Notes: generated from the sequence alone by a model not told the origin. A stretch of DNA of 64,000 nucleotides from Bdellovibrionales bacterium (GCA_965217115.1 OZ244239.1:2106532-2170531); one strand, 5' to 3'; numbered from the stretch's first letter, positions 1 to 64,000 are shown. Program-made: numbers and translations.

Positions 1-316
1 CGTGCATTTCGAGTAAAGAGTCTTCTATGGATGCCAAGCACTCCCCAATGTCAAGACCACTTGTTGGTTGTAGAATTTTATTAAAATTTTGCCAAAGCCC
101 GTTCTGTAGGCCAGCCTCTTCAGCAATAGCCCAGTAGGGGGTGAGTTTAAAATCCTGTACTTGGGATGAAATTTTGAGGATAACTTCCTCAATGGCTTTT
201 ATAGATTGAATGTAAAACTCATTAATGGCCTCTGGGCCTAAGCTTCGTATTAAATCTAATTTTATAGGTGATAGACCAGGTGTTTTAACAAAAATAGCGA
301 GGGCGATGTTTTTCAT
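1..316 (-). CDS. DUF2064 / TIGR04282-like glycosyltransferase-fold protein, 5' part (runs off window)
   Basis: Manual translation from ATG at 316: MKNIALAIFVKTPGLSPIK...PYWAIAEE..., open to the window edge. The AIFVKTPG and PYWA motifs are typical of this family. Not in the ORF track. Confidence 0.65.
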   Translation of the reverse strand, partial: MKNIALAIFVKTPGLSPIKLDLIRSLGPEAINEFYIQSIKAIEEVILKISSQVQDFKLTPYWAIAEEAGLQNGLWQNFNKILQPTSGLDIGECLASIEDSLLEMH

Positions 317-350
317 AGTGTCTGTCCTTTTATTGGTTTTGGAGATCTCT

Positions 351-2708
351 TTAGTGAAGCTCTGCCCATGTCACTCCTGAAGAAGTGTCTTTTGAATCAG
401 TTTCTGTCTTCTTAGCAGATGAAGACCATTTTTGTACATAGAGACTTCGTGATAAATAGGAGCGGATCGCTTTCTTTAAAGAATCAGTGCCATGGCCGTG
501 TATGATTTTAACACGGTCTTCCTGTTGCAGGGTTGCTTTGTCTAATTGTATCTCTAGAGTTTCCAGGGCCCCATCAACTGTGAGTCCTCTCAGGTCTACA
601 GTGCGAAATCCTCCGGACGTATCATACTGATGTCCACGGAGAGTTTTTGCCGTGGGGTTCTGTGTTGATTTTGGAGGTAATAACTCATGCCATGGCAGTA
701 TAAGACGTAGAGAGTTGGCCAGAACAGGGACTAAGCCTTTTTGATTGGGCGTTCCCTGAACAATCCCATTTTGTTTGAGATGGGAAACAAAGACATTAGA
801 CCCAGGGGGAAATTTATCTGCAAAAGCTTCGGGAGAGTCTACGACATTAGATGAAGAATCTCTGTTGTTACCTGCGGAGCGGATAATCTGAGGGAATTCT
901 TTTTTTATTTGTGAGAGGGTTTCGTGTTTACGGAAAATTTGTTCAACTTTTGTATTGCTTATCATATGGTCAAGTGTTCTCTCTGCCTTCTTGACAGATT
1001 TTTCTAGGTGTTGTTGTTTTTCCTTTTCAAACCCGTGTAATAAACTCTCGTAGTGACTTTTTAGTTTATTAACTTCCTTTCGTTCTTGGTTGAGAGAGTT
1101 TCTCATAGCCAGAATATCTCTTCTGAGGGTTTCTATATCCTCCATGCTCTCTAAATGTTTTTGAGATTCTGGAGACAAGAAGTCAATGGCCTGTTTGATG
1201 ATGGCTGTATTTATGCCGATTCTCTTTGCTGTCTGTATGGCTAAGGATTCACCTGCAATGCCTGGAAGAAATTGATAGGTAGGAATATCTTTTGCCTTGT
1301 CGTATTCCAAGCTGCCGTTGATAACTTTTGAGGATTCTGACCAGCCGACTTTAAGTGGGCCTAAATGACTTGTGATAACACCGTAGACTTTGTTGTCAGC
1401 GTAGGCATTGATAAAACTTCGAGCGATGGCACTGCCTTCCTCGGGATCTGTTGAGCCACAGATTTCATCGATAAGAACCAATGATCGGGGTCCTTTGTAT
1501 TTTAGATTTTCATTTAATATTTTTAAATGGGCGGCGAATGTGCTCAAATGCTCATCCACACTCTGGGCATCTCCAACGGCAACGGTGATGTGTTCAAAGA
1601 AAGGAACGAGGGAATCCTTTTCGGCACAGATGGGTAGACCACATCGTGCCATGTGTGCAGTTAAACCGATGGCTTTGAGAAGAATTGTCTTTCCCCCTGC
1701 ATTGGGTCCAGAGAGGAGTAATATTTGTTTCTCCCTGTCGAGAGACACATCATTGGCAACAATGGATGTTGAATGGTTGGATAGGTTTTGTGTCTCAAAA
1801 ACAAGCAGAGGGTGACGAACTGAATTAAGCTCTAATTTATCTTCAGAAAAACGACAGGGGTTTGCCCCAATGAGTTGTGTGAAACGGGCAAGGGAGAGAA
1901 TGATATCGACCTCTACCATAAGCCCATAGGATTGTTGAAACTGTTCAAGCAGGGATCTGAGATAAAGGCTGAGTTTTCTAAGGAGTCGCTCTATTTCATC
2001 TTCAATATCGATTTCAATCTGTCGAATGCGATTGTTGATGGGGATAATTTGTTGGGGTTCCATAAAGACAGTTTGTTTCGAATTACTAGATGCGTGAATG
2101 ACGCCTTCTATCTCGTGTTGCATTCCTCCTTTGATAGGCAGAACCCAGCGACCCTCTCGGGTTGTTACGTACTTATCTTGTAGAATAGGTTCCATGCCGT
2201 GATCTTTTGTCAGGTGATCCAAGGTTTTACTGATCTCGCGCGCGAGGGACCTTTTCTCTTTAATGAGTTGGCTGAGTTTCTCACTGGCGTCAGTGCGAAT
2301 CTCTCCAGAGGGTGTCATGATGGAGTCAATTTTTTCTAAAGGGGCAGAGGCATCTAGGAGTTCTTCCTGTAAGAACTCAATCCACTCTCTGGAGCTGTTT
2401 TCGATGAACTCTTTGAGTGTTAGAGCTTCTTGGCAAAACCAGCGCACATCTTTTATTTCGAGAATCTTGAGGACGGCCTCTTTTTTGAGTCGAGAGGCCC
2501 AGGGGTTAAAAAAATCTAAGCTCTCCATAAAAGGCCTAGGCCCTTGGTGTAGGAGAGAGCAAGCATCGTCAATTTTTTGAAAACTCCGACAGGCCTCTCG
2601 ACTTGATGGAAGGGGAGCAAGGAGGGAAATTTTTTCTTTTGCAACATCGCTCGTGGCAAGAGGTTGAATTTTTCTAATGACGTCAGTCCAATCAATATGA
2701 CTTAGCAT
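351..2708 (-). CDS. mutS2: Endonuclease MutS2 (ATPase + C-terminal Smr domain)
   Basis: 785 aa; Walker A GPNAGGKT, LSTFAAHL, LIDEICGSTDPEEG; Smr motifs VDLRG and IIHGHGT. Confidence 0.95.
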   Translation of the reverse strand: MLSHIDWTDVIRKIQPLATSDVAKEKISLLAPLPSSREACRSFQKIDDACSLLHQGPRPFMESLDFFNPWASRLKKEAVLKILEIKDVRWFCQEALTLKEFIENSSREWIEFLQEELLDASAPLEKIDSIMTPSGEIRTDASEKLSQLIKEKRSLAREISKTLDHLTKDHGMEPILQDKYVTTREGRWVLPIKGGMQHEIEGVIHASSNSKQTVFMEPQQIIPINNRIRQIEIDIEDEIERLLRKLSLYLRSLLEQFQQSYGLMVEVDIILSLARFTQLIGANPCRFSEDKLELNSVRHPLLVFETQNLSNHSTSIVANDVSLDREKQILLLSGPNAGGKTILLKAIGLTAHMARCGLPICAEKDSLVPFFEHITVAVGDAQSVDEHLSTFAAHLKILNENLKYKGPRSLVLIDEICGSTDPEEGSAIARSFINAYADNKVYGVITSHLGPLKVGWSESSKVINGSLEYDKAKDIPTYQFLPGIAGESLAIQTAKRIGINTAIIKQAIDFLSPESQKHLESMEDIETLRRDILAMRNSLNQERKEVNKLKSHYESLLHGFEKEKQQHLEKSVKKAERTLDHMISNTKVEQIFRKHETLSQIKKEFPQIIRSAGNNRDSSSNVVDSPEAFADKFPPGSNVFVSHLKQNGIVQGTPNQKGLVPVLANSLRLILPWHELLPPKSTQNPTAKTLRGHQYDTSGGFRTVDLRGLTVDGALETLEIQLDKATLQQEDRVKIIHGHGTDSLKKAIRSYLSRSLYVQKWSSSAKKTETDSKDTSSGVTWAELH

Positions 2709-4336
2709 GATGGGTCTCTGTATTTTTTTAAGGCTAGAAATGCGAGGAGAGAAAACAACAGAACCCAGGGGAGTCGATAACCATATTTTTGGTAAAAAGT
2801 AATGGGAGCGGGTGTAATATAGGGGATTTCAAAAAATCCCATCCACTCTTCTCCGATGGGGGAAGATTGGAGAATGGTTCCATCGGCGAGTATTGCGCCC
2901 GAAATTCCAGTGTTGGTATTACGAATAAGGGGACGACGGAACTCTATAGCCCGAGCCATAGTCATGTAACTGTTCTGATAGGGTTCAAAAGTTTGACCAA
3001 GCCAAGAGTCATTGGCGTGGTTGATAAAAATCTCAGCCCCCTTGTCGGCAAATTTTTTCATGTATAACGGGAAGAGGCTTTCATAACAAATACTGGGTCC
3101 TATTTTGATGTTATCACTGGTCACAAATGTTTTTGCACCAATGCCTTTGCCAAATGGAGATGAGAATGGAAGTAAATAATAAAGGAAAGGAAAAATATCT
3201 CCAAAAGGGGCGTACTCTCCCCAAGGCAAGAGGATGTGTTTGCGATAGGGGGTCGAAATCAATTCACCATTCTTATCTAGGTAGAAGAGTCCATTGGATG
3301 TTTTTTTCTCTCCTTCTTCATTGGGGAGCAAATCTTTAGAATAGGCTCCAGTGAGTAGGGGGATTTGTATTTGTTTTACGAAGAGTTTCAACTGTGAGGG
3401 AAGCCTGCGCAGGTGGCGGTGCTTATCAAAGGACACTGGGAATGCTGTTTCAGGCCATAGGATCAACTGAGTCTCAGGATGTTTATCGATCCCCTCCCTG
3501 GTCATCGTCATAAATTTATTAACAATGTATGAGCGAAACTCCTCTCCTTCTTGGGCATAGACCTTCATGAGATTACCAATGTTCGCTTGGACCTGTAGAA
3601 TATTTAATTGGGTTTTTTGAGATTGATTTTTCCGTGACCAAGTCAGTTGTTTTTGATAACCCCAAAATTGGAAGGTCAGAAATAATAGAGATGCTGTGGC
3701 GATGGCAGTGATCATGTGTCGACGTGCCTTTGGTTTTTTCTCTAAGGGTGTTCTGCTCTGCCAATAGGCGTAGGCGATCAATGCATTGATGATATAAGTG
3801 ACAAGGCTTAATCCTTGGAAGCCTATGGTGTCGGCCATCTGTGCTCCAGGCCATTGCGCCCAGAGCCAGGAGTATCCCAAGTTCCATGGAAAGATGGAAG
3901 GCCAAAAAGTTTCCATGAGAAAATGAATACAGGCGAGACTCAGAAGAGAGGCGAGGGGTCCTAAGTTAAAATATTTTTTAACTCGCCACCAAATGACAGC
4001 AGAGAGGGGGATATAAAGATGTATGAACATGGCAAATAAGATAAGGACAGGGATTGCAAGTATCCATGGCAGATATCCAAACTCGTGGGCGGTGCCGGCC
4101 ACCCAATGAAAACCTATCAGAGTGAATAGAAACTGGGCGAACCAACTCGTGAGAAAAACTTGCTTGATTGTTAGAGTACAGGGTTTGTCCTCTGAACATT
4201 TAAAAAGAAAAAACCATAGAAACGAAAACCCAAAAAAGATAGCCCAAGGTGGGAATGGGATATAGCTGGTACCAATGAGAAGCCCAGTTAATAGAGGGGC
4301 TTGATATTTTTTTAAATGGGACAGACAATCTTTCAT
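2702..4336 (-). CDS. lnt: Apolipoprotein N-acyltransferase
   Basis: Multi-TM N-terminus with FPWNLG; nitrilase triad motifs WPET, YRKHILLPWGEY, ICYES; NDSW. Confidence 0.93.
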   Translation of the reverse strand: MKDCLSHLKKYQAPLLTGLLIGTSYIPFPPWAIFFGFSFLWFFLFKCSEDKPCTLTIKQVFLTSWFAQFLFTLIGFHWVAGTAHEFGYLPWILAIPVLILFAMFIHLYIPLSAVIWWRVKKYFNLGPLASLLSLACIHFLMETFWPSIFPWNLGYSWLWAQWPGAQMADTIGFQGLSLVTYIINALIAYAYWQSRTPLEKKPKARRHMITAIATASLLFLTFQFWGYQKQLTWSRKNQSQKTQLNILQVQANIGNLMKVYAQEGEEFRSYIVNKFMTMTREGIDKHPETQLILWPETAFPVSFDKHRHLRRLPSQLKLFVKQIQIPLLTGAYSKDLLPNEEGEKKTSNGLFYLDKNGELISTPYRKHILLPWGEYAPFGDIFPFLYYLLPFSSPFGKGIGAKTFVTSDNIKIGPSICYESLFPLYMKKFADKGAEIFINHANDSWLGQTFEPYQNSYMTMARAIEFRRPLIRNTNTGISGAILADGTILQSSPIGEEWMGFFEIPYITPAPITFYQKYGYRLPWVLLFSLLAFLALKKYRDPSC

Positions 4337-4761
4337 AGGGGGATTTAAGCATAGAATTTTTGGAGGGCCAACTTGGATTTTCTAGACATGGAATGGCCTC
4401 TACAGGGCTGGCGACGGAATTAATAACTAAAACTTTAAAGTGCAACGATCTGTCATTTGAGAACTCACAGGAGCGGTCTGGCGCGTTTTTATGGGCAGAA
4501 GACGGTGGGAGTGGGTTTGCCAAGGCCCCCCCTTAAAGGCAGAATTGCTGAAAAATTAAGCACAAAAAATAAGCTGAAAAAGAGGTGAAAGCCTCTAAAT
4601 CCTCCCCTCTAGAGGAACCCCGTGGAGGGAAGTTCAATAAATCAGCCCCTGTTCTTGAGGGTGTGTTTTTCGACGAGTTTTGTGATGACTGGAGATTGGA
4701 GTGTCGGTTGGAGTGTCGAGACTGTTGAGGCTCGTCATTTTGTGGGCGCATAGGATCGGCA

Positions 4762-6159
4762 TTATTTTTCAGCAGAAGGTAGAGCTTTTAGGAGTTCCTG
4801 TCCAAAGCTCGAGGCGTTTGCCGTGGAGGAATTTGTCTTTTTCACAGCACTGCTGCCGTCGGAGGCAAATTTACCTTGCTCCATTGATTGTGTGTTAGAA
4901 GCGATGATTCCATTTCGGGAAACCCCTTTATCCAGTGTGACAAGGGCTTTGAATAAATTGAGTTTTCTTGATGTTCCTGTTTTGGCAAGGAGTTCTTTGC
5001 TGCGATCTCCCGTTTGGAGAAGGTACTTACTCACTTCAGCGCTGGAGAAATGGGGAAAACGTGACATCACTAAGACAGCTCCACCGGCGACAAAACTGGT
5101 TGCTTGGGATGTGCCTGTCATATATCCGTATTGACTGTTGGGGAGGGTGGATAAAATATTCTCTCCAGGGGCAGCAATATCAACAGTTTCAATACCGTAG
5201 TTGCTGGATTTTAAAACTTTGAGACTTGGGTTGAGAGCTGTGACAGAAATAATATTATCCAAGGAATAATCGGCAGGGTAGTATTTGTGAAGATCAGAGT
5301 TGGATTTTTCATTACCAGCGGCAGCGACAAAGAGAATGCCTTCTTTTCGTGCGGTTTCTATAGCGTTAAATTCAGCCGCACTGTACTCTAGGCCGCCACC
5401 AGAGTAATTGATGATACGGATTCTCTCTTTATGTCCCTGTGCTTTTAGGATGCGCGACATTTTGATGATGTAGTTAATAGCACTAATCGTATTTGAGAGA
5501 TTGTCTGTTTGTGGGAATCTTGGGTCGTAGTATTTGAGGGTCATGATCTTTACCTTTGGAGAGACTCCGCTAACCCCTTTGCCATTTCCACCTTGCGCGC
5601 CAATGATTCCTGAAATATGAGTTCCATGTCCATGGGTGTCTTTGAGATTATTATTGTTACTGACAAAATTCCAGCCGTGAAGGTCATCAATGTAACCATT
5701 CCCATCATCATCAATACCATTTGTTGATTTGTTACGGCCTTTTCGATCTAAGCCTGATTCTCCGGGGTTTCTCCAAAGGTTTTTCTTTAAATCTTCGTGA
5801 TTGATATCAATGCCCGTGTCTATGACGGCGACAATGATTTTGTCATTTCCTTGGGAGACAGACCAAGCTCGTTTAACATCAGATTTTTGCAATCCCCATT
5901 TCTCTGACATAGCAGGGTCTGAGAGGAGAACACTGGTTTCAATGAGTCCTTTCTGGGAAATGACTTTACTACTACCCAAGGACTGCTTGCGGAGTAATCT
6001 CTGTTTGAGACTTGTCTTTTTTAGAGAGGCAAGGGGGCTGGAGAATGAGCGTGAAAAGAGAGCTTGGTGTTGGTTGTAGAAGAGTCCGCAAATAATCAGA
6101 GTGCCAATGACCGCTATTGAGATAAAAGGAGACAGCTCTGTTTTCTTTTCCATAGACAC
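4762..6159 (-). CDS. S8 subtilisin-family serine protease with N-terminal TM/signal segment
   Basis: Catalytic motifs VIDTG, HGTH, AAGN, GTSQA; DDDGNGYIDD Ca-binding loop. Confidence 0.93.
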   Translation of the reverse strand: MSMEKKTELSPFISIAVIGTLIICGLFYNQHQALFSRSFSSPLASLKKTSLKQRLLRKQSLGSSKVISQKGLIETSVLLSDPAMSEKWGLQKSDVKRAWSVSQGNDKIIVAVIDTGIDINHEDLKKNLWRNPGESGLDRKGRNKSTNGIDDDGNGYIDDLHGWNFVSNNNNLKDTHGHGTHISGIIGAQGGNGKGVSGVSPKVKIMTLKYYDPRFPQTDNLSNTISAINYIIKMSRILKAQGHKERIRIINYSGGGLEYSAAEFNAIETARKEGILFVAAAGNEKSNSDLHKYYPADYSLDNIISVTALNPSLKVLKSSNYGIETVDIAAPGENILSTLPNSQYGYMTGTSQATSFVAGGAVLVMSRFPHFSSAEVSKYLLQTGDRSKELLAKTGTSRKLNLFKALVTLDKGVSRNGIIASNTQSMEQGKFASDGSSAVKKTNSSTANASSFGQELLKALPSAEK

Positions 6160-6220
6160 TCACTCCAATTTTTTTGTGTTTTGCCATTATTTTTCGCGTT
6201 TGTGCAGACTTCTAATAATA

Positions 6221-6247
6221 AGATCGGATACATGGGCTCTAACCTTA
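6221..6247 (-). promoter_or_regulatory. Putative sigma-28 (FliA) promoter of the S8 protease
   Basis: Minus strand TAAGGTTA-N11-TCCGATCT vs consensus TAAAGTTT-N11-GCCGATAA, about 60 bp upstream of the start. Confidence 0.55.
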
Positions 6248-6476
6248 AATAAAGGGAGGCCAGTGCCAAAAGAAAAAACTTAAACACCTGTAATCACTTG
6301 ATTTTACAGATGGGAAGAGGGGGAGAAATGATTTCCTCCTCAAGGGAGTGTATCGTTTCTATACGATGATGATCTGTTCTCATTTCCCAGCGATGATGTC
6401 CTCCTGTTGATATAAATATTTCCCTAAATTTTTTTAATAATTTAGGGGGTCAACAAGGGAGAAAAACGTCGGGAGT

Positions 6477-7364
6477 TCATTGTCGTTGTAGGCGCTGTAT
6501 GCGAATTTCTAGGGAGGGGTGTGTAGAGAGCAGAGATCCGAGGGCACTCTTTGTCTTCCCAGATATTTTCAAGCTAGCCATAGCCTCGCCTTGATTGGAG
6601 ATAAGTTCTTCTGTTCCAGCCAGTGCTTTTAAAGCGGAGATCATTTTGTTTTTGCCAGCGAGCTTTGCTCCACCGGCGTCGGCACGGAATTCGCGAAGAC
6701 GGGAGAAGTAATTAACAACAAAGGAGCCGAGAATTCCAAAGACAATTTGAAAGAAAATAACCATAGCGATTTCTGTGAAGAACCCAACCTCTTCATCTAG
6801 CTGTGATGTGATAATATTGGTGATGATGCGGGCGAAGAACATAACAAAGGCGTTCACGATTCCTTGTATAAGAGTCATTGTCACCATGTCACCGTTGGCG
6901 ATGTGGGAAATTTCGTGGCCAAGAATGGCCTCCAATTGTTCATCGTCCATTCGTTTGAGGAGTCCTGTTGAGACAGCCACAAGGGAATTCTTTTTGCTAC
7001 GTCCTGTGGCGAAGGCATTGATCTCAGGACTGTCATACACTCCCACCTCTGGCATTTCGGGCAATCCCGCACGGCGGGCTAAGCGATGGGTGGTTTCTAA
7101 AAAATGACGAAACTCAGTGTGGGAATCGTGGGGGTCAATTATTTTTACTCCCATCATCCTCTTGGCCATGAATTTGGACATAAGAAGGGAGATAAAGGCG
7201 CCGCCCATACCCCAGAAAGCGCATAACCACATAAGGTAGGAGTAGTAGGAATCTTGATACATTTGATCGACGGGAATAAAGAGATTAAGTATCTGCCAGG
7301 CAATGGAGATAGTGGCAAGAACGAGGATGTTGGTAATAATAAATAAAGAAATACGCTTAAACAT
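6477..7364 (-). CDS. htpX: Zinc metalloprotease HtpX (M48)
   Basis: NAFATG, HEISH zinc motif, SRLREFRAD, STHP. Confidence 0.95.
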   Translation of the reverse strand: MFKRISLFIITNILVLATISIAWQILNLFIPVDQMYQDSYYSYLMWLCAFWGMGGAFISLLMSKFMAKRMMGVKIIDPHDSHTEFRHFLETTHRLARRAGLPEMPEVGVYDSPEINAFATGRSKKNSLVAVSTGLLKRMDDEQLEAILGHEISHIANGDMVTMTLIQGIVNAFVMFFARIITNIITSQLDEEVGFFTEIAMVIFFQIVFGILGSFVVNYFSRLREFRADAGGAKLAGKNKMISALKALAGTEELISNQGEAMASLKISGKTKSALGSLLSTHPSLEIRIQRLQRQ

Positions 7365-7479
7365 GTCTAAAAACTCCTTGCATGAGTGTTATCCTATTTC
7401 GATAAATTAAATAAAGCCGATAATTTGCCGACCACTATAGAATGTCTGTTATTCTTCCAATGTCAAGAGTGATCGCAGA

Positions 7480-8193
7480 TTATAGAATAGCTAATTCAAA
7501 ATCACAGGACTGTCGTTCTCTCTCTAAATTGATCTCTTTAAGGCTCTTTATCCAGAGGCGATTTTTAGCATCCCAGCTATAACCCTTGGCCTTGGCCTTG
7601 TCTTTTTCCTCAAAGCTGACAATGGCCTTAACAGTTAAATTGGGACTGGCGTTTAATTTTATAATCTCCTTGATGTCATACTGTGAGATGATTTTCAGCA
7701 TCGTGAGAACATCAAAGATAGCTCTGTGGGAGTAGTAATTTAAAAACAGATGTTCTGCTGCGAGGTAACTTAATTTTTTTGAACCGATTCTCTCTGGATA
7801 TGGAACATCGAGCACAGAATCAAGCCATGTTTTCTTAAGAGCCCCCTCGACGACAGGAGTGGATGGGAATTCATTGAGAGCTTTTTCGATGAAGGCCCTA
7901 TCAAAGGGAGCATTGTGGGCGACAATGTAATCAGCTTGCCCCATAAGATTTGTTAGGCGACTTAAAACCTCTTCCTTTGGTTTCGCAAAGTTTTTGAGAT
8001 CAGAATCCTGTATGCCTGTTATCTGAGTGATCTCTTGGGGGACGCTCTGTCCCTTTGGGAGTGCGACTAATTCAGAAAAAATAACCAGAGGTGTCTTACG
8101 ATCCGTATCCCAGAGAACGGCGCCAAGTTCAATGATTTCACAGGTGTTCGCATCTAAGCCAGTGGTTTCTACATCGAGTCCTAATAAGTGCAT
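7480..8193 (-). CDS. DEDDh 3'-5' exonuclease (Pol III epsilon-like) with C-terminal DUF5710-like tail
   Basis: LDVETTG, AHNAPFD, HRAIFD; tail VSFEEKDKAKAKGYSWD...W. Confidence 0.85.
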   Translation of the reverse strand: MHLLGLDVETTGLDANTCEIIELGAVLWDTDRKTPLVIFSELVALPKGQSVPQEITQITGIQDSDLKNFAKPKEEVLSRLTNLMGQADYIVAHNAPFDRAFIEKALNEFPSTPVVEGALKKTWLDSVLDVPYPERIGSKKLSYLAAEHLFLNYYSHRAIFDVLTMLKIISQYDIKEIIKLNASPNLTVKAIVSFEEKDKAKAKGYSWDAKNRLWIKSLKEINLERERQSCDFELAIL

Positions 8194-9932
8194 TTTTTAA
8201 AGTCCTCTTTAAAGGTTCTGATTTTTGCATGGGGAAGTAAGCCAAAGGAGAGCAAGGTGTCGTTAAAACACTTTAGTTTCAGTTTTCCATACTCCTGTGT
8301 AAACTCTTTTTTTAGATTAAAAATTTTCAAGAATCCATGGTAATAGGCCGTCGCTTGACCGGGGCTTCTGAAAGTGTATCTTTGATATTCTAAGCCAGCC
8401 ATCGTTTTAGAAACTCCCAATTCTCTGTTAAAAACAAAGAGAACTTTAGCCTTTCCAGCTTTTCCTAATTGAACCATGGGATCAAGGAAATATCTTGCAA
8501 CTCTCCAGAGGTGCATCTGCAGAGCAATTAATTTTTCTTTATCTGTCAAATAGGGTTGCACCAATCTTTCAGCATAGAGCGCCCAGCCTTCAGTATTTAC
8601 AGAATTTCCTGCATATCGGGCGCGAATCATTGAGATATCCCCGTTTAACATTGCACTGAATTGAAGATCATGTCCAGGTCTTCCCTCATGGGCTGTCAAG
8701 ATAATCGCCGCACTTTTATAACTGAAATCATCAAAAGGAGGTTTTCCTGAAGGGGCTGTGGGAACAACAAATTCCGGCAGAACACCATTATTGTTAATAA
8801 AAGGCGGGGCATTCATATGTGGTATAGGGGCGGCCTTGCTCTCTGCTTCTCCAGCCAATCGTATTTTTAATTTCTTAGATGGGAGCGACACTAATTTATG
8901 GGTTTTAATAATCTTTTTTAACCTATCAGCTGCAGAGTGATAAAGCTGGCTCACATCATTGGCGCTTGTAACCTGTTCTAATTTTAAAAACTTAATCACT
9001 CCAAGGGGAGTGTCGTCCTTTAAATTATGTTTTTTAGCTATTTTCTTTGCAAGACGAGAGAAGGGTTCATAGAGTTTTCTGTATTCTTTTTGACCAGCTA
9101 AAATCATCTCTTCTGGATCGGTATCTACTCCATACCTTTTTAATATGAGCTTATAAATATTAAGTGGGTAGGCGGGGTCTTTTCTAGTGAGGGGGAGTAT
9201 TTCTTCTTTCAAGAAACGATCATAAAGGACAACTTCAGAGCGAAATAGGCGATACTCTTTTTTCCAATCAGAGCGGCCAGTTTTTTCCAATAATTCCCGA
9301 ACTCCTTTTATGTAGCTCTTCGAGTTAGAGAGATACTTTTTTATGCCATCCACATGGGGATAGAGCTTTTTTTGAAGCTTGTATTTTTTTTGATGCCTCT
9401 TTATCTCAGACCAATAGGCTCGCACAATGTTTTTCTTTCCATGACTATTGCTAGACATGTAATATTTAAATCTAGAGACGGCATCTCTTTTTCTCTTACT
9501 CGAAGATTGATCGTTCACTAATTGGAAGAGACTCTGGTAGACAGATCTACTCACTGCCGGGATTGAAATATGCCCGGCGCTTTGAAAAACTTTTAGCGAT
9601 CTTAGATCTAGCTTAACCTCCTCCAAGAGAAGGAGAAAATCCATTTTCAGGTTTTTGTCTCTAGTCCCTTGAACTTTCTTCTCTAAGAGTTTTTTCCATT
9701 TTTTTAAGAGTGCGAGTTCAGCGTCTTCCAGCGCCTTAGATGGATGTATCCCCCTCGTATCAAATTCTTGATAACCCATGTAAGACCCCAGCTCTGGAGT
9801 TAATTCTGAAAAGTCCTTCGTGAATTTTTCGGCTAGGCGATCGGACTTCGTTATCCAAGAATCCCCGGCTTGAGTGGAATAACCAGCCAAGACAAGGAGC
9901 ATAAAAGGGAGGAGGGAGTATTTAATTTTCAC
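8181..9932 (-). CDS. DUF885 family secreted protein (putative metallopeptidase)
   Basis: Signal peptide; AHEGRPGHDLQ, EGWALYAE and PGQATAY motifs. Confidence 0.88.
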   Translation of the reverse strand: MKIKYSLLPFMLLVLAGYSTQAGDSWITKSDRLAEKFTKDFSELTPELGSYMGYQEFDTRGIHPSKALEDAELALLKKWKKLLEKKVQGTRDKNLKMDFLLLLEEVKLDLRSLKVFQSAGHISIPAVSRSVYQSLFQLVNDQSSSKRKRDAVSRFKYYMSSNSHGKKNIVRAYWSEIKRHQKKYKLQKKLYPHVDGIKKYLSNSKSYIKGVRELLEKTGRSDWKKEYRLFRSEVVLYDRFLKEEILPLTRKDPAYPLNIYKLILKRYGVDTDPEEMILAGQKEYRKLYEPFSRLAKKIAKKHNLKDDTPLGVIKFLKLEQVTSANDVSQLYHSAADRLKKIIKTHKLVSLPSKKLKIRLAGEAESKAAPIPHMNAPPFINNNGVLPEFVVPTAPSGKPPFDDFSYKSAAIILTAHEGRPGHDLQFSAMLNGDISMIRARYAGNSVNTEGWALYAERLVQPYLTDKEKLIALQMHLWRVARYFLDPMVQLGKAGKAKVLFVFNRELGVSKTMAGLEYQRYTFRSPGQATAYYHGFLKIFNLKKEFTQEYGKLKLKCFNDTLLSFGLLPHAKIRTFKEDFKKCTY

Positions 9933-10240
9933 TAGAGAAGCTCCTTAGGTGTTTGCCCACTGATTTAGCACATCGGGCTTTTGTATCAGCCCCAGTGAGG
10001 TCAAAAATTTAACTTCTTATAGGGTATAAGTTATTTTTAGTCCACAAGGATTCCAAGTTTTACTGTCAAACGGCTTCACGGCAGGAAGCTATCCATAGGG
10101 AAAATTATTCAGGGTTTGCGGGGCTTTTGGACGTAGAGTGTCATTTGCCGTGGGCTAAACATCCTAAGAGTTCTTTAAGATGCCGCTTGATGGTGTTTGA
10201 TTTTTTTCTCGGTGGCACGGAATATGTAGTTTCAGGGGGG

Positions 10241-11338
10241 ATGATGGATGGAAAGGTTTTTTTTCTGATAGCGATAGCTCTGGTCTCTTTTAAAAGTCAT
10301 GTCTCTCTTGGAGGTATTGATGACTATGGAGAGGTGGATGCTTATTTTAGACGAATTCAAAGGGAGGCGGATGTTGAAGATGCAAAAACTCTCACTCCCC
10401 AGGAGCGTTACCAGGAGAGATTAATTGTTTTTACGAGGGGAGAGCCCGCAGATTTTGATTCTGAGGGTTATCTTGAATTAGGGGCATTAACAGGTCAAAA
10501 GACTGTTTTCAGACAGAGTGGTGGCTTTGTCGGTGGCGGCGGTGGCTCTGGTGTTTTGAGAGGTGAGGATTTTGATTTTCTAGATTTGGTTCAATTTGAT
10601 GGAAATTTTCACGATGTTAAACAGAGTCATGGAAGGCATTCTTTAAACATTGATTTAGTTTCTAAGACAGAGGGCAGTAAAGGTTCTGCCAGAAAAACTC
10701 TCAAGTTACCTCTCTATGATAACTCTGGGTTATCTAAAAAAACATTGTCAGTGCAAGTGGAGTCTGATGTTGGAGGTCGAGGGCGAGAGCTTCAGAGACT
10801 CTTTAAGAAGAGTGATCCGTTTGTCCATGCAGAGAAGGTGCTTAATTCCTTTAGTATTGCATTGGCAGTTCCATCGCTTTTATTGGGGAACATCTCTTGG
10901 CATTTCACTTCTGAAGAGCCTCGAAATGGGAGAAGGTTCAATCCGAAGGGGTTGAAAGTTGATGCTTTAGAAACGGTGGGTTATCTTCACTCTGTTCCAG
11001 TGAACGGAAAAAAGAGAACATTTGTCGTTATTTCAGTTCCCCGTTGGAACAGACTTGGTTTTTTTGGGCAGGTTGGGATGATAGTTCATGAGGCGCTGCG
11101 GGTTTATCAACTCTCATCTTCCCATCCAGATCAGAAACATCATTTTTCAGAAGATTCATTACAGAGAGCCACTTCTCTGGCGACTCTGTGTCATCCAAAC
11201 AGTGAAGGTCTTCGCTATTACCTATTAGCTCTTCTGTCTACTTACAATGGATACCACGGGGGAGTGGATGGACTGGGAGTAGGTGTCACCCATGGAAAAG
11301 TCAGAGAATCTTGCCAGAGAGTTGATAGAGAAAATTAA
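10241..11338 (+). CDS. Secreted hypothetical protein (GGGG...FLD and WNR...HE motifs; probable relative of 35000-36010)
   Basis: ORF track 10127-11338; start at ATG 10241/10244 preferred because it follows a purine run and gives a signal peptide; motif VHEALR. Confidence 0.7.
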   Translation: MMDGKVFFLIAIALVSFKSHVSLGGIDDYGEVDAYFRRIQREADVEDAKTLTPQERYQERLIVFTRGEPADFDSEGYLELGALTGQKTVFRQSGGFVGGGGGSGVLRGEDFDFLDLVQFDGNFHDVKQSHGRHSLNIDLVSKTEGSKGSARKTLKLPLYDNSGLSKKTLSVQVESDVGGRGRELQRLFKKSDPFVHAEKVLNSFSIALAVPSLLLGNISWHFTSEEPRNGRRFNPKGLKVDALETVGYLHSVPVNGKKRTFVVISVPRWNRLGFFGQVGMIVHEALRVYQLSSSHPDQKHHFSEDSLQRATSLATLCHPNSEGLRYYLLALLSTYNGYHGGVDGLGVGVTHGKVRESCQRVDREN

Positions 11339-12159
11339 GTCCAAGGAAACAGGTCAATACTCAGTTGATAAACCTCTGTTGGGTTTGACGTTGTGGTGAC
11401 TTCCCTCTCAATCTCTTTTAAAACATTTAAAAACTTATTTCTGATTGAGTCAAAATTCTCTTGAGTTCCATTAAAGAGAACAGAGAGAGCATACTTTTGA
11501 TTCTTCGTTAAACCATCAATTCTTGAGAAGGCATTTGTTTTCATTAAAGAGTGGTACGCGTGTGTGATTGATGAGTCCTTGGAGAGAAAAAAATGGTTCT
11601 TAACAATAGAGAGCTTAGGGCCGTTTCTCTTGATAAGGTTCATTGCTTCCAGGCGGGCGAGGAAGACTTCATACTGTTGGGATGAGATATTGAGCAGGTT
11701 AAGAATTAAGCTCTGATCTTCTTTGAAGGATTTTATTCCTAGAAGGAGATGTATTAATTGAAGCTGGGGGGAGAGAAAGTACTGTTCGGAGAGGGAACTT
11801 TTGGAGTTAATAATATCTGCACTGAGATGGTCTTCAGTTCTCAATTTCTTCTCTCTAAAAGCTCTGATGGATTCTTTGAGTCTCCGTCTTCGATGGGGTA
11901 AGGAACTTCTCTGGTATTTAAAGAGCAATTCAATGAATTCAATCTCATCCCCGTTAAATTCTAGGTACTCGACAAGCAAGAAGAGCTGATCCCCACTCAG
12001 ATGGGACTCCTCTTTAAAAACCTTTGAGAGATAGGAGCTTTGGATGTGGCATTTCTTTGCGATCGTTCCAAAATTAAACTCAAGCCCCCTGCCCCTCTTG
12101 AGCTGAGAGGCCTGGCGGTGAAGGACTTTTCTGTAGTCATTCGTGCTGAATATATCCAT
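11335..12159 (-). CDS. TIGR02147 / DUF4423 family HTH regulator-like protein
   Basis: MDIF..DYR start, HTH IQSSYLSKVF, C-terminal EVYQLSIDLFP. Confidence 0.85.
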   Translation of the reverse strand: MDIFSTNDYRKVLHRQASQLKRGRGLEFNFGTIAKKCHIQSSYLSKVFKEESHLSGDQLFLLVEYLEFNGDEIEFIELLFKYQRSSLPHRRRRLKESIRAFREKKLRTEDHLSADIINSKSSLSEQYFLSPQLQLIHLLLGIKSFKEDQSLILNLLNISSQQYEVFLARLEAMNLIKRNGPKLSIVKNHFFLSKDSSITHAYHSLMKTNAFSRIDGLTKNQKYALSVLFNGTQENFDSIRNKFLNVLKEIEREVTTTSNPTEVYQLSIDLFPWT

Positions 12160-12308
12160 AATTTATATAATACATGAATATCTCCATTTAAATAGTGAAA
12201 TTATTAAATTTCCTATAATAAATTAATAAATTAATAAATAGACAGGGATAATTGCCGGTGCTACGTGTGTTTACAGAATGTAACAAAACTAGAACGGGGG
12301 GATAAAAA

Positions 12309-12746
12309 ATGAAAAAGTTAATACTGTGTCTGTGTCTTTTAGGAATAGCCAGTCCATCGATGGCCATTGATTTCGATGGTGTTTGGGATGATATTTCCGA
12401 TATAAGAAGATGTGAGAAAAAGGTTGAGGAACGGGATAATCAGATAAAGGAACAGAAGAGACACATAAGAAAAATAACAAGAAAGCTAAGAAGATCAGAG
12501 AGACAAGTGGACGAACTAAATAGAGAGATAGAAGAAAAAGACGCCATCATAAGAGATCTCCGTAGAGGCGAAGGTGTCGTTATGCACATCTGTTCATCGG
12601 AGGCTTACTATGACGGACCCTATGTGGGAAGAGCCCGAACTAAAACTGAAGCAGAAGCAAAATCCATGGGAGACTGTAGAAGAACAAGCGAAAATAAACA
12701 TTGGTGCAAAATCATTTCCTGCGAAAAATACACCGAGGGAAGTTAG
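12309..12746 (+). CDS. Secreted hypothetical protein (coiled coil + Cys-containing C-terminal domain)
   Basis: Signal MKKLILCLCLLGIASPSMA; GGGGGG RBS. Confidence 0.8.
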   Translation: MKKLILCLCLLGIASPSMAIDFDGVWDDISDIRRCEKKVEERDNQIKEQKRHIRKITRKLRRSERQVDELNREIEEKDAIIRDLRRGEGVVMHICSSEAYYDGPYVGRARTKTEAEAKSMGDCRRTSENKHWCKIISCEKYTEGS

Positions 12747-12796
12747 TTAGGATTTAATTTTTTAGTTAGGATTTATTTTATTTTAGTCGTGCTGCA

Positions 12797-12824
12797 AAGG
12801 CCACTCTAGGGAGTGGTCTTTTTT
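12797..12824 (+). terminator. Intrinsic terminator (second copy at ~13792-13819)
   Basis: aaggccactc-tagg-gagtggtctt hairpin followed by a T-tract, after both paralogs. Confidence 0.75.
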
Positions 12825-12871
12825 GATTCTTTATGACAAACATATGACAAACAAAACAATAGTGGAGTCAG

Positions 12872-13023
12872 TTTTTTTCTAGAGTCTCTCCCAAAAGAAT
12901 CCAGCCCTTTTCTTGCTCAAACATCCGTTTGTCACCTTCCATTGCAGAGAAATGCAATGGAAGTCGCCAAGCCAAACTCGCCGAAAAGAACTGAATTCTT
13001 TTGGAAGAGACTCTAGAAAAAAA
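12872..13023 (-). repeat. Long inverted repeat / candidate structured RNA
   Basis: 41-bp arms 12872-12912 and 12983-13023 (37/41 match) enclosing a perfect 11-bp hairpin cttccattgca-gagaaa-tgcaatggaag. Confidence 0.8.
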
Positions 13024-13368
13024 GGCCGTATTCAATCAATGGATCAATGGATCTCTTTCTATGACTGACCTCCATGTGTAACAACGCTGTTATCCATGGA
13101 TAGTTTTAGAAAGAGAGCCCTCAAGATAGGTCTCTTGGGAACAGTTCCAGTATTTATCACAAAGAACCCTTTTAAAACTCCAAACTGACAATTTACGCTA
13201 GGGGGTAGACACCTTGAAAAAGCTCAGTGACCGATAGATTGATGTCTGAGCTGCCTTCTCCATGGCATAGAATATGTACTCTAGAACCTTGAAATTAACG
13301 GTATCAATCGTATCTAGGAGAGTTGATCTCCCAAGGAAATAGAACGATACCCAATAAGGAGATAAAAA

Positions 13369-13632
13369 ATGAAAAAGCTAATACTGTGTCTGTGTTTTTT
13401 AGGAATAGCCAGTCCATCAATGGCTGGTAGGGCTGGTGATATTTTGGGTAGTACTTGGAGTAGTGGTGATAATAAAAGCGGGCATGAAGAAAAGATTAAA
13501 AAGATTAAAAAGCTGGAAAGTCAGATAGAGAAACAAAAGGGAGATATAGAAAAATTAGAGGAAAAAGTGGACAAAGTAGATGAAAGACTAGGTGCCCTCG
13601 TCAAACTCATATTCGGCTCTTCTTATAGGTAA
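13369..13632 (+). CDS. Truncated paralog of 12309-12746 (C-terminal domain decayed downstream of the stop)
   Basis: Near-identical signal peptide; non-coding 13637-13732 matches the 3' end of the first copy (gtggga..gcccgaacta, caccgagggaagttag). Confidence 0.7.
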   Translation: MKKLILCLCFLGIASPSMAGRAGDILGSTWSSGDNKSGHEEKIKKIKKLESQIEKQKGDIEKLEEKVDKVDERLGALVKLIFGSSYR

Positions 13633-14028
13633 TATTTGTGGGAAAAGCCCGAACTAGAACTATAGAAGCACAAGGGATAATACTTATTTGTGCAAGATCA
13701 CTTCCTGCAAAGACGACACCGAGGGAAGTTAGTTAGTTAGGTTTTAATTAGTTAGTTAAAGTTAAAATTTTTTTATTTTAGTCATGCTGCAAAGGCCACT
13801 CTAGGGAGTGGTCTTTTTTATTGAAGGTTGGCGCAATATGATGCTACGCATTTATGCGTGGAGCTTCCTTTAAAGGGAGTGATGTTTTTGGCGTTCGTTT
13901 CACTTATTTGTAAAACATGGGTGGGGCTGAAGTGGGTTTTAAGTCTTTGACAGGGATAAGCACCTAATATTGAATAGGTAGAGTCCCAAGAAGAGGGCCA
14001 TTTAGTTTTTTTTTACACCTAGGAAACT

Positions 14029-15588
14029 ATGAGCGAAGAAGAGAAAAGAAGACTAAAGCAACAGCTTTGGAGTATCGCCAATGAGCTGCGTGGCAGAATG
14101 GCTGCGGATGAATTTAGAGACTACATCCTGGGCTTTATTTTCTACAAATACTTATCTGAAAAAATGTTAAACTATGCCAACAATCTATTGAAGGAAGATT
14201 CCAAGACGTATCTCTCCCTTGATAATGATTCCCCTGAGAGCAAAGATTTGCTTGATGCAATTAAAGAACAGTCTGTTAGTAACCATGGTTATTTCTTAAA
14301 ACCTTCTGAGTTATTTAGTGAAATTGCCAAACGGGGGAATGGGGATGGAAATAATTTTATTCTCGATGATTTAACGCAAATCCTACGGAATATTGAGCAG
14401 AGCACAATGGGCCATGAGTCAGAGGATGATTTTGGTGATTTGTTTGAGGATATGGATTTGGCATCCACTAAATTAGGTCGAACTGAGGCTGCTAAAAACA
14501 CACTTATCGCAAAAGTGCTGTCCCACCTAGATCAAATTAATTTTGATTTAGAGAATGCCAATTCAGACGTCCTAGGTGATGCCTATGAGTATCTTATTGC
14601 TCAATTTGCAGCAGGAGCGGGCAAGAAAGCGGGTGAGTTTTACACTCCTCAGCAGGTGTCTAAAATTCTTGCCAAGATTGTAACCAATGGAAAAGCCAAA
14701 TTAAAGTCAGTGTATGATCCCACTTGTGGCTCAGGCTCTTTGCTATTGCGTGTGTCTAAGGAAACCGAAGTCTCTAGCTTTTATGGCCAAGAACTAAATC
14801 GCACGACTTATAACTTGGCTCGAATGAATATGATTTTACACAACATCCATTCCCGTGACTTTAACCTTAAGCAAGAAGACACCCTTGAACACCCTCAACA
14901 TATTGATGAGCGGTTTGAGGCGGTGGTGGCCAACCCCCCTTTCTCAGCTGATTGGAGTGCAAACCCTCTTCATATGAATGATGATCGGTTTTCGCAATAT
15001 GGTAAGCTGGCCCCGAAGACAAAAGCTGACTTTGCTTTTGTTCAACACATGATTCACAGTCTTGATGAGAATGGAACAATGGCTGTGGTATTGCCCCATG
15101 GGGTGTTATTTCGTGGGGCATCAGAGGGTCATATTAGGAGATTTTTAATTGAAGATAGAAACTTCCTTGATGCAGTCATTGGTTTACCTGCGAATATTTT
15201 TTATGGGACAAGCATCCCCACTTGTCTCTTGGTTTTTAAAAAATGCCGTGAGGATAGTGGGAACGTTTTATTTATTGATGCCAGCAATGAATTTACTAAA
15301 GAGAAAAATCAAAATATTCTCACCGATGGGAACGTCAACAAAATCATGGAGACCTTTAAAAATAGAAAGGCCATAGAAAAATACTCCTACTTGGCCCCAT
15401 TAAGCGAAATTGAGGAAAACGGTTACAATCTAAACATCCCAAGGTATGTAGACACCTTTGAAGAGGAGAAGCCCATAGACCTTGGAGCTGTCTCTAAAGA
15501 TTTAAAAAGTCTAAATAAAGAAATGGAAGCCACAGATAAAGAGATCACCAAGTTTTGTGATGAGTTGGGTATTGCCACACCGTTTTAA
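14029..15588 (+). CDS. hsdM: Type I restriction-modification methyltransferase subunit
   Basis: LWSIANELRG, GEFYTP, YDPTCGSGSLL, NPPF, YNLNIPRY. Confidence 0.97.
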   Translation: MSEEEKRRLKQQLWSIANELRGRMAADEFRDYILGFIFYKYLSEKMLNYANNLLKEDSKTYLSLDNDSPESKDLLDAIKEQSVSNHGYFLKPSELFSEIAKRGNGDGNNFILDDLTQILRNIEQSTMGHESEDDFGDLFEDMDLASTKLGRTEAAKNTLIAKVLSHLDQINFDLENANSDVLGDAYEYLIAQFAAGAGKKAGEFYTPQQVSKILAKIVTNGKAKLKSVYDPTCGSGSLLLRVSKETEVSSFYGQELNRTTYNLARMNMILHNIHSRDFNLKQEDTLEHPQHIDERFEAVVANPPFSADWSANPLHMNDDRFSQYGKLAPKTKADFAFVQHMIHSLDENGTMAVVLPHGVLFRGASEGHIRRFLIEDRNFLDAVIGLPANIFYGTSIPTCLLVFKKCREDSGNVLFIDASNEFTKEKNQNILTDGNVNKIMETFKNRKAIEKYSYLAPLSEIEENGYNLNIPRYVDTFEEEKPIDLGAVSKDLKSLNKEMEATDKEITKFCDELGIATPF

Positions 15589-15599
15589 AGGGGGGAGAG

Positions 15600-16016
15600 A
15601 TGGATAATGAAGAATTAGATTTAACATCTTTCTCTAGAGCAGTTGAGACGTTTAGGGTGGCACTCGATGAATACACAAAAGATGAAATCAATGATTTCGT
15701 CCGCGATGCTTGTATTCAGCGGTTTAAGTATTGTTATGATTCGTCAAAAAAGATAATAAAGCGTTATTTAAAAGGGGTTGTCGATGACCCTATGGAACTT
15801 GAGAGCATAGGTTTAGCAAACTTAATTAGAGATGCTTATACAAGAGGCTTAGTTAAACATAGTTGGGATGTCTGGGATACGTACCGACTCAATCGCAATG
15901 CCACTTCCCATGGGTATGATGAGGCAACGGCCATCGGAATTGTTGAGGCATTGCCAGCCTTCTACCAAGAGGTCTTATTTTTATTAGAAAGGTTAGGCTC
16001 AAAAAATGAAACTTAA
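15600..16016 (+). CDS. HEPN-domain toxin (HI0074 / HepT-like nucleotidyltransferase substrate-binding protein)
   Basis: RDACIQRF motif; RNATSHGY = RX4HXY; overlaps the next gene by 11 bp. Confidence 0.88.
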   Translation: MDNEELDLTSFSRAVETFRVALDEYTKDEINDFVRDACIQRFKYCYDSSKKIIKRYLKGVVDDPMELESIGLANLIRDAYTRGLVKHSWDVWDTYRLNRNATSHGYDEATAIGIVEALPAFYQEVLFLLERLGSKNET

Positions 16017-17571
16017 ATTTGATGTCACCCCTGAAGAATTCTCCATAATAAGAGATATTTTAGAGAAGAATCTTTCCAGTCATTGCAAGGTTTGGGTATT
16101 TGGCAGTCGCGCTAAAGGCAGTGCCTTATTTAACTCGGATTTGGATGTGGCATTAGAGTGTAAAACTAAAATAGCACAAAAATTTTTAATACAATTAAAA
16201 ACAGATTTTGAAGAGTCAAGACTTCCATATAAGGTGGATGTTTTAGATATAAAGAGTGTCGAACCTTATTTTAAAGAGATCATTGATAAGCAGAAAACCC
16301 CTTTTCCCCTTGAAATAAAAAATAAAGTGCCAAAATTAAGGTTTAAGGAGTTTAGTGGGGAGTGGGAAGAAAAGAAGTATGGTGAGATGTACTCTTTTTT
16401 CACAACTAATTCACTTTCAAGAGAAAACTTAAATTATGAATATGGTAAAGTAAAAAACATTCATTATGGTGACATACATACGAAATTTACAACACTCTTT
16501 GATCTTGAAAAAGAGCAAGTCCCTTTTGTGAATAAAGGGGTAGATATTTCAAAGATAAAATCTGAAAGTTATTGTTTGGAAGGTGATTTGGTAATTGCTG
16601 ATGCTTCGGAAGATTATTTAGCTATCGGAAAAACTATTGAGATAATAAATTTGAATGGTGAAAAAGTAATAGCAGGGCTACATACCTTTTTAGCAAGGCC
16701 CAATAAGCACAAGATAGCATTGGGTTATATTAGCTATTTCCTACAGTCTTGGAAATTTAGAAAACAAATAATGACAATTGCTCAAGGTTCAAAAGTTTTA
16801 AGTATTTCTATACCAAGACTTTCTGCAACAAAACTAACCCTACCAACCAAACCAGAACAACAAAAAATCGCCTCATTCCTAACAGCAGTGGACAGAAAAA
16901 TAGCCCACCTAAATAAAAAGAAATCCTTACTTGAGAGTTATAAAAAAGGCCTAATGCAAAAAATATTCTCACAAACCATCCGCTTCAAAACCAACGACGG
17001 CAACAATTTCCCCGATTGGGAAGAAAAGAGGTTGGGGGATACATCAGAAATAGTTGGGGGAGGCACGCCTCCAACGGGTATTAAGAAATATTGGGATGGT
17101 GATATCCAATGGTTTACACCTACAGAAATCAAGAACAAGTATGTATGTAACAGCAATCGAACTATTACGCGGGCTGGGCTAGACGCATCCTCGGCAAAGT
17201 TACTGCCCAAGGGGACTCTACTTTTTTCTAGTAGGGCTACTATTGGTGAGGTGGGAATAGCGACCCAGGAATGTACAACTAATCAAGGTTTTCAGTCCTT
17301 CATTGTTAATCAAAATCATGAGCCTGAATTTTTATATAACTGGATACTCCAAAATAAGAAGAAATTTATTAAAGGAGCTTCAGGTTCTACTTTCCTAGAA
17401 ATCGGAAAGAATGAAATTAAAAGAATAGAATTAAACTTACCAATAAAACCAGAACAACAAAAAATTGCTTCATTCCTAACAGCAGTGGACAGAAAAATTG
17501 AACAATTGAATGAAAAGCAAAAATTATTTGGTGAATTTAAAAAAGCACTCCTCCAACAGATGTTTGTATAA
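16006..17571 (+). CDS. hsdS: Fusion: N-terminal MNT nucleotidyltransferase (MntA-like, ~100 aa) + type I specificity subunit HsdS
   Basis: VFGSRAKGSALFNSDLD = GSX10DXD, LPYKVDV; then VPKLRF..EW, two TRDs, repeated P.KPEQQKIASFLTAVDRKI, terminal KKALLQQMF. Confidence 0.92.
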   Translation: MKLKFDVTPEEFSIIRDILEKNLSSHCKVWVFGSRAKGSALFNSDLDVALECKTKIAQKFLIQLKTDFEESRLPYKVDVLDIKSVEPYFKEIIDKQKTPFPLEIKNKVPKLRFKEFSGEWEEKKYGEMYSFFTTNSLSRENLNYEYGKVKNIHYGDIHTKFTTLFDLEKEQVPFVNKGVDISKIKSESYCLEGDLVIADASEDYLAIGKTIEIINLNGEKVIAGLHTFLARPNKHKIALGYISYFLQSWKFRKQIMTIAQGSKVLSISIPRLSATKLTLPTKPEQQKIASFLTAVDRKIAHLNKKKSLLESYKKGLMQKIFSQTIRFKTNDGNNFPDWEEKRLGDTSEIVGGGTPPTGIKKYWDGDIQWFTPTEIKNKYVCNSNRTITRAGLDASSAKLLPKGTLLFSSRATIGEVGIATQECTTNQGFQSFIVNQNHEPEFLYNWILQNKKKFIKGASGSTFLEIGKNEIKRIELNLPIKPEQQKIASFLTAVDRKIEQLNEKQKLFGEFKKALLQQMFV

Positions 17572-17580
17572 AGGCTGGTA

Positions 17581-18138
17581 ATGAATATGGAAAGATGTAG
17601 AAAGTGGTTAAAGTTTTTTGGGATCGGACTTATATCCCTTGTGTTAATTTACTTTCTCTGGATTTCTCTCATAGAATTATGGTGCATATTCTCCTTAGGC
17701 GATAAAGATATTAAATCTACGATAATAGGTATATTTGTCACTGCCGTTGTTTCTTTAACAGGTATTCTTATCTCTAAAAAATTAGATAGAAAAAATCAAG
17801 AACAAAAAGATCTAAGAGACCTTAGGACCCCATCCTATGAAGAGTTTATTTCTTTTGTGTTTAAAGCAATGTTTTCTGTAAAAAAAGGCAGGAAACCTAT
17901 GGGTGTAGGGGAAATTAATAAAGAAATGGAAAGGTTGACCCCGTTACTTATAGCGCAAGCCTCTGAAAAAGTTCTCCTTGCGTATGAAAGATTCAGAGAA
18001 GAAGAAGATGATGAGATTGAAAGAATAAATACTATATTAAAGTTAGTTTTAATAATGAGGGAAGATTTAGGCTACACAAATAAAGGTATTTCTATTGAGA
18101 CCCTCAAAAATATTTTTATAATAAAAGAGAGCGATTAA
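17581..18138 (+). CDS. Hypothetical membrane protein (2 N-terminal TM segments) inside the type I R-M operon
   Basis: 185-aa ORF with two hydrophobic stretches, co-oriented between hsdS and hsdR. Confidence 0.75.
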   Translation: MNMERCRKWLKFFGIGLISLVLIYFLWISLIELWCIFSLGDKDIKSTIIGIFVTAVVSLTGILISKKLDRKNQEQKDLRDLRTPSYEEFISFVFKAMFSVKKGRKPMGVGEINKEMERLTPLLIAQASEKVLLAYERFREEEDDEIERINTILKLVLIMREDLGYTNKGISIETLKNIFIIKESD

Positions 18139-18160
18139 AAGACACTTAATAGAGAGACCT

Positions 18161-18814
18161 ATGGATTCTTTTAAGAAGTTAATAAATGAAAATTCAATAT
18201 ATTTTGAGAAGATGGAGTATTATTTTGCGATCGCCCAAGAAGCTGAAGTAAATTTGAGAGACAACCCTGATATTTCGATAGAAAGCTGTAAATCACTTAT
18301 AGAAGGAGTCTCGAAGTATATTCTTAGTGTGTTATTAGCTGAAAATTATAATGATAACACTATTTCAAGAAAGAAGTTTAAAGCCATAGTAAATACCATG
18401 TTAAAAGAGGTGGCTAAACGCAGAGGAGCCATTGATGACAACCATTTTATATCCCAATGCTTGGAGTTTGTAGGGATTTTAGGTAAAACTAGAAATGACA
18501 GGGGAGACATTTGCCATGGAAGATGCTCTCCTAAGGAAGAAGTGAGTTCTCCTGAACTAGCAAAGCTTGTTTTCAGTATGACTGATGCTGTGTTGTCATA
18601 TATACTAGATATTTTTTTTCAAATAGAGGACCCTCGAATCAAAGAAGAAGAATCTTACGATCATGAATCTCTTAGGGATTTCAATGATTATTTAGATGAA
18701 GAAAATCCGTTGGATGATGGCATAAGCTATAGTAAAGCTATTTTTTATCAAGACCCCATAGCGTATAAAGTAAAATATGATAATTTCTTAGACAATCAAG
18801 AGGCCAATCAATGA
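18161..18814 (+). CDS. Abortive-infection family protein (Abi_C, HEPN-like)
   Basis: SIESCKSLIEGVSKYIL and RNDRGDICHG motifs; ATGA overlap with hsdR. Confidence 0.72.
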   Translation: MDSFKKLINENSIYFEKMEYYFAIAQEAEVNLRDNPDISIESCKSLIEGVSKYILSVLLAENYNDNTISRKKFKAIVNTMLKEVAKRRGAIDDNHFISQCLEFVGILGKTRNDRGDICHGRCSPKEEVSSPELAKLVFSMTDAVLSYILDIFFQIEDPRIKEEESYDHESLRDFNDYLDEENPLDDGISYSKAIFYQDPIAYKVKYDNFLDNQEANQ

Positions 18815-21645
18815 CAATTCAATCCGAAAATACCCTAGAGAATTTGCTTATTGAGCAGTTGGTGTCATTGGAATACGAAAAAGTGTCAGCGAACACCGAA
18901 GAGAAGCTATTGGTTAATTTAAAGACCCAGTTGGAAAAACACAACAAAACGACCTTTAGCGGGATTGAGTTTAAGCGCATTATGAACCACCTTAGCAGGG
19001 GTAGTGTTTTTGAGAAATCCAAGATTCTTAGAGACAAGTTTGTGCTTAATCGAGAAGATGGAACTAAGAGCTATATCAATTTTTTAGATAGCACACACTG
19101 GTGTCAGAACTTATTTCAAGTCACCAGTCAAGTCACCATTGAGGGGAAATACAAAAACCGTTACGATGTAACTCTTCTAATAAACGGTCTTCCCCTTGTG
19201 CAAATCGAGTTAAAGCGCAGAGGGTCAGAACTTAAAAAAGCTTTTAATCAAAATAACCGTTATCAAAGGCACTCTTTCCATGCCAATAGTGCCTTATTCG
19301 GGTATGTGCAAATATTTGTCATTTCAAATGGAGTCAATACTAAGTACTATGCCAATAATAGAGATCAATCTTTTAAACAAACTTTTTTCTGGGCTGATAA
19401 AGACAACAGAAACATAACAAACCTGAATAAATTCACAGGGAGTTTCTTAGAGAGATGTCATATCTCAAAAATGATCTGTAGATATATCGTTTTAGCCGAG
19501 AGTGATAAAAGACCTATGGTTTTGCGTCCATATCAGTACTACGCCACTGAATTGATTCTTGATAGAGTGGTTAACTCCAATAGAAATGCTTACATCTGGC
19601 ACACCACGGGGAGTGGAAAAACATTAACATCATTTAAAACTTCACAGTTACTAATGAAACTTCCGCAAGTGTATAAGGTGGTCTTTGTTGTAGATAGAAA
19701 GGATTTAGATTATCAAACCACTAAAGAATTTAATAGTTTTAGCAGTGGTAGCGTGGATGGCACAGACAACACCCAAGCCCTGGTGAGACAATTCAACGAT
19801 GATACAAAACTCATTGTCACCACCATCCAAAAGCTAAATACGGCGATCAGTAAAGAGCGATATCTGTCCACCATGGAAAATTTAAAAGACAAGAACATCG
19901 TATTTATTCTCGATGAATGTCATCGTTCACAATTTGGAGAGACTCACCTAAAGATTACAAAGTTTTTCGAGAAAAGCCAGATGATTGGCTTCACAGGCAC
20001 GCCGATATTTGCACAAAATGCTGTTGCCAATACGATTGGCAAGCGCACCACTGCCGATCTATTTGATAAATGCCTCCATAAATATGTCATCACTGACGCG
20101 ATTGCTGACGATAATGTGTTGAAATTCTCCATTGAGTATGTCGGTAGATATAGACAAAGAGAAGGCAGTGCTAATAGTATTGATATTAAAGTTGAGAATA
20201 TTGACACTAAAGAGGCACTAGAATCTGATGATAGATTAGAGAAAATCACAAACTACATTATTGCAAACCATGGTCGTAAGACACATGCTAAAGATTTTAA
20301 TGCCATGCTTGCTGTGAGCGGTATTTCGACACTAACAAAGTACTATGAGCTATTTAAATCAAAAAAGGAAAGGGGTGAGCATAATCTAAAAATAGCAACC
20401 ATCTTTAGTTACAGTGCCAATGAGGATGATAAAGACGCTGATGGTATTCCTGAATCAGAGGGCGCAAATGTTGATGAGGCCAATATTAATCAGCACAGTC
20501 GAGATAAATTAGAGAGTTATATTGAAGATTACAACCAGTTATTTGGCACGAAGTTTACCACCAAGGAGTCGCAGAGTTATTATAACTATTATAATGACAT
20601 TGCTAAACGAGTAAGAAACAGGGAAATTGATATTTTGCTAGTGATTAATATGTTTTTGACAGGTTTTGATAGCCCTACACTTAACACCCTGTATGTGGAT
20701 AAAAAGTTAAAGTATCATGGACTCATTCAAGCCTTTTCACGGACCAATAGGATTGTGGCTGAAAAGAAATCCCAAGGAAATATTGTAAGTTTTAGAAATC
20801 TTAAAGAGGCCACCGATGAAGCGATCACCCTATTCTCAAATAAGGATGCCAGAGAGAAAATATTGATTCAGCCTTATGAGGAGTATGTCGAGTTGTTTAA
20901 CAAAGCATTTGCAACCCTACTGGGCATAGCACCCAGTGTTAATAGCGCGGGTGCCTTAGTGACTAAGGAAGAGCAGCTAAAATTCATTAAAGCCTTTAGA
21001 GAGTTGATGCGGCTAAAGAATGTTCTCTCTGGATTTAGTGATTTTAATTTCTCAGATTTATCTATGGGAGAGCAGCAGTTCGAGGATTACAAGTCTAAGT
21101 ATCTCGATTTGTATGAGGCAGTTAAGTACAGTATGGAGGATAACAGAGTATCTATACTTGATGATGTGGATTTTGAACTGGACCTCCTCCACAGAGATGA
21201 AATCAATGTGGATTATATATTGAAGCTTCTTACTGAATACAATGGAAGCACAGAAGAACAATGGGATGAGAAGAAGGAAAATATTTTTAATCTCATATCT
21301 GGCCAAGAACACTTAAGGTCTAAGAGAGAATTAATTGAAGAATTTATCGACAATAACTTAATAAATATCTCTAACGGAGATGATATTGAGACTGAGTTTA
21401 ATAAATTCTGGGAGGAACAGAAATCAAAGGAACTTACTGAGTTATGCGATGAAGAGAATTTAGACAAGCCTCGCGTTAAGAGCCTTATCGAAACCTACAT
21501 CTACGATCAACGTGAGCCACTGGGCGATGATATCGCTAAAACACTACAAACCAAATTCAAATTACTAGAGCGACAAAAAGTGATCTCAAGGGTCCTTAAT
21601 ATGCTCATGAAGCATATTGAAAAATTCTATAACGCAAAGACCTGA
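18811..21645 (+). CDS. hsdR: Type I restriction endonuclease subunit R
   Basis: RYDVTLLINGLPLVQIELK nuclease motif; HTTGSGKT; DECHRSQ; FTGTP; TGFDSP; QAFSRTNR. Confidence 0.97.
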   Translation: MTIQSENTLENLLIEQLVSLEYEKVSANTEEKLLVNLKTQLEKHNKTTFSGIEFKRIMNHLSRGSVFEKSKILRDKFVLNREDGTKSYINFLDSTHWCQNLFQVTSQVTIEGKYKNRYDVTLLINGLPLVQIELKRRGSELKKAFNQNNRYQRHSFHANSALFGYVQIFVISNGVNTKYYANNRDQSFKQTFFWADKDNRNITNLNKFTGSFLERCHISKMICRYIVLAESDKRPMVLRPYQYYATELILDRVVNSNRNAYIWHTTGSGKTLTSFKTSQLLMKLPQVYKVVFVVDRKDLDYQTTKEFNSFSSGSVDGTDNTQALVRQFNDDTKLIVTTIQKLNTAISKERYLSTMENLKDKNIVFILDECHRSQFGETHLKITKFFEKSQMIGFTGTPIFAQNAVANTIGKRTTADLFDKCLHKYVITDAIADDNVLKFSIEYVGRYRQREGSANSIDIKVENIDTKEALESDDRLEKITNYIIANHGRKTHAKDFNAMLAVSGISTLTKYYELFKSKKERGEHNLKIATIFSYSANEDDKDADGIPESEGANVDEANINQHSRDKLESYIEDYNQLFGTKFTTKESQSYYNYYNDIAKRVRNREIDILLVINMFLTGFDSPTLNTLYVDKKLKYHGLIQAFSRTNRIVAEKKSQGNIVSFRNLKEATDEAITLFSNKDAREKILIQPYEEYVELFNKAFATLLGIAPSVNSAGALVTKEEQLKFIKAFRELMRLKNVLSGFSDFNFSDLSMGEQQFEDYKSKYLDLYEAVKYSMEDNRVSILDDVDFELDLLHRDEINVDYILKLLTEYNGSTEEQWDEKKENIFNLISGQEHLRSKRELIEEFIDNNLINISNGDDIETEFNKFWEEQKSKELTELCDEENLDKPRVKSLIETYIYDQREPLGDDIAKTLQTKFKLLERQKVISRVLNMLMKHIEKFYNAKT

Positions 21646-21729
21646 TTACTCCTAAAAAAAAGTCGAAGCCCAAACTGAGGCAGGGTCAAAGTTTATGGAG
21701 ATATGCAAGAAAATAGTCACAGATACTAT

Positions 21730-23631
21730 TTAGGTGTCATTATTTTTTATATCTACTGGGTTAGACCAAATTTTTTCTAAATTTACAGTGTCGCTATTTG
21801 GCTGATTAGCTTTATCTAAGAGATCTATAGTGGTCTTCACAGGTAAATTTGTTGCTACTCCAGCAAAAAAACAACTTCCAACTGATAAAATAGGTATGGA
21901 TTCAAAAGATAGCTTGTCTAAGTAAGCAACGGCTTTATGAATTGCATTTATATCAGAATCATTTAATAATTTGTGAATGAAATAATTATGCAACTGTGAA
22001 ATCATTGTGGTTGATATATCCTGTGGCCTCTGGCTGGCGATGGTTAAAAATGTATTAAATTTTCTACCCTCTTTGATAATCTCCTCAAATATTTCTAATC
22101 TGTAATCTTTCCAACTTTCGCTCTCTCGTGCTGATTTATCCGATAGGATATTGTGAGCTTCATCAATGATCAAATGTAATGATTTTTCTTTAAAATCTTT
22201 GTCTGCCTTATGAGTTTCATATAATTTTTTGATTATCAACAATGGCAATGTTTTTTTGATTTCTGTATTAACATCCTTCAAGTTAATAATGATTAAGTTT
22301 TTTTTATCAAAGATATCGGAGTCACTTCCTGTATTTAAAACTTTTTCAATATCTTTTTGCTTGCTCTTTAGTTTGTTGATAGCTGGCGCAATATGGTCAT
22401 TTTGAGCTTTATCATTATAAACGTCATAAATTATTTGCAAATACAGGAAATGTATAAATTTTGATATAGAATCTTTTGGGAACTCATAAGTGTCAATTCT
22501 TCTATATATGTCTAACTCTTCAATATCATTATCAACTAGCTTGTGTCGGGGGTTACCATAATTATTTGGAATAAACCCTTTAGGATCTACTCCTGATCCA
22601 CCACCATGCCATTCTAATCTAGCAAATATTTCTTCATCAGTTTTTTTTATTATATTTTCGAAATAGTCAAGTAATGTAAAAGCCTTATCTTTTAAGATCA
22701 TGCGGTAGATTTTTTTTAGCTCAGATCTTAATGAATTTTTGAAATGGTTTAAAGATTCGTTATGCACTTTGTGTACACGTTTATATAATCTGATAGTTCT
22801 TTCTATAAAAGGCTTCTGTGTTTTTTCTGTTGCATTTGCTAAAATTGAAAGTAACTCAATGTCAATTAAATCTTTTTCATGTAATGGAATTTTATCTTCC
22901 CCGTTCTCTGTTGCTGTGCTTAGAGTATAAACTTTTTTATTCTCTGTGATAATTTGATCTTGGTCCTCATCCTCATCTTTTCCACCATACTCGCCGTTAA
23001 AATCTATAATTACAAACCGAGATTTTTCCTTAAAATCGTCACGTTCCTCCATGAGCTTAAAAAGTTCATAGTATATTTTTGCTAGAGTATGGGATTTCCC
23101 ACTTCCAGTATTACCAAAAATACCGATGTGGCTTGCAAATAGTTGGTTAATAGATACTTTTATTTTTTGTGCAGGTTCATCTGACAGAGAGCCGATAGTA
23201 ATCGTTTTTTCATCTTCTCTATGGAACTGATGCAGTTGACGAAATTCATCTCTGTCGAGTAAATAACAATCATTGTCAACAAGTGGCATTTCTTTTATAC
23301 CTTGCCTAAACTTACTTCCTTCAAAATAACCAGCTAATGAAACTTCTAAAAACCGCTCAATATTATCCTCTTCCTTGTTATATTCTTTATGAGTAACTGC
23401 TTTAGTCCCTATAGATTCACCTTCAATTTTACCAATAATATTAGTAAATCCCTTGGTTATTTTAATGTAACTATTAACGGAGATATTTTTTAAGACTTGA
23501 CCATCAAATAAGAGATGAGATGCATTTTTGTTTTTATTAACCTTAATTCTAACAGATCTACCAGAGATGGAGTGGACTGAGCCAACTATAAAAACTGACT
23601 CCCTCTTTAATTGACTCTTGACATCACGCAT
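21730..23631 (-). CDS. herA: HerA-family (DUF87) ATPase/helicase
   Basis: HIGIFGNTGSGKS, IIDFNGEY, IIDEAH, EGRKF, SQRP; start at ATG 23631 overlapping the Sir2 stop is preferred to the track start 23655. Confidence 0.92.
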   Translation of the reverse strand: MRDVKSQLKRESVFIVGSVHSISGRSVRIKVNKNKNASHLLFDGQVLKNISVNSYIKITKGFTNIIGKIEGESIGTKAVTHKEYNKEEDNIERFLEVSLAGYFEGSKFRQGIKEMPLVDNDCYLLDRDEFRQLHQFHREDEKTITIGSLSDEPAQKIKVSINQLFASHIGIFGNTGSGKSHTLAKIYYELFKLMEERDDFKEKSRFVIIDFNGEYGGKDEDEDQDQIITENKKVYTLSTATENGEDKIPLHEKDLIDIELLSILANATEKTQKPFIERTIRLYKRVHKVHNESLNHFKNSLRSELKKIYRMILKDKAFTLLDYFENIIKKTDEEIFARLEWHGGGSGVDPKGFIPNNYGNPRHKLVDNDIEELDIYRRIDTYEFPKDSISKFIHFLYLQIIYDVYNDKAQNDHIAPAINKLKSKQKDIEKVLNTGSDSDIFDKKNLIIINLKDVNTEIKKTLPLLIIKKLYETHKADKDFKEKSLHLIIDEAHNILSDKSARESESWKDYRLEIFEEIIKEGRKFNTFLTIASQRPQDISTTMISQLHNYFIHKLLNDSDINAIHKAVAYLDKLSFESIPILSVGSCFFAGVATNLPVKTTIDLLDKANQPNSDTVNLEKIWSNPVDIKNNDT

Positions 23632-24748
23632 CGCTGCTATCCTCTTTTGTGGCATTCATTTTTTTAAATATTTGATCAGTTATTCTTTCTAAACCATAGT
23701 TATCTCCATTTTTAGGTGCGATAATTTTTATATTATGATTTTTTGATGTCTCCATTAATTCGTTAAGATATGCTCCACTGTCCTCTGAATAAGAAAAAAC
23801 ATACACTTGCAACGTTGGATTTGATCTTGCTGCTCTTTTCGTGATCTCTTTAATATGTTGGTCCTTCATTGAGAAACCAATGACAAATAGGACAGAATTT
23901 TCTTTCTCCAATTCATTAGAATATGAGCGTAACAGTTCATAGTAGTATTTGTTTAAAACTGTCTCAGAGAACTTAGTCTCTTCAGGGTTAACAACAAGGA
24001 TCTTTTTTTGATATTCTTTTAGGAAAGTTCTTTTTTTCTTTATTAAAGAACGCTCAAAATGAGACAAGTCTGAAGATAAATATATTTTCCTATTCTCATT
24101 GTTGAGATCAGACTCGTTATATTTCCAATTAACAGAGCCGTGAATTTTAAAAATATTAAATATAGGGATTTCAGAACGTTTATCAAAATGTTGACTTCTT
24201 TGTATAATTGATTGCTTAAAATTACTCAAATCAAAAACAGGGTTCATTTTACCTAGAAAGCCATCATTATAATGAATTTCTAAATCTTCTAATACTTTTT
24301 CAAAAAAAATATCAATATTTGTCGTGAATATATTTACCTGTCGTCCTATTACAGTTGTTTTTCTATCTAGAATGAGCTTTGATAGAGTCGTAAGGAAATT
24401 CATATAGTTCCTGTACGTTATCCATAAGCTTATCTTGTTGGGCTCAGCTTCTTCTTGTAATTTATCGTGTCTATATTTAGAGCAGGGCTCTTTGAAATCA
24501 TATGAAATTATATATTTATTTGGAAGCATCACTTTTTCAAAATACTCTTTGTATTTATCTGATTTTTCGACTGCCTTTTTTGCGTTATTTATATCGTGCT
24601 CAATATTATTTAACGTCGGAAGGCATGGCTGAGATATGCCTGATCCCATTAAGAAATTAATATTTGCACTAGCAAATATGTCTTTGAACCTTGGCAATAA
24701 ATGCTCTAATTCATCTTGAGTATTATCCTCGTCACTCACTTGAACCAC
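23624..24748 (-). CDS. SIR2-like domain protein (NADase of a Sir2-HerA defence system)
   Basis: NFLMGSGIS, FTTNID, KIHGS, IGFSMKDQHI; directly upstream of herA. Confidence 0.88.
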   Translation of the reverse strand: MVQVSDEDNTQDELEHLLPRFKDIFASANINFLMGSGISQPCLPTLNNIEHDINNAKKAVEKSDKYKEYFEKVMLPNKYIISYDFKEPCSKYRHDKLQEEAEPNKISLWITYRNYMNFLTTLSKLILDRKTTVIGRQVNIFTTNIDIFFEKVLEDLEIHYNDGFLGKMNPVFDLSNFKQSIIQRSQHFDKRSEIPIFNIFKIHGSVNWKYNESDLNNENRKIYLSSDLSHFERSLIKKKRTFLKEYQKKILVVNPEETKFSETVLNKYYYELLRSYSNELEKENSVLFVIGFSMKDQHIKEITKRAARSNPTLQVYVFSYSEDSGAYLNELMETSKNHNIKIIAPKNGDNYGLERITDQIFKKMNATKEDSSDA

Positions 24749-24833
24749 CTTTCTGTTGTTTTCATAAAATAAAAAGAGACCAAAATTTTAATGACACAAT
24801 TCAAAAAATAAATTGCCATCAGATAAAAATCTG

Positions 24834-25238
24834 TTAAATAATTAGGATAACTAAGGCTAAAAAGATAATTTCTATTAAATAAAAAATAGAGAGCGTTAAA
24901 GAAAGAATTGCACTAATCCATTTGTTGTTTTTTCTAGTTAATTCAGAGAGGGTGTTCATTTTAAAATTGGTGGTTTCTTGCTTGCGGACATCATCATAGA
25001 TACATCTAAAAAACCTTTCTTGCCAAAGAAAATAACCATCTAGTATCCAGAACCCTAGTATCGGGATAAAAAAACAAGTTAAAATATAAGAAGAGTTATC
25101 TTGTTTTGATATGAGTAAAATAGCCCCAGTAAGAAGCCCCATACTCCATGATTTTATATAAAAAGAATTTTGAGCGAGCCTGTTTATGATGCCTTGTATG
25201 AACTCTAAATGTTTTATTACCATCTCATTATCAGTCAC
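24834..25238 (-). CDS. Small multi-TM protein coupled to the TIR gene (candidate membrane effector)
   Basis: 134 aa, about 3 hydrophobic segments, HLEFIQGIINRLAQNSF..K.W; GTG start 1 bp after the TIR stop. Confidence 0.75.
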   Translation of the reverse strand: MTDNEMVIKHLEFIQGIINRLAQNSFYIKSWSMGLLTGAILLISKQDNSSYILTCFFIPILGFWILDGYFLWQERFFRCIYDDVRKQETTNFKMNTLSELTRKNNKWISAILSLTLSIFYLIEIIFLALVILII

Positions 25239-25239
25239 T

Positions 25240-25890
25240 TCAAACCTCTTTACAAAGATCGTACTCTTCTTTTTTATCTCTTATACTGATGGCCTTATTT
25301 ATATAACAATCTGTATCATTAATAAAATCCTTCCATTCAATACTTTTAATGTATGAACCTTTCCTATATTTACAATGTTTACACCTAGCTGTATGTTTCT
25401 TTTTTCGATTGAACATATTATTCTTTAAAATTCCGAATAAACGACTTGTTCTAAGAGTTCGAAGATTACAGTGGGCGCAAGTATTTTCTCTGATAAAGTA
25501 AGCATATTCTTCATTTGAGTCAGGTAAAACAACAGCAAGTATAGCATTAGTTTGGCTTGTCACGTCGTTTCTGGTAACCTTTTTTAATGAATAAGCTATC
25601 TCCCAAGGAATCCATTGATCATCTTCAGGCTTAGAATCTTCTTTCATATTTGGGGATATCAAAACGATAGTTACGCTGCTATCATAAATCTTATCTTTTA
25701 AGCGAGATTCAATAGTTTCATCCTTAAAATGACTTAGATCCTCATTGCCTTCTCCTTTATAAATGTCATTAGTAAAACAGTTCTCCTCAAGATAATCTAC
25801 GTAATCACGGGCAGTGCCATGACGTCCTTCTGGTAATTTGTAAACATCGTTATCGCGATATTTATATGAAACAAATATTTTTCGCGCCAT
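25240..25890 (-). CDS. TIR-domain protein, ThsB/MTH538 (DUF1863)-like
   Basis: MARKIFVSYKY, SSVTIVLISPN, WIPWEI (catalytic Glu position); GGAG RBS. Confidence 0.88.
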   Translation of the reverse strand: MARKIFVSYKYRDNDVYKLPEGRHGTARDYVDYLEENCFTNDIYKGEGNEDLSHFKDETIESRLKDKIYDSSVTIVLISPNMKEDSKPEDDQWIPWEIAYSLKKVTRNDVTSQTNAILAVVLPDSNEEYAYFIRENTCAHCNLRTLRTSRLFGILKNNMFNRKKKHTARCKHCKYRKGSYIKSIEWKDFINDTDCYINKAISIRDKKEEYDLCKEV

Positions 25891-26154
25891 TTCATCGCTC
25901 CGTTTTTATTTTACTGTTTTGCCTGTGAATCTCAACCTTTGAGTGTTTGCTTGATATTACATGCCCAGCTGCATTCCCACCAGAATATTATTGAAATTCC
26001 ATAGGAGTGTCTCTTTTCAGTGCAAGGTTTTATTGGAGAATCGTCATTGCAGGAACACAGTATGAATATCGAAATTGAAACGGGTGCTAGGGAAACACCA
26101 AGACGCCTCATATTGATATTAAAAGCAACCCTGCACACAGAGGGGAATAGTTAT

Positions 26155-26181
26155 TAAGGCATCTCTACTTTTATCCGATGA
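26155..26181 (+). promoter_or_regulatory. Putative sigma-28 promoter of the Sel1 gene
   Basis: TAAGGCAT-N11-TCCGATGA, 43 bp upstream of the ATG. Confidence 0.5.
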
Positions 26182-26224
26182 ATCTAGGGTGAGAGTTGTT
26201 AGTTGATTTGGGAGAGAGAGTTAG

Positions 26225-27217
26225 ATGTTTTCTAGGAAAGTTTTAATGGGGTTGTTTTTAAGTCTTTTTTTTGGATTTGTTGTGTTTGCAGATCTTAAGG
26301 AGACTGAGGTCACTCAAAAAGATCCCCTACAAGGTGATGTGGGGGCTCAGTATCATTTAGGGCTTATGTACTATGGCGGGCAAGGGATTCCAAGGAATCA
26401 TAAAACAGCTAGAGGTTTGTTCAAAAAAGCGGCCCTTCAAGGTTATGCTCCAGCTCAGAATAGCTTAGGGATTATGTACAATAGAGGGCATGGCGTCCTA
26501 AAGAATTATAAAAAAGCGGCGGCTTTGTACAGAAAGGCAGCCCTCCAAGGCTTTGTTCAAGCTCAGTATAATTTAGGGGTTATGTACTACAATGGGCAAG
26601 GCGTTCCAAAGAATTATAAAAAAGCGGCGGCTTTGTACAGAAAGGCAGCCCTCCAAGGCTTTGTTCGAGCTCAGTATAATTTAGGGGTCATGCACTATGC
26701 TGGGGAAGGTGTTCCAAAGAGTTATAAGAAAGCCATCGGTTTGTACAAAAAGTTAGACCTTCAAGGTTATGCTCAAGCTCAGTACAATTTAGGGGTGATG
26801 CACTATAGTGGGGAAGGCGTTCCAAAGAATTATAAAAAAGCGATGGCTTTGTACAGAAAAGCAGCCCTCCAAGGTCATGCTCCAGCTCAGTATAATTTAG
26901 GGTCCATGCACTATGGTGGGCAAGGCGTTCCAAAGAATTATAAAACAGCCGCAGGTTGGTACAAAAAATCAGCTCTCCAAGGCGATCCCAAATCTCAGTA
27001 TAATCTAGGGGTGATGCATATTGAAGGGCAGGGCGTTTCAGAGAACTATATCACAGGCTATGCTTGGCTATTTATAGCTGCATCAAGAAAGTATCCGGCG
27101 GCGAGTCATCTTTTAAATATTTTAGAAAAGGAAATGACAAAGTCACAGATAGTTAATGCTCAGAAGCTACTCTCAAAATTAAAGTCAAAGTCCAGAAATT
27201 TGAATTCTCTAAAATAA
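26225..27217 (+). CDS. Secreted Sel1-like repeat protein (7 repeats)
   Basis: Signal peptide plus seven 36-aa AQYNLG.MY..G.GVPKNYKKA repeats. Confidence 0.93.
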   Translation: MFSRKVLMGLFLSLFFGFVVFADLKETEVTQKDPLQGDVGAQYHLGLMYYGGQGIPRNHKTARGLFKKAALQGYAPAQNSLGIMYNRGHGVLKNYKKAAALYRKAALQGFVQAQYNLGVMYYNGQGVPKNYKKAAALYRKAALQGFVRAQYNLGVMHYAGEGVPKSYKKAIGLYKKLDLQGYAQAQYNLGVMHYSGEGVPKNYKKAMALYRKAALQGHAPAQYNLGSMHYGGQGVPKNYKTAAGWYKKSALQGDPKSQYNLGVMHIEGQGVSENYITGYAWLFIAASRKYPAASHLLNILEKEMTKSQIVNAQKLLSKLKSKSRNLNSLK

Positions 27218-27347
27218 AATATTAATTGATCCTTCTTGAACATCTGGGGGTGGGTTGTTCCGACTGAGTGATATATCAAAAAAAAGAGGATTTCTCGGGG
27301 AAATATTGGATAAAAGAAGTTTATGACAAAAGCCCCCCCTTGGGCGA

Positions 27348-27752
27348 CTAAAGGTGAATATTAAGGGTTAGTGGCAAGTTATGCAAAATCTTTTTGAGTG
27401 TTTCTCCTGTAATGTTTGTGTACCCCTCGGCTTCATACCTAGAGATCATTCTTACTGGCACATCGACTTTTCTTGCGAAAGCCTCCTTTGTTAAGTTTTC
27501 TGCAATTCTATATTTGATAGGTAATAACAAGATTTCTTCAGGCGTATCTATTTTTATTGCTTTAAGCCCTTTAGAGCAAAGTTTTTCATACTCAGAGACA
27601 TCATCTTCAAGTTTTTGCTTCAGAGCTTCTGTTTGGATAACAGAGGATTTTGCAAGAATATTTTTCGCTGATTTTCTCATTTCAATAAGAGACTCAGATA
27701 AAGAATCAATTTTTTTCTTAGCTGCATTTAGTTGTCGATCACTTGTAATCAT
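27348..27752 (-). CDS. XRE/HTH antitoxin-like transcriptional regulator
   Basis: C-terminal HTH LTKEAFARKVDVPVRMISRYEA; MITSDRQ-type N-terminus; GGAG RBS. Confidence 0.75.
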   Translation of the reverse strand: MITSDRQLNAAKKKIDSLSESLIEMRKSAKNILAKSSVIQTEALKQKLEDDVSEYEKLCSKGLKAIKIDTPEEILLLPIKYRIAENLTKEAFARKVDVPVRMISRYEAEGYTNITGETLKKILHNLPLTLNIHL

Positions 27753-27762
27753 AATGCACTCC

Positions 27763-28050
27763 TTAAAGGTTTATTTGAATAATGCCTTTGGCCTCGCCAT
27801 TTTTGTTAGTTTGAAAAAAATCAGGAAAAGGTTTGTTTGTACTTTTCTCCTTCTGTTCTGCAATAAAAAAGTCTAAACTATATTCTTTTAGAATGTTCTC
27901 TCTACATATTTGAGACTCTTCGGCAGAGCTAAAGTTCCAGAAGCTTTCATCGAGTAAATGTAGATTTTCTTCTTTCACTCCATTGATCTCCCAACAACCA
28001 TCAATATCATTTGGTACCCCCTTAGCTGTGGTGAAACTTCCATGTTTCCA
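27763..28050 (-). pseudogene. 5'-truncated DUF6932-like nucleotidyltransferase-fold gene
   Basis: GSFTTAKGVPNDIDGCW ... DFFQ...KGIIQI; the upstream part of the ORF looks unrelated and overlaps the DUF262 gene end. Confidence 0.6.
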
Positions 28051-28099
28051 CGATTTTTTACCCACAGACTCTGCGGAAGAGGCACTTTTTTTATTTCTA

Positions 28100-29770
28100 T
28101 CAGATGCTCCAAATTTCATTATAGGCTTTTTCCGACAAGTACTTAGTTCTCTCTAGAATCTTTTCTTTTGACCATTCGGGAGCCTCAAGAATATTTTTCT
28201 CGAAATGGGGATATTTGCTTACAAATATTTCTTTTTTATCAATAAAAGATTTATTCTTAAGTTCCTCGCTATTATCTTTAGCTGTAACAAAGACAAGATT
28301 TCCAATATTAGCTTTATCGTTCATAGGCAGATCATCAACACTCTGAGAAGCAATATGCTCAATTGTCATTAAACTGTAGTCTAGAGGTGTTCCTCTTCGA
28401 GAAGCTTCGTCAAATTTCCTCAAAATATATTGAATTATTTTTTTATCTTTAGTAAATTTATCTGAATATTTTAGATCAGCAAATGCAAGCTCAAACTCCT
28501 CATATGTTGGCTTATCCTGAGCTAACTTATTTTTAACATTATTTAAAACTGCGACCTTTTCTTGTTCATCTGGAGCGTGCCTTAGCTCTCTTGCTTTTTT
28601 AGCATAGTAAGATGAAAGACCACCTGAAGAACGCTGTGAGGTAACTGCATTGTGCATGAAGTGAAACTTTTCAATATAGTTAATGTATTTTTTTGCGTTT
28701 TTTAAGTTTATTTTTGTTGCATAATATTCAGCTAATATTGCAAGAACTATTGGCAATGGTTGTCTAACCTTAAAAACAGACAATGCTTCTAAGGATCTTT
28801 TTAAATTTTCTTCTTCATTAGTCCACTCCATATACGTTGGTTCATATATAGCTCTGTAATATTTAGACTCAATTAGCATTGCTTCTAAATGTTCTGATAC
28901 ATTTTCTGAATTGACGTTGTTTTTAAATTCTTTAAAAAGTTTCTTTTGTGTTGTGTATGTTTCTTTAGATAACCAGTAGTGGTAAATGAAAGTATTTATA
29001 TCAATATCTATTTTTGAGGTTTGAATATTCCCGAGCATTTCCTTCCACTTGTCACGTACTCGATCCAATGTTTCTGTTTCACTTCTTAAAAGTTTTGTAA
29101 TATGGTTTTTCACTAAGTCTGATGGCTGTAGATCTTTTCCACGCGTATTCAATGTTTCAAATATAATATACGCGTCATCTTCATTATCAAGTTCAATAAA
29201 TATTACTTTTAATCTAACAACCTGATCTCTTAAAGCCTTCAGATAATTAATTTTTTCTTTATCTGATTCAAAGTCATTAAGTTCACTACGAATTAAGCCT
29301 TTAAGAAGTTCAAAAGCATCTCTTAAAGCTTTTTCTTCATCTGTTATTGAGGTCATATTTTCATTATTATTAAAGCTTTGAATGCATTTATGAAAGTATG
29401 GATAAGACATTTCTGTCTGCAGAATAAACTGATCTTTATTATCCAGATCTTTTTTCATGATAAGTCGCTGAATGCCCTTCGCTAATTCTTCATTGTCTAA
29501 AATCTTTAAATGATCTCGAATCGCAGAGAATATTAAAGTTAAAGATGTTAATCTTTGCTGGCCGTCTACAATCCCAAATAAACTTTGTTGCTTTTTGAAA
29601 ACGACCATTGAACCAATGAAATATTCATTATCTGCTCTGTTCGTAATATCTGCCCAAAACTCTACTACATTATCTTTTTCCCAAGAGTATGGTCTTTGAA
29701 AGCGAGGTATTTGGTAAAAGCCACTTTCCAAAATTGATTTTATATCTTTATCTATGCTTGAAACTTTCAT
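28100..29770 (-). CDS. DUF262 + DUF1524 (HNH) protein, GmrSD/SspE-like
   Basis: IPRFQRPYSW, DGQQR, FETLNTRG, TIEHI...NIGNL; ATG 29770 preferred (just after the MTase stop). Confidence 0.9.
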   Translation of the reverse strand: MKVSSIDKDIKSILESGFYQIPRFQRPYSWEKDNVVEFWADITNRADNEYFIGSMVVFKKQQSLFGIVDGQQRLTSLTLIFSAIRDHLKILDNEELAKGIQRLIMKKDLDNKDQFILQTEMSYPYFHKCIQSFNNNENMTSITDEEKALRDAFELLKGLIRSELNDFESDKEKINYLKALRDQVVRLKVIFIELDNEDDAYIIFETLNTRGKDLQPSDLVKNHITKLLRSETETLDRVRDKWKEMLGNIQTSKIDIDINTFIYHYWLSKETYTTQKKLFKEFKNNVNSENVSEHLEAMLIESKYYRAIYEPTYMEWTNEEENLKRSLEALSVFKVRQPLPIVLAILAEYYATKINLKNAKKYINYIEKFHFMHNAVTSQRSSGGLSSYYAKKARELRHAPDEQEKVAVLNNVKNKLAQDKPTYEEFELAFADLKYSDKFTKDKKIIQYILRKFDEASRRGTPLDYSLMTIEHIASQSVDDLPMNDKANIGNLVFVTAKDNSEELKNKSFIDKKEIFVSKYPHFEKNILEAPEWSKEKILERTKYLSEKAYNEIWSI

Positions 29771-29777
29771 TGTTGAA

Positions 29778-30953
29778 TTAGCCCCCATACTCTTTTGGAA
29801 GTTCTTTCGTAAAATTAACTTGAAACTCATCTTTATTATAGTTAGGAATAAGCTTCAAATTTTTTGAGTTTACTTTGTCATCAAAAAACTGTTTTCTAAT
29901 TTCTTTACCAAGAAGTTCACCAATAGCAGAAGGGACAGCGTTTCCAATTTGCTTTTGAACATTAGAGTTCCCGCCTAATATTTCCACATCATCAGGAAAA
30001 GTTTGAATTCTGGCCATTTCTCTCATTGTGAGTCTTCTGTTATTCCAATGAAAAGGGCCGATAGCTGTTCCTGGTTGTGCTTGAATTGTCCAACTTGGTT
30101 TATCCGGGTGAAGTTTTAATAAGAAACTCCAATATCTTGAACGCCATTTAAAGAGTGGTTGTCCATTCCCCCTTTCGGTATGGAAAAGATAATTTTCTCC
30201 GGGAGGTATTGAAGGTAGCAATGCGCCCCATTTTCCTCCAACTTCTGATTCGTGATGAGTTTCCTCTTCTGGTACAAGATCACCAATTGCATCCCAAGCC
30301 GTTCTGAAAGTTTTGCCTCCAATTGCAAGCATTGGATTGTCATCATCTTTAGGAAAGAAACGAGCTTTTGGAAAATCAAATTCGTAACCATCTCTTGAAC
30401 CAATAATGAAAACACGTTCTCTGATCTGAGACACACCAAAATGAGCTGTGTTTATTACTTTCCATTTAAAAGTGTAATTTACATCATTTCGTTCATTGAT
30501 TTCTTTAATTGTATTTTCAAGGTAGCGAAGACCTTCATCTTTTCCCTTATAAGCAAGGCCAAAGACATTTTCTAATATAAAAGCATGAGGAAGAGTATCT
30601 TCTAAAACTCGCATATATTGATTAAGGGTATTTGATCTAGGGTCTTTCAATCTTTTAGCATCACCATCTCTCCAATACCCAGATTTTGAAAAAGGTTGGC
30701 ATGGTGGTCCACCAATTAAAAGTCCAGCGTCGCCTCTTTTAAGCTTGGCTGCTTCTAAAATAGTTGCACTATCTACATTTTCAATTCTATCTTCAATAAT
30801 AGGCCAGTTACGATTATGTCTTAATGTTTTACAACACCACTTATCCATTTCAACTGCAACAGCAGTATTAAAACCTGCAGCTTCAACTCCGTAGTCGAGT
30901 CCTCCTGCACCTGTATAAAGACTAATTACTTTCTTGAGATTTTTTTTACTCAT
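29778..30953 (-). CDS. DNA (cytosine-5)-methyltransferase
   Basis: SLYTGAGG, GGPPCQPFS, ENV, Q.RERVF, RIQTFPD, QIGNAVP. Confidence 0.95.
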   Translation of the reverse strand: MSKKNLKKVISLYTGAGGLDYGVEAAGFNTAVAVEMDKWCCKTLRHNRNWPIIEDRIENVDSATILEAAKLKRGDAGLLIGGPPCQPFSKSGYWRDGDAKRLKDPRSNTLNQYMRVLEDTLPHAFILENVFGLAYKGKDEGLRYLENTIKEINERNDVNYTFKWKVINTAHFGVSQIRERVFIIGSRDGYEFDFPKARFFPKDDDNPMLAIGGKTFRTAWDAIGDLVPEEETHHESEVGGKWGALLPSIPPGENYLFHTERGNGQPLFKWRSRYWSFLLKLHPDKPSWTIQAQPGTAIGPFHWNNRRLTMREMARIQTFPDDVEILGGNSNVQKQIGNAVPSAIGELLGKEIRKQFFDDKVNSKNLKLIPNYNKDEFQVNFTKELPKEYGG

Positions 30954-31032
30954 TAGTTGTACCTATTCCTTTAAAAATATTTTAACATTAAGTAAATTAT
31001 TGAAAACTAGTAAAATTGTGCGACGGAAATAA

Positions 31033-31047
31033 TGTATTGTCAATACA
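31033..31047. promoter_or_regulatory. Palindromic operator-like site (C-box-like)
   Basis: TGTATTG-T-CAATACA, 10 bp before the HTH ATG at 31058. Confidence 0.55.
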
Positions 31048-31057
31048 CGAGAATAAA

Positions 31058-31291
31058 ATGCTGAAATTTAATTTAAAAAATGCAATGCAAGCTTATGAGG
31101 CAAAGACGGGCCTTCACCTAACCTATGAAGAACTAGGGCAAATGACTAGCATTTCATCAGATACTTTGAAGTCTATCGCTACTCGGCCAGGCTACAACGC
31201 GACGCTCAAAATGATTTCAGATATTGCTTCTGTACTCAATATTGACCCAATAAAATATTTTGAATGGAAAATGGATAATAATGGCGAATAA
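31058..31291 (+). CDS. Small Cro/C1-type HTH protein (controller-protein-like)
   Basis: LTYEELGQMTSISSDTLKSIA HTH; divergent from the MTase and overlapping the downstream nuclease. Confidence 0.75.
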   Translation: MLKFNLKNAMQAYEAKTGLHLTYEELGQMTSISSDTLKSIATRPGYNATLKMISDIASVLNIDPIKYFEWKMDNNGE

Positions 31292-32147
31292 CAATATAAC
31301 ACTAGCAAAATTAACTGGATTATCAGAACAAGACCTTGCAGAAGTTTTTGCTAAAAATCCTCGCGCCTATATGGCTGTAAAGGGAGCTGTTGCTGAAAAG
31401 CACCTAGAGAAGCTTCTTCTAGAATATCAAGCAAACGGGAAGATTAAATGCTTTACGACGGCAAGTGGTGACTTCGATAAGGATTTCTATGTCATTCTTA
31501 ACGATGGTAAAAAAATATCACTAGAATGCAAAAATATTCAAGTTCTAAGCACATCAAACAAAACTCTAGTATCACAATATATTAACTTTCTAATTGATAA
31601 CAGTTACCTTGATGAGAGCTGGCTAAAAGGGACTATAAACAATTTAATTAAAAGTGGTGGTATTTTGCTTGAGCCAGACTCTAAAGACTCAATTGATTCT
31701 TTAGAGGATATATTTAAATTAATCCTAAGCCAAAAGACTAAAACGACAGACAAAGTATATAAATCATTCCCTCAAGACCTTCGTGAATCAGGTGTTCCTA
31801 GATATGAGTTTAGCTCTTTGCTAGTTAAAGAAAGTGACGCTCTTGTAAATGATATTGATACATTTATTACTCAGTTTGATGATCATCCGTTATCTATTGA
31901 TTTTCAAAGAACAAGAAATTCTACCGATGATGATGGTGATACCAAGAAACAAAGATTCTATTGTCTTGATGAGATAGATGTTGTTGGGGCCTGCCTCTTT
32001 TCAAGAACAATGAAGTGGCAATTTGTCTTTGGACACTCTAGACATTTCGCAATTCATAAAAAATACGAAGATCGCTATGCTAATAAGCTTCTTATTGAAC
32101 CTGGTAAATGGTCATCAGACTTAATCTCTTCTCTATCAATTAAATAG
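31281..32147 (+). CDS. Putative PD-(D/E)XK restriction endonuclease
   Basis: KGAVAEKHL...DKDF..........ECKN nuclease-like motif; context next to a C5-MTase and controller; ATG 31281 preferred. Confidence 0.6.
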   Translation: MANNNITLAKLTGLSEQDLAEVFAKNPRAYMAVKGAVAEKHLEKLLLEYQANGKIKCFTTASGDFDKDFYVILNDGKKISLECKNIQVLSTSNKTLVSQYINFLIDNSYLDESWLKGTINNLIKSGGILLEPDSKDSIDSLEDIFKLILSQKTKTTDKVYKSFPQDLRESGVPRYEFSSLLVKESDALVNDIDTFITQFDDHPLSIDFQRTRNSTDDDGDTKKQRFYCLDEIDVVGACLFSRTMKWQFVFGHSRHFAIHKKYEDRYANKLLIEPGKWSSDLISSLSIK

Positions 32148-32417
32148 GTTTCATAGATTCCCCTCCACTTAAGTACGAGAGGTGAATTTATGAAACAAAA
32201 TAAAATTAATGCAATATTGAAAATCAGACCCAACCTGCTTATGACCTTAGAAGTCTTGAGGTATTTGCTACTTATTTTCAATGCATTAGAGGTATATTTT
32301 TGGGACTTTAATCTAAAATTGAATTTTCTTATCATCCAAACCTTTGGAAGAAAAAAAATAGTAGAGGGCTTACCTATTAAGCATTTTTGTTTTAACTCAC
32401 CTCAGCCTTTAGTTCAG

Positions 32418-32444
32418 TTCAGTTTAATTAAGTTTAACCGATAT
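32418..32444 (+). promoter_or_regulatory. Putative sigma-28 promoter
   Basis: TTCAGTTT-N11-ACCGATAT upstream of 32478; the next gene has TCCGATAA at 33164-33171 with a weaker -35. Confidence 0.45.
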
Positions 32445-32477
32445 GCTTTACAAGGATAAAAATTCAAGGAGACATTC

Positions 32478-33029
32478 ATGAAAATTATAATACTCTTAAC
32501 TTTAAGTCTCAGCTTAATTTCTTGTGCTGGAACGAAATTGGAAACCTCTGTTACAAAAAATACTAACGCAAAAAGAGGTCCTTCTAGCCCGGAGAATGCA
32601 CCAGAGCTTGGTCGTACAAGTGTAATGCAAGGATCAAACATCTACAGTTATAGCCGACCTATAAATATGAACCCTATTATAGCTAATATCACTTCTAGCG
32701 ATGGGGGGCCAGTTCTTACGAGGTGGAGAATGCCAGAAAAAATTGATAGGGTTTGGACAGCAAAATTAGATTGGATGAAAATTAAAAAAAACGGACCTAG
32801 GTCCTTATTTAGAACTATCAAAATAACTGGAGCAGAAGAAATATCTCTAGTTTTAGATACTGGCATTATATATGCCAATATTAACCACAGGAGAGTAAAA
32901 ATTGGACAAACGACAAGCCATCTTTTTGGTAGAGGAGAGACTCATTTTGATCAAGGGTACATACTAACTTGGCCTGTAGAGGTTAAGGACAAAGAGGATC
33001 AATTAGTTTTTAGAGAGCCACTTTTTTAG
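32478..33029 (+). CDS. Hypothetical lipoprotein
   Basis: AAGGAG RBS; lipobox LISC. Confidence 0.78.
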   Translation: MKIIILLTLSLSLISCAGTKLETSVTKNTNAKRGPSSPENAPELGRTSVMQGSNIYSYSRPINMNPIIANITSSDGGPVLTRWRMPEKIDRVWTAKLDWMKIKKNGPRSLFRTIKITGAEEISLVLDTGIIYANINHRRVKIGQTTSHLFGRGETHFDQGYILTWPVEVKDKEDQLVFREPLF

Positions 33030-33070
33030 GACGAGTCATTTACTTTAAGTTAGCAGTTTAACCTAAAATG

Positions 33071-33128
33071 ACCAATGGGTCATAATCGCCGGGAAATAAG
33101 AGTGGGTCATAATCGCCGGGATATAACA
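33071..33128. repeat. Repeat block with two TGGGTCATAATCGCCGGGA units (second block at 33808-33866)
   Basis: Exact 19-bp units at 33076 and 33103; whole block duplicated after the next gene. Confidence 0.85.
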
Positions 33129-33218
33129 CTAGTCAAAAGGTTAGTTTGATTTAGTTTAAATAATCCGATAAACTCTTAGGAAGGTAGATACAATATAAAA
33201 AAATGTGAGGGCTTTACT

Positions 33219-33797
33219 ATGAAAATAATTATACTGTCTCTGTTAGGCTTAAGTTTTGTTGCCTGTTCGGGAGTAGGGAGCAAAACAGCATCTGTTACAC
33301 CGAAGAGAAACATAGCAAATACTGGCCTTGAAGAACACGTTTCGACACTACCAGAGAGTCCCCATAAAAGAAGCAAAAGTACTAAAATAGCCCTTGTTGA
33401 TTGTTATAGTGCTGGCAAAAAAACTGTTAAAATTGCCAAAAAATTTATTGCCATTGAAAGTCATACCTATAATAAAGACAATAGTTTTTCTGTAGATGGA
33501 TTCCCTTTTTTAATATCAAATATTCTTAAAAACGATGATGGTGTATTTCGCTCTAGAAACGGACGTACCTTATCTGCTGGAGCTTATTTGATGGCGACTA
33601 ATAAAAATATTAGGGTAAGATACATGTGTGGTTCAGGTAGTATAGAATGGTTTGGAGACATTGCGACCTTTTATAATAGGGCTAAAGGGTTTTATAGGGC
33701 TAGAGGAGGGTTTTATGGTGCAGATATGATGTTACTTGAAGACGATTTAATAAAACAAGGATTGACCAGGGAGAGTATTAAAGATTGGGATGATTAA
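33219..33797 (+). CDS. Hypothetical lipoprotein
   Basis: GAGG RBS; lipobox FVAC; N-terminus similar to the 32478 gene. Confidence 0.78.
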   Translation: MKIIILSLLGLSFVACSGVGSKTASVTPKRNIANTGLEEHVSTLPESPHKRSKSTKIALVDCYSAGKKTVKIAKKFIAIESHTYNKDNSFSVDGFPFLISNILKNDDGVFRSRNGRTLSAGAYLMATNKNIRVRYMCGSGSIEWFGDIATFYNRAKGFYRARGGFYGADMMLLEDDLIKQGLTRESIKDWDD

Positions 33798-34030
33798 ATC
33801 TCCTTTAACCAATGGGTCATAATCTCTGGAAAATAAAAGTGGGTCACATAATCGCCGGGATATAACAAAGAATGTCTGTCCCTAGATAAATAATCAGACC
33901 CTAGCCGACAAGGCTAGGAGATCCTCTTGTGTGTACACACTCGATAGTTTTATAATAACCCTCTAAAGAGCGCCGTTGTCTCTACATCGGCGCCGAGTTA
34001 ATATAGACGGTTTGAGATAAAATCATTAGC

Positions 34031-34840
34031 TTATTGAATATTGAAAAGGTCAATGCTTAAGCAAGCTAATTCCTCTGGTGTCGTTGTATCAATAACTCCA
34101 CTGACCTCTTGTACTGTGTTTAGCAGTATCGCTTTAATTTTTTTTAAATCTTTCTTTGAAACAGTTAAAGGTGCTGTGAAGAAGAGCTCTCTATTTGAAG
34201 CTTTTTCGAGTTTTTCAATAGCTTTTAAACGCCAGTTTATATGATGTCGATTTATTAAAATTGAGTCCCTGTCTAAGTGCGTTTTAGAAATACCTTGAGA
34301 TAATTTACCATCAACTTCAAGACATAACCCTGAGGAATTAAGAAATTTTAGAACCTTTGATAAATCTTTTTTGTTAATATTAAAAAGCTGTTCTATATCA
34401 TCAATAGAGCTTACCGTTTCAAGAGATGTTGCAAGCCATACGGCCATGAACCTCCAGTCAGAATAATATTGTGATTTCTGTTGTTCTGTTAACTCAACAG
34501 ATTTTTTAATTCTAGACTTTACTGTAAAATATTTATCTTTTATCTGTTGAAGAATTGATTGATAGTACTCTTTAAGTTCCACTGTTCCAGATCGGGAATG
34601 ATTTATAAGCACCATAAAGTAATCTCTATCATTTTCCGTTAGTCCAAAGTAGTCACATACCTTAAAAGCTTGCTCCACTGAAAACTCTTTAGAACCACTT
34701 AAGACTTGAGAGATTAAACTCGTATGGACATTTAAATACTTAGAGATGCGTAAAAACTCGCCTCGGCCATTTTTTGGCAGTGATGATATTCTATAGTTTA
34801 AATAATTTTTATAATTATCAAATTGGTATATAGAGTCCAT
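34031..34840 (-). CDS. TIGR02147 / DUF4423 family HTH regulator-like protein
   Basis: MDSIYQFDNYK, HTH VHTSLISQVL, YYSDW, HHINWR, CLSIDLF. Confidence 0.88.
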   Translation of the reverse strand: MDSIYQFDNYKNYLNYRISSLPKNGRGEFLRISKYLNVHTSLISQVLSGSKEFSVEQAFKVCDYFGLTENDRDYFMVLINHSRSGTVELKEYYQSILQQIKDKYFTVKSRIKKSVELTEQQKSQYYSDWRFMAVWLATSLETVSSIDDIEQLFNINKKDLSKVLKFLNSSGLCLEVDGKLSQGISKTHLDRDSILINRHHINWRLKAIEKLEKASNRELFFTAPLTVSKKDLKKIKAILLNTVQEVSGVIDTTTPEELACLSIDLFNIQ

Positions 34841-34999
34841 TTGCAAAGTTTACCATTTGGTATTCAAAAAGCAATATTAAATACGGAATAAATCTAATTT
34901 TTATGAAGCAAAGGTGTGATATTTACTTCAGCGGTAAGGCAGATTTTTTGACGTCTTACATAGATAATAGTATAAACATTTTACCTTGGGAGGCTAATA

Positions 35000-36010
35000 A
35001 TGAAGCTATTACTTTTATCATTTATTTTTCCTTTAATTTTAAACTCTTACGCATGGGCTGATGCTGGATCAATGGGTTCTGGCGGAGGAATGGTGGTTGA
35101 TTGTAATGGTTCAATTGAGCTTCTTGATGTTTTTGAAGCAAAGAAAAACATTAAACTCAAAATAATGCCTAGCTCAGAAAACACTCTTGATGACTACATT
35201 ACTATCTATGTGAATAAGGCGAGACTTCAAAACCAGCTAAATGCAGGCAATGAGGAGTGGTGGAAGCGTCATTTTCATGAAAAATTTTACAAGGTTAAAA
35301 AGCTAATTAACTGGCATACTAGTACAGAGGAGCTACCATCGACAGGTGATGTTGGGAAAACTTATGGTGTTCCTAATAATTGCACAATCAGACAGGTTGC
35401 TATCTTCACAGACAAAAAACATCATATGATCATCGACAAAAACCTATGGAATCGTATGAGCCATCTTTCTCGTGCAGCATTACTGGGGCATGAGGAATTT
35501 TATTTTTATCAAAGACAGCTTGGGGACACAACCTCGGAAAATACGCGTTCATATGTTGGACAGGTTATCGCAAATGCAGGTTCAATACCTGTATTAGATG
35601 GCAAAGATGAATATTCTTACTTTTGTAGAGCTAGGAATGGAAGTCTTCCCGTAATTGGAAAGACTGATTTTTACTTAAATATAAAAGAAGTCATTTGGGG
35701 AGATATGTTTCTTGGTTCGACACTTGAGTTTCAATTCACTCACTTACTTGGAAATGATCTCCTCGTTAGAAGTCGGGCTAGTATGGCTAAGTTGCCCGTT
35801 AAGTTAGATATTGATATTTATGGATTATCACTTAGGGAAGGTGAATCTGTAAAGAAGAGAGTTTATCTTGATACTGTTCATTCCCATTCTCACTCTCAAA
35901 GTCTCTATGTTGAATTTAAAATGATGAAAGGCCAACCTGCCGTGATAACTTTTTACAAAGGTGATGAAGAGCTTGGAACTGTTGATGTGAGAAACTGTTC
36001 TCACAGATAA
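35000..36010 (+). CDS. Secreted hypothetical protein divergent from TIGR02147
   Basis: GGAGG RBS; signal peptide; GSGGG.VV.C...ELLD; WNRMSHLSRAALLGHE. Confidence 0.82.
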   Translation: MKLLLLSFIFPLILNSYAWADAGSMGSGGGMVVDCNGSIELLDVFEAKKNIKLKIMPSSENTLDDYITIYVNKARLQNQLNAGNEEWWKRHFHEKFYKVKKLINWHTSTEELPSTGDVGKTYGVPNNCTIRQVAIFTDKKHHMIIDKNLWNRMSHLSRAALLGHEEFYFYQRQLGDTTSENTRSYVGQVIANAGSIPVLDGKDEYSYFCRARNGSLPVIGKTDFYLNIKEVIWGDMFLGSTLEFQFTHLLGNDLLVRSRASMAKLPVKLDIDIYGLSLREGESVKKRVYLDTVHSHSHSQSLYVEFKMMKGQPAVITFYKGDEELGTVDVRNCSHR

Positions 36011-36016
36011 AAAAAA

Positions 36017-36170
36017 TGGACTGCGCCCTTTAGATGGGATCGCTTTCCACCAAAGTTACAAAATAGGTCTATTAGCGGGTTTAATATCTAAAACATCTTT
36101 TTTTAAATTCACTCGGTGGACGATATCCAAGCGCCGAGTGAAGCCTTTTCTTTTGATAAAGCTACCTATA
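36017..36170 (-). mobile_element. IS3-family transposase 3' remnant with probable right inverted repeat
   Basis: Minus strand reads LYQKKRLHSALGYRPPSEF (IS3 OrfB C-terminal motif), preceded by a stop; ends in ...GGGCGCAGTCCA at 36017. Confidence 0.7.
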
Positions 36171-36288
36171 TCCATTGAGATTTCCTACGATGGGTCGAAC
36201 TTCTTCCTTTAAAATACTTGATACAAAGTGATCTTTGCCTTTAAGCCTCTTTTTTTAAAGAATTTCAAAAAATAAAGAAAATTTAAAC

Positions 36289-36365
36289 TGGAGCGGGTGA
36301 TGGGATTCGAACCCACGGCCTCAACCTTGGCAAGGTTGCGCTCTAGCCAGCTGAGCTACACCCGC
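36289..36365 (-). tRNA. tRNA-Gly (GCC)
   Basis: GCGGGTGTAGCTCAG...CAACCTT-GCC-AAGGTTG...GGTTCGAATCC...CCCGCTCCA; cloverleaf with encoded CCA. Confidence 0.97.
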
Positions 36366-36502
36366 AGATGGATAAAGAAAAAATAAAGGTACTTCATGGA
36401 CTGTGAGACTGTCAAATATTGTTTTAATGGCGGCGGGCGGGTGGGCGCGGGGGCAGGTGAGGTGAAGTGAGGTGAGATGAGGGACTATAGACTCTTGGGG
36501 GA

Positions 36503-37444
36503 TTAGCTCGGGGTGTTTTGGTTTTGCCAAAAGCCCAGTTGTTTTTTGCCCTTGCGCTCAGGGTGGAGTTGGTAGTGGTGGGCACAGTTCTTTGAACAAG
36601 TGACAGACTTGAATTCTAACTCTAAACATCCCTTGCAAATATGGGTGAAACTGTCACAGCGCTGACACTGGATGCTCTCTTCAGCGGGGTCGCCACAGTG
36701 GGGGCATAAAGAAAAAAGCTGGGAGGGCCGCAGCTCTTGATCCACGGCAACCCGATGGTCAAAAACATAACACTCCCCCTCAAACTGATCGTTAGGGAAC
36801 TGCTCTATGTAATTAAGAATCCCGCCATCGAGTTGATGGACATTCTTAAACCCCTGCTGTTGTAATTCCAAGAGCCCCTTTTCACAGCGGATACCGCCCG
36901 TGCAGTACATCAGAATTTTTTGATCCTTAGGGAGGTTTTTCTCTCTGACGAAATTAGGGAAATCAGTGAATTGATCAATGTGGGGATCAATGGCCTGTTT
37001 GAATTTTCCCAGCTTTGTCTCGTAGTGATTGCGAGTGTCGAACAAGAGAAAATCTTTTTCATTTTTAAGAACGGAATTCCACTTCTCTGGTGAGAGATGG
37101 TGGGCCTTTTTATTATCTGGTTTTAATTCAGCAGTGTTCAAGGTCACAATCTCTTCGCGCACTTTGCAAATGAGACGGTGAAACGGATTGAAGTCAGAGA
37201 GACTGTCTTTGAAATGCAAGGACTCCCCTTTGACCAACTGACGGATGTATTTTTTGACCTCTTTAATGGATTCATCAGATCCACAGATCGTTGAATTCAG
37301 CCCCTCAGTGGCGAGAATGAAAAGACCTCGAATCTGTAGGGATTTGCAAAAATCGAGCAAGTCCTTCCTGATCCCATCAATCTGGTCCCCGGGGAAGGGG
37401 GTGAATTTATAAAATGTCGTGATGTGGTATTGGTTTTTCTCCAT
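36503..37444 (-). CDS. trhO: Rhodanese-related tRNA uridine(34) hydroxylase (UPF0176)
   Basis: FYKF, EGLN, DTRNHYE, YCTGGIRCEK, GECYVFDHR. Confidence 0.9.
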   Translation of the reverse strand: MEKNQYHITTFYKFTPFPGDQIDGIRKDLLDFCKSLQIRGLFILATEGLNSTICGSDESIKEVKKYIRQLVKGESLHFKDSLSDFNPFHRLICKVREEIVTLNTAELKPDNKKAHHLSPEKWNSVLKNEKDFLLFDTRNHYETKLGKFKQAIDPHIDQFTDFPNFVREKNLPKDQKILMYCTGGIRCEKGLLELQQQGFKNVHQLDGGILNYIEQFPNDQFEGECYVFDHRVAVDQELRPSQLFSLCPHCGDPAEESIQCQRCDSFTHICKGCLELEFKSVTCSKNCAHHYQLHPERKGKKQLGFWQNQNTPS

Positions 37445-37645
37445 AGGTCTATGTATTTACTTGATTCATCCCATTGAGGTCAAGGGTTCGGGAAGAATAA
37501 GAAGGGAGAGCGCCATGGTGTAAACCCCCTTTTAGAATCACGGGTTTTTTGCCAAAACCAATTCAAACAATTGAATTAAAAGAATAAATTGGTTATTAAC
37601 TCAAAGGCGAGGGCGCGATTGGCGCCCCCTAGAGTTGGAGTTTTT

Positions 37646-39238
37646 ATGTCAGTGCAAGGGGAAATTCAGAGGAGAAGAACTTTTGCGATTATCTCCCATC
37701 CAGATGCGGGAAAAACCACGTTGACAGAGAAGCTGCTCTACCACGGCGGAGCCATTCACGCGACGGGTGAGGTCAAGGGCAAGGGCGGAACGCGGGCGGC
37801 TAAATCTGATTGGATGAAATTAGAACAGGAGAAGGGAATCTCCATCACCTCCAGCGTGATGCAATTTGATTACAATGGACATAGAATTAATCTTCTAGAC
37901 ACTCCCGGACATAAAGACTTTGGGGAAGACACCTACCGAACCCTTATGGCCGCCGATTGCGCAATTATGTTGATAGACGTGGCCAAGGGAGTTGAGGAGA
38001 GAACAAAACAACTCTATGAAGTTTGTCGCTATCGCCAAGTCCCCGTGTTTACGTTCATTAACAAATGCGACCGAGATGGGGTGGCCCCCCTGGATTTGAT
38101 TGATGATGTGGAGAACACTTTGAATATGAAGTGCTATCCCGTGACCTGGCCCATAGGTACGGGGGATCTCTTTAAAGGAATTTACAATCGCTTCAGCAAA
38201 GAGCTCATGCTCTATGATCAACGCAGAGATGATGTCCATGAGTTGGAGATCGTTCCCATCAAAGGCTACGATGATGAACGGCTCTTAAAAGAGACAGAAG
38301 GTCCATTCTATGAAGGGTTCATCGAGGAGTTGGAACTTCTCGATGGAGTGTTGCCCCCGTTTGATGAAGCGGCTTTTCTAAGGGGCGAGATCAGTCCCGT
38401 GACTTTCGGCAGTGCCAAACAGAACTTTGCGGTGGACACCTTCCTTGATTTCTTCACTAAGTACGCCCCTGCTCCTGCGCCAAGAAAAACAAGATCAGGT
38501 GATTTTGTGGACCCTCTGGATAAGAATTTTTCGGCCTTTGTGTTTAAGATACAGGCCAACATGGATCGAAACCATCGTGACCGAGTGGCTTTTATGAGAA
38601 TATGTTCGGGGGTTTTTGAACGGGGAATGAAAGCCCACCACAGTCGATTGGGACGGGAACTGCGCATGGCCTACTCTAGCCAGTTTATGGCAGGCGAGAG
38701 GGAGACAGTGGATAACGCCTACGCTGGAGATATTCTGGGCATTAATGACACAGGTCATTTTCAGGTGGGCGACACGGTGTCGACATCTAAGAAGATCTCC
38801 TTTGAAGCGATTCCTAAGTTTGCTCCAGAACTTTTTTGCAAGTTGAGTATTAGGGACGCCCTTCGTCGCAAAAAAATGCAGGACGCCTTGAAACAATTGG
38901 CCCAAGAGGGTTTAATTCAGTTGTTCATAGATCCAGCGATCGGGGAACAGGAGTTTATTATCGGTGTTATCGGTGAATTGCAATTCACCGTGTTGACCCA
39001 TCGTCTATCAGATGAATACGGTTTGGAAGTGAAGTTAAATCGTGAGCCCTTTGCCGTCGCTCGCTGGCCGCGAAAAGAGGGATTGCCTATTCAGGGCGAG
39101 TTGGCAGGTGGGATTCGTCTCTACAGGGATTTGGACGATAATCCAGTGATTCTTTTGAATCAGAAATGGGATTTGAACTGGGCGCAGAAGGAAAATCCTG
39201 ATATTGAGTTTTGTACATCTATTACGTCGGTGAGGTAG
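37646..39238 (+). CDS. prfC: Peptide chain release factor 3
   Basis: RRRTFAIISHPDAGKTT, DTPGH, NKCD; ATG 37646 after GGAG preferred. Confidence 0.96.
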   Translation: MSVQGEIQRRRTFAIISHPDAGKTTLTEKLLYHGGAIHATGEVKGKGGTRAAKSDWMKLEQEKGISITSSVMQFDYNGHRINLLDTPGHKDFGEDTYRTLMAADCAIMLIDVAKGVEERTKQLYEVCRYRQVPVFTFINKCDRDGVAPLDLIDDVENTLNMKCYPVTWPIGTGDLFKGIYNRFSKELMLYDQRRDDVHELEIVPIKGYDDERLLKETEGPFYEGFIEELELLDGVLPPFDEAAFLRGEISPVTFGSAKQNFAVDTFLDFFTKYAPAPAPRKTRSGDFVDPLDKNFSAFVFKIQANMDRNHRDRVAFMRICSGVFERGMKAHHSRLGRELRMAYSSQFMAGERETVDNAYAGDILGINDTGHFQVGDTVSTSKKISFEAIPKFAPELFCKLSIRDALRRKKMQDALKQLAQEGLIQLFIDPAIGEQEFIIGVIGELQFTVLTHRLSDEYGLEVKLNREPFAVARWPRKEGLPIQGELAGGIRLYRDLDDNPVILLNQKWDLNWAQKENPDIEFCTSITSVR

Positions 39239-39244
39239 GGAAAA

Positions 39245-40621
39245 ATGTTTGAAAGTTTATCAGATAAAATTCTTGGAAGTGTCAAAAAGATCCGTGGACA
39301 GGGAAGAATCTCTGAAAAAAACATTGAAGAGATACTTAAAGAAATCCGTTTAAGCCTACTTGAGGCCGATGTTAACTTTAAAGTGGTTAAGAAGTTCATC
39401 GATGGCGTGAAAGAAAAGGCCATGGGCGAAGAAGTGATCAAGGGAGTCAACCCTGACCAAGCCTTTGTCAAAATTATCCATGATGAATTGGTGGCGGTGC
39501 TCGGTGGTGGAGAGTCTGAGTTAAGCGTGCGTAAAAAACCTGCAGTGATTTTCATGGTGGGTTTGCAGGGGACAGGAAAGACAACCTCTTCGGCAAAACT
39601 AGCCCTCCACGTGCGCAAGAAGTTTGGAAAAAAACCAGGCCTGGTTCCAGCCGATGTGTATCGTCCCGCGGCCATAGAACAGTTAAAAACTCTGGCCAAA
39701 CAGAATGATTTTCCTGTCTTTGATTCACAGGTGGGAATGAAGCCTGAGGAGATTTTAACTCAATCCAAGAAATGGTGTCAGGACAACATGATTGATGTGG
39801 TGATTGTCGACACCGCCGGGCGTTTGCAAATTGATGAAGATCTCATGGGTGAGTTGGGACGTCTGAAAAAAGTTTGGGAGCCAGAGGAGACACTGCTTGT
39901 TGCCGACGCAATGCTGGGGCAGACCTCGGTGGATGTGGCCAGGGGGTTCCATGAAAAACTGGGACTGACGGGTTTGGTCTTAACAAAGATTGACGGCGAT
40001 GCCCGTGGTGGTGCGGCCTTGAGTATTCGTGAAACAACGGGCGTGCCGATTAAGTTTCTAGGTGTGGGAGAGAAGGTTGGCAATTTAGAGGTCTTCCATC
40101 CTGATCGTTTAGCCGGTCGAATTCTAGATATGGGGGATATGGTCAGTCTGGTTGAGAGGGCCAGTGAGGTCATTGATGAAAAGGCGGCCCAAGATTCGGT
40201 GAAGAAATTAGCTAAGAACAAATTCACTGTGGAGGATTTTCTCTCGCAGATTAAGATGATGAAAAAATTAGGGGGAATGGAGAGTATTTTGGGAATGCTG
40301 CCAGGAATGGGGCAGATGAAAAAACAGATGAAGAGCATGGCTCCCCCCGATGAAGAATTACGCAGAATAGAGGCGATTATTTGCTCGATGACCCATGTTG
40401 AGCGACGCAATCACAAGGTTCTCAACGGCTCTCGAAGGGAGAGAATCGCCAAGGGAAGCGGCACACAAGTCAGAGATGTGAATAAATTCATCAAGAAATT
40501 TGAAGAGTCCCAGAAAATGATGTCCAAGATGATGAAGACGGGAATGGGAGGTCTGATGGGAAAAATGTCTGGCCTCGGTGGATCTAGTGGTGGGCGAGGA
40601 GGCTCGGGATTTCCATTTTGA
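39245..40621 (+). CDS. ffh: Signal recognition particle protein
   Basis: GLQGTGKTT, DTAGR, DARGGAALS; Met-rich M domain. Confidence 0.97.
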   Translation: MFESLSDKILGSVKKIRGQGRISEKNIEEILKEIRLSLLEADVNFKVVKKFIDGVKEKAMGEEVIKGVNPDQAFVKIIHDELVAVLGGGESELSVRKKPAVIFMVGLQGTGKTTSSAKLALHVRKKFGKKPGLVPADVYRPAAIEQLKTLAKQNDFPVFDSQVGMKPEEILTQSKKWCQDNMIDVVIVDTAGRLQIDEDLMGELGRLKKVWEPEETLLVADAMLGQTSVDVARGFHEKLGLTGLVLTKIDGDARGGAALSIRETTGVPIKFLGVGEKVGNLEVFHPDRLAGRILDMGDMVSLVERASEVIDEKAAQDSVKKLAKNKFTVEDFLSQIKMMKKLGGMESILGMLPGMGQMKKQMKSMAPPDEELRRIEAIICSMTHVERRNHKVLNGSRRERIAKGSGTQVRDVNKFIKKFEESQKMMSKMMKTGMGGLMGKMSGLGGSSGGRGGSGFPF

Positions 40622-40762
40622 CGCGCCGCATGGAAACGGGTTTTTTTCTTAATTCCCCTTGGGCACTCCGTGAAATAGATCTTGTATATTGCTGGGGCGT
40701 GGAGTAAACCATTACGACGTGTGATTTGCGCGAATTATTTTTTTTATTGAGGAGTTTTTTCT

Positions 40763-41005
40763 ATGGTCGTTATCCGCTTGGCAAGGATTGGTTCAACACA
40801 CAGACCTAAATATCGTATTACGGTTGCAGATCAACGTCGTCATGCGACGAAGCGTTTTATCGAGGTTTTGGGAACGTTTAATCCGAGCCCCCGTGGTGAG
40901 GAAAAAAAGCTGGATATCAATGTAGAAAGAGTCAATGAATGGATTAGCAAAGGCGCTCAACCCAGTGATAGGGTGAAATCTCTCCTCAAACAAGCGCAGG
41001 CTTGA
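40763..41005 (+). CDS. rpsP: 30S ribosomal protein S16
   Basis: MVVIRLAR...YRITVAD...GAQPS. Confidence 0.96.
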   Translation: MVVIRLARIGSTHRPKYRITVADQRRHATKRFIEVLGTFNPSPRGEEKKLDINVERVNEWISKGAQPSDRVKSLLKQAQA

Positions 41006-41065
41006 TAGATAATCAGAGAATACAAATAAATAGGATCGATTCTAAAGTGAGAGACGGAGAAAATA

Positions 41066-41311
41066 ATGGATCATAGTAATTTGAGTGATTTAGTTGAGTT
41101 CATGGCAAAGTCGTTGGTGGATAATCCAGATGATGTGCAAGTCAATGAGGTCGAGGGCGAGCAGACCACAGTGCTTGAGCTTAAGGTTCACGACAGTGAT
41201 TTGGGAAAGGTCATCGGTAAGCAAGGGCGTACAGCACGATCTATGCGAACTGTTTTAAATGCGGCGGGCACCAAAATCTCGAAGCGTTGTGTTTTGGAAA
41301 TTATTGAATAG
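41066..41311 (+). CDS. khpA: KH-domain RNA-binding protein (UPF0109)
   Basis: [13 protein letters not shown]; conserved position after rpsP. Confidence 0.92.
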
Positions 41312-41341
41312 GCGAAGAAAGACGGAAAATTTAATTTTAAA

Positions 41342-41371
41342 AAAAGCTGGGAACATCACCCGGCTTTTTTA
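41342..41371 (+). terminator. Terminator-like hairpin after khpA
   Basis: aaaagctggg-aacatca-cccggctttt with A and T tracts. Confidence 0.55.
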
Positions 41372-41379
41372 TTGGGAAG

Positions 41380-41907
41380 GTGCTCTTGTTAAAGGTGGGT
41401 AAAGTTAAGGAGGCCCATGGAATCAAGGGCGAACTTTATATTCTGGTCTTCTCCAAAGAAACTCCCTGGCTAGAAGATCTTAAAAACATTCATTTGCGAA
41501 ATGAGAGTTCCCAAGAGTCCATTGAGTTAGAGATTGGAAATGCCAGACGACATAAATCAGGTTTTATATTACGAACAGAGACGATCAAAGATAGAAACCG
41601 AGCTGAGGAGTTAAAGGGTTGGGAGTTTTACCTGCCAAAGGATTTATTTGTCACAGAGGGGAAGGGGGATTTTTTTCTCTGTGAGATAGAGAATTTCCAG
41701 GTGATAGATGAAAACTCAGAGATGATTGGAGTGGTGTCTGGATTTGCTTCAACTCCAGGGCAGGATCTTATGCGCTTGAGGACGGAGGGGGGAGATGAGT
41801 TTTTGGTTCCCCTCGTCGATCGTTTTATCGTCAAGGTCGATCGAGAGAGGGAGATCTTGCAGGTGTCACTGCCGGATGGATTATTAGAGCCAGAATATGC
41901 GATTTAA
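41380..41907 (+). CDS. rimM: 16S rRNA processing protein RimM
   Basis: VGKVKEAHGIKGE; PRC-barrel tail PDGLL. Confidence 0.93.
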   Translation: MLLLKVGKVKEAHGIKGELYILVFSKETPWLEDLKNIHLRNESSQESIELEIGNARRHKSGFILRTETIKDRNRAEELKGWEFYLPKDLFVTEGKGDFFLCEIENFQVIDENSEMIGVVSGFASTPGQDLMRLRTEGGDEFLVPLVDRFIVKVDREREILQVSLPDGLLEPEYAI

Positions 41908-42712
41908 TATTATCACGCTATTGCCGAAAATGATTGATGACGCTCTGAAAGAGGGCGTTGTCGCCCAGGCCTTTGCCCACGGTGATCTTGATTTAAATTT
42001 AGTAAATCCCAGAGATTTTGCCCAGGACATTCACCAAACTGTGGATGATCGTCCCTTTGGTGGTGGGGATGGTATGATAATGATGGCGGAGCCGTTGAGG
42101 CGGGCCGTGGATTCGGTGAAAAACTCTGAAGGCAGTGGCCAGGTAATTTATCTCTCTCCCCACGGGGAGAAATTTTCAAATGCCATGGCTGTAGAGATGG
42201 GTCAGAGTGGAGAGATCACCTTGGTGTGTGGACGCTATGGTGGAGTGGACCAGAGATTTATTGATGGACTGGTGGATCGTGAAGTCTCCCTGGGGGATTA
42301 TGTCTTGAGTGGGGGAGAGCTGGGGGCTCTGGTGATGGTGGATGCCATCGCTCGGTTCATTCCTGGAGTTTTGGGGAATCCGGAGTCAGCCCACAGTGAG
42401 TCTTTTTCACAGGGATTACTAGAAGGTCCCCAGTACACCCGTCCTCGGAGCTATGGGGGCAGAGATGTGCCATCCGTGCTTTTGAGTGGAGATCACGCAA
42501 GAATAAAACAATGGCGGCGGCAGGTGGCGATTTTATACACCTGGGGATTGCGTCCAGAGTTACTCAAGAGAGCCGTCAAAGACGGCTTGGTAAAGTCTGA
42601 TGAGATTGGCTTAGCCCACAGGTATTGGCTGGAGTTAGATGCTGGGGAGAGGGACAGGATTTTTGCAGGTTCCATGGGTGAGAGACTTGACCCCGAATTG
42701 CTAAAATGTTAA
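41897..42712 (+). CDS. trmD: tRNA (guanine37-N1)-methyltransferase
   Basis: VDDRPFGGGDGM, CGRYGGVDQR, GDYVLSGGE, PQYTRP. Confidence 0.96.
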   Translation: MRFNIITLLPKMIDDALKEGVVAQAFAHGDLDLNLVNPRDFAQDIHQTVDDRPFGGGDGMIMMAEPLRRAVDSVKNSEGSGQVIYLSPHGEKFSNAMAVEMGQSGEITLVCGRYGGVDQRFIDGLVDREVSLGDYVLSGGELGALVMVDAIARFIPGVLGNPESAHSESFSQGLLEGPQYTRPRSYGGRDVPSVLLSGDHARIKQWRRQVAILYTWGLRPELLKRAVKDGLVKSDEIGLAHRYWLELDAGERDRIFAGSMGERLDPELLKC

Positions 42713-42799
42713 AAATTTCGTCTTGTGTTGGCCGTGGTTTGATTTGGTCCGACCCACTGATTTGAATTTTGGATAAAAAAAATAGAGGAGACTGGGATC

Positions 42800-43198
42800 A
42801 TGACAGATCTTGTGAGAAGAGTGACCTTTGGTCGCATGGAGAAAAAAAAGTTTGAGAGCTTTAATACTGGGGACACCGTGAAGGTTTCTGTGCGTATTAA
42901 AGAGGGAGATAAAGAGCGTATTCAGATTTATCAGGGAGTTGTTTTAAAAATTCAAGGTTCTGGTATGGGTAGGACGTTCACTGTTAGAAAAATATCTTCT
43001 GGTGTGGGAGTAGAGAAGACTTTTCCTTTTGTCTCCCCTGCGGTGGAGAAGGTCGAAGTCTTAGCTTATGGTAAAGTTCGCCGTGCCCGGTTGTTTTATC
43101 AACGGGGACGTTCTGGTAAGGCGGCTAAAATTGTTTCTGAGTTGGCGGTCACTCGTAGGGGACGCTTGAAGGCAGAAACTGAAAAAAGTTCCTCTTAA
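42800..43198 (+). CDS. rplS: 50S ribosomal protein L19
   Basis: GDTVKV...EGDKERIQ...[10 protein letters not shown]. Confidence 0.96.
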
Positions 43199-43241
43199 AA
43201 AATACCCTCCATTTGCTTGGCGGGATTTAAAACCAAATCCT

Positions 43242-43799
43242 GTGATAGGAGTGGACGAGGCGGGTCGCGGTTGTCTGATTGGTCCCGTTTACGCTGGGGC
43301 CGTTATTATCAATGGAAAAGAGGACACGTCTTTTTTAACTGACTCTAAATTAATTTCCGAAAAACAGAGAGAAGAATTATTTGAAATCATTTTAAATGAT
43401 CATCAAGTGGGCATAGGTTTTGCGACAGTTGAGGAGATTGAAAAACTCAATATTCTCCACGCGGCTTTGTTGGCGATGAAGAGGGCTGTTGAGAATTTAA
43501 ATCTGTCCAATGGAGGTCATGTGCTTGTTGATGGGAATAAATTAATTTCTGGTTTAGAGAGTTATGAGCAGACGACTTTGGTTAAGGGTGATTTAAGGGC
43601 GACGCCTGTTTCAGCGGCCTCTATTGTGGCCAAGGTCTCCCGGGATCGATTGCTTCGGAAAATGGCGGGGGAGTACCCAGAATATAATTTAGCTCAGCAC
43701 AAGGGATACGGCACGAAGGCCCATAGGGAGGCGATCGCTCGATTTGGTCCAACTCCAGAGCATAGGCGGAAATTTTCTGGTGTTAAAGAGTATTTATAA
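43242..43799 (+). CDS. rnhB: Ribonuclease HII
   Basis: GVDEAGRG, DSK, VDGN, AASIVAKV.RD, KGYGT; true start may lie further upstream. Confidence 0.94.
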   Translation: MIGVDEAGRGCLIGPVYAGAVIINGKEDTSFLTDSKLISEKQREELFEIILNDHQVGIGFATVEEIEKLNILHAALLAMKRAVENLNLSNGGHVLVDGNKLISGLESYEQTTLVKGDLRATPVSAASIVAKVSRDRLLRKMAGEYPEYNLAQHKGYGTKAHREAIARFGPTPEHRRKFSGVKEYL

Positions 43800-44115
43800 G
43801 AATGGCCGCTGGGCCGAAGAGATCACAAAGAAATTTTATCAAAAGCAGGGTTACACTCTTGATTGGCAGCGGAGAAAGATCATGGGGATAGAGGTGGACC
43901 TTGTTTTTCAAAACGCAGATCACTTCTTGATGGTGGAGGTGAAGACTCAAGTGAAGGCGGAATTTTTAGACAGCTGCTTGGGGAGTGAGCAGAAGAGGAG
44001 ATTGTCCCAGGCCCTCTTGTTCTTAACAGAGAACTTATCTAAACCGATCATTATGGAATTGGCTATAGTGAGTCACTGTGGCGAGGTGACGAGGCTTGAG
44101 GATGTATTGGTCTAA
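43744..44115 (+). CDS. YraN / UPF0102 family endonuclease-like protein
   Basis: G.WAE, EVDLV, VEVK; follows rnhB; start uncertain. Confidence 0.82.
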   Translation: MVQLQSIGGNFLVLKSIYKNGRWAEEITKKFYQKQGYTLDWQRRKIMGIEVDLVFQNADHFLMVEVKTQVKAEFLDSCLGSEQKRRLSQALLFLTENLSKPIIMELAIVSHCGEVTRLEDVLV

Positions 44116-44141
44116 GAGAGTGTGTGGCTTGTTTTTTATTT

Positions 44142-46622
44142 CTAATAGAGTGAGCTTTTCTTGTCGCCATTAAATTTAAATTCAAAAGAGATATTAAAAT
44201 CAGTGGGGTCAGCTTGATCTCTGGAATCAGCCAGTGAAAAACTGACAGCCCAACAGTTACCAGGGAATTTTACGAGGGCTATGGATTTCCAAGATTTTAG
44301 TTCTGCTGTGACTTGGTTGTAGATCATGTTAGCGGCAAAATCTAAGTACTGCCATGATTTAAAAAATGAGAGCGTGTAATCCTCAACCCTAGTGTCGTAG
44401 GGAATAGTGGTCTCTTCACCGATTTGAAATTTACGATTGATCAAGAGTTCTAGATAATCTGATGTGTTTACGGAGAAGCGCAGACGGGAGTCAAAATTAG
44501 CTACAGAGTGGTAGGGATAGTAACTGAGCTTGGTGATTGTTTCAAAAAACTTTAGATGAACCTCTAAGAGAGTATTGATGGTGGACCAGGGTTGTTTGTT
44601 GTTTCTACGAGCCTCAAAAGAGTCGTAGGTTTGAGATAATTGAAGTTTAGCGATTTGTTTGTAATCGGCTCCATCGGGGGTCCATGTTTTGCGGGTGAGT
44701 TTATTGTTAATGGCAAAAGTGACGAGTTCACGATCGTAGAGGCGGTCGAAATAATCAAATTGAAGCCTTCTGTTAGAGAATAAATCCTGATTACTAATCG
44801 ATTCGTTCGCACGGAAGAAGGGAGTCTCAGCTTGCTTCCCTTCGATATTGAAAAAAGGATGACCTTCGTCTTCGATCCAGGGTATGGTGGTTGCGATAAT
44901 TTCAGGTTGAATCTCATGTTTATAGATGGGTCGCTTGGTGTTTCCCATGCCGTAACTCTTACTGAGAGTTGTCTTTGTGGAGAGAGTTGCCCTTAAATGA
45001 CTGCGGTGGTAATTGCTTTGTTCAGAGAATCCAAAATTATATCGTGTTTGACGAAATGTCAGGCTGGGAACAAAATCAAAATAACGGCCCAAGTGCAGGG
45101 GATAGATGACACTGGGACTGATATTTATTCGTTGTCCTGTACGGATGAGATCTTGTGGGTCAAATTTTCCATCGCGTATGTTGTGACAATCCGGAGAAAA
45201 GTCATCGCAGGTGAGACCGTCTTTCTTGGCATTATTTGTTGGAAAGCGTCGGGTAATTTTTGATGTTCGCGCCGATCGGTTGTCACCGTCTAGTTCAGTG
45301 ATGTCATCGTAATTGGAGTCTGGTCGATAGAAATTGGTGTAGTTCATATCTAAACGAAAGAGCAGAGGAAGGTTAAATATTTTCTGTTCAGCTAAAGAGT
45401 AGGTGACCTCTGGCAGGCGATGGACAGCGTCTTTGTTGTCTCCATAGGGATTGGCTTGCAGTAGATTGATGTAGTAGGAGGCATCGATACTTAGATGTTG
45501 GGTGTCGGTGTTCTTAGTAAAAGACATTCGATTGTCCAAGGCTGAGTAGCCATTGGTGAGAGTTTCTTCAGCGAAATCTTTGGAGTACTGCAAATCACTG
45601 GGCAGGTCTAAATTAACTCTATAAATAGAGTTGTTAGAAAATTCAAAGTGATTTTCGTATTTGAAATGCCAACGTTTGACTCCTTGGGGTTTCCCGTCAG
45701 GTTGATACTTGCTGAAACGATAATCATCCCTTCCTAAATGGGGAGCATCAACATAGGTGTAGTTGAGTTTGCCGCGGCTGTTTTCTGAGAGAAGATAACG
45801 GTATTCAAAGAGATAGCGTTTTCTTCTTGGATGGTTGTTGAAGGTCCATGTCGTATCTTGACTACGGTTCATTGCCCAAAAAAAACTTTGAGAAAAGGTA
45901 AAGCCTCTACCGCTGAAACCAAAAGAAGGGAATAACAACCCTGATTGGCGAGCGCTTTTTAAAGGAATAATAATATAAGGCAATGGGAGTATGGGAAGAC
46001 CGGCTATGCGAAGTATGGGGTAACTGATGTATGCGTACTCTCCTATGCGAGCCTTAATGTGACTGCCAGTGAAATTCCATGGAGCGGGGCAGGTGTCACA
46101 GGCGGTGTAACTGCCTTGAGTCACTTCATAATCATTTTCACCCACTTTATGAATAATTTCTCCAGCAAAAACAACGCCGCCTGATTTAACAAAGCCATCG
46201 TACATGGTTCCTAAGTTCGTTTTATAACTAATTGTAACTCTCTTGGTCGAGATATGAGCTGTTGGAGTGACGATGGTTACGTTACCATAGGCCTCTATCA
46301 TTTTTCCCTTAGAGTACACTGTGGCTCTTTGAGCCGAGAGATGTTGATTGTTAAAAACAATCTGCACCTGTCCTGAGAGTTCGATGGTGCCCCTGTCGGA
46401 GTCCTGGAACACATTGTCGGCATTGAGCACAATGTCTTTGATCTCAGGAAGGGCAAAGGAGGTTGAGCCCATGGAGGCATTCAAGAAAAGAGTCAAGACA
46501 GTGCATGGAAGGATATTCGCTAAGATACTAAAATAATTGATATTTCCAACACGCAACACATCCACCCCTAATATCGCGCCATCATAGTCGTTGAGGTGTC
46601 GAGGGTAAATTAAAATTACCAA
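44142..46622 (-). CDS. lptD: LPS-assembly outer membrane protein LptD
   Basis: OstA-like N-domain, YTACD.C..PW, RQSGLLFP, beta-barrel with CW near the C-terminus; true start probably downstream of 46622. Confidence 0.88.
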   Translation of the reverse strand: MVILIYPRHLNDYDGAILGVDVLRVGNINYFSILANILPCTVLTLFLNASMGSTSFALPEIKDIVLNADNVFQDSDRGTIELSGQVQIVFNNQHLSAQRATVYSKGKMIEAYGNVTIVTPTAHISTKRVTISYKTNLGTMYDGFVKSGGVVFAGEIIHKVGENDYEVTQGSYTACDTCPAPWNFTGSHIKARIGEYAYISYPILRIAGLPILPLPYIIIPLKSARQSGLLFPSFGFSGRGFTFSQSFFWAMNRSQDTTWTFNNHPRRKRYLFEYRYLLSENSRGKLNYTYVDAPHLGRDDYRFSKYQPDGKPQGVKRWHFKYENHFEFSNNSIYRVNLDLPSDLQYSKDFAEETLTNGYSALDNRMSFTKNTDTQHLSIDASYYINLLQANPYGDNKDAVHRLPEVTYSLAEQKIFNLPLLFRLDMNYTNFYRPDSNYDDITELDGDNRSARTSKITRRFPTNNAKKDGLTCDDFSPDCHNIRDGKFDPQDLIRTGQRINISPSVIYPLHLGRYFDFVPSLTFRQTRYNFGFSEQSNYHRSHLRATLSTKTTLSKSYGMGNTKRPIYKHEIQPEIIATTIPWIEDEGHPFFNIEGKQAETPFFRANESISNQDLFSNRRLQFDYFDRLYDRELVTFAINNKLTRKTWTPDGADYKQIAKLQLSQTYDSFEARRNNKQPWSTINTLLEVHLKFFETITKLSYYPYHSVANFDSRLRFSVNTSDYLELLINRKFQIGEETTIPYDTRVEDYTLSFFKSWQYLDFAANMIYNQVTAELKSWKSIALVKFPGNCWAVSFSLADSRDQADPTDFNISFEFKFNGDKKSSLY

Positions 46623-46866
46623 TTAATTAATGCACCGCAAGGAGGGATGAAGGGCGGGTGAAGGGCGAGCAAAAGAGAGGAGCTAAATCACTCTTGTCCC
46701 CATGACATTTGTCTCGCAGAAAGACAAAAGTTCGGTCTAGAAAAACAGCTGTTTTTCAATGAGGGGAAGTGTGGAGGGAATCCTAGTCTTTGCGCTCATT
46801 GTTTTATGAATGTTCAGTTGTCATAATTTACTCTACTGGTGAAAACAGTTTGTAAGAGGGGAACCT

Positions 46867-47397
46867 ATGGAAGCGAAAATAAAACAGGAAGGCGATGTCA
46901 ATATCGTGCGGCTGTCTGGAAAAATTGATTTGGATACGGTGAACAAGTTTCGTACAGCCTGTTTAGAGAGACTTGTGAACAGGAAAGTGGTGATCAGTAT
47001 GGGTGAACTTTTCTTTGTTGGTTCAAACGGGATAGTTATTTTCTTAGAAACTCTTAAGGAGCTAGGAAAGAGAAATACAAGAAGCATCAGAGTGTGTGGT
47101 GCTCGCCCTGAGTTCCTAAAGATATTTGCCGCGCACAATCTTGATAGGGTTGATGCCTATGATGATGAGAGAAAAGCGATGGTGTCCTTTAGTTATGCTC
47201 AACCTCAAATCGATTTTTTGCCCAAGAGAAAAGAGACAATATTCCAATCAAACATTCAAACATCCTTTAAAGAAAAAGAAAAAGAACAGGAGCAATCACA
47301 AACAGCATCCGCTGAAAGTCAGAGAGATGAAGAGAGAGAAGGGATTTACCCCGATTTTTCTGAACAAGTCCGCAATGGGAAGTTTAATTATAAGTGA
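46867..47397 (+). CDS. STAS-domain anti-sigma-factor antagonist with charged C-terminal extension
   Basis: IVRLSGKID..T...FR; FVGSNGI at the phosphoserine-motif position. Confidence 0.82.
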   Translation: MEAKIKQEGDVNIVRLSGKIDLDTVNKFRTACLERLVNRKVVISMGELFFVGSNGIVIFLETLKELGKRNTRSIRVCGARPEFLKIFAAHNLDRVDAYDDERKAMVSFSYAQPQIDFLPKRKETIFQSNIQTSFKEKEKEQEQSQTASAESQRDEEREGIYPDFSEQVRNGKFNYK

Positions 47398-47561
47398 AAC
47401 TCTCCATCGACGGTCACACAATCAAATTATCTTAAGGACACCAAAGTATTTCCAGGTGATTCACCACTCCAGCCATAAATATATCCTATTACAGTCATAT
47501 TTATAAGTTATTATATTTATCAACCCCCGTTTGATAGCTTATCTTCTTAAGGAGACAAGTT

Positions 47562-47825
47562 ATGGAGACATTAGGGGAGAGGTTAAGAAAACTAAGGGAG
47601 CAAAGAGGGTTTTCGATCTCGGAGATTTCTAAGAGCATATCTGTCAGCCCGAGCACATATAGAGATTGGGAGTATGGCAGGGAGATTAAAGGTGAGCCCT
47701 ATGTTAGGATTGCTGATTATTTCAATGTCTCCTTAAATTATCTATTAACTGGTCGAGAACTTGATATTGAAAACTCCCTTCAAGAGGTGGAGAGGCATGT
47801 AAAAATTATACGGTCCTTTCTGTAG
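47562..47825 (+). CDS. XRE-family HTH regulator
   Basis: LGERLRKLRE...VSPSTYRDWEYG...VSLNYLLTG; AAGGAG RBS. Confidence 0.9.
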   Translation: METLGERLRKLREQRGFSISEISKSISVSPSTYRDWEYGREIKGEPYVRIADYFNVSLNYLLTGRELDIENSLQEVERHVKIIRSFL

Positions 47826-47919
47826 ATCAATGGATGTGAGCGACAAACAGATTTTACATAGGAATCAAATCCTATGGAGAGTAGGTCTTTAAAAAAATTA
47901 AAAACCTTTATAGGGAGGA

Positions 47920-48453
47920 ATGAATATGGGAAAGGTATTATTTGGATTACTACTAACAACGGCTATCTCACTGGGAGCGCAGACACCTTTGAATGTGATC
48001 CATTCAGGATGCACTGATAGGACATTTGCACGGAATCAAATGGATGTTGCTGAGCATGGTGATAGTATATATTTCAAACTTTCGGGATCAAGTGTTTTCA
48101 ATTTAACAACTGATCCCTGGGATTTCTATTTGATCACTAAGAGTTTTAAGATTAAAAAGTCTGATTGTGAATTCAGTGATAATAAGCGAATCATTTACTG
48201 CAACTATTCTTCTGAAGTCGATGTCACTGTTTACACCCCGTCTCTAGCTCTAGAAGGCTTGGATAAGTCTTCTGTCGTCAAAGTGAAAGGATTAAGATTA
48301 GAGGTTCGGTATTTTAGTTCTGCTAGGCCCTTTGTAGGTTCTGGCTTTGAGTTATCTACTCAATACAAAGTGGGAGACACTGACGAATACACAACAAACA
48401 ATGCTGTGTTTCATGGCACTAAAGAGCTGGGTTGTACAAACCCTTTTGAATAG
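47920..48453 (+). CDS. Secreted hypothetical protein, tandem paralog 1 (type A)
   Basis: GGGAGGA RBS; signal peptide; 4 conserved Cys. Confidence 0.85.
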   Translation: MNMGKVLFGLLLTTAISLGAQTPLNVIHSGCTDRTFARNQMDVAEHGDSIYFKLSGSSVFNLTTDPWDFYLITKSFKIKKSDCEFSDNKRIIYCNYSSEVDVTVYTPSLALEGLDKSSVVKVKGLRLEVRYFSSARPFVGSGFELSTQYKVGDTDEYTTNNAVFHGTKELGCTNPFE

Positions 48454-48587
48454 CAAGAAAAGAATGACCGTTACTTTAGAGGTTTCTCCATAGCGTGTGC
48501 GATCTGTTGGGAGAGACTTTTGAGTTGATATAAATAAAGCAACTAAGAGTAAGTCTTTAAAAAAATTAAAAACCTTTATAGGGAGGA

Positions 48588-49097
48588 ATGAGCATGGGAA
48601 AGGTATTATTTGCATTACTACTAACAACGGCGATCTCACTGGGAGCGCAGACACCTTTGAATGTGATTAATTCAAAATGCATTGATATGTCATATGCATA
48701 CAATCAAATGGATGTTGCTGAGCGTGGTGATAGTCTATATTTGAAACTTTCGGGAGCAACTATTTTCAATTTATCAACTGATCCCTGGGATTCCTCTCTG
48801 ATCACTAAGAGTTTTCAGATTAAAAAATCTGATTGTGAATTCAGTGATAATAAGCGACACATTTTCTGTGACAGTGTTTCTGAAGTCGATGTCACTGTTC
48901 ATACCTTGTTTTCAGAAGGTTTGGATAAGCCTTCTGTCGTCAAAGTGAAAGAATTAAGTTTAGAGGTTCGGTATTTTAGTTCTGCTAATCATCATCTAAC
49001 AGACTCCTTTTTTGGGTTATCTATTAGATACAAATTGGGAGACACTGGTAAATACATAACAAACAAAAGCTTGTTTAATAATTGTACAAGCCTTTGA
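48588..49097 (+). CDS. Secreted hypothetical protein, tandem paralog 2 (type B)
   Basis: Same RBS, signal peptide and Cys pattern. Confidence 0.85.
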   Translation: MSMGKVLFALLLTTAISLGAQTPLNVINSKCIDMSYAYNQMDVAERGDSLYLKLSGATIFNLSTDPWDSSLITKSFQIKKSDCEFSDNKRHIFCDSVSEVDVTVHTLFSEGLDKPSVVKVKELSLEVRYFSSANHHLTDSFFGLSIRYKLGDTGKYITNKSLFNNCTSL

Positions 49098-49235
49098 TAG
49101 CAAGGAAATAATGACCGTTACTTTAGAGGTTTCTCCATAACGTGTGCGATCGTGTTGGGAGAGACTTTTGAGTTGATATAAATAAACTAGTTAAGAGTAA
49201 GTTTTTAAAAAGTTAAAAACCTTATATGGGGAGGA

Positions 49236-49787
49236 ATGAACATGGGAAAGGTATTATTTGCATTACTACTAACAACGGCGATTTCACTGGGAGCGCAGAC
49301 ACCTTTGAATGTTATCCATTCAGGATGCACTGATTGGGCATTTACATACAATCAATATGCATACAATCAAATGGATGTTGCTGAGCGTGGTGATAGTATA
49401 TATTTCAAACTTTTGGGATCAAGTGTTTTCAATTTAACAACTGATTCCTGGGATTCCCATCTGATCGTTAAGAGTTTTAAGATAAAAAAGTCTGAGTGTA
49501 GATTCAGTGATAATAAGCGGCTCATTTTCTGCAATAGTGTTTCTGAAGTCGATGTCACTGTTTACACCCCGTCTCTAGAAGGCTTGGATAAGTCTTCTGT
49601 CGTCAAAGTGAAAGGATTAAAATTAGAGGTTCGGTATTTTAGTTCTGCTAATCCCCTAGCAAGCTCTGGCTTTGAGTTATCTACTCGATACAAAGTAGGA
49701 GACACTGACGAATACATAACAAATAATACTTTGTTTCATGGCACTAGAGAGCTGGGTTGTACAAACCCTTTTCTTGGAAAACGATGA
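49236..49787 (+). CDS. Secreted hypothetical protein, tandem paralog 3 (type A)
   Basis: Same family; shares HGT.ELGCTNPF with paralog 1. Confidence 0.85.
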   Translation: MNMGKVLFALLLTTAISLGAQTPLNVIHSGCTDWAFTYNQYAYNQMDVAERGDSIYFKLLGSSVFNLTTDSWDSHLIVKSFKIKKSECRFSDNKRLIFCNSVSEVDVTVYTPSLEGLDKSSVVKVKGLKLEVRYFSSANPLASSGFELSTRYKVGDTDEYITNNTLFHGTRELGCTNPFLGKR

Positions 49788-49925
49788 TAGCAAGGAAATA
49801 ATGACCGTTACTTTAGAGGTTTCTCCATAACGTGTGCGATCGTGTTGGGAGAGACTTTTGAGTTGATATAAATAAAGCAACTAAGAGTAAGTCTTTAAAA
49901 AAATTAAAAACCTTTATAGGGAGGA

Positions 49926-50432
49926 ATGAGCATGGGAAAGGTATTATTTGCATTACTACTAACAACGGCTATCTCACTGGGAGCGCAGACACCTTTGAAT
50001 GTTATCGATTCAAGATGCGTTGATAGGTCGGATGCAAATCATATGCAGGTTAATGAGCGGGGTGATAGTATATATTTGTCACTTTCGGGATCAAGTATTT
50101 TCAATTTACCAACTGATTATTCCTGGGGTTCCCATATGAGAATTAAGATTTTTCAGATTAAAAAATCTGATTGTAAATTCAGTGATAATAAGCGACACAT
50201 TTTCTGTGACAGTGTTTCTGAAGTCGATGTCACTGTTCATACCCTGTATGCAGGCTCGAACAAGCCTTCTGTCGTCAAGGTGAAAGAATTAAGTTTAGAG
50301 GTTCTGCATTTTAGTTCTGCTAATCATCATCTAACAGACTCTACCTTTGGGTTATCTACTCGATACAAAGTGGGAGACACTGGCAAATACATAACAAACA
50401 ATACTTTGTTTGATAGTTGTACAAGCCTTTGA
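49926..50432 (+). CDS. Secreted hypothetical protein, tandem paralog 4 (type B)
   Basis: Same family; shares SANHHLTDS...CTSL with paralog 2. Confidence 0.85.
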   Translation: MSMGKVLFALLLTTAISLGAQTPLNVIDSRCVDRSDANHMQVNERGDSIYLSLSGSSIFNLPTDYSWGSHMRIKIFQIKKSDCKFSDNKRHIFCDSVSEVDVTVHTLYAGSNKPSVVKVKELSLEVLHFSSANHHLTDSTFGLSTRYKVGDTGKYITNNTLFDSCTSL

Positions 50433-50452
50433 TAGTAAGGAAATAATGACCG

Positions 50453-50640
50453 TTACTTTAGAGGTTTCTCCATAACGTGTGTGATCGTGTGAACCGTTTA
50501 AGCCGTTCAATTTCAAAGAGCCTTTTCTGATGGGAGAGGCTTTTGAGTCGATATAAATAAACCAGTGACTGCCTTTTTTGTAAACCACGCCTTCAGGCAG
50601 AGAGTGAAGCCTTTGAGATTCAAGGTCTGACACTTCAAAT
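50453..50640 (-). pseudogene. Deleted relic copy of the 54002-55659 gene pair
   Basis: 50453-50485 ~ 53997-54028; 50487-50595 ~ 54119-54227 (near identical, EGVVYKKGSHWFIYIDSKASPIRKGSLKLNGL); 50597-50640 ~ 54527-54572. Confidence 0.85.
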
Positions 50641-50823
50641 CTTCGAGGGGCTTTAGTCTAGATTCCCTCTCTGTTTTCTGCCAGTCTCGCCGACTTTGTT
50701 TACTTATTTCTAAGAAGCTTCGATACTGTGTATGTCGTGTAGAAACTTATAAATGTAATAACTGGTGAGTGTTATAAATCATCGTGTAGAAAATTGAAGT
50801 AAAAACTTGAAGGAGTTTTAAGA

Positions 50824-51822
50824 ATGTTAAAGCAATCATTTTCCGCTGTGTTTTTCCTAGGGGTGGTTCTCTTATTTGGCTGTAGCACAATTGATAATAG
50901 GAGGCAGTCTAATAACAACGATCGTCTTCAGCCAGTCCGTGGGCTGGCTGAATCAAAAGCTGCCAGCATGATTGGGCCTAATGGTGAGCCGATTCAGGCC
51001 GTTTTTGTTCCAGTCAAAGCGGGGACAGTTAAAATGGAGAGTCCGGATGATGATGGGGGTTTACATGAAGTGCTTCTCACGAAAGATTTTGAAATACAGA
51101 CGACTGAGGTGACGCAGAGGCAATGGTTTCTTGTAATGGGTCGCAACCCTTCACATTTTAGCCCGTTTAAGATGATAGGAGTAATGGACCAGCTAGTGAA
51201 TTCTCTTTTCGATCTTGAGCAGGAGAGTATAAATGACGACCATTGTCCCAGGACTGCTATTATTAAAGAGAGTTATACTATGTGTCCAGATCACCCAGTG
51301 GAGTCGGTTTCTTGGAATCATGTGCAGATATTTATTGAGAAACTAAACAAGTATAGTCAGGGTTATATTTACAGATTACCCACAGAAGCGGAGTGGTTAT
51401 ACGCCGCCCGTGGGGGGACATCCACTCCTTTTAACTCAGGGGATAATATTTCTTCAGATAGGGTGAACTACGATGGTGTTCGTCTCTATGGAAGAAGTGC
51501 CATTAAGGGTGTCTATAGAAAGCAAACAGTTGCCGTGCGTAGTCTTAGTAATGCGAATGCTTTAGGGATTTTTGACATGGATGGAAATGTAGGGGAGTGG
51601 GTGCAGGATTGGTATGTAAAGGACCCTAAATCTGGTCCTCGGAGTGTTACTAAGACTCCCAAAGGGCCTCCCAGTAGCTGGTCCCGTGTTATACGTGGCG
51701 CTAGCTGGGCCGAGGAAGTTCGGCAATCGACGGATCGTAGACATAGAGATTGGGGGTGGCTTGCTGGTGGCGATGGGTATGCCATCGATCTGGGCTTCCG
51801 CCTTGTGAGGACTGCCAAATAA
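50824..51822 (+). CDS. Lipoprotein with FGE-sulfatase/SUMF1 (C-lectin fold) domain, copy 1
   Basis: Lipobox LFGC; TEVTQ, PVESVSW, RLPTEAEW, DM.GNV.EW, GFRL. Confidence 0.92.
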   Translation: MLKQSFSAVFFLGVVLLFGCSTIDNRRQSNNNDRLQPVRGLAESKAASMIGPNGEPIQAVFVPVKAGTVKMESPDDDGGLHEVLLTKDFEIQTTEVTQRQWFLVMGRNPSHFSPFKMIGVMDQLVNSLFDLEQESINDDHCPRTAIIKESYTMCPDHPVESVSWNHVQIFIEKLNKYSQGYIYRLPTEAEWLYAARGGTSTPFNSGDNISSDRVNYDGVRLYGRSAIKGVYRKQTVAVRSLSNANALGIFDMDGNVGEWVQDWYVKDPKSGPRSVTKTPKGPPSSWSRVIRGASWAEEVRQSTDRRHRDWGWLAGGDGYAIDLGFRLVRTAK

Positions 51823-51840
51823 AGAGAAGGAGTTTTAAGA

Positions 51841-52821
51841 ATGTTAAAGCAATCATTTTCCGCTGTGTTTTTCCTAGGGGTGGTTCTCTTATTTGGCTGT
51901 AGCACAATTGATAATAGGAGGCAGTCTAATAACAACGATCGTCTTCAGCCAGTCCGTGGGCTGGCTGAATCAAAAGCTGCCATCCTGATTGGCCCCCATG
52001 CCGAGTTTGTTCCAGTCAGAGCGGGCAAATTTGAAATGGGGAGTCCGGAAGATGAAGACGGTCGTGGTGATGATGAGGATTTACATGGAGTGTTTCTCAG
52101 TAAAGATTTTGAAATACAGACAACTGAGGTGACGCAGAGGCAATGGTCCCATGTAATGGGTGAGAACCCCTCAAAATTTAAACCGTTTATGTTTAAGAAG
52201 TTTGTTGGGTTCTTTGTTACGAGCCTTGATATAAATGACGACTATTGTCCCAAGACTTCTATTGTTAATATTGAAAAGGATTATACTATGTGTCCAGATC
52301 ACCCAGTGGAGCAGGTTTCTTGGAATGCTGTGCAGAGTTTTATTGAGAAACTAAACAAATCTAGTCAGACTCATGTTTACAGATTACCCACAGAAGCGGA
52401 GTGGGAATACGCCGCCCGTGAAGAGGGGAGATCAACGACTCCTTTTAACTTAGGGAATAATATTTCTCCAAATAAGGTGAACTACAAGGGTCCTCGTCCC
52501 TATGGAAGTGTCCCTTGGCGTCTCTATAGAGAGCAAACAGTTGCTGTGGGTAGTCTTGATAATGCAAATGATTTAGGAGTTTTTGACATGCATGGAAATG
52601 TAGGGGAGTGGGTGCAGGATTGGCATGCAGATTACCCTAAATCTGGTCCTAGGAGTTTTACTAAGGACCCCAAAGGGCCTTCCCGTGGCTGGTCCCGTCT
52701 TATACGTGGCGGTAGCTGGCTCGACCAAGCTCGGAACACGCGATCGGCGTATCGTACCAGTCATGCAGAAAGTGGATATGGCCCCAATACGGGCTTCCGC
52801 CTTGTGAGGACTGCCAAATAA
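51841..52821 (+). CDS. FGE/SUMF1-domain lipoprotein, copy 2
   Basis: Same motifs; RGGSW...GFRL. Confidence 0.92.
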   Translation: MLKQSFSAVFFLGVVLLFGCSTIDNRRQSNNNDRLQPVRGLAESKAAILIGPHAEFVPVRAGKFEMGSPEDEDGRGDDEDLHGVFLSKDFEIQTTEVTQRQWSHVMGENPSKFKPFMFKKFVGFFVTSLDINDDYCPKTSIVNIEKDYTMCPDHPVEQVSWNAVQSFIEKLNKSSQTHVYRLPTEAEWEYAAREEGRSTTPFNLGNNISPNKVNYKGPRPYGSVPWRLYREQTVAVGSLDNANDLGVFDMHGNVGEWVQDWHADYPKSGPRSFTKDPKGPSRGWSRLIRGGSWLDQARNTRSAYRTSHAESGYGPNTGFRLVRTAK

Positions 52822-52839
52822 AGAGAAGGAGTTTTAAGA

Positions 52840-53847
52840 ATGTTAAAGCAATCATTTTTCGCTGTGTTTTTCCTAGGGGTGGTTCTCTTATTTGGCTGTA
52901 GCACAATTGATAATAGGAAGCTGTCTAATAACAAGGATCGTCTTCAGTCAGTCCGTGGGCTGGCAGGATCAAAAGATGCCATCCTGATTGGCCCCCATGC
53001 CGAGTTTGTTCCAGTCAAAGCGGGCAAATTTGAAATGGGGAGTCCGGATGATGAATTCGGGCATTATGAGAATGAAAATTTACATGAAGTGCTTCTCACC
53101 AAAGATTTTGAAATACAGACGACTGAGGTGACGCAGAGGCAATGGTTTTATGTAATGGGTGACAACCCTTCACGTTTTAAACCAGTGGTGGTTAGGGAGT
53201 CTGTGATGTTTTTTCTTGAGCGCGATCGTATAGATGACGACTATTGTCCAAAGACTGCTATTATTAATATTATTAAAAGGAGTTATACTCTGTGTCCAGA
53301 TCACCCAGTGGAGTCGGTTTCCTGGGATGATGTGCAGAGGTTTATTGAGAAACTAAACAAATCTAGTCAGGTTTATGTTTACAGATTACCCACAGAAGCG
53401 GAGTGGGAATACGCCGCCCGTGAAGGGGGGAGATCAACAACTCCTTTTAATCTGGGGGAGAGTATTTCTCCAGATAAGGTGAACTACCATAGTAATCGTA
53501 ATCGTAATCGTTATAGTCCCTATAATAGTATGGTCCCTCATGGTCTCTCTAGAGGGCAAACAGTTGCTGTGGGTAGTCTTGGTAATCGGAATGCTTTAGG
53601 GATTTTTGACATGCATGGAAATGTGGGGGAGTGGGTGCAGGATTGGTATGGAAAGTACCCTAAATCTGGTCCTAGGAGTTTTACTAAGGACCCCAAAGGG
53701 CCTTCCCGTGGCTGGACTCGTCTTATACGTGGCGGTAGCTGGGTCGACGTCGCTGGGGACACGCGATCGGCCTATCGTGAAAGTCGGATGGAAAGTGGAT
53801 ATAGCTCCCATACGGGCTTCCGCCTTGTGAGGACTTTTAAAGAGTAG
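52840..53847 (+). CDS. FGE/SUMF1-domain lipoprotein, copy 3
   Basis: Same motifs. Confidence 0.92.
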   Translation: MLKQSFFAVFFLGVVLLFGCSTIDNRKLSNNKDRLQSVRGLAGSKDAILIGPHAEFVPVKAGKFEMGSPDDEFGHYENENLHEVLLTKDFEIQTTEVTQRQWFYVMGDNPSRFKPVVVRESVMFFLERDRIDDDYCPKTAIINIIKRSYTLCPDHPVESVSWDDVQRFIEKLNKSSQVYVYRLPTEAEWEYAAREGGRSTTPFNLGESISPDKVNYHSNRNRNRYSPYNSMVPHGLSRGQTVAVGSLGNRNALGIFDMHGNVGEWVQDWYGKYPKSGPRSFTKDPKGPSRGWTRLIRGGSWVDVAGDTRSAYRESRMESGYSSHTGFRLVRTFKE

Positions 53848-53951
53848 ACTTAAATTTTGACCCTCTCCCAGAACGACAGTTCCCTTGGAAAAGAATATTG
53901 AGGTTCTTCGTGATTATATGATATGGGGTTGTTTAATCTTCTTAGAGATTG

Positions 53952-53983
53952 GAGATATCTTGGAGGGAAGTAAAAGATATCTC
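53952..53983. terminator. Hairpin between convergent genes
   Basis: gagatatctt-N12-aagatatctc perfect 10-bp inverted repeat; no clear U-tract. Confidence 0.4.
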
Positions 53984-54001
53984 TGACATATTGTTTTTAC
54001 T

Positions 54002-54310
54002 TTAGAGGTTGGGCATAGCGTGTGCGATAGAATGAACTTTCAGGCATGAATATTTTCCCTGACAGGGAAGGGTTTGCCCGATCACCTTCAGATAGATTTG
54101 ATTTTTTAGATATTTTCTGTGTGAATCGTCTAAGCCGTTCAATTTCAAAGAGCCTTTTCTGATGGGAGAGGCTTTTGAGTCGATATAAATAAACCAGTGA
54201 CTGCCTTTTTTGTAAACCACGCCTTCAAGGGTGATATTTTTTCCTGAAGCCCCCATGGCGGGGAATGACAAGAGGTGGAAACATAGAGAAAATAAAATGA
54301 GCGTTTTCAT
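54002..54310 (-). CDS. Small secreted hypothetical protein
   Basis: Signal peptide; ATGA overlap with the upstream caspase-like gene. Confidence 0.78.
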   Translation of the reverse strand: MKTLILFSLCFHLLSFPAMGASGKNITLEGVVYKKGSHWFIYIDSKASPIRKGSLKLNGLDDSHRKYLKNQIYLKVIGQTLPCQGKYSCLKVHSIAHAMPNL

Positions 54311-55659
54311 AGGGTCCTGTCGCAGTTAGATGATTTAGTTGTTGACTTATAAAAGCCGTGGATGAGTTTCCTCTCTTCTTGGATGACTTTTTTTGAAGCT
54401 CTGCGGAGGTTTTGTTGCAAGGTGAATATTTTATCTGAAGTTTTATTTTTTTTAGTGAGGGCTTCTTTTAAGATTTTTCTATGGTGGTTGTAATTTTTAA
54501 TAGCTTCTTTTAGGGGTATCTTTACCGCAGAGAGAGTAAAACCTTTGAGCTTCAAGGTCTGACGCTTCAAATGTTCAATGGCTTGATTCACTTGGGGGTA
54601 GGAGCAGTATCTCTTTTCTGATAGGTCGGCAAAGAGAACACCACGGGAGAAATAATCAATGCTTAACTGGTCACTTGTGGATGGAGATTGGGCCGTCTCG
54701 TCGTAGAGACGGGAAGATTCATAGGCTGAGTTGACGGTGTTCACAGACATTTTTTTATTTTTAAAGTGATCTTTAACTTTGTTGAAGCAGTTTTTTTCAG
54801 AGAAATAGGGGTCTTTGGACAAATCACCTAGAATGTGTTGGTAGTACCTTAAGGACACAAACTCCCCGGTGGAGGTGAAATCTCTTGAGAACTCAGGGTC
54901 ATCTTCAAAGCACCCGTAGCCGGTTTCATTCCCTGCTGTTTGGAAGTAGGAGCAGGTTTTTTGTAAACCCACTTTCTTGAGCTGACTTTTAAGTCTTCCA
55001 GAGTGGCAGGAGTCAAAGACGATGGTGGGCAAAGCTCCCTTAGCTTCTAATTTTTTAATATGGCTAAAGAGCTTTTGGCTGTCATACTCAACAGGGCGGC
55101 CTTTTCCATCAAATATCGAGAATGTATGAGTGCAGGGTGAACCAAGGTCACTAGGGTAGAGATCGGCATCTTCGCCACAGGTATCACTGCCGTGGGCGGT
55201 GATATAAATTTCCACTTGATCTCCTGGGTTTATTTTTCCAGTGAGTTGTTCAAAATAATCAGAGATTTCCCTGGGCGTGGAGTCTTGAAGGGTTATTTTA
55301 GCAGAGGTCTCTAGTTTTTCAAAATATTGATAGTCACGTTTGTATTTTTTCTTCTCTTCGGCCCCCGTCCCAAACAAAGTGGTGACGTTGTATTTTTTTT
55401 CAGAGAGCCCCTTTGAAACAGCGAGGGTCTGTCTTGCAAACTCATGGGAGGAAGACTCCTTCATTTTGGATCTGCCCCCAATAACAAGGGCGTATTTTTT
55501 AGCCCATGCCTCTGTTCCTAACAGAGACAAAGAGATCAATAGCAAAGAGCTTGCTAGTCCCGTGCCTGCTAAAGGACGTAAGTTTATTGGAAGTAGAATA
55601 AAACACCATCTCATACCCCTGTTTTTCGGAAAAAAAGGGGCATGTATTAAGGGAAACAC
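54307..55659 (-). CDS. Caspase-fold (clan CD) cysteine peptidase, probably exported
   Basis: KKYALVIGG strand; His-Cys dyad YITAHG and FDSCHSG; hydrophobic leader ending AWA; start uncertain. Confidence 0.75.
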   Translation of the reverse strand: MFPLIHAPFFPKNRGMRWCFILLPINLRPLAGTGLASSLLLISLSLLGTEAWAKKYALVIGGRSKMKESSSHEFARQTLAVSKGLSEKKYNVTTLFGTGAEEKKKYKRDYQYFEKLETSAKITLQDSTPREISDYFEQLTGKINPGDQVEIYITAHGSDTCGEDADLYPSDLGSPCTHTFSIFDGKGRPVEYDSQKLFSHIKKLEAKGALPTIVFDSCHSGRLKSQLKKVGLQKTCSYFQTAGNETGYGCFEDDPEFSRDFTSTGEFVSLRYYQHILGDLSKDPYFSEKNCFNKVKDHFKNKKMSVNTVNSAYESSRLYDETAQSPSTSDQLSIDYFSRGVLFADLSEKRYCSYPQVNQAIEHLKRQTLKLKGFTLSAVKIPLKEAIKNYNHHRKILKEALTKKNKTSDKIFTLQQNLRRASKKVIQEERKLIHGFYKSTTKSSNCDRTL

Positions 55660-55812
55660 AGAGTTTTAAAAAAACCTCAAGTCTTTCGCCTAGTTTGTGT
55701 GGATGTTTTCTGGCAGTGCCCTCTCTTTATTTACCCCTTTCTAATGAACTTTGATAGGATGTTTGTAAAAGTAAAAACTTAGATGAGTGTTATAACCATG
55801 GGAGTTTTAAGA

Positions 55813-57801
55813 ATGTTAAAAAAATCGTTTTTCGGAGTGTTTTTTCTAGGGGTGGTTCTCTTATTTGGCTGTAGCACATTTGATAATAATCAGTCAGACC
55901 GTGGACTGGCAGGGAAAAAAGATACCAGTGTGGTTGACTCTAGTGGTGAGGTGATTCTTTTCTACAGGGACGGTGGTAAGATCGTTGTTAAAGAGTGTAT
56001 GGAAGAAACTGTTTTAAAAGATAGCTCCTACAAAAGGAGGGATTGCCTTCAGAAACTGGGAACGAAGGTTAGGGAAATTCCACTGAAGGAGTTTAAAGAG
56101 GATTTGAAAAGAATTCTACGGATTCCCAATGTTACTTCTAATGGGCGTTTTGACAGAAAAACAGAAGGGAAGATTGAACTGTATAAGAAGCTGGGAAGGC
56201 AGGACAAGACTTTTTTTCTAGAGCATCAAAAAAAGAGGATAGAGGAAATTCTTGGAACACTGGAGATGTTTCTTCATGAATATAGTGTTGAAGGTAGTGT
56301 GAAGAGTAAAGAAAAACAGGTAGAGAGTGCAGCCCATTTAGGAAAAATAAGAGCTCTCTTAAAAAAGAGCGGGAATTTAGCGCCCATTGTCACTGAGATC
56401 AATGGTTTAATAGACACTCTTGTCGAATTGAAAGGATTTAGTTTTATTAGATCTAGAGTTAAGCCTTTTAAAGTTAGAGTTAAGCTTTTTAAAGTTAGAG
56501 GTCAAGAAGTGAGGAGAGCATGGCTTCAAGCATTTCCATTGGCGGAACTTAGAGAGGACTTGAAGAAAATCCTACGCATACCCGATGTTATTTTTAACGT
56601 TCATCCTGACGGAATGGCAGAAGAGAAAACCGCTTTGCATGGGAGGCAGATTCATGTTGCCGATCTAAATCGTGAGAAGAGGGAGGTAATAGAAAAAGTG
56701 TCGAGAACAAAGACGTATATTACTGATTATAAACTTGGATACCACTCGGAGACGGCAGAAAAACAGAAGGAGCGTAGAGATCGCTTGGACGAGATTGAAG
56801 CCATCTTAGCAAAGAATGATGGAGAACTCTTAAAAGAGAGTGGGGGTTTAGCGTCCGTTATCGCTGAGGTCAATGGTTTAATAGACAGTTTTGTCAATGG
56901 GGTGATTTCTCAACGTGATTTAAAACAATTTGTTTCTTCTAGAGACGAGAGAAGTATTGAATTTAATCTTTTAAAAAGTTATTTACGAGCGCCAAGGGAG
57001 TTACAATCCTTCTTTGTTCCAGTCAAAGCGGGAGACTTTCAAATGGGAAGTTCAGAAGAGGAAGAGTTTCGTCATGATGATGAGACTTTGCACAAAGTGA
57101 CTCTCACGAAGGCTTTTGAAATACAGGCAACTGAAGTGACCCAGAGTGAGTGGTTCCGTGTCATGGGTGAAAATCCTTCAAAGTTTAAACCAGGCAAGGT
57201 CATTAGTTTTTTTTGGGGTATTCAGCTCTCTTGGGCATTTAAAAATTATTGCCCAGAGACTTCTATCATTAGGGAGACCTACGCTCTGTGCCCAAACCAT
57301 CCTGTGGATAGTGTCTCTTGGAATGATGTGCAGACCTTTATTAAAAAGCTAAACAGGATGAGTGATGCTTATGTTTACAGATTACCGACAGAAGCGGAGT
57401 GGGAGTACGCAGCCCGTGAAGAGGGGAGATCAAAGACTCCTTATCATCTAGGAGGAAGAGAATCTCTGCAAACTGTGAATTACAATGAAGAGGATCCTGG
57501 TACTGGTAAGAAGAGGGAACAAACAGTCGCAGTGGGTAGTCTTGATAATGGGAATGCTTTGGGGCTGTTTGATATGCATGGGAATGTGGGGGAGTGGGTG
57601 CAGGATTGGTATGGTTCTGACACATACGAAGATGGTTCAGTGGTAGACCCTAAAGGCCCTTCGAGTGGTAAGAAACGTGTTGTTCGTGGCGGGAGTTGGG
57701 GTAACCTAGCGAGCTATCTGCGGTCGGCGTTTCGTTACAGTCGGGTTGCTACAAAGCGTACCAATCTAACGGGTTTCCGCCTTGTGAGGACTGCCAAATA
57801 A
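55813..57801 (+). CDS. Long FGE/SUMF1-domain lipoprotein with duplicated helical N-terminal region, copy 4
   Basis: ATG 55813 follows the same GGAGTTTTAAGA leader as copies 1-3; LFGC lipobox; C-terminal FGE motifs. Confidence 0.9.
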   Translation: MLKKSFFGVFFLGVVLLFGCSTFDNNQSDRGLAGKKDTSVVDSSGEVILFYRDGGKIVVKECMEETVLKDSSYKRRDCLQKLGTKVREIPLKEFKEDLKRILRIPNVTSNGRFDRKTEGKIELYKKLGRQDKTFFLEHQKKRIEEILGTLEMFLHEYSVEGSVKSKEKQVESAAHLGKIRALLKKSGNLAPIVTEINGLIDTLVELKGFSFIRSRVKPFKVRVKLFKVRGQEVRRAWLQAFPLAELREDLKKILRIPDVIFNVHPDGMAEEKTALHGRQIHVADLNREKREVIEKVSRTKTYITDYKLGYHSETAEKQKERRDRLDEIEAILAKNDGELLKESGGLASVIAEVNGLIDSFVNGVISQRDLKQFVSSRDERSIEFNLLKSYLRAPRELQSFFVPVKAGDFQMGSSEEEEFRHDDETLHKVTLTKAFEIQATEVTQSEWFRVMGENPSKFKPGKVISFFWGIQLSWAFKNYCPETSIIRETYALCPNHPVDSVSWNDVQTFIKKLNRMSDAYVYRLPTEAEWEYAAREEGRSKTPYHLGGRESLQTVNYNEEDPGTGKKREQTVAVGSLDNGNALGLFDMHGNVGEWVQDWYGSDTYEDGSVVDPKGPSSGKKRVVRGGSWGNLASYLRSAFRYSRVATKRTNLTGFRLVRTAK

Positions 57802-57995
57802 GATCATTGGCAGCCGCTCAACATCATAACTGACGGAAATTTTCTTGAAGCCCCAGACCCCAAGTCTTTCGCCTAGTTTGTGTGGATGTTTTCTGGCAGT
57901 GCCCTCTCTTTATTTACCCCTTTCTAATGAACTTTGATAGGATGTTTGTAAAAGTAAAAACTTAGGTGAGTGTTATAACCATGGGAGTTTTAAGA

Positions 57996-59954
57996 ATGTT
58001 AAAAAAATCGTTTTTCGGAGTGTTTTTTCTAGGGGTGGTTCTTTTATTATTTGGCTGTAGCACATTTGATAATAATCAGTCAGACCGTGGACTGGCAGGG
58101 AAAAAAGATACCAGTGTGGTTGACTCTAGTGGTGAGGTGATTCTTTTCTACAGGGACGGTGGTAAGATCGTTGTTAAAGAGTGTATGGAAGAAACTGTTT
58201 TAAAAAATAGCTCCTACAAAAGGAGGGATTGTCGTCAGAAACTGGGAACGGAGGTTAGGGAAATTCCCCTGAAAGAGTTTAAAGAGGATTTGAAAAGAAT
58301 TCTACGGATTCCCAATGTTACTTCTAATGGGCGTTTTGACAGAAAAACAGAAGGGAAGACTGGACTGTATAAGAAGCTGGGAAGGCAGGACAAGACTTTT
58401 TTTCTAGAGCATCAAAAAAAGAGGATAGAGGAGGAAATTCTTGGAAAAATACAGGGGTTTCTTTATGAATATAGTGTGGAGAGTAAAGAAAAACAAAAAC
58501 AAATAGAGAGAGCAGCTCATTTAGGAAGAATAAGAGTTCTCTTAAAAAAGAGCGGGGATTTAGCGCTCATTGTCACTGAGATTAATGGTTTAATAGATAC
58601 TCTTACCGAGTTGAAAGTACTTAGTTTTATTAGACCTGGAGTTAAGCTTTTTAAAGTTAGAGGTCAAGAAGAGAGGAGAGCAAAGCTTCGAGCATTTCCA
58701 TTTGCGAAACTTAGAGAGGACTTGAAGAAAATCCTACGCATGCCCGATGTTATTTCTGACGGAATGGCAGAAGAGAAAACCGCCTTGCATGGGAGGCAGA
58801 TTCATGCTGCCGATCTAAATCGTGAGAGAAGGAAGATAATAGAAGATCTGTCGGGAACAGACGGGTATATTGATAATTATGAATTAAACAGTCTGGAGCT
58901 GAAAGAAAAACAGAATGAGCGTAGAGGTCGCTTGGAAGAGATTGAAACCATCTTAGCAAAGAATGGTGGAGAACTCTTAAAAGAGAGTGGGGGTTTAGCG
59001 TCCGTTATCGCTGAGGTCAATGGTTTAATAGACAGTTTTGTCAATGATGTGATTTCTCAACGTGATTTAAAACAATTTGTTTCTTCTAAAAACAAGACAA
59101 GTATTGAATTTAATCTTTTAAGAAGTTATTTACGAGCGCCAAGGGAGTTACAATCCTTTTTTGTTCCAGTCAAAGCGGGAGACTTTCAAATGGGAAGTCC
59201 GAGAGAGGAAGAGTTTCGTTTTGGTGATGAGATTTTGCACAAAGTGACTCTCACGAAGGCTTTTGAAATGCAGGCAACTGAAGTGACCCAGAGTGAGTGG
59301 TTCCGTGTCATGGGTGAAAATCCTTCAAAGTTTAAACCAGGCAAGGTCATTAGTCATTCTTGGATTTTTGAGTCCTCTGTGATATTTAAAAATTATTGCC
59401 CAGAGACTTCTATCATTAGGGAGACCTACGCTCTGTGCCCAAACCATCCTGTGGAGAGTGTCTCTTGGAATGATGTGCAGATCTTTATTAAAAAGCTAAA
59501 CAGGATGAGTGATGCTTATGTTTACAGATTACCGACAGAAGCGGAGTGGGAGTACGCAGCCCGTGAAGAGGGGAGGTCAACGACTCCTTACAATCTGGGG
59601 GAGAGCATCTCTGGAAGGACTGTGAATTACTATGAAAGTGAGGATCCTGGTACTGGTAAGAAGAGGAAACAAACAGTCGCAGTGGGCAGTCTTGATAATG
59701 GGAATGCTTTGGGGCTGTTTGATATGCATGGGAATGTGCGGGAGTGGGTGCAGGATTGGTATGGCTCTGACACATACGAAGATGGTTCAGTGGTAGACCC
59801 TAAAGGCCCTTCGAGTGGTAGCAAACGTGTTATTCGTGGCGGGGGTTGGTCGTCCACCTTCGCGGCTTACCTCCGGTCGGCGTATCGTTACTCTCACCCT
59901 GCTCAAAGCGATACCAAGGACCTAGGTTTCCGCCTTGTGAGGACTGCCAAATAA
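57996..59954 (+). CDS. Long FGE/SUMF1-domain lipoprotein, copy 5
   Basis: Tandem duplicate of copy 4 including upstream and downstream DNA. Confidence 0.9.
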   Translation: MLKKSFFGVFFLGVVLLLFGCSTFDNNQSDRGLAGKKDTSVVDSSGEVILFYRDGGKIVVKECMEETVLKNSSYKRRDCRQKLGTEVREIPLKEFKEDLKRILRIPNVTSNGRFDRKTEGKTGLYKKLGRQDKTFFLEHQKKRIEEEILGKIQGFLYEYSVESKEKQKQIERAAHLGRIRVLLKKSGDLALIVTEINGLIDTLTELKVLSFIRPGVKLFKVRGQEERRAKLRAFPFAKLREDLKKILRMPDVISDGMAEEKTALHGRQIHAADLNRERRKIIEDLSGTDGYIDNYELNSLELKEKQNERRGRLEEIETILAKNGGELLKESGGLASVIAEVNGLIDSFVNDVISQRDLKQFVSSKNKTSIEFNLLRSYLRAPRELQSFFVPVKAGDFQMGSPREEEFRFGDEILHKVTLTKAFEMQATEVTQSEWFRVMGENPSKFKPGKVISHSWIFESSVIFKNYCPETSIIRETYALCPNHPVESVSWNDVQIFIKKLNRMSDAYVYRLPTEAEWEYAAREEGRSTTPYNLGESISGRTVNYYESEDPGTGKKRKQTVAVGSLDNGNALGLFDMHGNVREWVQDWYGSDTYEDGSVVDPKGPSSGSKRVIRGGGWSSTFAAYLRSAYRYSHPAQSDTKDLGFRLVRTAK

Positions 59955-60075
59955 GATCATTGGCAGCCGCTTAACATCATAGCTGACGGAAATTTTCTTG
60001 AAGCCCCAGGCCCCATGGGAAAATAGGCGATGGGGTTATATTGCAACTCTCATGTGAGCATAGCATAATAGAGAA

Positions 60076-60705
60076 ATGGAAATATCCCCCTATATTCAAC
60101 AGCATTTTTTTGATTTTGAACCCATTGTTCCTAAAACAGGTGGGTATGCAGCTTTTGTAGACATTCTAGGACGGGAAAATACGTTTAAAATTTCGTTTCT
60201 ATCATCGACAGGAAGAGTTTCGTTGGACGAAGTCATTAACCGGCCATCAGGATTTACATATGCTCAAAGTAGCGCTAGTCGAGAGAAGACCTCTAGCGAA
60301 GGGGGACTGAAGGCCGGTGTCTATCAATTCAATATTAGTCTCAATGGGTCAATAGATAAAAAATTAAATCTAGAATTCAAACCTTCCCCATTATCTATTC
60401 CTCAAATTGAAGTTACGCAATTTAATAAGTATTGGGAAGTTTGTTGGCAAGAGGCTCCGTTCTTTTCAAATTATTGGGTCTTTGCTTTACCAGAAGGAGG
60501 TTATACGGGCTACGATTCTATTTTTAAAAAAGTCACTCCTCTAACTAAAAATAAATTTAATGGGACAAGTCTTAAAATTAAAAAAAATCCCTTCGGTGAA
60601 GGCTTGAGGTACAGAATTTTGATTCGGGCAAATCAGGAGGAAGAAAAGAATGGTTTTCCTAGGTTTTCCAAAGAGGCCTGGGGGATTTCTTCGGTGCTTG
60701 TTTAG
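60076..60705 (+). CDS. Hypothetical protein
   Basis: 209-aa ORF; no family recognised. Confidence 0.6.
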   Translation: MEISPYIQQHFFDFEPIVPKTGGYAAFVDILGRENTFKISFLSSTGRVSLDEVINRPSGFTYAQSSASREKTSSEGGLKAGVYQFNISLNGSIDKKLNLEFKPSPLSIPQIEVTQFNKYWEVCWQEAPFFSNYWVFALPEGGYTGYDSIFKKVTPLTKNKFNGTSLKIKKNPFGEGLRYRILIRANQEEEKNGFPRFSKEAWGISSVLV

Positions 60706-60714
60706 CCCTAGGTA

Positions 60715-60773
60715 TCGCCTTTGTAAATTCGAGTGTTAGAATGACCACCCTCTCTGGGTTTTGAATGGAAGAG
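60715..60773. repeat. ~58-bp direct repeat (second copy 63145-63202) flanking the three-gene paralog cluster
   Basis: tcgcctttgtaaattc(g/a)agtgttagaatgacc...tctgggtttt(t)gaatggaagag in both copies. Confidence 0.85.
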
Positions 60774-60981
60774 ATGATACAACTCATTATCAATCTAAAT
60801 GTAAAATAAATAGACAGTATTTTACGGTCAGAGGCCTTTATTTTTATCTGAATAACATAATGCCCATTTACGACAGTTATATGATCACAAGTTTATCAAA
60901 ATGAGACAATAAGAGCCAAAAACAACGGAGAAAAACCCAATAGAAGGCAGTAACACAAGTGATTACAGTGCCTTAGGCTTT

Positions 60982-60996
60982 TGGCCGGTGTTTTGC
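60982..60996 (+). promoter_or_regulatory. Putative sigma-54 promoter (duplicate at 62033-62047)
   Basis: TGGCCGG-TGTT-TTGC fits the -24/-12 consensus TGGCACG-N4-TTGC; lies within a duplicated ~300-bp upstream block. Confidence 0.62.
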
Positions 60997-61101
60997 TTTA
61001 ATTGGGAGAGAATAAAAAATGGTACCTACTTCTATAAGGAAGAACTAGGTAACTAAAAGAGAATGAAACAGAACACATTAACTTAACCTGAGGAGGTTTT
61101 T

Positions 61102-61452
61102 ATGAAAAACATTTATTTAATTGCGTCTATCTTATTTTTTTCTGGTGTCGCAGCAGGCAGTTGTAAGGCTTTAAATGAAGCTGAAAAAGAGATGGCTTAT
61201 TATTTAGGTGATGATACAAATGCTGAAAAACCAGTAACATCGGAAGCTGAGAGTATAGCACTTTTCAGCAGCACAGCATTCGTTCTCGGTTTTAATGGAT
61301 ATGTCCGAGGTTATCTAGATGCAAAGGGGGCTTACAAGACTCCTCAAGAGTACCAAGAAAAACTTAACAAGATAAAAGAGATTTGTTTAAGGCTTCCAAT
61401 ACTGGATTATACAGAGGCTACTAATATGGGAAGTCAGTCGTTCTCATTATAA
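61102..61452 (+). CDS. Small secreted protein, paralog 1
   Basis: GAGGAGG RBS; MKNIYLI.SILFFSGVAAGSC; YVRGYL.A; C...P. Confidence 0.85.
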   Translation: MKNIYLIASILFFSGVAAGSCKALNEAEKEMAYYLGDDTNAEKPVTSEAESIALFSSTAFVLGFNGYVRGYLDAKGAYKTPQEYQEKLNKIKEICLRLPILDYTEATNMGSQSFSL

Positions 61453-61521
61453 GTACTAGACTAAATATTTTTTGCCTCTAGGTAAATAATCAATCCACAG
61501 CGACAAAGCTAGGAGATCATG

Positions 61522-61552
61522 GCGAGGCTACTGTAAAGTGGCCTCGCTTTTT
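61522..61552 (+). terminator. Intrinsic terminator (related copy ~63046-63080)
   Basis: gcgaggctac-tgtaaa-gtggcctcgc followed by TTTTT. Confidence 0.7.
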
Positions 61553-62153
61553 GAGTTCAAAAAAATATCGCTTTCCCTGTGGGGGCTGAAATCAGTTATA
61601 ATCGCACTGGAATTCAAAACGAATCGAATAAATAAACCATTTACTTAATGAAGACAAGAATGGGGCAATGGGAAAGTTTGTAAAAAAAGTCCAAATCAAA
61701 TAATTTTGTTGATTGACTTACGGGGTGGACTATAGGGTTTATTTAATTAAATTAGTTTCAGAGTGAAAATGAGCATTGAGTCTGTGGATCTAGATATTAC
61801 TCAAATGAGTATCGTTCTATCGCGCAATTTCAAGTCTGCAACTCCCTAAATGTAAAATAAATAGACAGTATTTTACGGTCAGAGGCCTTTTTTTTTATCT
61901 GAGTAACATAATGCCCATTTACGACAGTTATATGATCACAAGTTTATCAAAATGAGACAGTAAGAGCCAAAAACAACGGAGAAAAACCCAATAGAAGGCA
62001 GTAACACAAGTGATTACAGTGGTTTAGGCTTTTGGCTGGTGTTTTGCTTTAAGTAGGAGAGAATGAAAAAATGGAATGGTACCTACTTCTATAAGGAAGA
62101 ACTAGGTAACTAAAAGAAAATGAAACAGAACAGATTAACCTGAGGAGCTTTTT

Positions 62154-62519
62154 ATGAAAAACATTTATTTAATTGTGTCTATCTTATTTTTTTCTGGTGT
62201 CGCAGCAGGCAGTTGTAATGCTTTAATTGAAGCTAAAAAAGCTATTGATCATTATTCAGAAATCAGTGGTGATACAAAGATTGAAGAATCAATAATGTTG
62301 AATGCTCGGGAGAGAGCATCTAGCAGCAAAACATACATCCACGGTTTTCTGCAATATGTGCGAGGCTATCTAGATGCAGAGGCGAGGTACAATACTTCTG
62401 CAGATCAGAGCGTAGCGGACACAGATAAAAAGTACGAAGAAAAAATTAGCAATATAATTCAGTCTTGTGCAAAGAATCCAGAACTGCATTATATGGAGGT
62501 TACTGGGACAGTCAAATAA
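62154..62519 (+). CDS. Small secreted protein, paralog 2
   Basis: Same leader and motifs. Confidence 0.85.
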   Translation: MKNIYLIVSILFFSGVAAGSCNALIEAKKAIDHYSEISGDTKIEESIMLNARERASSSKTYIHGFLQYVRGYLDAEARYNTSADQSVADTDKKYEEKISNIIQSCAKNPELHYMEVTGTVK

Positions 62520-62593
62520 TCATTTTTATTAAGTAGAAGAACTGGGTAAGTAAAAGAAAATGAAACAGAATAGATTAACCTGAGGAGGTTTTT

Positions 62594-62968
62594 ATGAAAA
62601 ACATTTATTTAATTGCGTCTATCTTATTTTTTTCTGGTGTCGCAGCAGGCAGTTGTAGGACTTTAAATCAATCTGTAATAAGTTATAATTTTTATTCAGA
62701 AATCTATGGTGATACAAAGATTAAAGGATCAATAATGTTGAGAGCTTGGGAGAGAGCATCTGAGGGCAGAGTATACCTCAACGGTTTTCAGCAATATGTC
62801 CGGGGCTATCTAGCTGCAGAGACGGGTTACGATACTTCTCTAGATCAGATAGTAGCAGACCCAGATCTCACGGAAAAGTACCGAGAAAGACTTAACAAGA
62901 TAGGACAGTTTTGTGTAAAACATCCAGAATTGGATTATGCATATGTTACTGGACTATTCAAAGAGTAG
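62594..62968 (+). CDS. Small secreted protein, paralog 3
   Basis: Same leader and motifs. Confidence 0.85.
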   Translation: MKNIYLIASILFFSGVAAGSCRTLNQSVISYNFYSEIYGDTKIKGSIMLRAWERASEGRVYLNGFQQYVRGYLAAETGYDTSLDQIVADPDLTEKYRERLNKIGQFCVKHPELDYAYVTGLFKE

Positions 62969-63216
62969 TTCTCAAGTACTAGATTAAATATTTTTTGCCT
63001 CTGGGTAAACAATCAATCCACAGCCGGCAAAGCTAGGAGATCATGGCGAGGCCACTGCAAAGTGGCCTTTTCCCTTTTCTTTAATCGTTTAATGAGGGTG
63101 CAGTATTATTTAGTCCAAGACATCTCAGACCTAAATTAGGCTTCTCGCCTTTGTAAATTCAAGTGTTAGAATGACCGACCTCTGGGTTTTTGAATGGAAG
63201 AGGTTTTCAAAAAATT

Positions 63217-63293
63217 GGGGGCGACCGACGGGGTTTGAACCCGCGACCACTGGAATCACAATCCAGGGCTCTACCAGCTGAGCTACAGCCGCC
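63217..63293 (-). tRNA. tRNA-His (GTG)
   Basis: G-1 GCGGCTG acceptor, CTGGA-TT-GTG-AT-TCCAG anticodon arm, GGTTCAAAC T-loop, C73 discriminator; 3' reads CCCA so CCA is not encoded in register. Confidence 0.95.
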
Positions 63294-63485
63294 ATAAAAG
63301 GAATGATTCAGGGTGACTGCTGTTATTCTAGGCACACTGAGGTCTTTATCAGCCCTAAGATATACGAATTTTTGGTTGGAAGTGCAAATATTTTCTAGGG
63401 GGGGCTTGTTGAGGGAGTTGCTGAAGTTATTCAAGGAATCTGTGAATTTTAGCTCAAAAGAGTGATTGATCAGGAGCGGTGGAGG

Positions 63486-63539
63486 TGGCAGAGTGAATTG
63501 GCAAGAGTGAATTGGCAGAGTGAATTGGAAAGAATGAAT
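63486..63539. repeat. Short tandem repeat, 4 x 13-14 bp
   Basis: tggcagagtgaat / tggcaagagtgaat / tggcagagtgaat / tggaaagaatgaat. Confidence 0.8.
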
Positions 63540-63636
63540 TAAAAGAGTGGAGAATTGGGAGAGGGCAGGGAAGACGGGGGAAACCCTCTGCGATTCAGGC
63601 CCACACTCCACCTCCACCCCTTGGGAAGGTCGTCTG

Positions 63637-63885
63637 ATGTTGATGCGTTTTTTAGTGAGTGCCCTTATTATCGTCTCTGCCATTGGTTGCTTTGGAGAGA
63701 AGACATCAAAGTTTGTAGCGGGACAGTGTATTATGCCCGTCGATGGCAGTCGGGTGTGGAAAATTCGTAAAACCGATGGAGACAAGGTGGTCGCCGACTT
63801 AATCAGCAACTCTTTTGTGCCAGTGAAGAATGAAACCTTAGATATGGACAGACATTACGTGGCTGTTGACTGCTCGGGAAAGTAA
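63637..63885 (+). CDS. Small putative lipoprotein
   Basis: GGAAGG RBS before ATG 63637; signal ending AIGC. Confidence 0.6.
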   Translation: MLMRFLVSALIIVSAIGCFGEKTSKFVAGQCIMPVDGSRVWKIRKTDGDKVVADLISNSFVPVKNETLDMDRHYVAVDCSGK

Positions 63886-64000
63886 AAAATCGGTTTTGAT
63901 AATATATCTGTGTTCATTGCCCAAGAGAGGAACGGACAGGGATGGCTCTGTCAATCGTTCGAAGCTTCGGGGAAGACATTCCTATACACAGATTTCGTCT

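Follow-up and report, generated by a model that had tools for sequence, protein, structure and literature searches.

Gene neighbourhoods have been cited since 2012-2013 as an argument that restriction-modification (R-M) immunity is coupled to suicide or dormancy toxins, and to our knowledge PrrC-EcoprrI is almost the only worked example of such coupling. PrrC is an HEPN-superfamily RNase encoded in a type IC operon; the R-M enzyme EcoprrI is proposed or shown to keep it silent until phage attack sets it free (PMC3874165, PMC3632139). The protein is an ABC-ATPase-HEPN fusion, and its silencing is by non-covalent binding to EcoprrI. Because a PrrC-like arrangement, in which HEPN RNases in R-M operons are held in check by the R-M enzyme, was already proposed in 2013 (PMC3710099), the guard concept is the less new part of what we describe here.

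HEPN RNases are also found with nucleotidyltransferase (MNT) partners. In HepT/MntA of S. oneidensis (5yep, 6m6v, 7bxo), the GSX10DXD protein MntA is reported to polyadenylylate the Tyr of the RX4HXY motif in the HEPN RNase (Y104; PMC7641770), and catalysis by the toxin HepT uses RX4H. The HEPN-MNT pair of L. pneumophila (lpg2920/lpg2921; 8xdj, 8yuf, 8xeo, 8xeh), a type VII toxin-antitoxin (TA) system, is AMPylated at Y105 of the HEPN protein. In the account given in PMC11586414, however, the Mg2+ site of this HEPN consists of Q44 and E47 (in IQAFE) and RX4H is not used; RNase activity and toxicity are abolished by E47A and not by R98A or H103A. In FhepTA proteins, MNT and HEPN are themselves fused, and the linker and fusion are described as affecting antitoxin stability and AMPylation (PMC13000451).

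We analysed a 64,000-nucleotide stretch of a Bdellovibrionales genome (OZ244239.1:2106532-2170531), referred to here as the window, in which hsdM, an HEPN gene, an MNT::hsdS fusion and, beyond two further ORFs, hsdR form a single cluster on the + strand (Table 1). The window also carries mutS2, lnt, prfC, ffh and lptD, and its Ffh shares 72-75% identity with Bdellovibrio proteins, on which ground we rejected an origin from a control-list organism. HsdR carries an EcoR124_C domain, which places the system in the EcoR124 family of type I R-M, called type IC in PMC3874165 and in NCBI protein names. The domain calls and the hsdM and hsdR neighbours bear out the original prediction that an HEPN/MNT pair is embedded in a type I R-M operon. 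PrrC-EcoprrI and the window are alike in that an HEPN-superfamily gene lies within an EcoR124-family operon, but the window encodes a small HI0074-type HEPN, and what presumably silences it is an enzymatic domain in covalent linkage with HsdS. We rejected membership in the PrrC/RloC group: the HEPN protein has 138 aa and a single NTase_sub_bind domain, and no ABC ATPase is encoded in the operon.

Table 1. Features of the R-M operon and of its HEPN and MNT components (positions counted from the first nucleotide of the window)
Feature	Position	Strand	Basis
hsdM, 519 aa, type I methyltransferase subunit	14029..15588	+	Pfam N6_Mtase E 1.3e-110, HsdM_N E 2.1e-19; PADLOC MTase_I E 1.2e-160
HEPN gene, 138 aa, HI0074 / NTase_sub_bind family, putative RNase toxin	15600..16016	+	Pfam, NCBIfam and PDB matches; structure model
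Lys43 of HEPN, codon AAG, in IQRFK	15726..15728	+	aligned to Mg2+-binding Glu47 of L. pneumophila HEPN
Tyr106 of HEPN, codon TAT, predicted AMP acceptor	15915..15917	+	invariant in 24/24 HEPNs; equivalents AMPylated in homologues
MNT::HsdS fusion, single 521-aa ORF without stop	16006..17571	+	Pfam Polbeta and 2x Methylase_S; AF2 model
MNT domain, residues 1-100 (approximate), HI0073-type minimal nucleotidyltransferase	16006..16305	+	PDB 1no5, Foldseek, motif
Junction / tether, residues 101-120	16306..16365	+	pLDDT dip; residue conservation; start of PADLOC HsdS model
GTG = Val108, sole in-frame start-type codon near the junction, candidate internal start of HsdS	16327..16329	+	
HsdS body: TRD1, central helix, TRD2, C-terminal helix	16366..17571	+	DSSP of model, Foldseek
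185-aa ORF between hsdS and hsdR, passenger	17581..18138	+	hydrophobic N-terminus judged by eye
Abi_C-like protein, 217 aa, second putative abortive-infection component of the operon	18161..18814	+	Pfam Abi_C E 7e-4
hsdR, 944 aa, EcoR124-family restriction subunit, without MNT domain	18811..21645	+	Pfam HSDR_N (from residue 4), SWI2_SNF2, T1R_D3-like, EcoR124_C; PADLOC REase_I

The HEPN protein was assigned to the Pfam family NTase_sub_bind (E 2.3e-24; 86.2 bits against a cut-off of 31.8) and passed the cut-off of the NCBIfam model HI0074 (TIGR01987; 61.6 versus 55.8 bits); no PADLOC model matched it. A sequence search of the PDB returned 1jog (E 2.9e-12) and 8yuf/8xdj (E ~3e-7), and the predicted structure (pLDDT 92.2) superimposed on 1jog_D with a TM of 0.87 and on 8yuf/8xdj with 0.81-0.84. 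S. oneidensis HepT is distant by comparison (TM ~0.6, E >0.1). The nearest solved sequences to the window HEPN and MNT are HI0074 and HI0073 of Haemophilus influenzae (1jog, 1no5), which are two separate small proteins, whereas the window MNT is fused to HsdS; we know of no function assigned to them in their structure papers beyond that of a "two-protein nucleotidyltransferase." As originally predicted, the protein encoded between hsdM and hsdS contains RNATSHGY, in which R99, H104 and Y106 make up RX4HXY with its acceptor Tyr, a motif that it shares with both the L. pneumophila and the S. oneidensis HEPN. Its ORF is full length, is preceded by a strong Shine-Dalgarno sequence (aaaggggggagagATG) and overlaps the MNT::HsdS ORF by the predicted 11 nt (16006-16016); the corresponding overlap in L. 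pneumophila is 8 bp.

It is conceivable, though very unlikely in our judgment, that this HEPN is the substrate-binding partner of a two-protein nucleotidyltransferase and not a toxin, the target being an R-M subunit, DNA ends or a phage protein. Such a role would suit the Pfam family name ("nucleotidyltransferase substrate binding protein like") and has a precedent in fused nucleotidyltransferases, in which the MNT-HEPN interaction is described as exapted and the HEPN domains are without RNase residues (PMC3710099). Against it, RNase-type residues are conserved in the clade along with the acceptor Tyr (Y106 in 24/24 aligned HEPNs, R99 in 23/24 and H104 in 22/24), and the two characterised relatives of the fold consist of a toxin and an AMPylating antitoxin.

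The ORF downstream of the HEPN gene contains GSRAKGSALFNSDLD, a GSX10DXD motif (G33 S34 x10 D45 L D47), and D78 is present as well. Pfam detected Polbeta at residues 15-96 (E 4.9e-11), NTP_transf_2, and Methylase_S in two stretches (E 7.6e-47), so that an MNT domain of about 100 aa does run in frame into a two-TRD HsdS, and both domains that a search of this ORF had been expected to return were found. The MNT part aligned to 1no5 with 37% identity over 97 columns (E 3.5e-13), and Foldseek matched its model to 1no5_B (TMt 0.84, rmsd 1.8 A), 8xeo_A (TMt 0.85) and also 7bxo_A. It fell below the cut-off of the NCBIfam MntA_antitoxin equivalog (39.2 versus 60 bits) and belongs to the HI0073-like branch, outside the MntA equivalog. 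S. oneidensis MntA and the window MNT share the GSX10DXD motif, but the extra C-terminal helix of MntA is missing from the window domain. The L. pneumophila MNT likewise has no long C-terminal helix, and both parts of that pair share their fold subfamily with the window pair. The L. pneumophila MNT is nevertheless a free protein of 99-104 aa, and the accessible text of PMC11586414 mentions no R-M context, whereas the window MNT is the N-terminal domain of HsdS and its pair sits inside an R-M operon. FhepTA offers a parallel in that its MNT antitoxin, too, is covalently attached to a second protein, but there the partner is the toxin itself; in the window it is an R-M subunit and the toxin is separate.

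The remainder of the ORF is a complete HsdS. The AF2 model of the 521-aa protein (mean pLDDT 87.2) has two TRDs, with predicted central and C-terminal helices at residues 282-321 and 481-520 (DSSP), and Foldseek matched this part of the model to 1yf2_A (E 1.4e-27) as well as to EcoKI 2y7c_A and EcoR124I 7bst_A. Positions 5-411 of the PADLOC Specificity_I model aligned to residues 105-521. The HsdS body also contains a 141-nt direct repeat (16827-16967 and 17424-17564).

The reading frame is unbroken across the junction, TPFPLEIKNKVPKLRF. An error of sequencing or assembly at about 16310, whether a lost stop or a shifted frame, would create the same appearance, but its probability is practically negligible, as a continuous frame is also found in 14 intact independent loci, in 35 other database proteins and on a finished RefSeq plasmid. 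That plasmid, pZMOB01 of Zymomonas mobilis ATCC 10988, encodes an HI0074-type HEPN, MNT::HsdS and then an HsdR of another type I family. Among the best 150 clusters (50% identity) retrieved with the MNT domain, 109 are longer than 140 aa, and 85 of these combine Polbeta with Methylase_S; when the MNT part was searched among proteins of 286-912 aa, all 36 matches, the window included, carried both domains. At the genome level, 19 of 29 related loci are fused; of these, 14 are intact, 3 are truncated at a contig end and 2 are interrupted within HsdS. The HEPN gene lies directly upstream in 18 of these 19, and 16 of those 18 loci share with the window an overlap of 4-23 nt between the end of the HEPN gene and the start of the MNT. 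The synteny that the original prediction had proposed to count, hsdM-HEPN-MNT::hsdS, occurs in 16 of the 19 fused loci. Host bacteria include Bacteroidota, Campylobacterota, Gamma-, Beta- and Alphaproteobacteria, Spirochaetota and Nitrospinota. The suggestion that the fusion might be a one-off, which the prediction had held in reserve, is therefore rejected on both the cluster and the locus counts. Its recurrence in independent records shows that the architecture is not a product of chance or of assembly error; the ORF is a genuine, evolutionarily maintained in-frame fusion of an MNT domain to a complete HsdS.

Sequence conservation supports maintenance of the MNT domain. No variation is seen at G33, S34, R35, K37, D45, D47, V77 and D78 among 31 fused proteins, whose TRDs, by contrast, vary freely, and dN/dS of the fused MNT was 0.12-0.26 in five ungapped close pairs, indicating purifying selection. 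Pairs with L010 (indel misalignment), the identical pair L010-L013 and the pair L006-L009 (saturated synonymous sites) were left out of this calculation. The tether between the domains consists of the C-terminal tail of the MNT, FPLE, followed by the HsdS N terminus, VPKLRFKEFSGEW. It is predicted to be flexible, with a mean pLDDT of 58 at residues 101-110 and values below 50 at 104-106 of the AF2 model. Three of its residues are nearly or fully conserved in the fused proteins (F100 in 31/31, P101 in 29/31 and P109 in 31/31).

An internal start might, in principle, yield an ordinary HsdS as a second product, leaving the fusion as a minor species or as the antitoxin only. A GTG precedes PxLRF in 11 of 19 fused sequences, and 17 of 31 fused proteins have Met at residue 97, near the canonical start of the HsdS model (about residue 101); those members may therefore make a separate HsdS. 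In the window, residue 97 is Lys (AAA), and the only candidate near the junction is GTG108, upstream of which (gaaataaaaaataaa) there is no Shine-Dalgarno-like purine run, in agreement with the prediction that no internal start supported by a ribosome-binding site would be found. Moreover, codon 108 is not a start codon in 8 of the 19 sequences (GTA, GTT, ATA, ACT or GAA). A scan of 13500-21900 found no promoters inside the operon above chance (21 promoter-like sites versus 26.4 expected; 8 terminator-like sites versus 5.7 expected) and is uninformative about an internal promoter. We regard two products as distinctly unlikely here.

MNT domains are attached to a second R-M subunit in relatives. 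The N-terminal extension of HsdR contained a Polbeta domain in 6 of 6 proteins tested, five of which have their own NTase_sub_bind gene just upstream, and 39 of 41 database matches to the HsdR-borne domain were MNT::HsdR. These fusions always occur in the same kind of operon as MNT::HsdS, usually with an HEPN gene of their own, and in Marinobacterium ramblicola and Marinomonas arctica both HsdS and HsdR bear an MNT. In a tree of MNT domains (32 rows, 100 columns), the HsdR-fused domains form a separate clade (support 100/100), from which we conclude that R-M subunits have acquired an MNT on at least two occasions. This is the only solid split. HsdS-fused and free MNTs did not separate (4 label changes, bootstrap unsettled), a pattern compatible with one or with several origins of the HsdS fusion.

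On the basis of architecture and of the characterised homologues, our preferred reading, to which we assign a probability of about one half, is that a type VII-like HEPN/MNT TA pair has been built into an R-M enzyme, so that control of the toxin would depend on HsdS. The MNT domain would use ATP to AMPylate Tyr106 of the HEPN protein and thereby silence a Mg2+-dependent RNase. Since the enzyme that neutralises the toxin belongs to the HsdS chain itself, and relatives have a second MNT within HsdR, control of the toxin would be tied to the synthesis and integrity of the R-M subunits. If the R-M enzyme were lost, truncated or disabled, or if ATP were depleted, newly made HEPN would stay unmodified and translation would stop, and the outcome would be either a PrrC-like second line of defence or a dead-man switch. 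Two considerations count against this reading. AMPylation is covalent, and release of toxicity on loss of the R-M enzyme would therefore need new HEPN synthesis or de-AMPylation; and since a nonsense mutation downstream of the MNT domain leaves the antitoxin intact, the fusion alone does not police HsdS function. We treat as unlikely the specific form in which the N-terminal AMPylases on HsdS, and in relatives on HsdR, act as dead-man switches, each silencing its own HEPN RNase until a phage inhibitor, proteolysis, gene loss or ATP collapse disables the subunit and the unmodified RNase shuts down translation. If it were true, the covalent tether would serve as the sensor wiring in an immune system of two layers and would be a mechanistically new answer to the problem that PrrC solves by non-covalent binding.

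The locus might instead be selfish: an addiction module lodged in an R-M operon, which senses neither phage nor the state of the R-M enzyme. The fusion would then reflect a near-neutral loss of the stop between coupled genes and would be kept because it locks antitoxin supply to hsdS expression. Several observations speak for this. In one locus (L025), the stop of a free MNT overlaps the GTG start of HsdS (GTGTCTGA), so that a one-base indel would fuse the two; free HEPN-MNT pairs of the same family also occur upstream of hsdM (L018) and outside R-M operons altogether (L022, L026, L027 and L029). Other passengers enter the operon at the hsdS-hsdR gap, and TA and R-M systems have been described as analogous selfish modules (PMC2701414). 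A neutral accident would not, however, be expected to become the majority architecture (85 of the best 150 clusters), to recur on HsdR with a different MNT clade, or to keep F100, P101 and the tether conserved, and a neighbouring antitoxin without fusion would give the locus about as much stability. On balance, we find the selfish explanation somewhat unlikely.

Whether the reading of a TA pair built into the R-M enzyme applies to the window copy itself may depend on a single residue. Although the original prediction described both catalytic motifs as intact, the Mg2+ site of the nearest characterised homologue is not: in a pairwise alignment, Q40 and K43 of the window HEPN correspond to Q44 and E47 of the L. 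pneumophila HEPN, so that Gln is kept and the catalytic, metal-binding Glu is replaced by Lys, and the RX4H that is present is not the catalytic site of that homologue. The prediction had itself flagged IQRFK as a departure from the usual IQRFE, and this observation is confirmed. Position 43 is Glu in 22 of 24 aligned HEPNs, Gly in one (L027) and Lys only in the window. Because E47A leaves the L. pneumophila HEPN with neither RNase activity nor toxicity, the substitution is potentially decisive, and the window copy may have no toxin to guard. The toxin is thus probably weakened or dead, although the architecture is retained; a relic, in which E43K has disarmed the HEPN and a working HsdS carries the MNT as a harmless or vestigial appendage, is a serious contender for this genome, if at somewhat less than even odds. 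Decay of this kind has parallels, as an intact fusion stands beside an HEPN without R99 and H104 in L008, and MNT::HsdS in L019 lacks HEPN, hsdM and hsdR neighbours within 6 kb; the HEPN/MNT pair can therefore decay while the fusion persists. On the other hand, the window HEPN has kept its full length, its strong Shine-Dalgarno sequence and Q40, R99, H104 and Y106, and its MNT partner retains an intact motif. The part played by this Glu, moreover, is known from a single study of a homologue with ~20% identity, and Lys could alter activity rather than abolish it.

A full-text search of the literature found no description of MNT::HsdS or MNT::HsdR, although an architecture drawn in PMC3710099, where a figure legend defines "RM_TRD," or in a supplement could have escaped it. 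The covalent MNT-HsdS link and the parallel MNT-HsdR link look new. Among the kinds of genomic evidence that a toxin system and an R-M enzyme are connected physically and functionally, covalent fusion of the antitoxin enzyme to HsdS, and in a separate event to HsdR, is the strongest, and it offers a clean experimental handle through splitting of the fusion, mutation of DxD and detection of AMP on one Tyr. The architecture is common, but database entries name the fusions only "restriction endonuclease subunit S" or "subunit R," and current catalogues of defence systems therefore miss them. They are also present where R-M barriers are engineered, as on Z. mobilis pZMOB01, and deletion of hsdS there could unmask a toxin.

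Across loci, the hsdS-hsdR gap is a general landing site, with passengers that include DUF488, DUF3800, RelE, Fic, T5orf172 and GmrSD. In the window it holds two ORFs. The 185-aa ORF matched no family in Pfam, NCBIfam or PADLOC, and its nearest Atlas clusters (score 0.94) contain only unnamed hypothetical proteins. The 217-aa protein scored 20.1 bits against Pfam Abi_C, under the cut-off of 24, and its homologue in locus L011 (34% identity, E 8e-33) matched Abi_C with an E value of 6e-10.

The original prediction had described a HEPN gene, encoding a putative RNase toxin, whose MNT (minimal nucleotidyltransferase) antitoxin is fused in frame to HsdS, the specificity subunit of a type I restriction-modification (R-M) system. 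That observation was confirmed as a whole. Every motif it quoted, and the junction, were found in the sequence as written, and a Pfam search of the 521-aa protein recovered Polbeta at residues 15-96 (E = 4.9e-11) and two stretches of Methylase_S (E = 7.6e-47). All six genes from hsdM to hsdR are co-oriented in one cluster; the HEPN gene is preceded by a strong Shine-Dalgarno (SD) sequence, aaaggggggagagATG, and its 3' end shares 11 nt with the start of MNT::HsdS. The 138-aa protein matches NTase_sub_bind (Pfam; E = 2.3e-24) and falls in the HI0074 family (NCBIfam; 61.6 bits versus a cutoff of 55.8), while the MNT part, at 39.2 bits, misses the NCBIfam MntA equivalog cutoff of 60 bits. Among solved structures, the closest in sequence to HEPN is HI0074 (1jog; E = 2.9e-12), followed by the Legionella pneumophila HEPN toxin (8yuf/8xdj; E about 3e-7); the closest to MNT is HI0073 (1no5; E = 3.5e-13). 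The window HsdR contains an EcoR124_C domain (Pfam). A 141-nt direct repeat (16827-16967 and 17424-17564; 75% identity, 597 nt apart) encodes both conserved HsdS helices and is the usual substrate for exchange of target-recognition domains (TRDs) or half-gene deletion.

Coordinates of the operon in the window and of MNT::HsdR regions in related genome loci
Feature	Sequence	Coordinates	Strand	Length
hsdM	window	14029-15588	+	519 aa
HEPN	window	15600-16016	+	138 aa
MNT::HsdS	window	16006-17571	+	521 aa
ORF of no known family	window	17581-18138	+	185 aa
Abi_C-like ORF	window	18161-18814	+	217 aa
hsdR	window	18811-21645	+	944 aa
MNT::HsdR region	L009	7511-11766		
MNT::HsdR region	L010	8020-11731		
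MNT::HsdR region	L011	8246-11784		
MNT::HsdR region	L012	7727-12053		
MNT::HsdR region	L014	8038-11758		
MNT::HsdR region	L016	7699-10911		

The MNT::HsdS fusion is real, conserved, and common. A protein search with residues 1-115 against targets of 286-912 aa gave 153 candidates, of which 36, including the window's own, passed E <= 1e-3; all 36 contain Polbeta and Methylase_S. In an alignment of 31 of these (short or truncated P0008, P0016, P0026, P0028, and P0035 omitted), the nucleotidyltransferase residues G33, S34, R35, K37, D45, D47, V77, and D78 are invariant, as are junction residues F100 and P109-x-L111 R112 F113, while the TRDs vary freely. When 1.84 billion representatives were searched exhaustively by phmmer with residues 1-105, 2803 matched at E <= 1e-3, 359 of them at E <= 1e-10. 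Among the best 150, the 109 proteins longer than 140 aa were scanned with Pfam (the other 41 have 140 aa or less), and 85 contain both domains; because TRD swapping inflates cluster numbers, these 85 represent clusters rather than lineages. Other database matches combine the domains differently: P0112 has the C-terminal part of NTase_sub_bind with Polbeta and Methylase_S, P0146 is a HEPN::MNT fusion, P0339 joins Polbeta to exosortase domains, and P0340 joins it to a DEAD/ResIII helicase.

A scan of GTDB species genomes based on the N-terminal alignment gave 118 pattern matches, 29 of them confirmed as loci (L001-L029). The fusion is present in 19: 14 intact (L001, 2, 3, 5, 7-12, 14, 16, 19, and 20), three truncated at a contig end (L004, 6, and 15), and two broken inside HsdS (L013 and L017); the remaining 10 (L018 and L021-L029) are classed as free or decayed. 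All fused loci but L019 (18 of 19) have HEPN directly upstream, and the order hsdM-HEPN-MNT::hsdS recurs in 16. The hosts belong to Bacteroidota, Campylobacterota, Alpha-, Beta-, and Gammaproteobacteria, Spirochaetota, and Nitrospinota. A rough Nei-Gojobori estimate over 99 MNT codons gave dN/dS of 0.12-0.26 for five usable close pairs. The 32-kb finished RefSeq plasmid pZMOB01 of Zymomonas mobilis ATCC 10988 (locus L030, 3-5154) encodes an HI0074-type HEPN, a 527-aa MNT::HsdS annotated only as "restriction endonuclease subunit S," and an HsdR of the HindI-like type I family (T1RH-like_C). MNT::HsdS thus also occurs outside EcoR124-family systems, and the strain, which is cultured and non-pathogenic, would be tractable for testing the fusion. 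The Ekhidna metagenome-assembled genome has an orphan MNT::HsdS (L019, 4079-7563) with no HEPN, hsdM, or hsdR within 6 kb; it is preceded by a second HsdS gene and by a 187-aa ORF that weakly matches AAA_13. A complete system in the order hsdR-HEPN-MNT::hsdS-hsdM (L020) is also present in this genome.

A parallel fusion involves the restriction subunit. Six loci encode long HsdRs (1045-1301 aa; see the table), all with an N-terminal Polbeta ahead of HSDR_N, and in five a separate NTase_sub_bind (HI0074-type HEPN) gene lies immediately upstream (E about 1e-40). When proteins of 588-1873 aa were searched with the HsdR-borne MNT, 39 of 41 matches were MNT::HsdR, including those of Vibrio penaeicida and Marinomonas transparens. 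The MNT tree sets the HsdR-fused MNTs apart as a clade of their own (support 100/100), so MNT has joined type I subunits on two or more occasions. In some operons both the HsdS and the HsdR fusion are present, each accompanied by a HEPN of its own. Mainly because of this parallel, we prefer functional, physical coupling over accident.

An AlphaFold2 model of MNT::HsdS built on 31 fused homologues (mean pLDDT 87.2, pTM 0.64) has a compact MNT fold at residues 9-96, a low-confidence segment (residues 101-110, mean pLDDT 58; 104-106 below 50), and a confidently modelled HsdS body with long conserved helices at 282-321 and 481-520. In Foldseek searches, the N terminus matched HI0073 (TMt 0.84, rmsd 1.8 Å) and the L. 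pneumophila MNT antitoxin (8xeo_A; TMt 0.85), and the body matched known HsdS structures (1yf2_A, E = 1.4e-27; also EcoKI 2y7c_A and EcoR124I 7bst_A). The PADLOC HsdS model aligns from residue 105, its position 5, so the join is essentially end to end, with the MNT tail (..FPLE) and HsdS N terminus (..VPKLRF..) making up a linker of about 20 residues. The modelled HEPN (pLDDT 92.2) resembles HI0074 (TM 0.87) and its L. pneumophila counterpart (TM 0.81-0.84), whereas Shewanella HepT is a much poorer match (TM about 0.6, E above 0.1).

At L025, the stop of a free MNT overlaps the GTG start of HsdS (GTGTCTGA); a single-base indel there would join the frames, probably the route by which the fusion arose. 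The window may also make a separate HsdS from an internal start, for which the sole candidate is GTG108, without an SD sequence. Of 19 fused sequences (window plus 18 loci), 11 have GTG immediately before PxLRF and 8 a non-start codon, and no conserved SD-like sequence was found ahead of this position. Residue 97 is Met in 17 and Lys in 12 of the 31 fused proteins, including the window (Lys, AAA); in some members Met97, perhaps left over from the HsdS start, could initiate a second product.

MntA-type MNTs (GSX10DXD) transfer AMP from ATP onto the Tyr of RX4HXY, blocking the HEPN RNase (PMC7641770). The closest characterised relative, L. pneumophila HEPN, is an Mg2+-dependent RNase with a Q44/E47 active site; activity and toxicity are lost in Q44A and E47A but not in R98A or H103A, AMPylation falls on Y105, and its MNT, without the long C-terminal helix, binds a HEPN tetramer (PMC11586414). 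By analogy, the tethered MNT would AMPylate Tyr106 of the cotranslated HEPN. Since the putative AMPylating enzyme is part of HsdS, silencing would be tied to the R-M subunit and depend on HsdS being made and intact. Disabling R-M could then trigger abortive defence, or the arrangement could stabilise the locus; a guard function is plausible.

The interpretation given in the original prediction is partly supported: its architecture and toxin-antitoxin assignment are sound and widespread, but its statement that both catalytic motifs look intact is contradicted if the Legionella mechanism holds. Window HEPN Q40 and K43 (AAG, 15726-15728) align with Q44 and E47; position 43 is Glu in 22 of 24 aligned HEPNs, Gly in L027, and Lys in the window alone. 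(HEPNs next to the MNTs of L005, L011, L013, L014, L017, L021, and L024 were omitted for uncertain starts or as duplicates.) The window toxin is questionable; under that mechanism it would be weakened or dead, a picture fitted by decay elsewhere: L008 lacks R99 and H104, L025 has H104Q, and L019 lacks any HEPN. At L008 (5022-6017), the fused gene comes after a pair of HEPN genes in tandem and an MNT fragment, and the HEPN that adjoins it is the one lacking R99 and H104.

At least 16 HEPN clades are linked to R-M operons, and the guard idea is already published as a concept: R-M subunits were proposed to inhibit HEPN as with PrrC, with viral counterattack freeing it (PMC3710099). The same paper reports HEPN fusions to nucleases, helicases, and ATPases, and MNT-HEPN dyads with MNT almost always 5'; in contrast, HEPN precedes MNT in the window and 27 of 29 loci. 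EcoprrI, the host enzyme of PrrC, is type IC (PMC3874165), as is the EcoR124 family to which the window system belongs. Full-text literature searching found no description of MNT fused to HsdS or HsdR. There is no mention of it in PMC3710099, figures apart, whose text contains none of the terms "HsdS," "S subunit," and "specificity subunit," or in the accessible portions of PMC3632139, PMC12839542, PMC13000451, PMC2701414, PMC3506569, and PMC3874165. The covalent links thus appear undescribed and are well suited as a starting point for experiments.

The window comes from a chromosome and is Bdellovibrio-like. Directly after the operon, encoded in the other direction, is a SIR2-HerA system (21730-24748, -; PADLOC: HerA, 641 aa, E = 7.8e-182; SIR2, 374 aa, E = 3.4e-63), making the region a defence island. 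Passengers in the slot after hsdS vary among relatives (L001, L002, L005, L007, L010, L014, and L020), comprising DUF488, DUF2971, DUF3800, RelE, SF1 helicase with Fic, T5orf172, and GmrSD-like types. The window has two passengers between hsdS and hsdR. Its 217-aa protein is below the Pfam cutoff for Abi_C and shares the motif G.xRNxxxDIxHGR with an L011 homologue that matches at E = 6e-10; together, the 185-aa and 217-aa genes may form a further abortive-infection module. Farther along, a dcm-type cytosine-5 DNA methyltransferase gene (29778-30953, -; NCBIfam, E = 1.2e-48) overlaps a 576-aa ORF (28100-29830, -) with no NCBIfam match, and the two may constitute a further R-M system. Just upstream of the operon, two small ORFs (12309-12746 and 13369-13632, +) have near-identical signal-peptide-like N termini (MKKLILCLC.LGIASPSMA) followed by charged, coiled-coil-like sequence.
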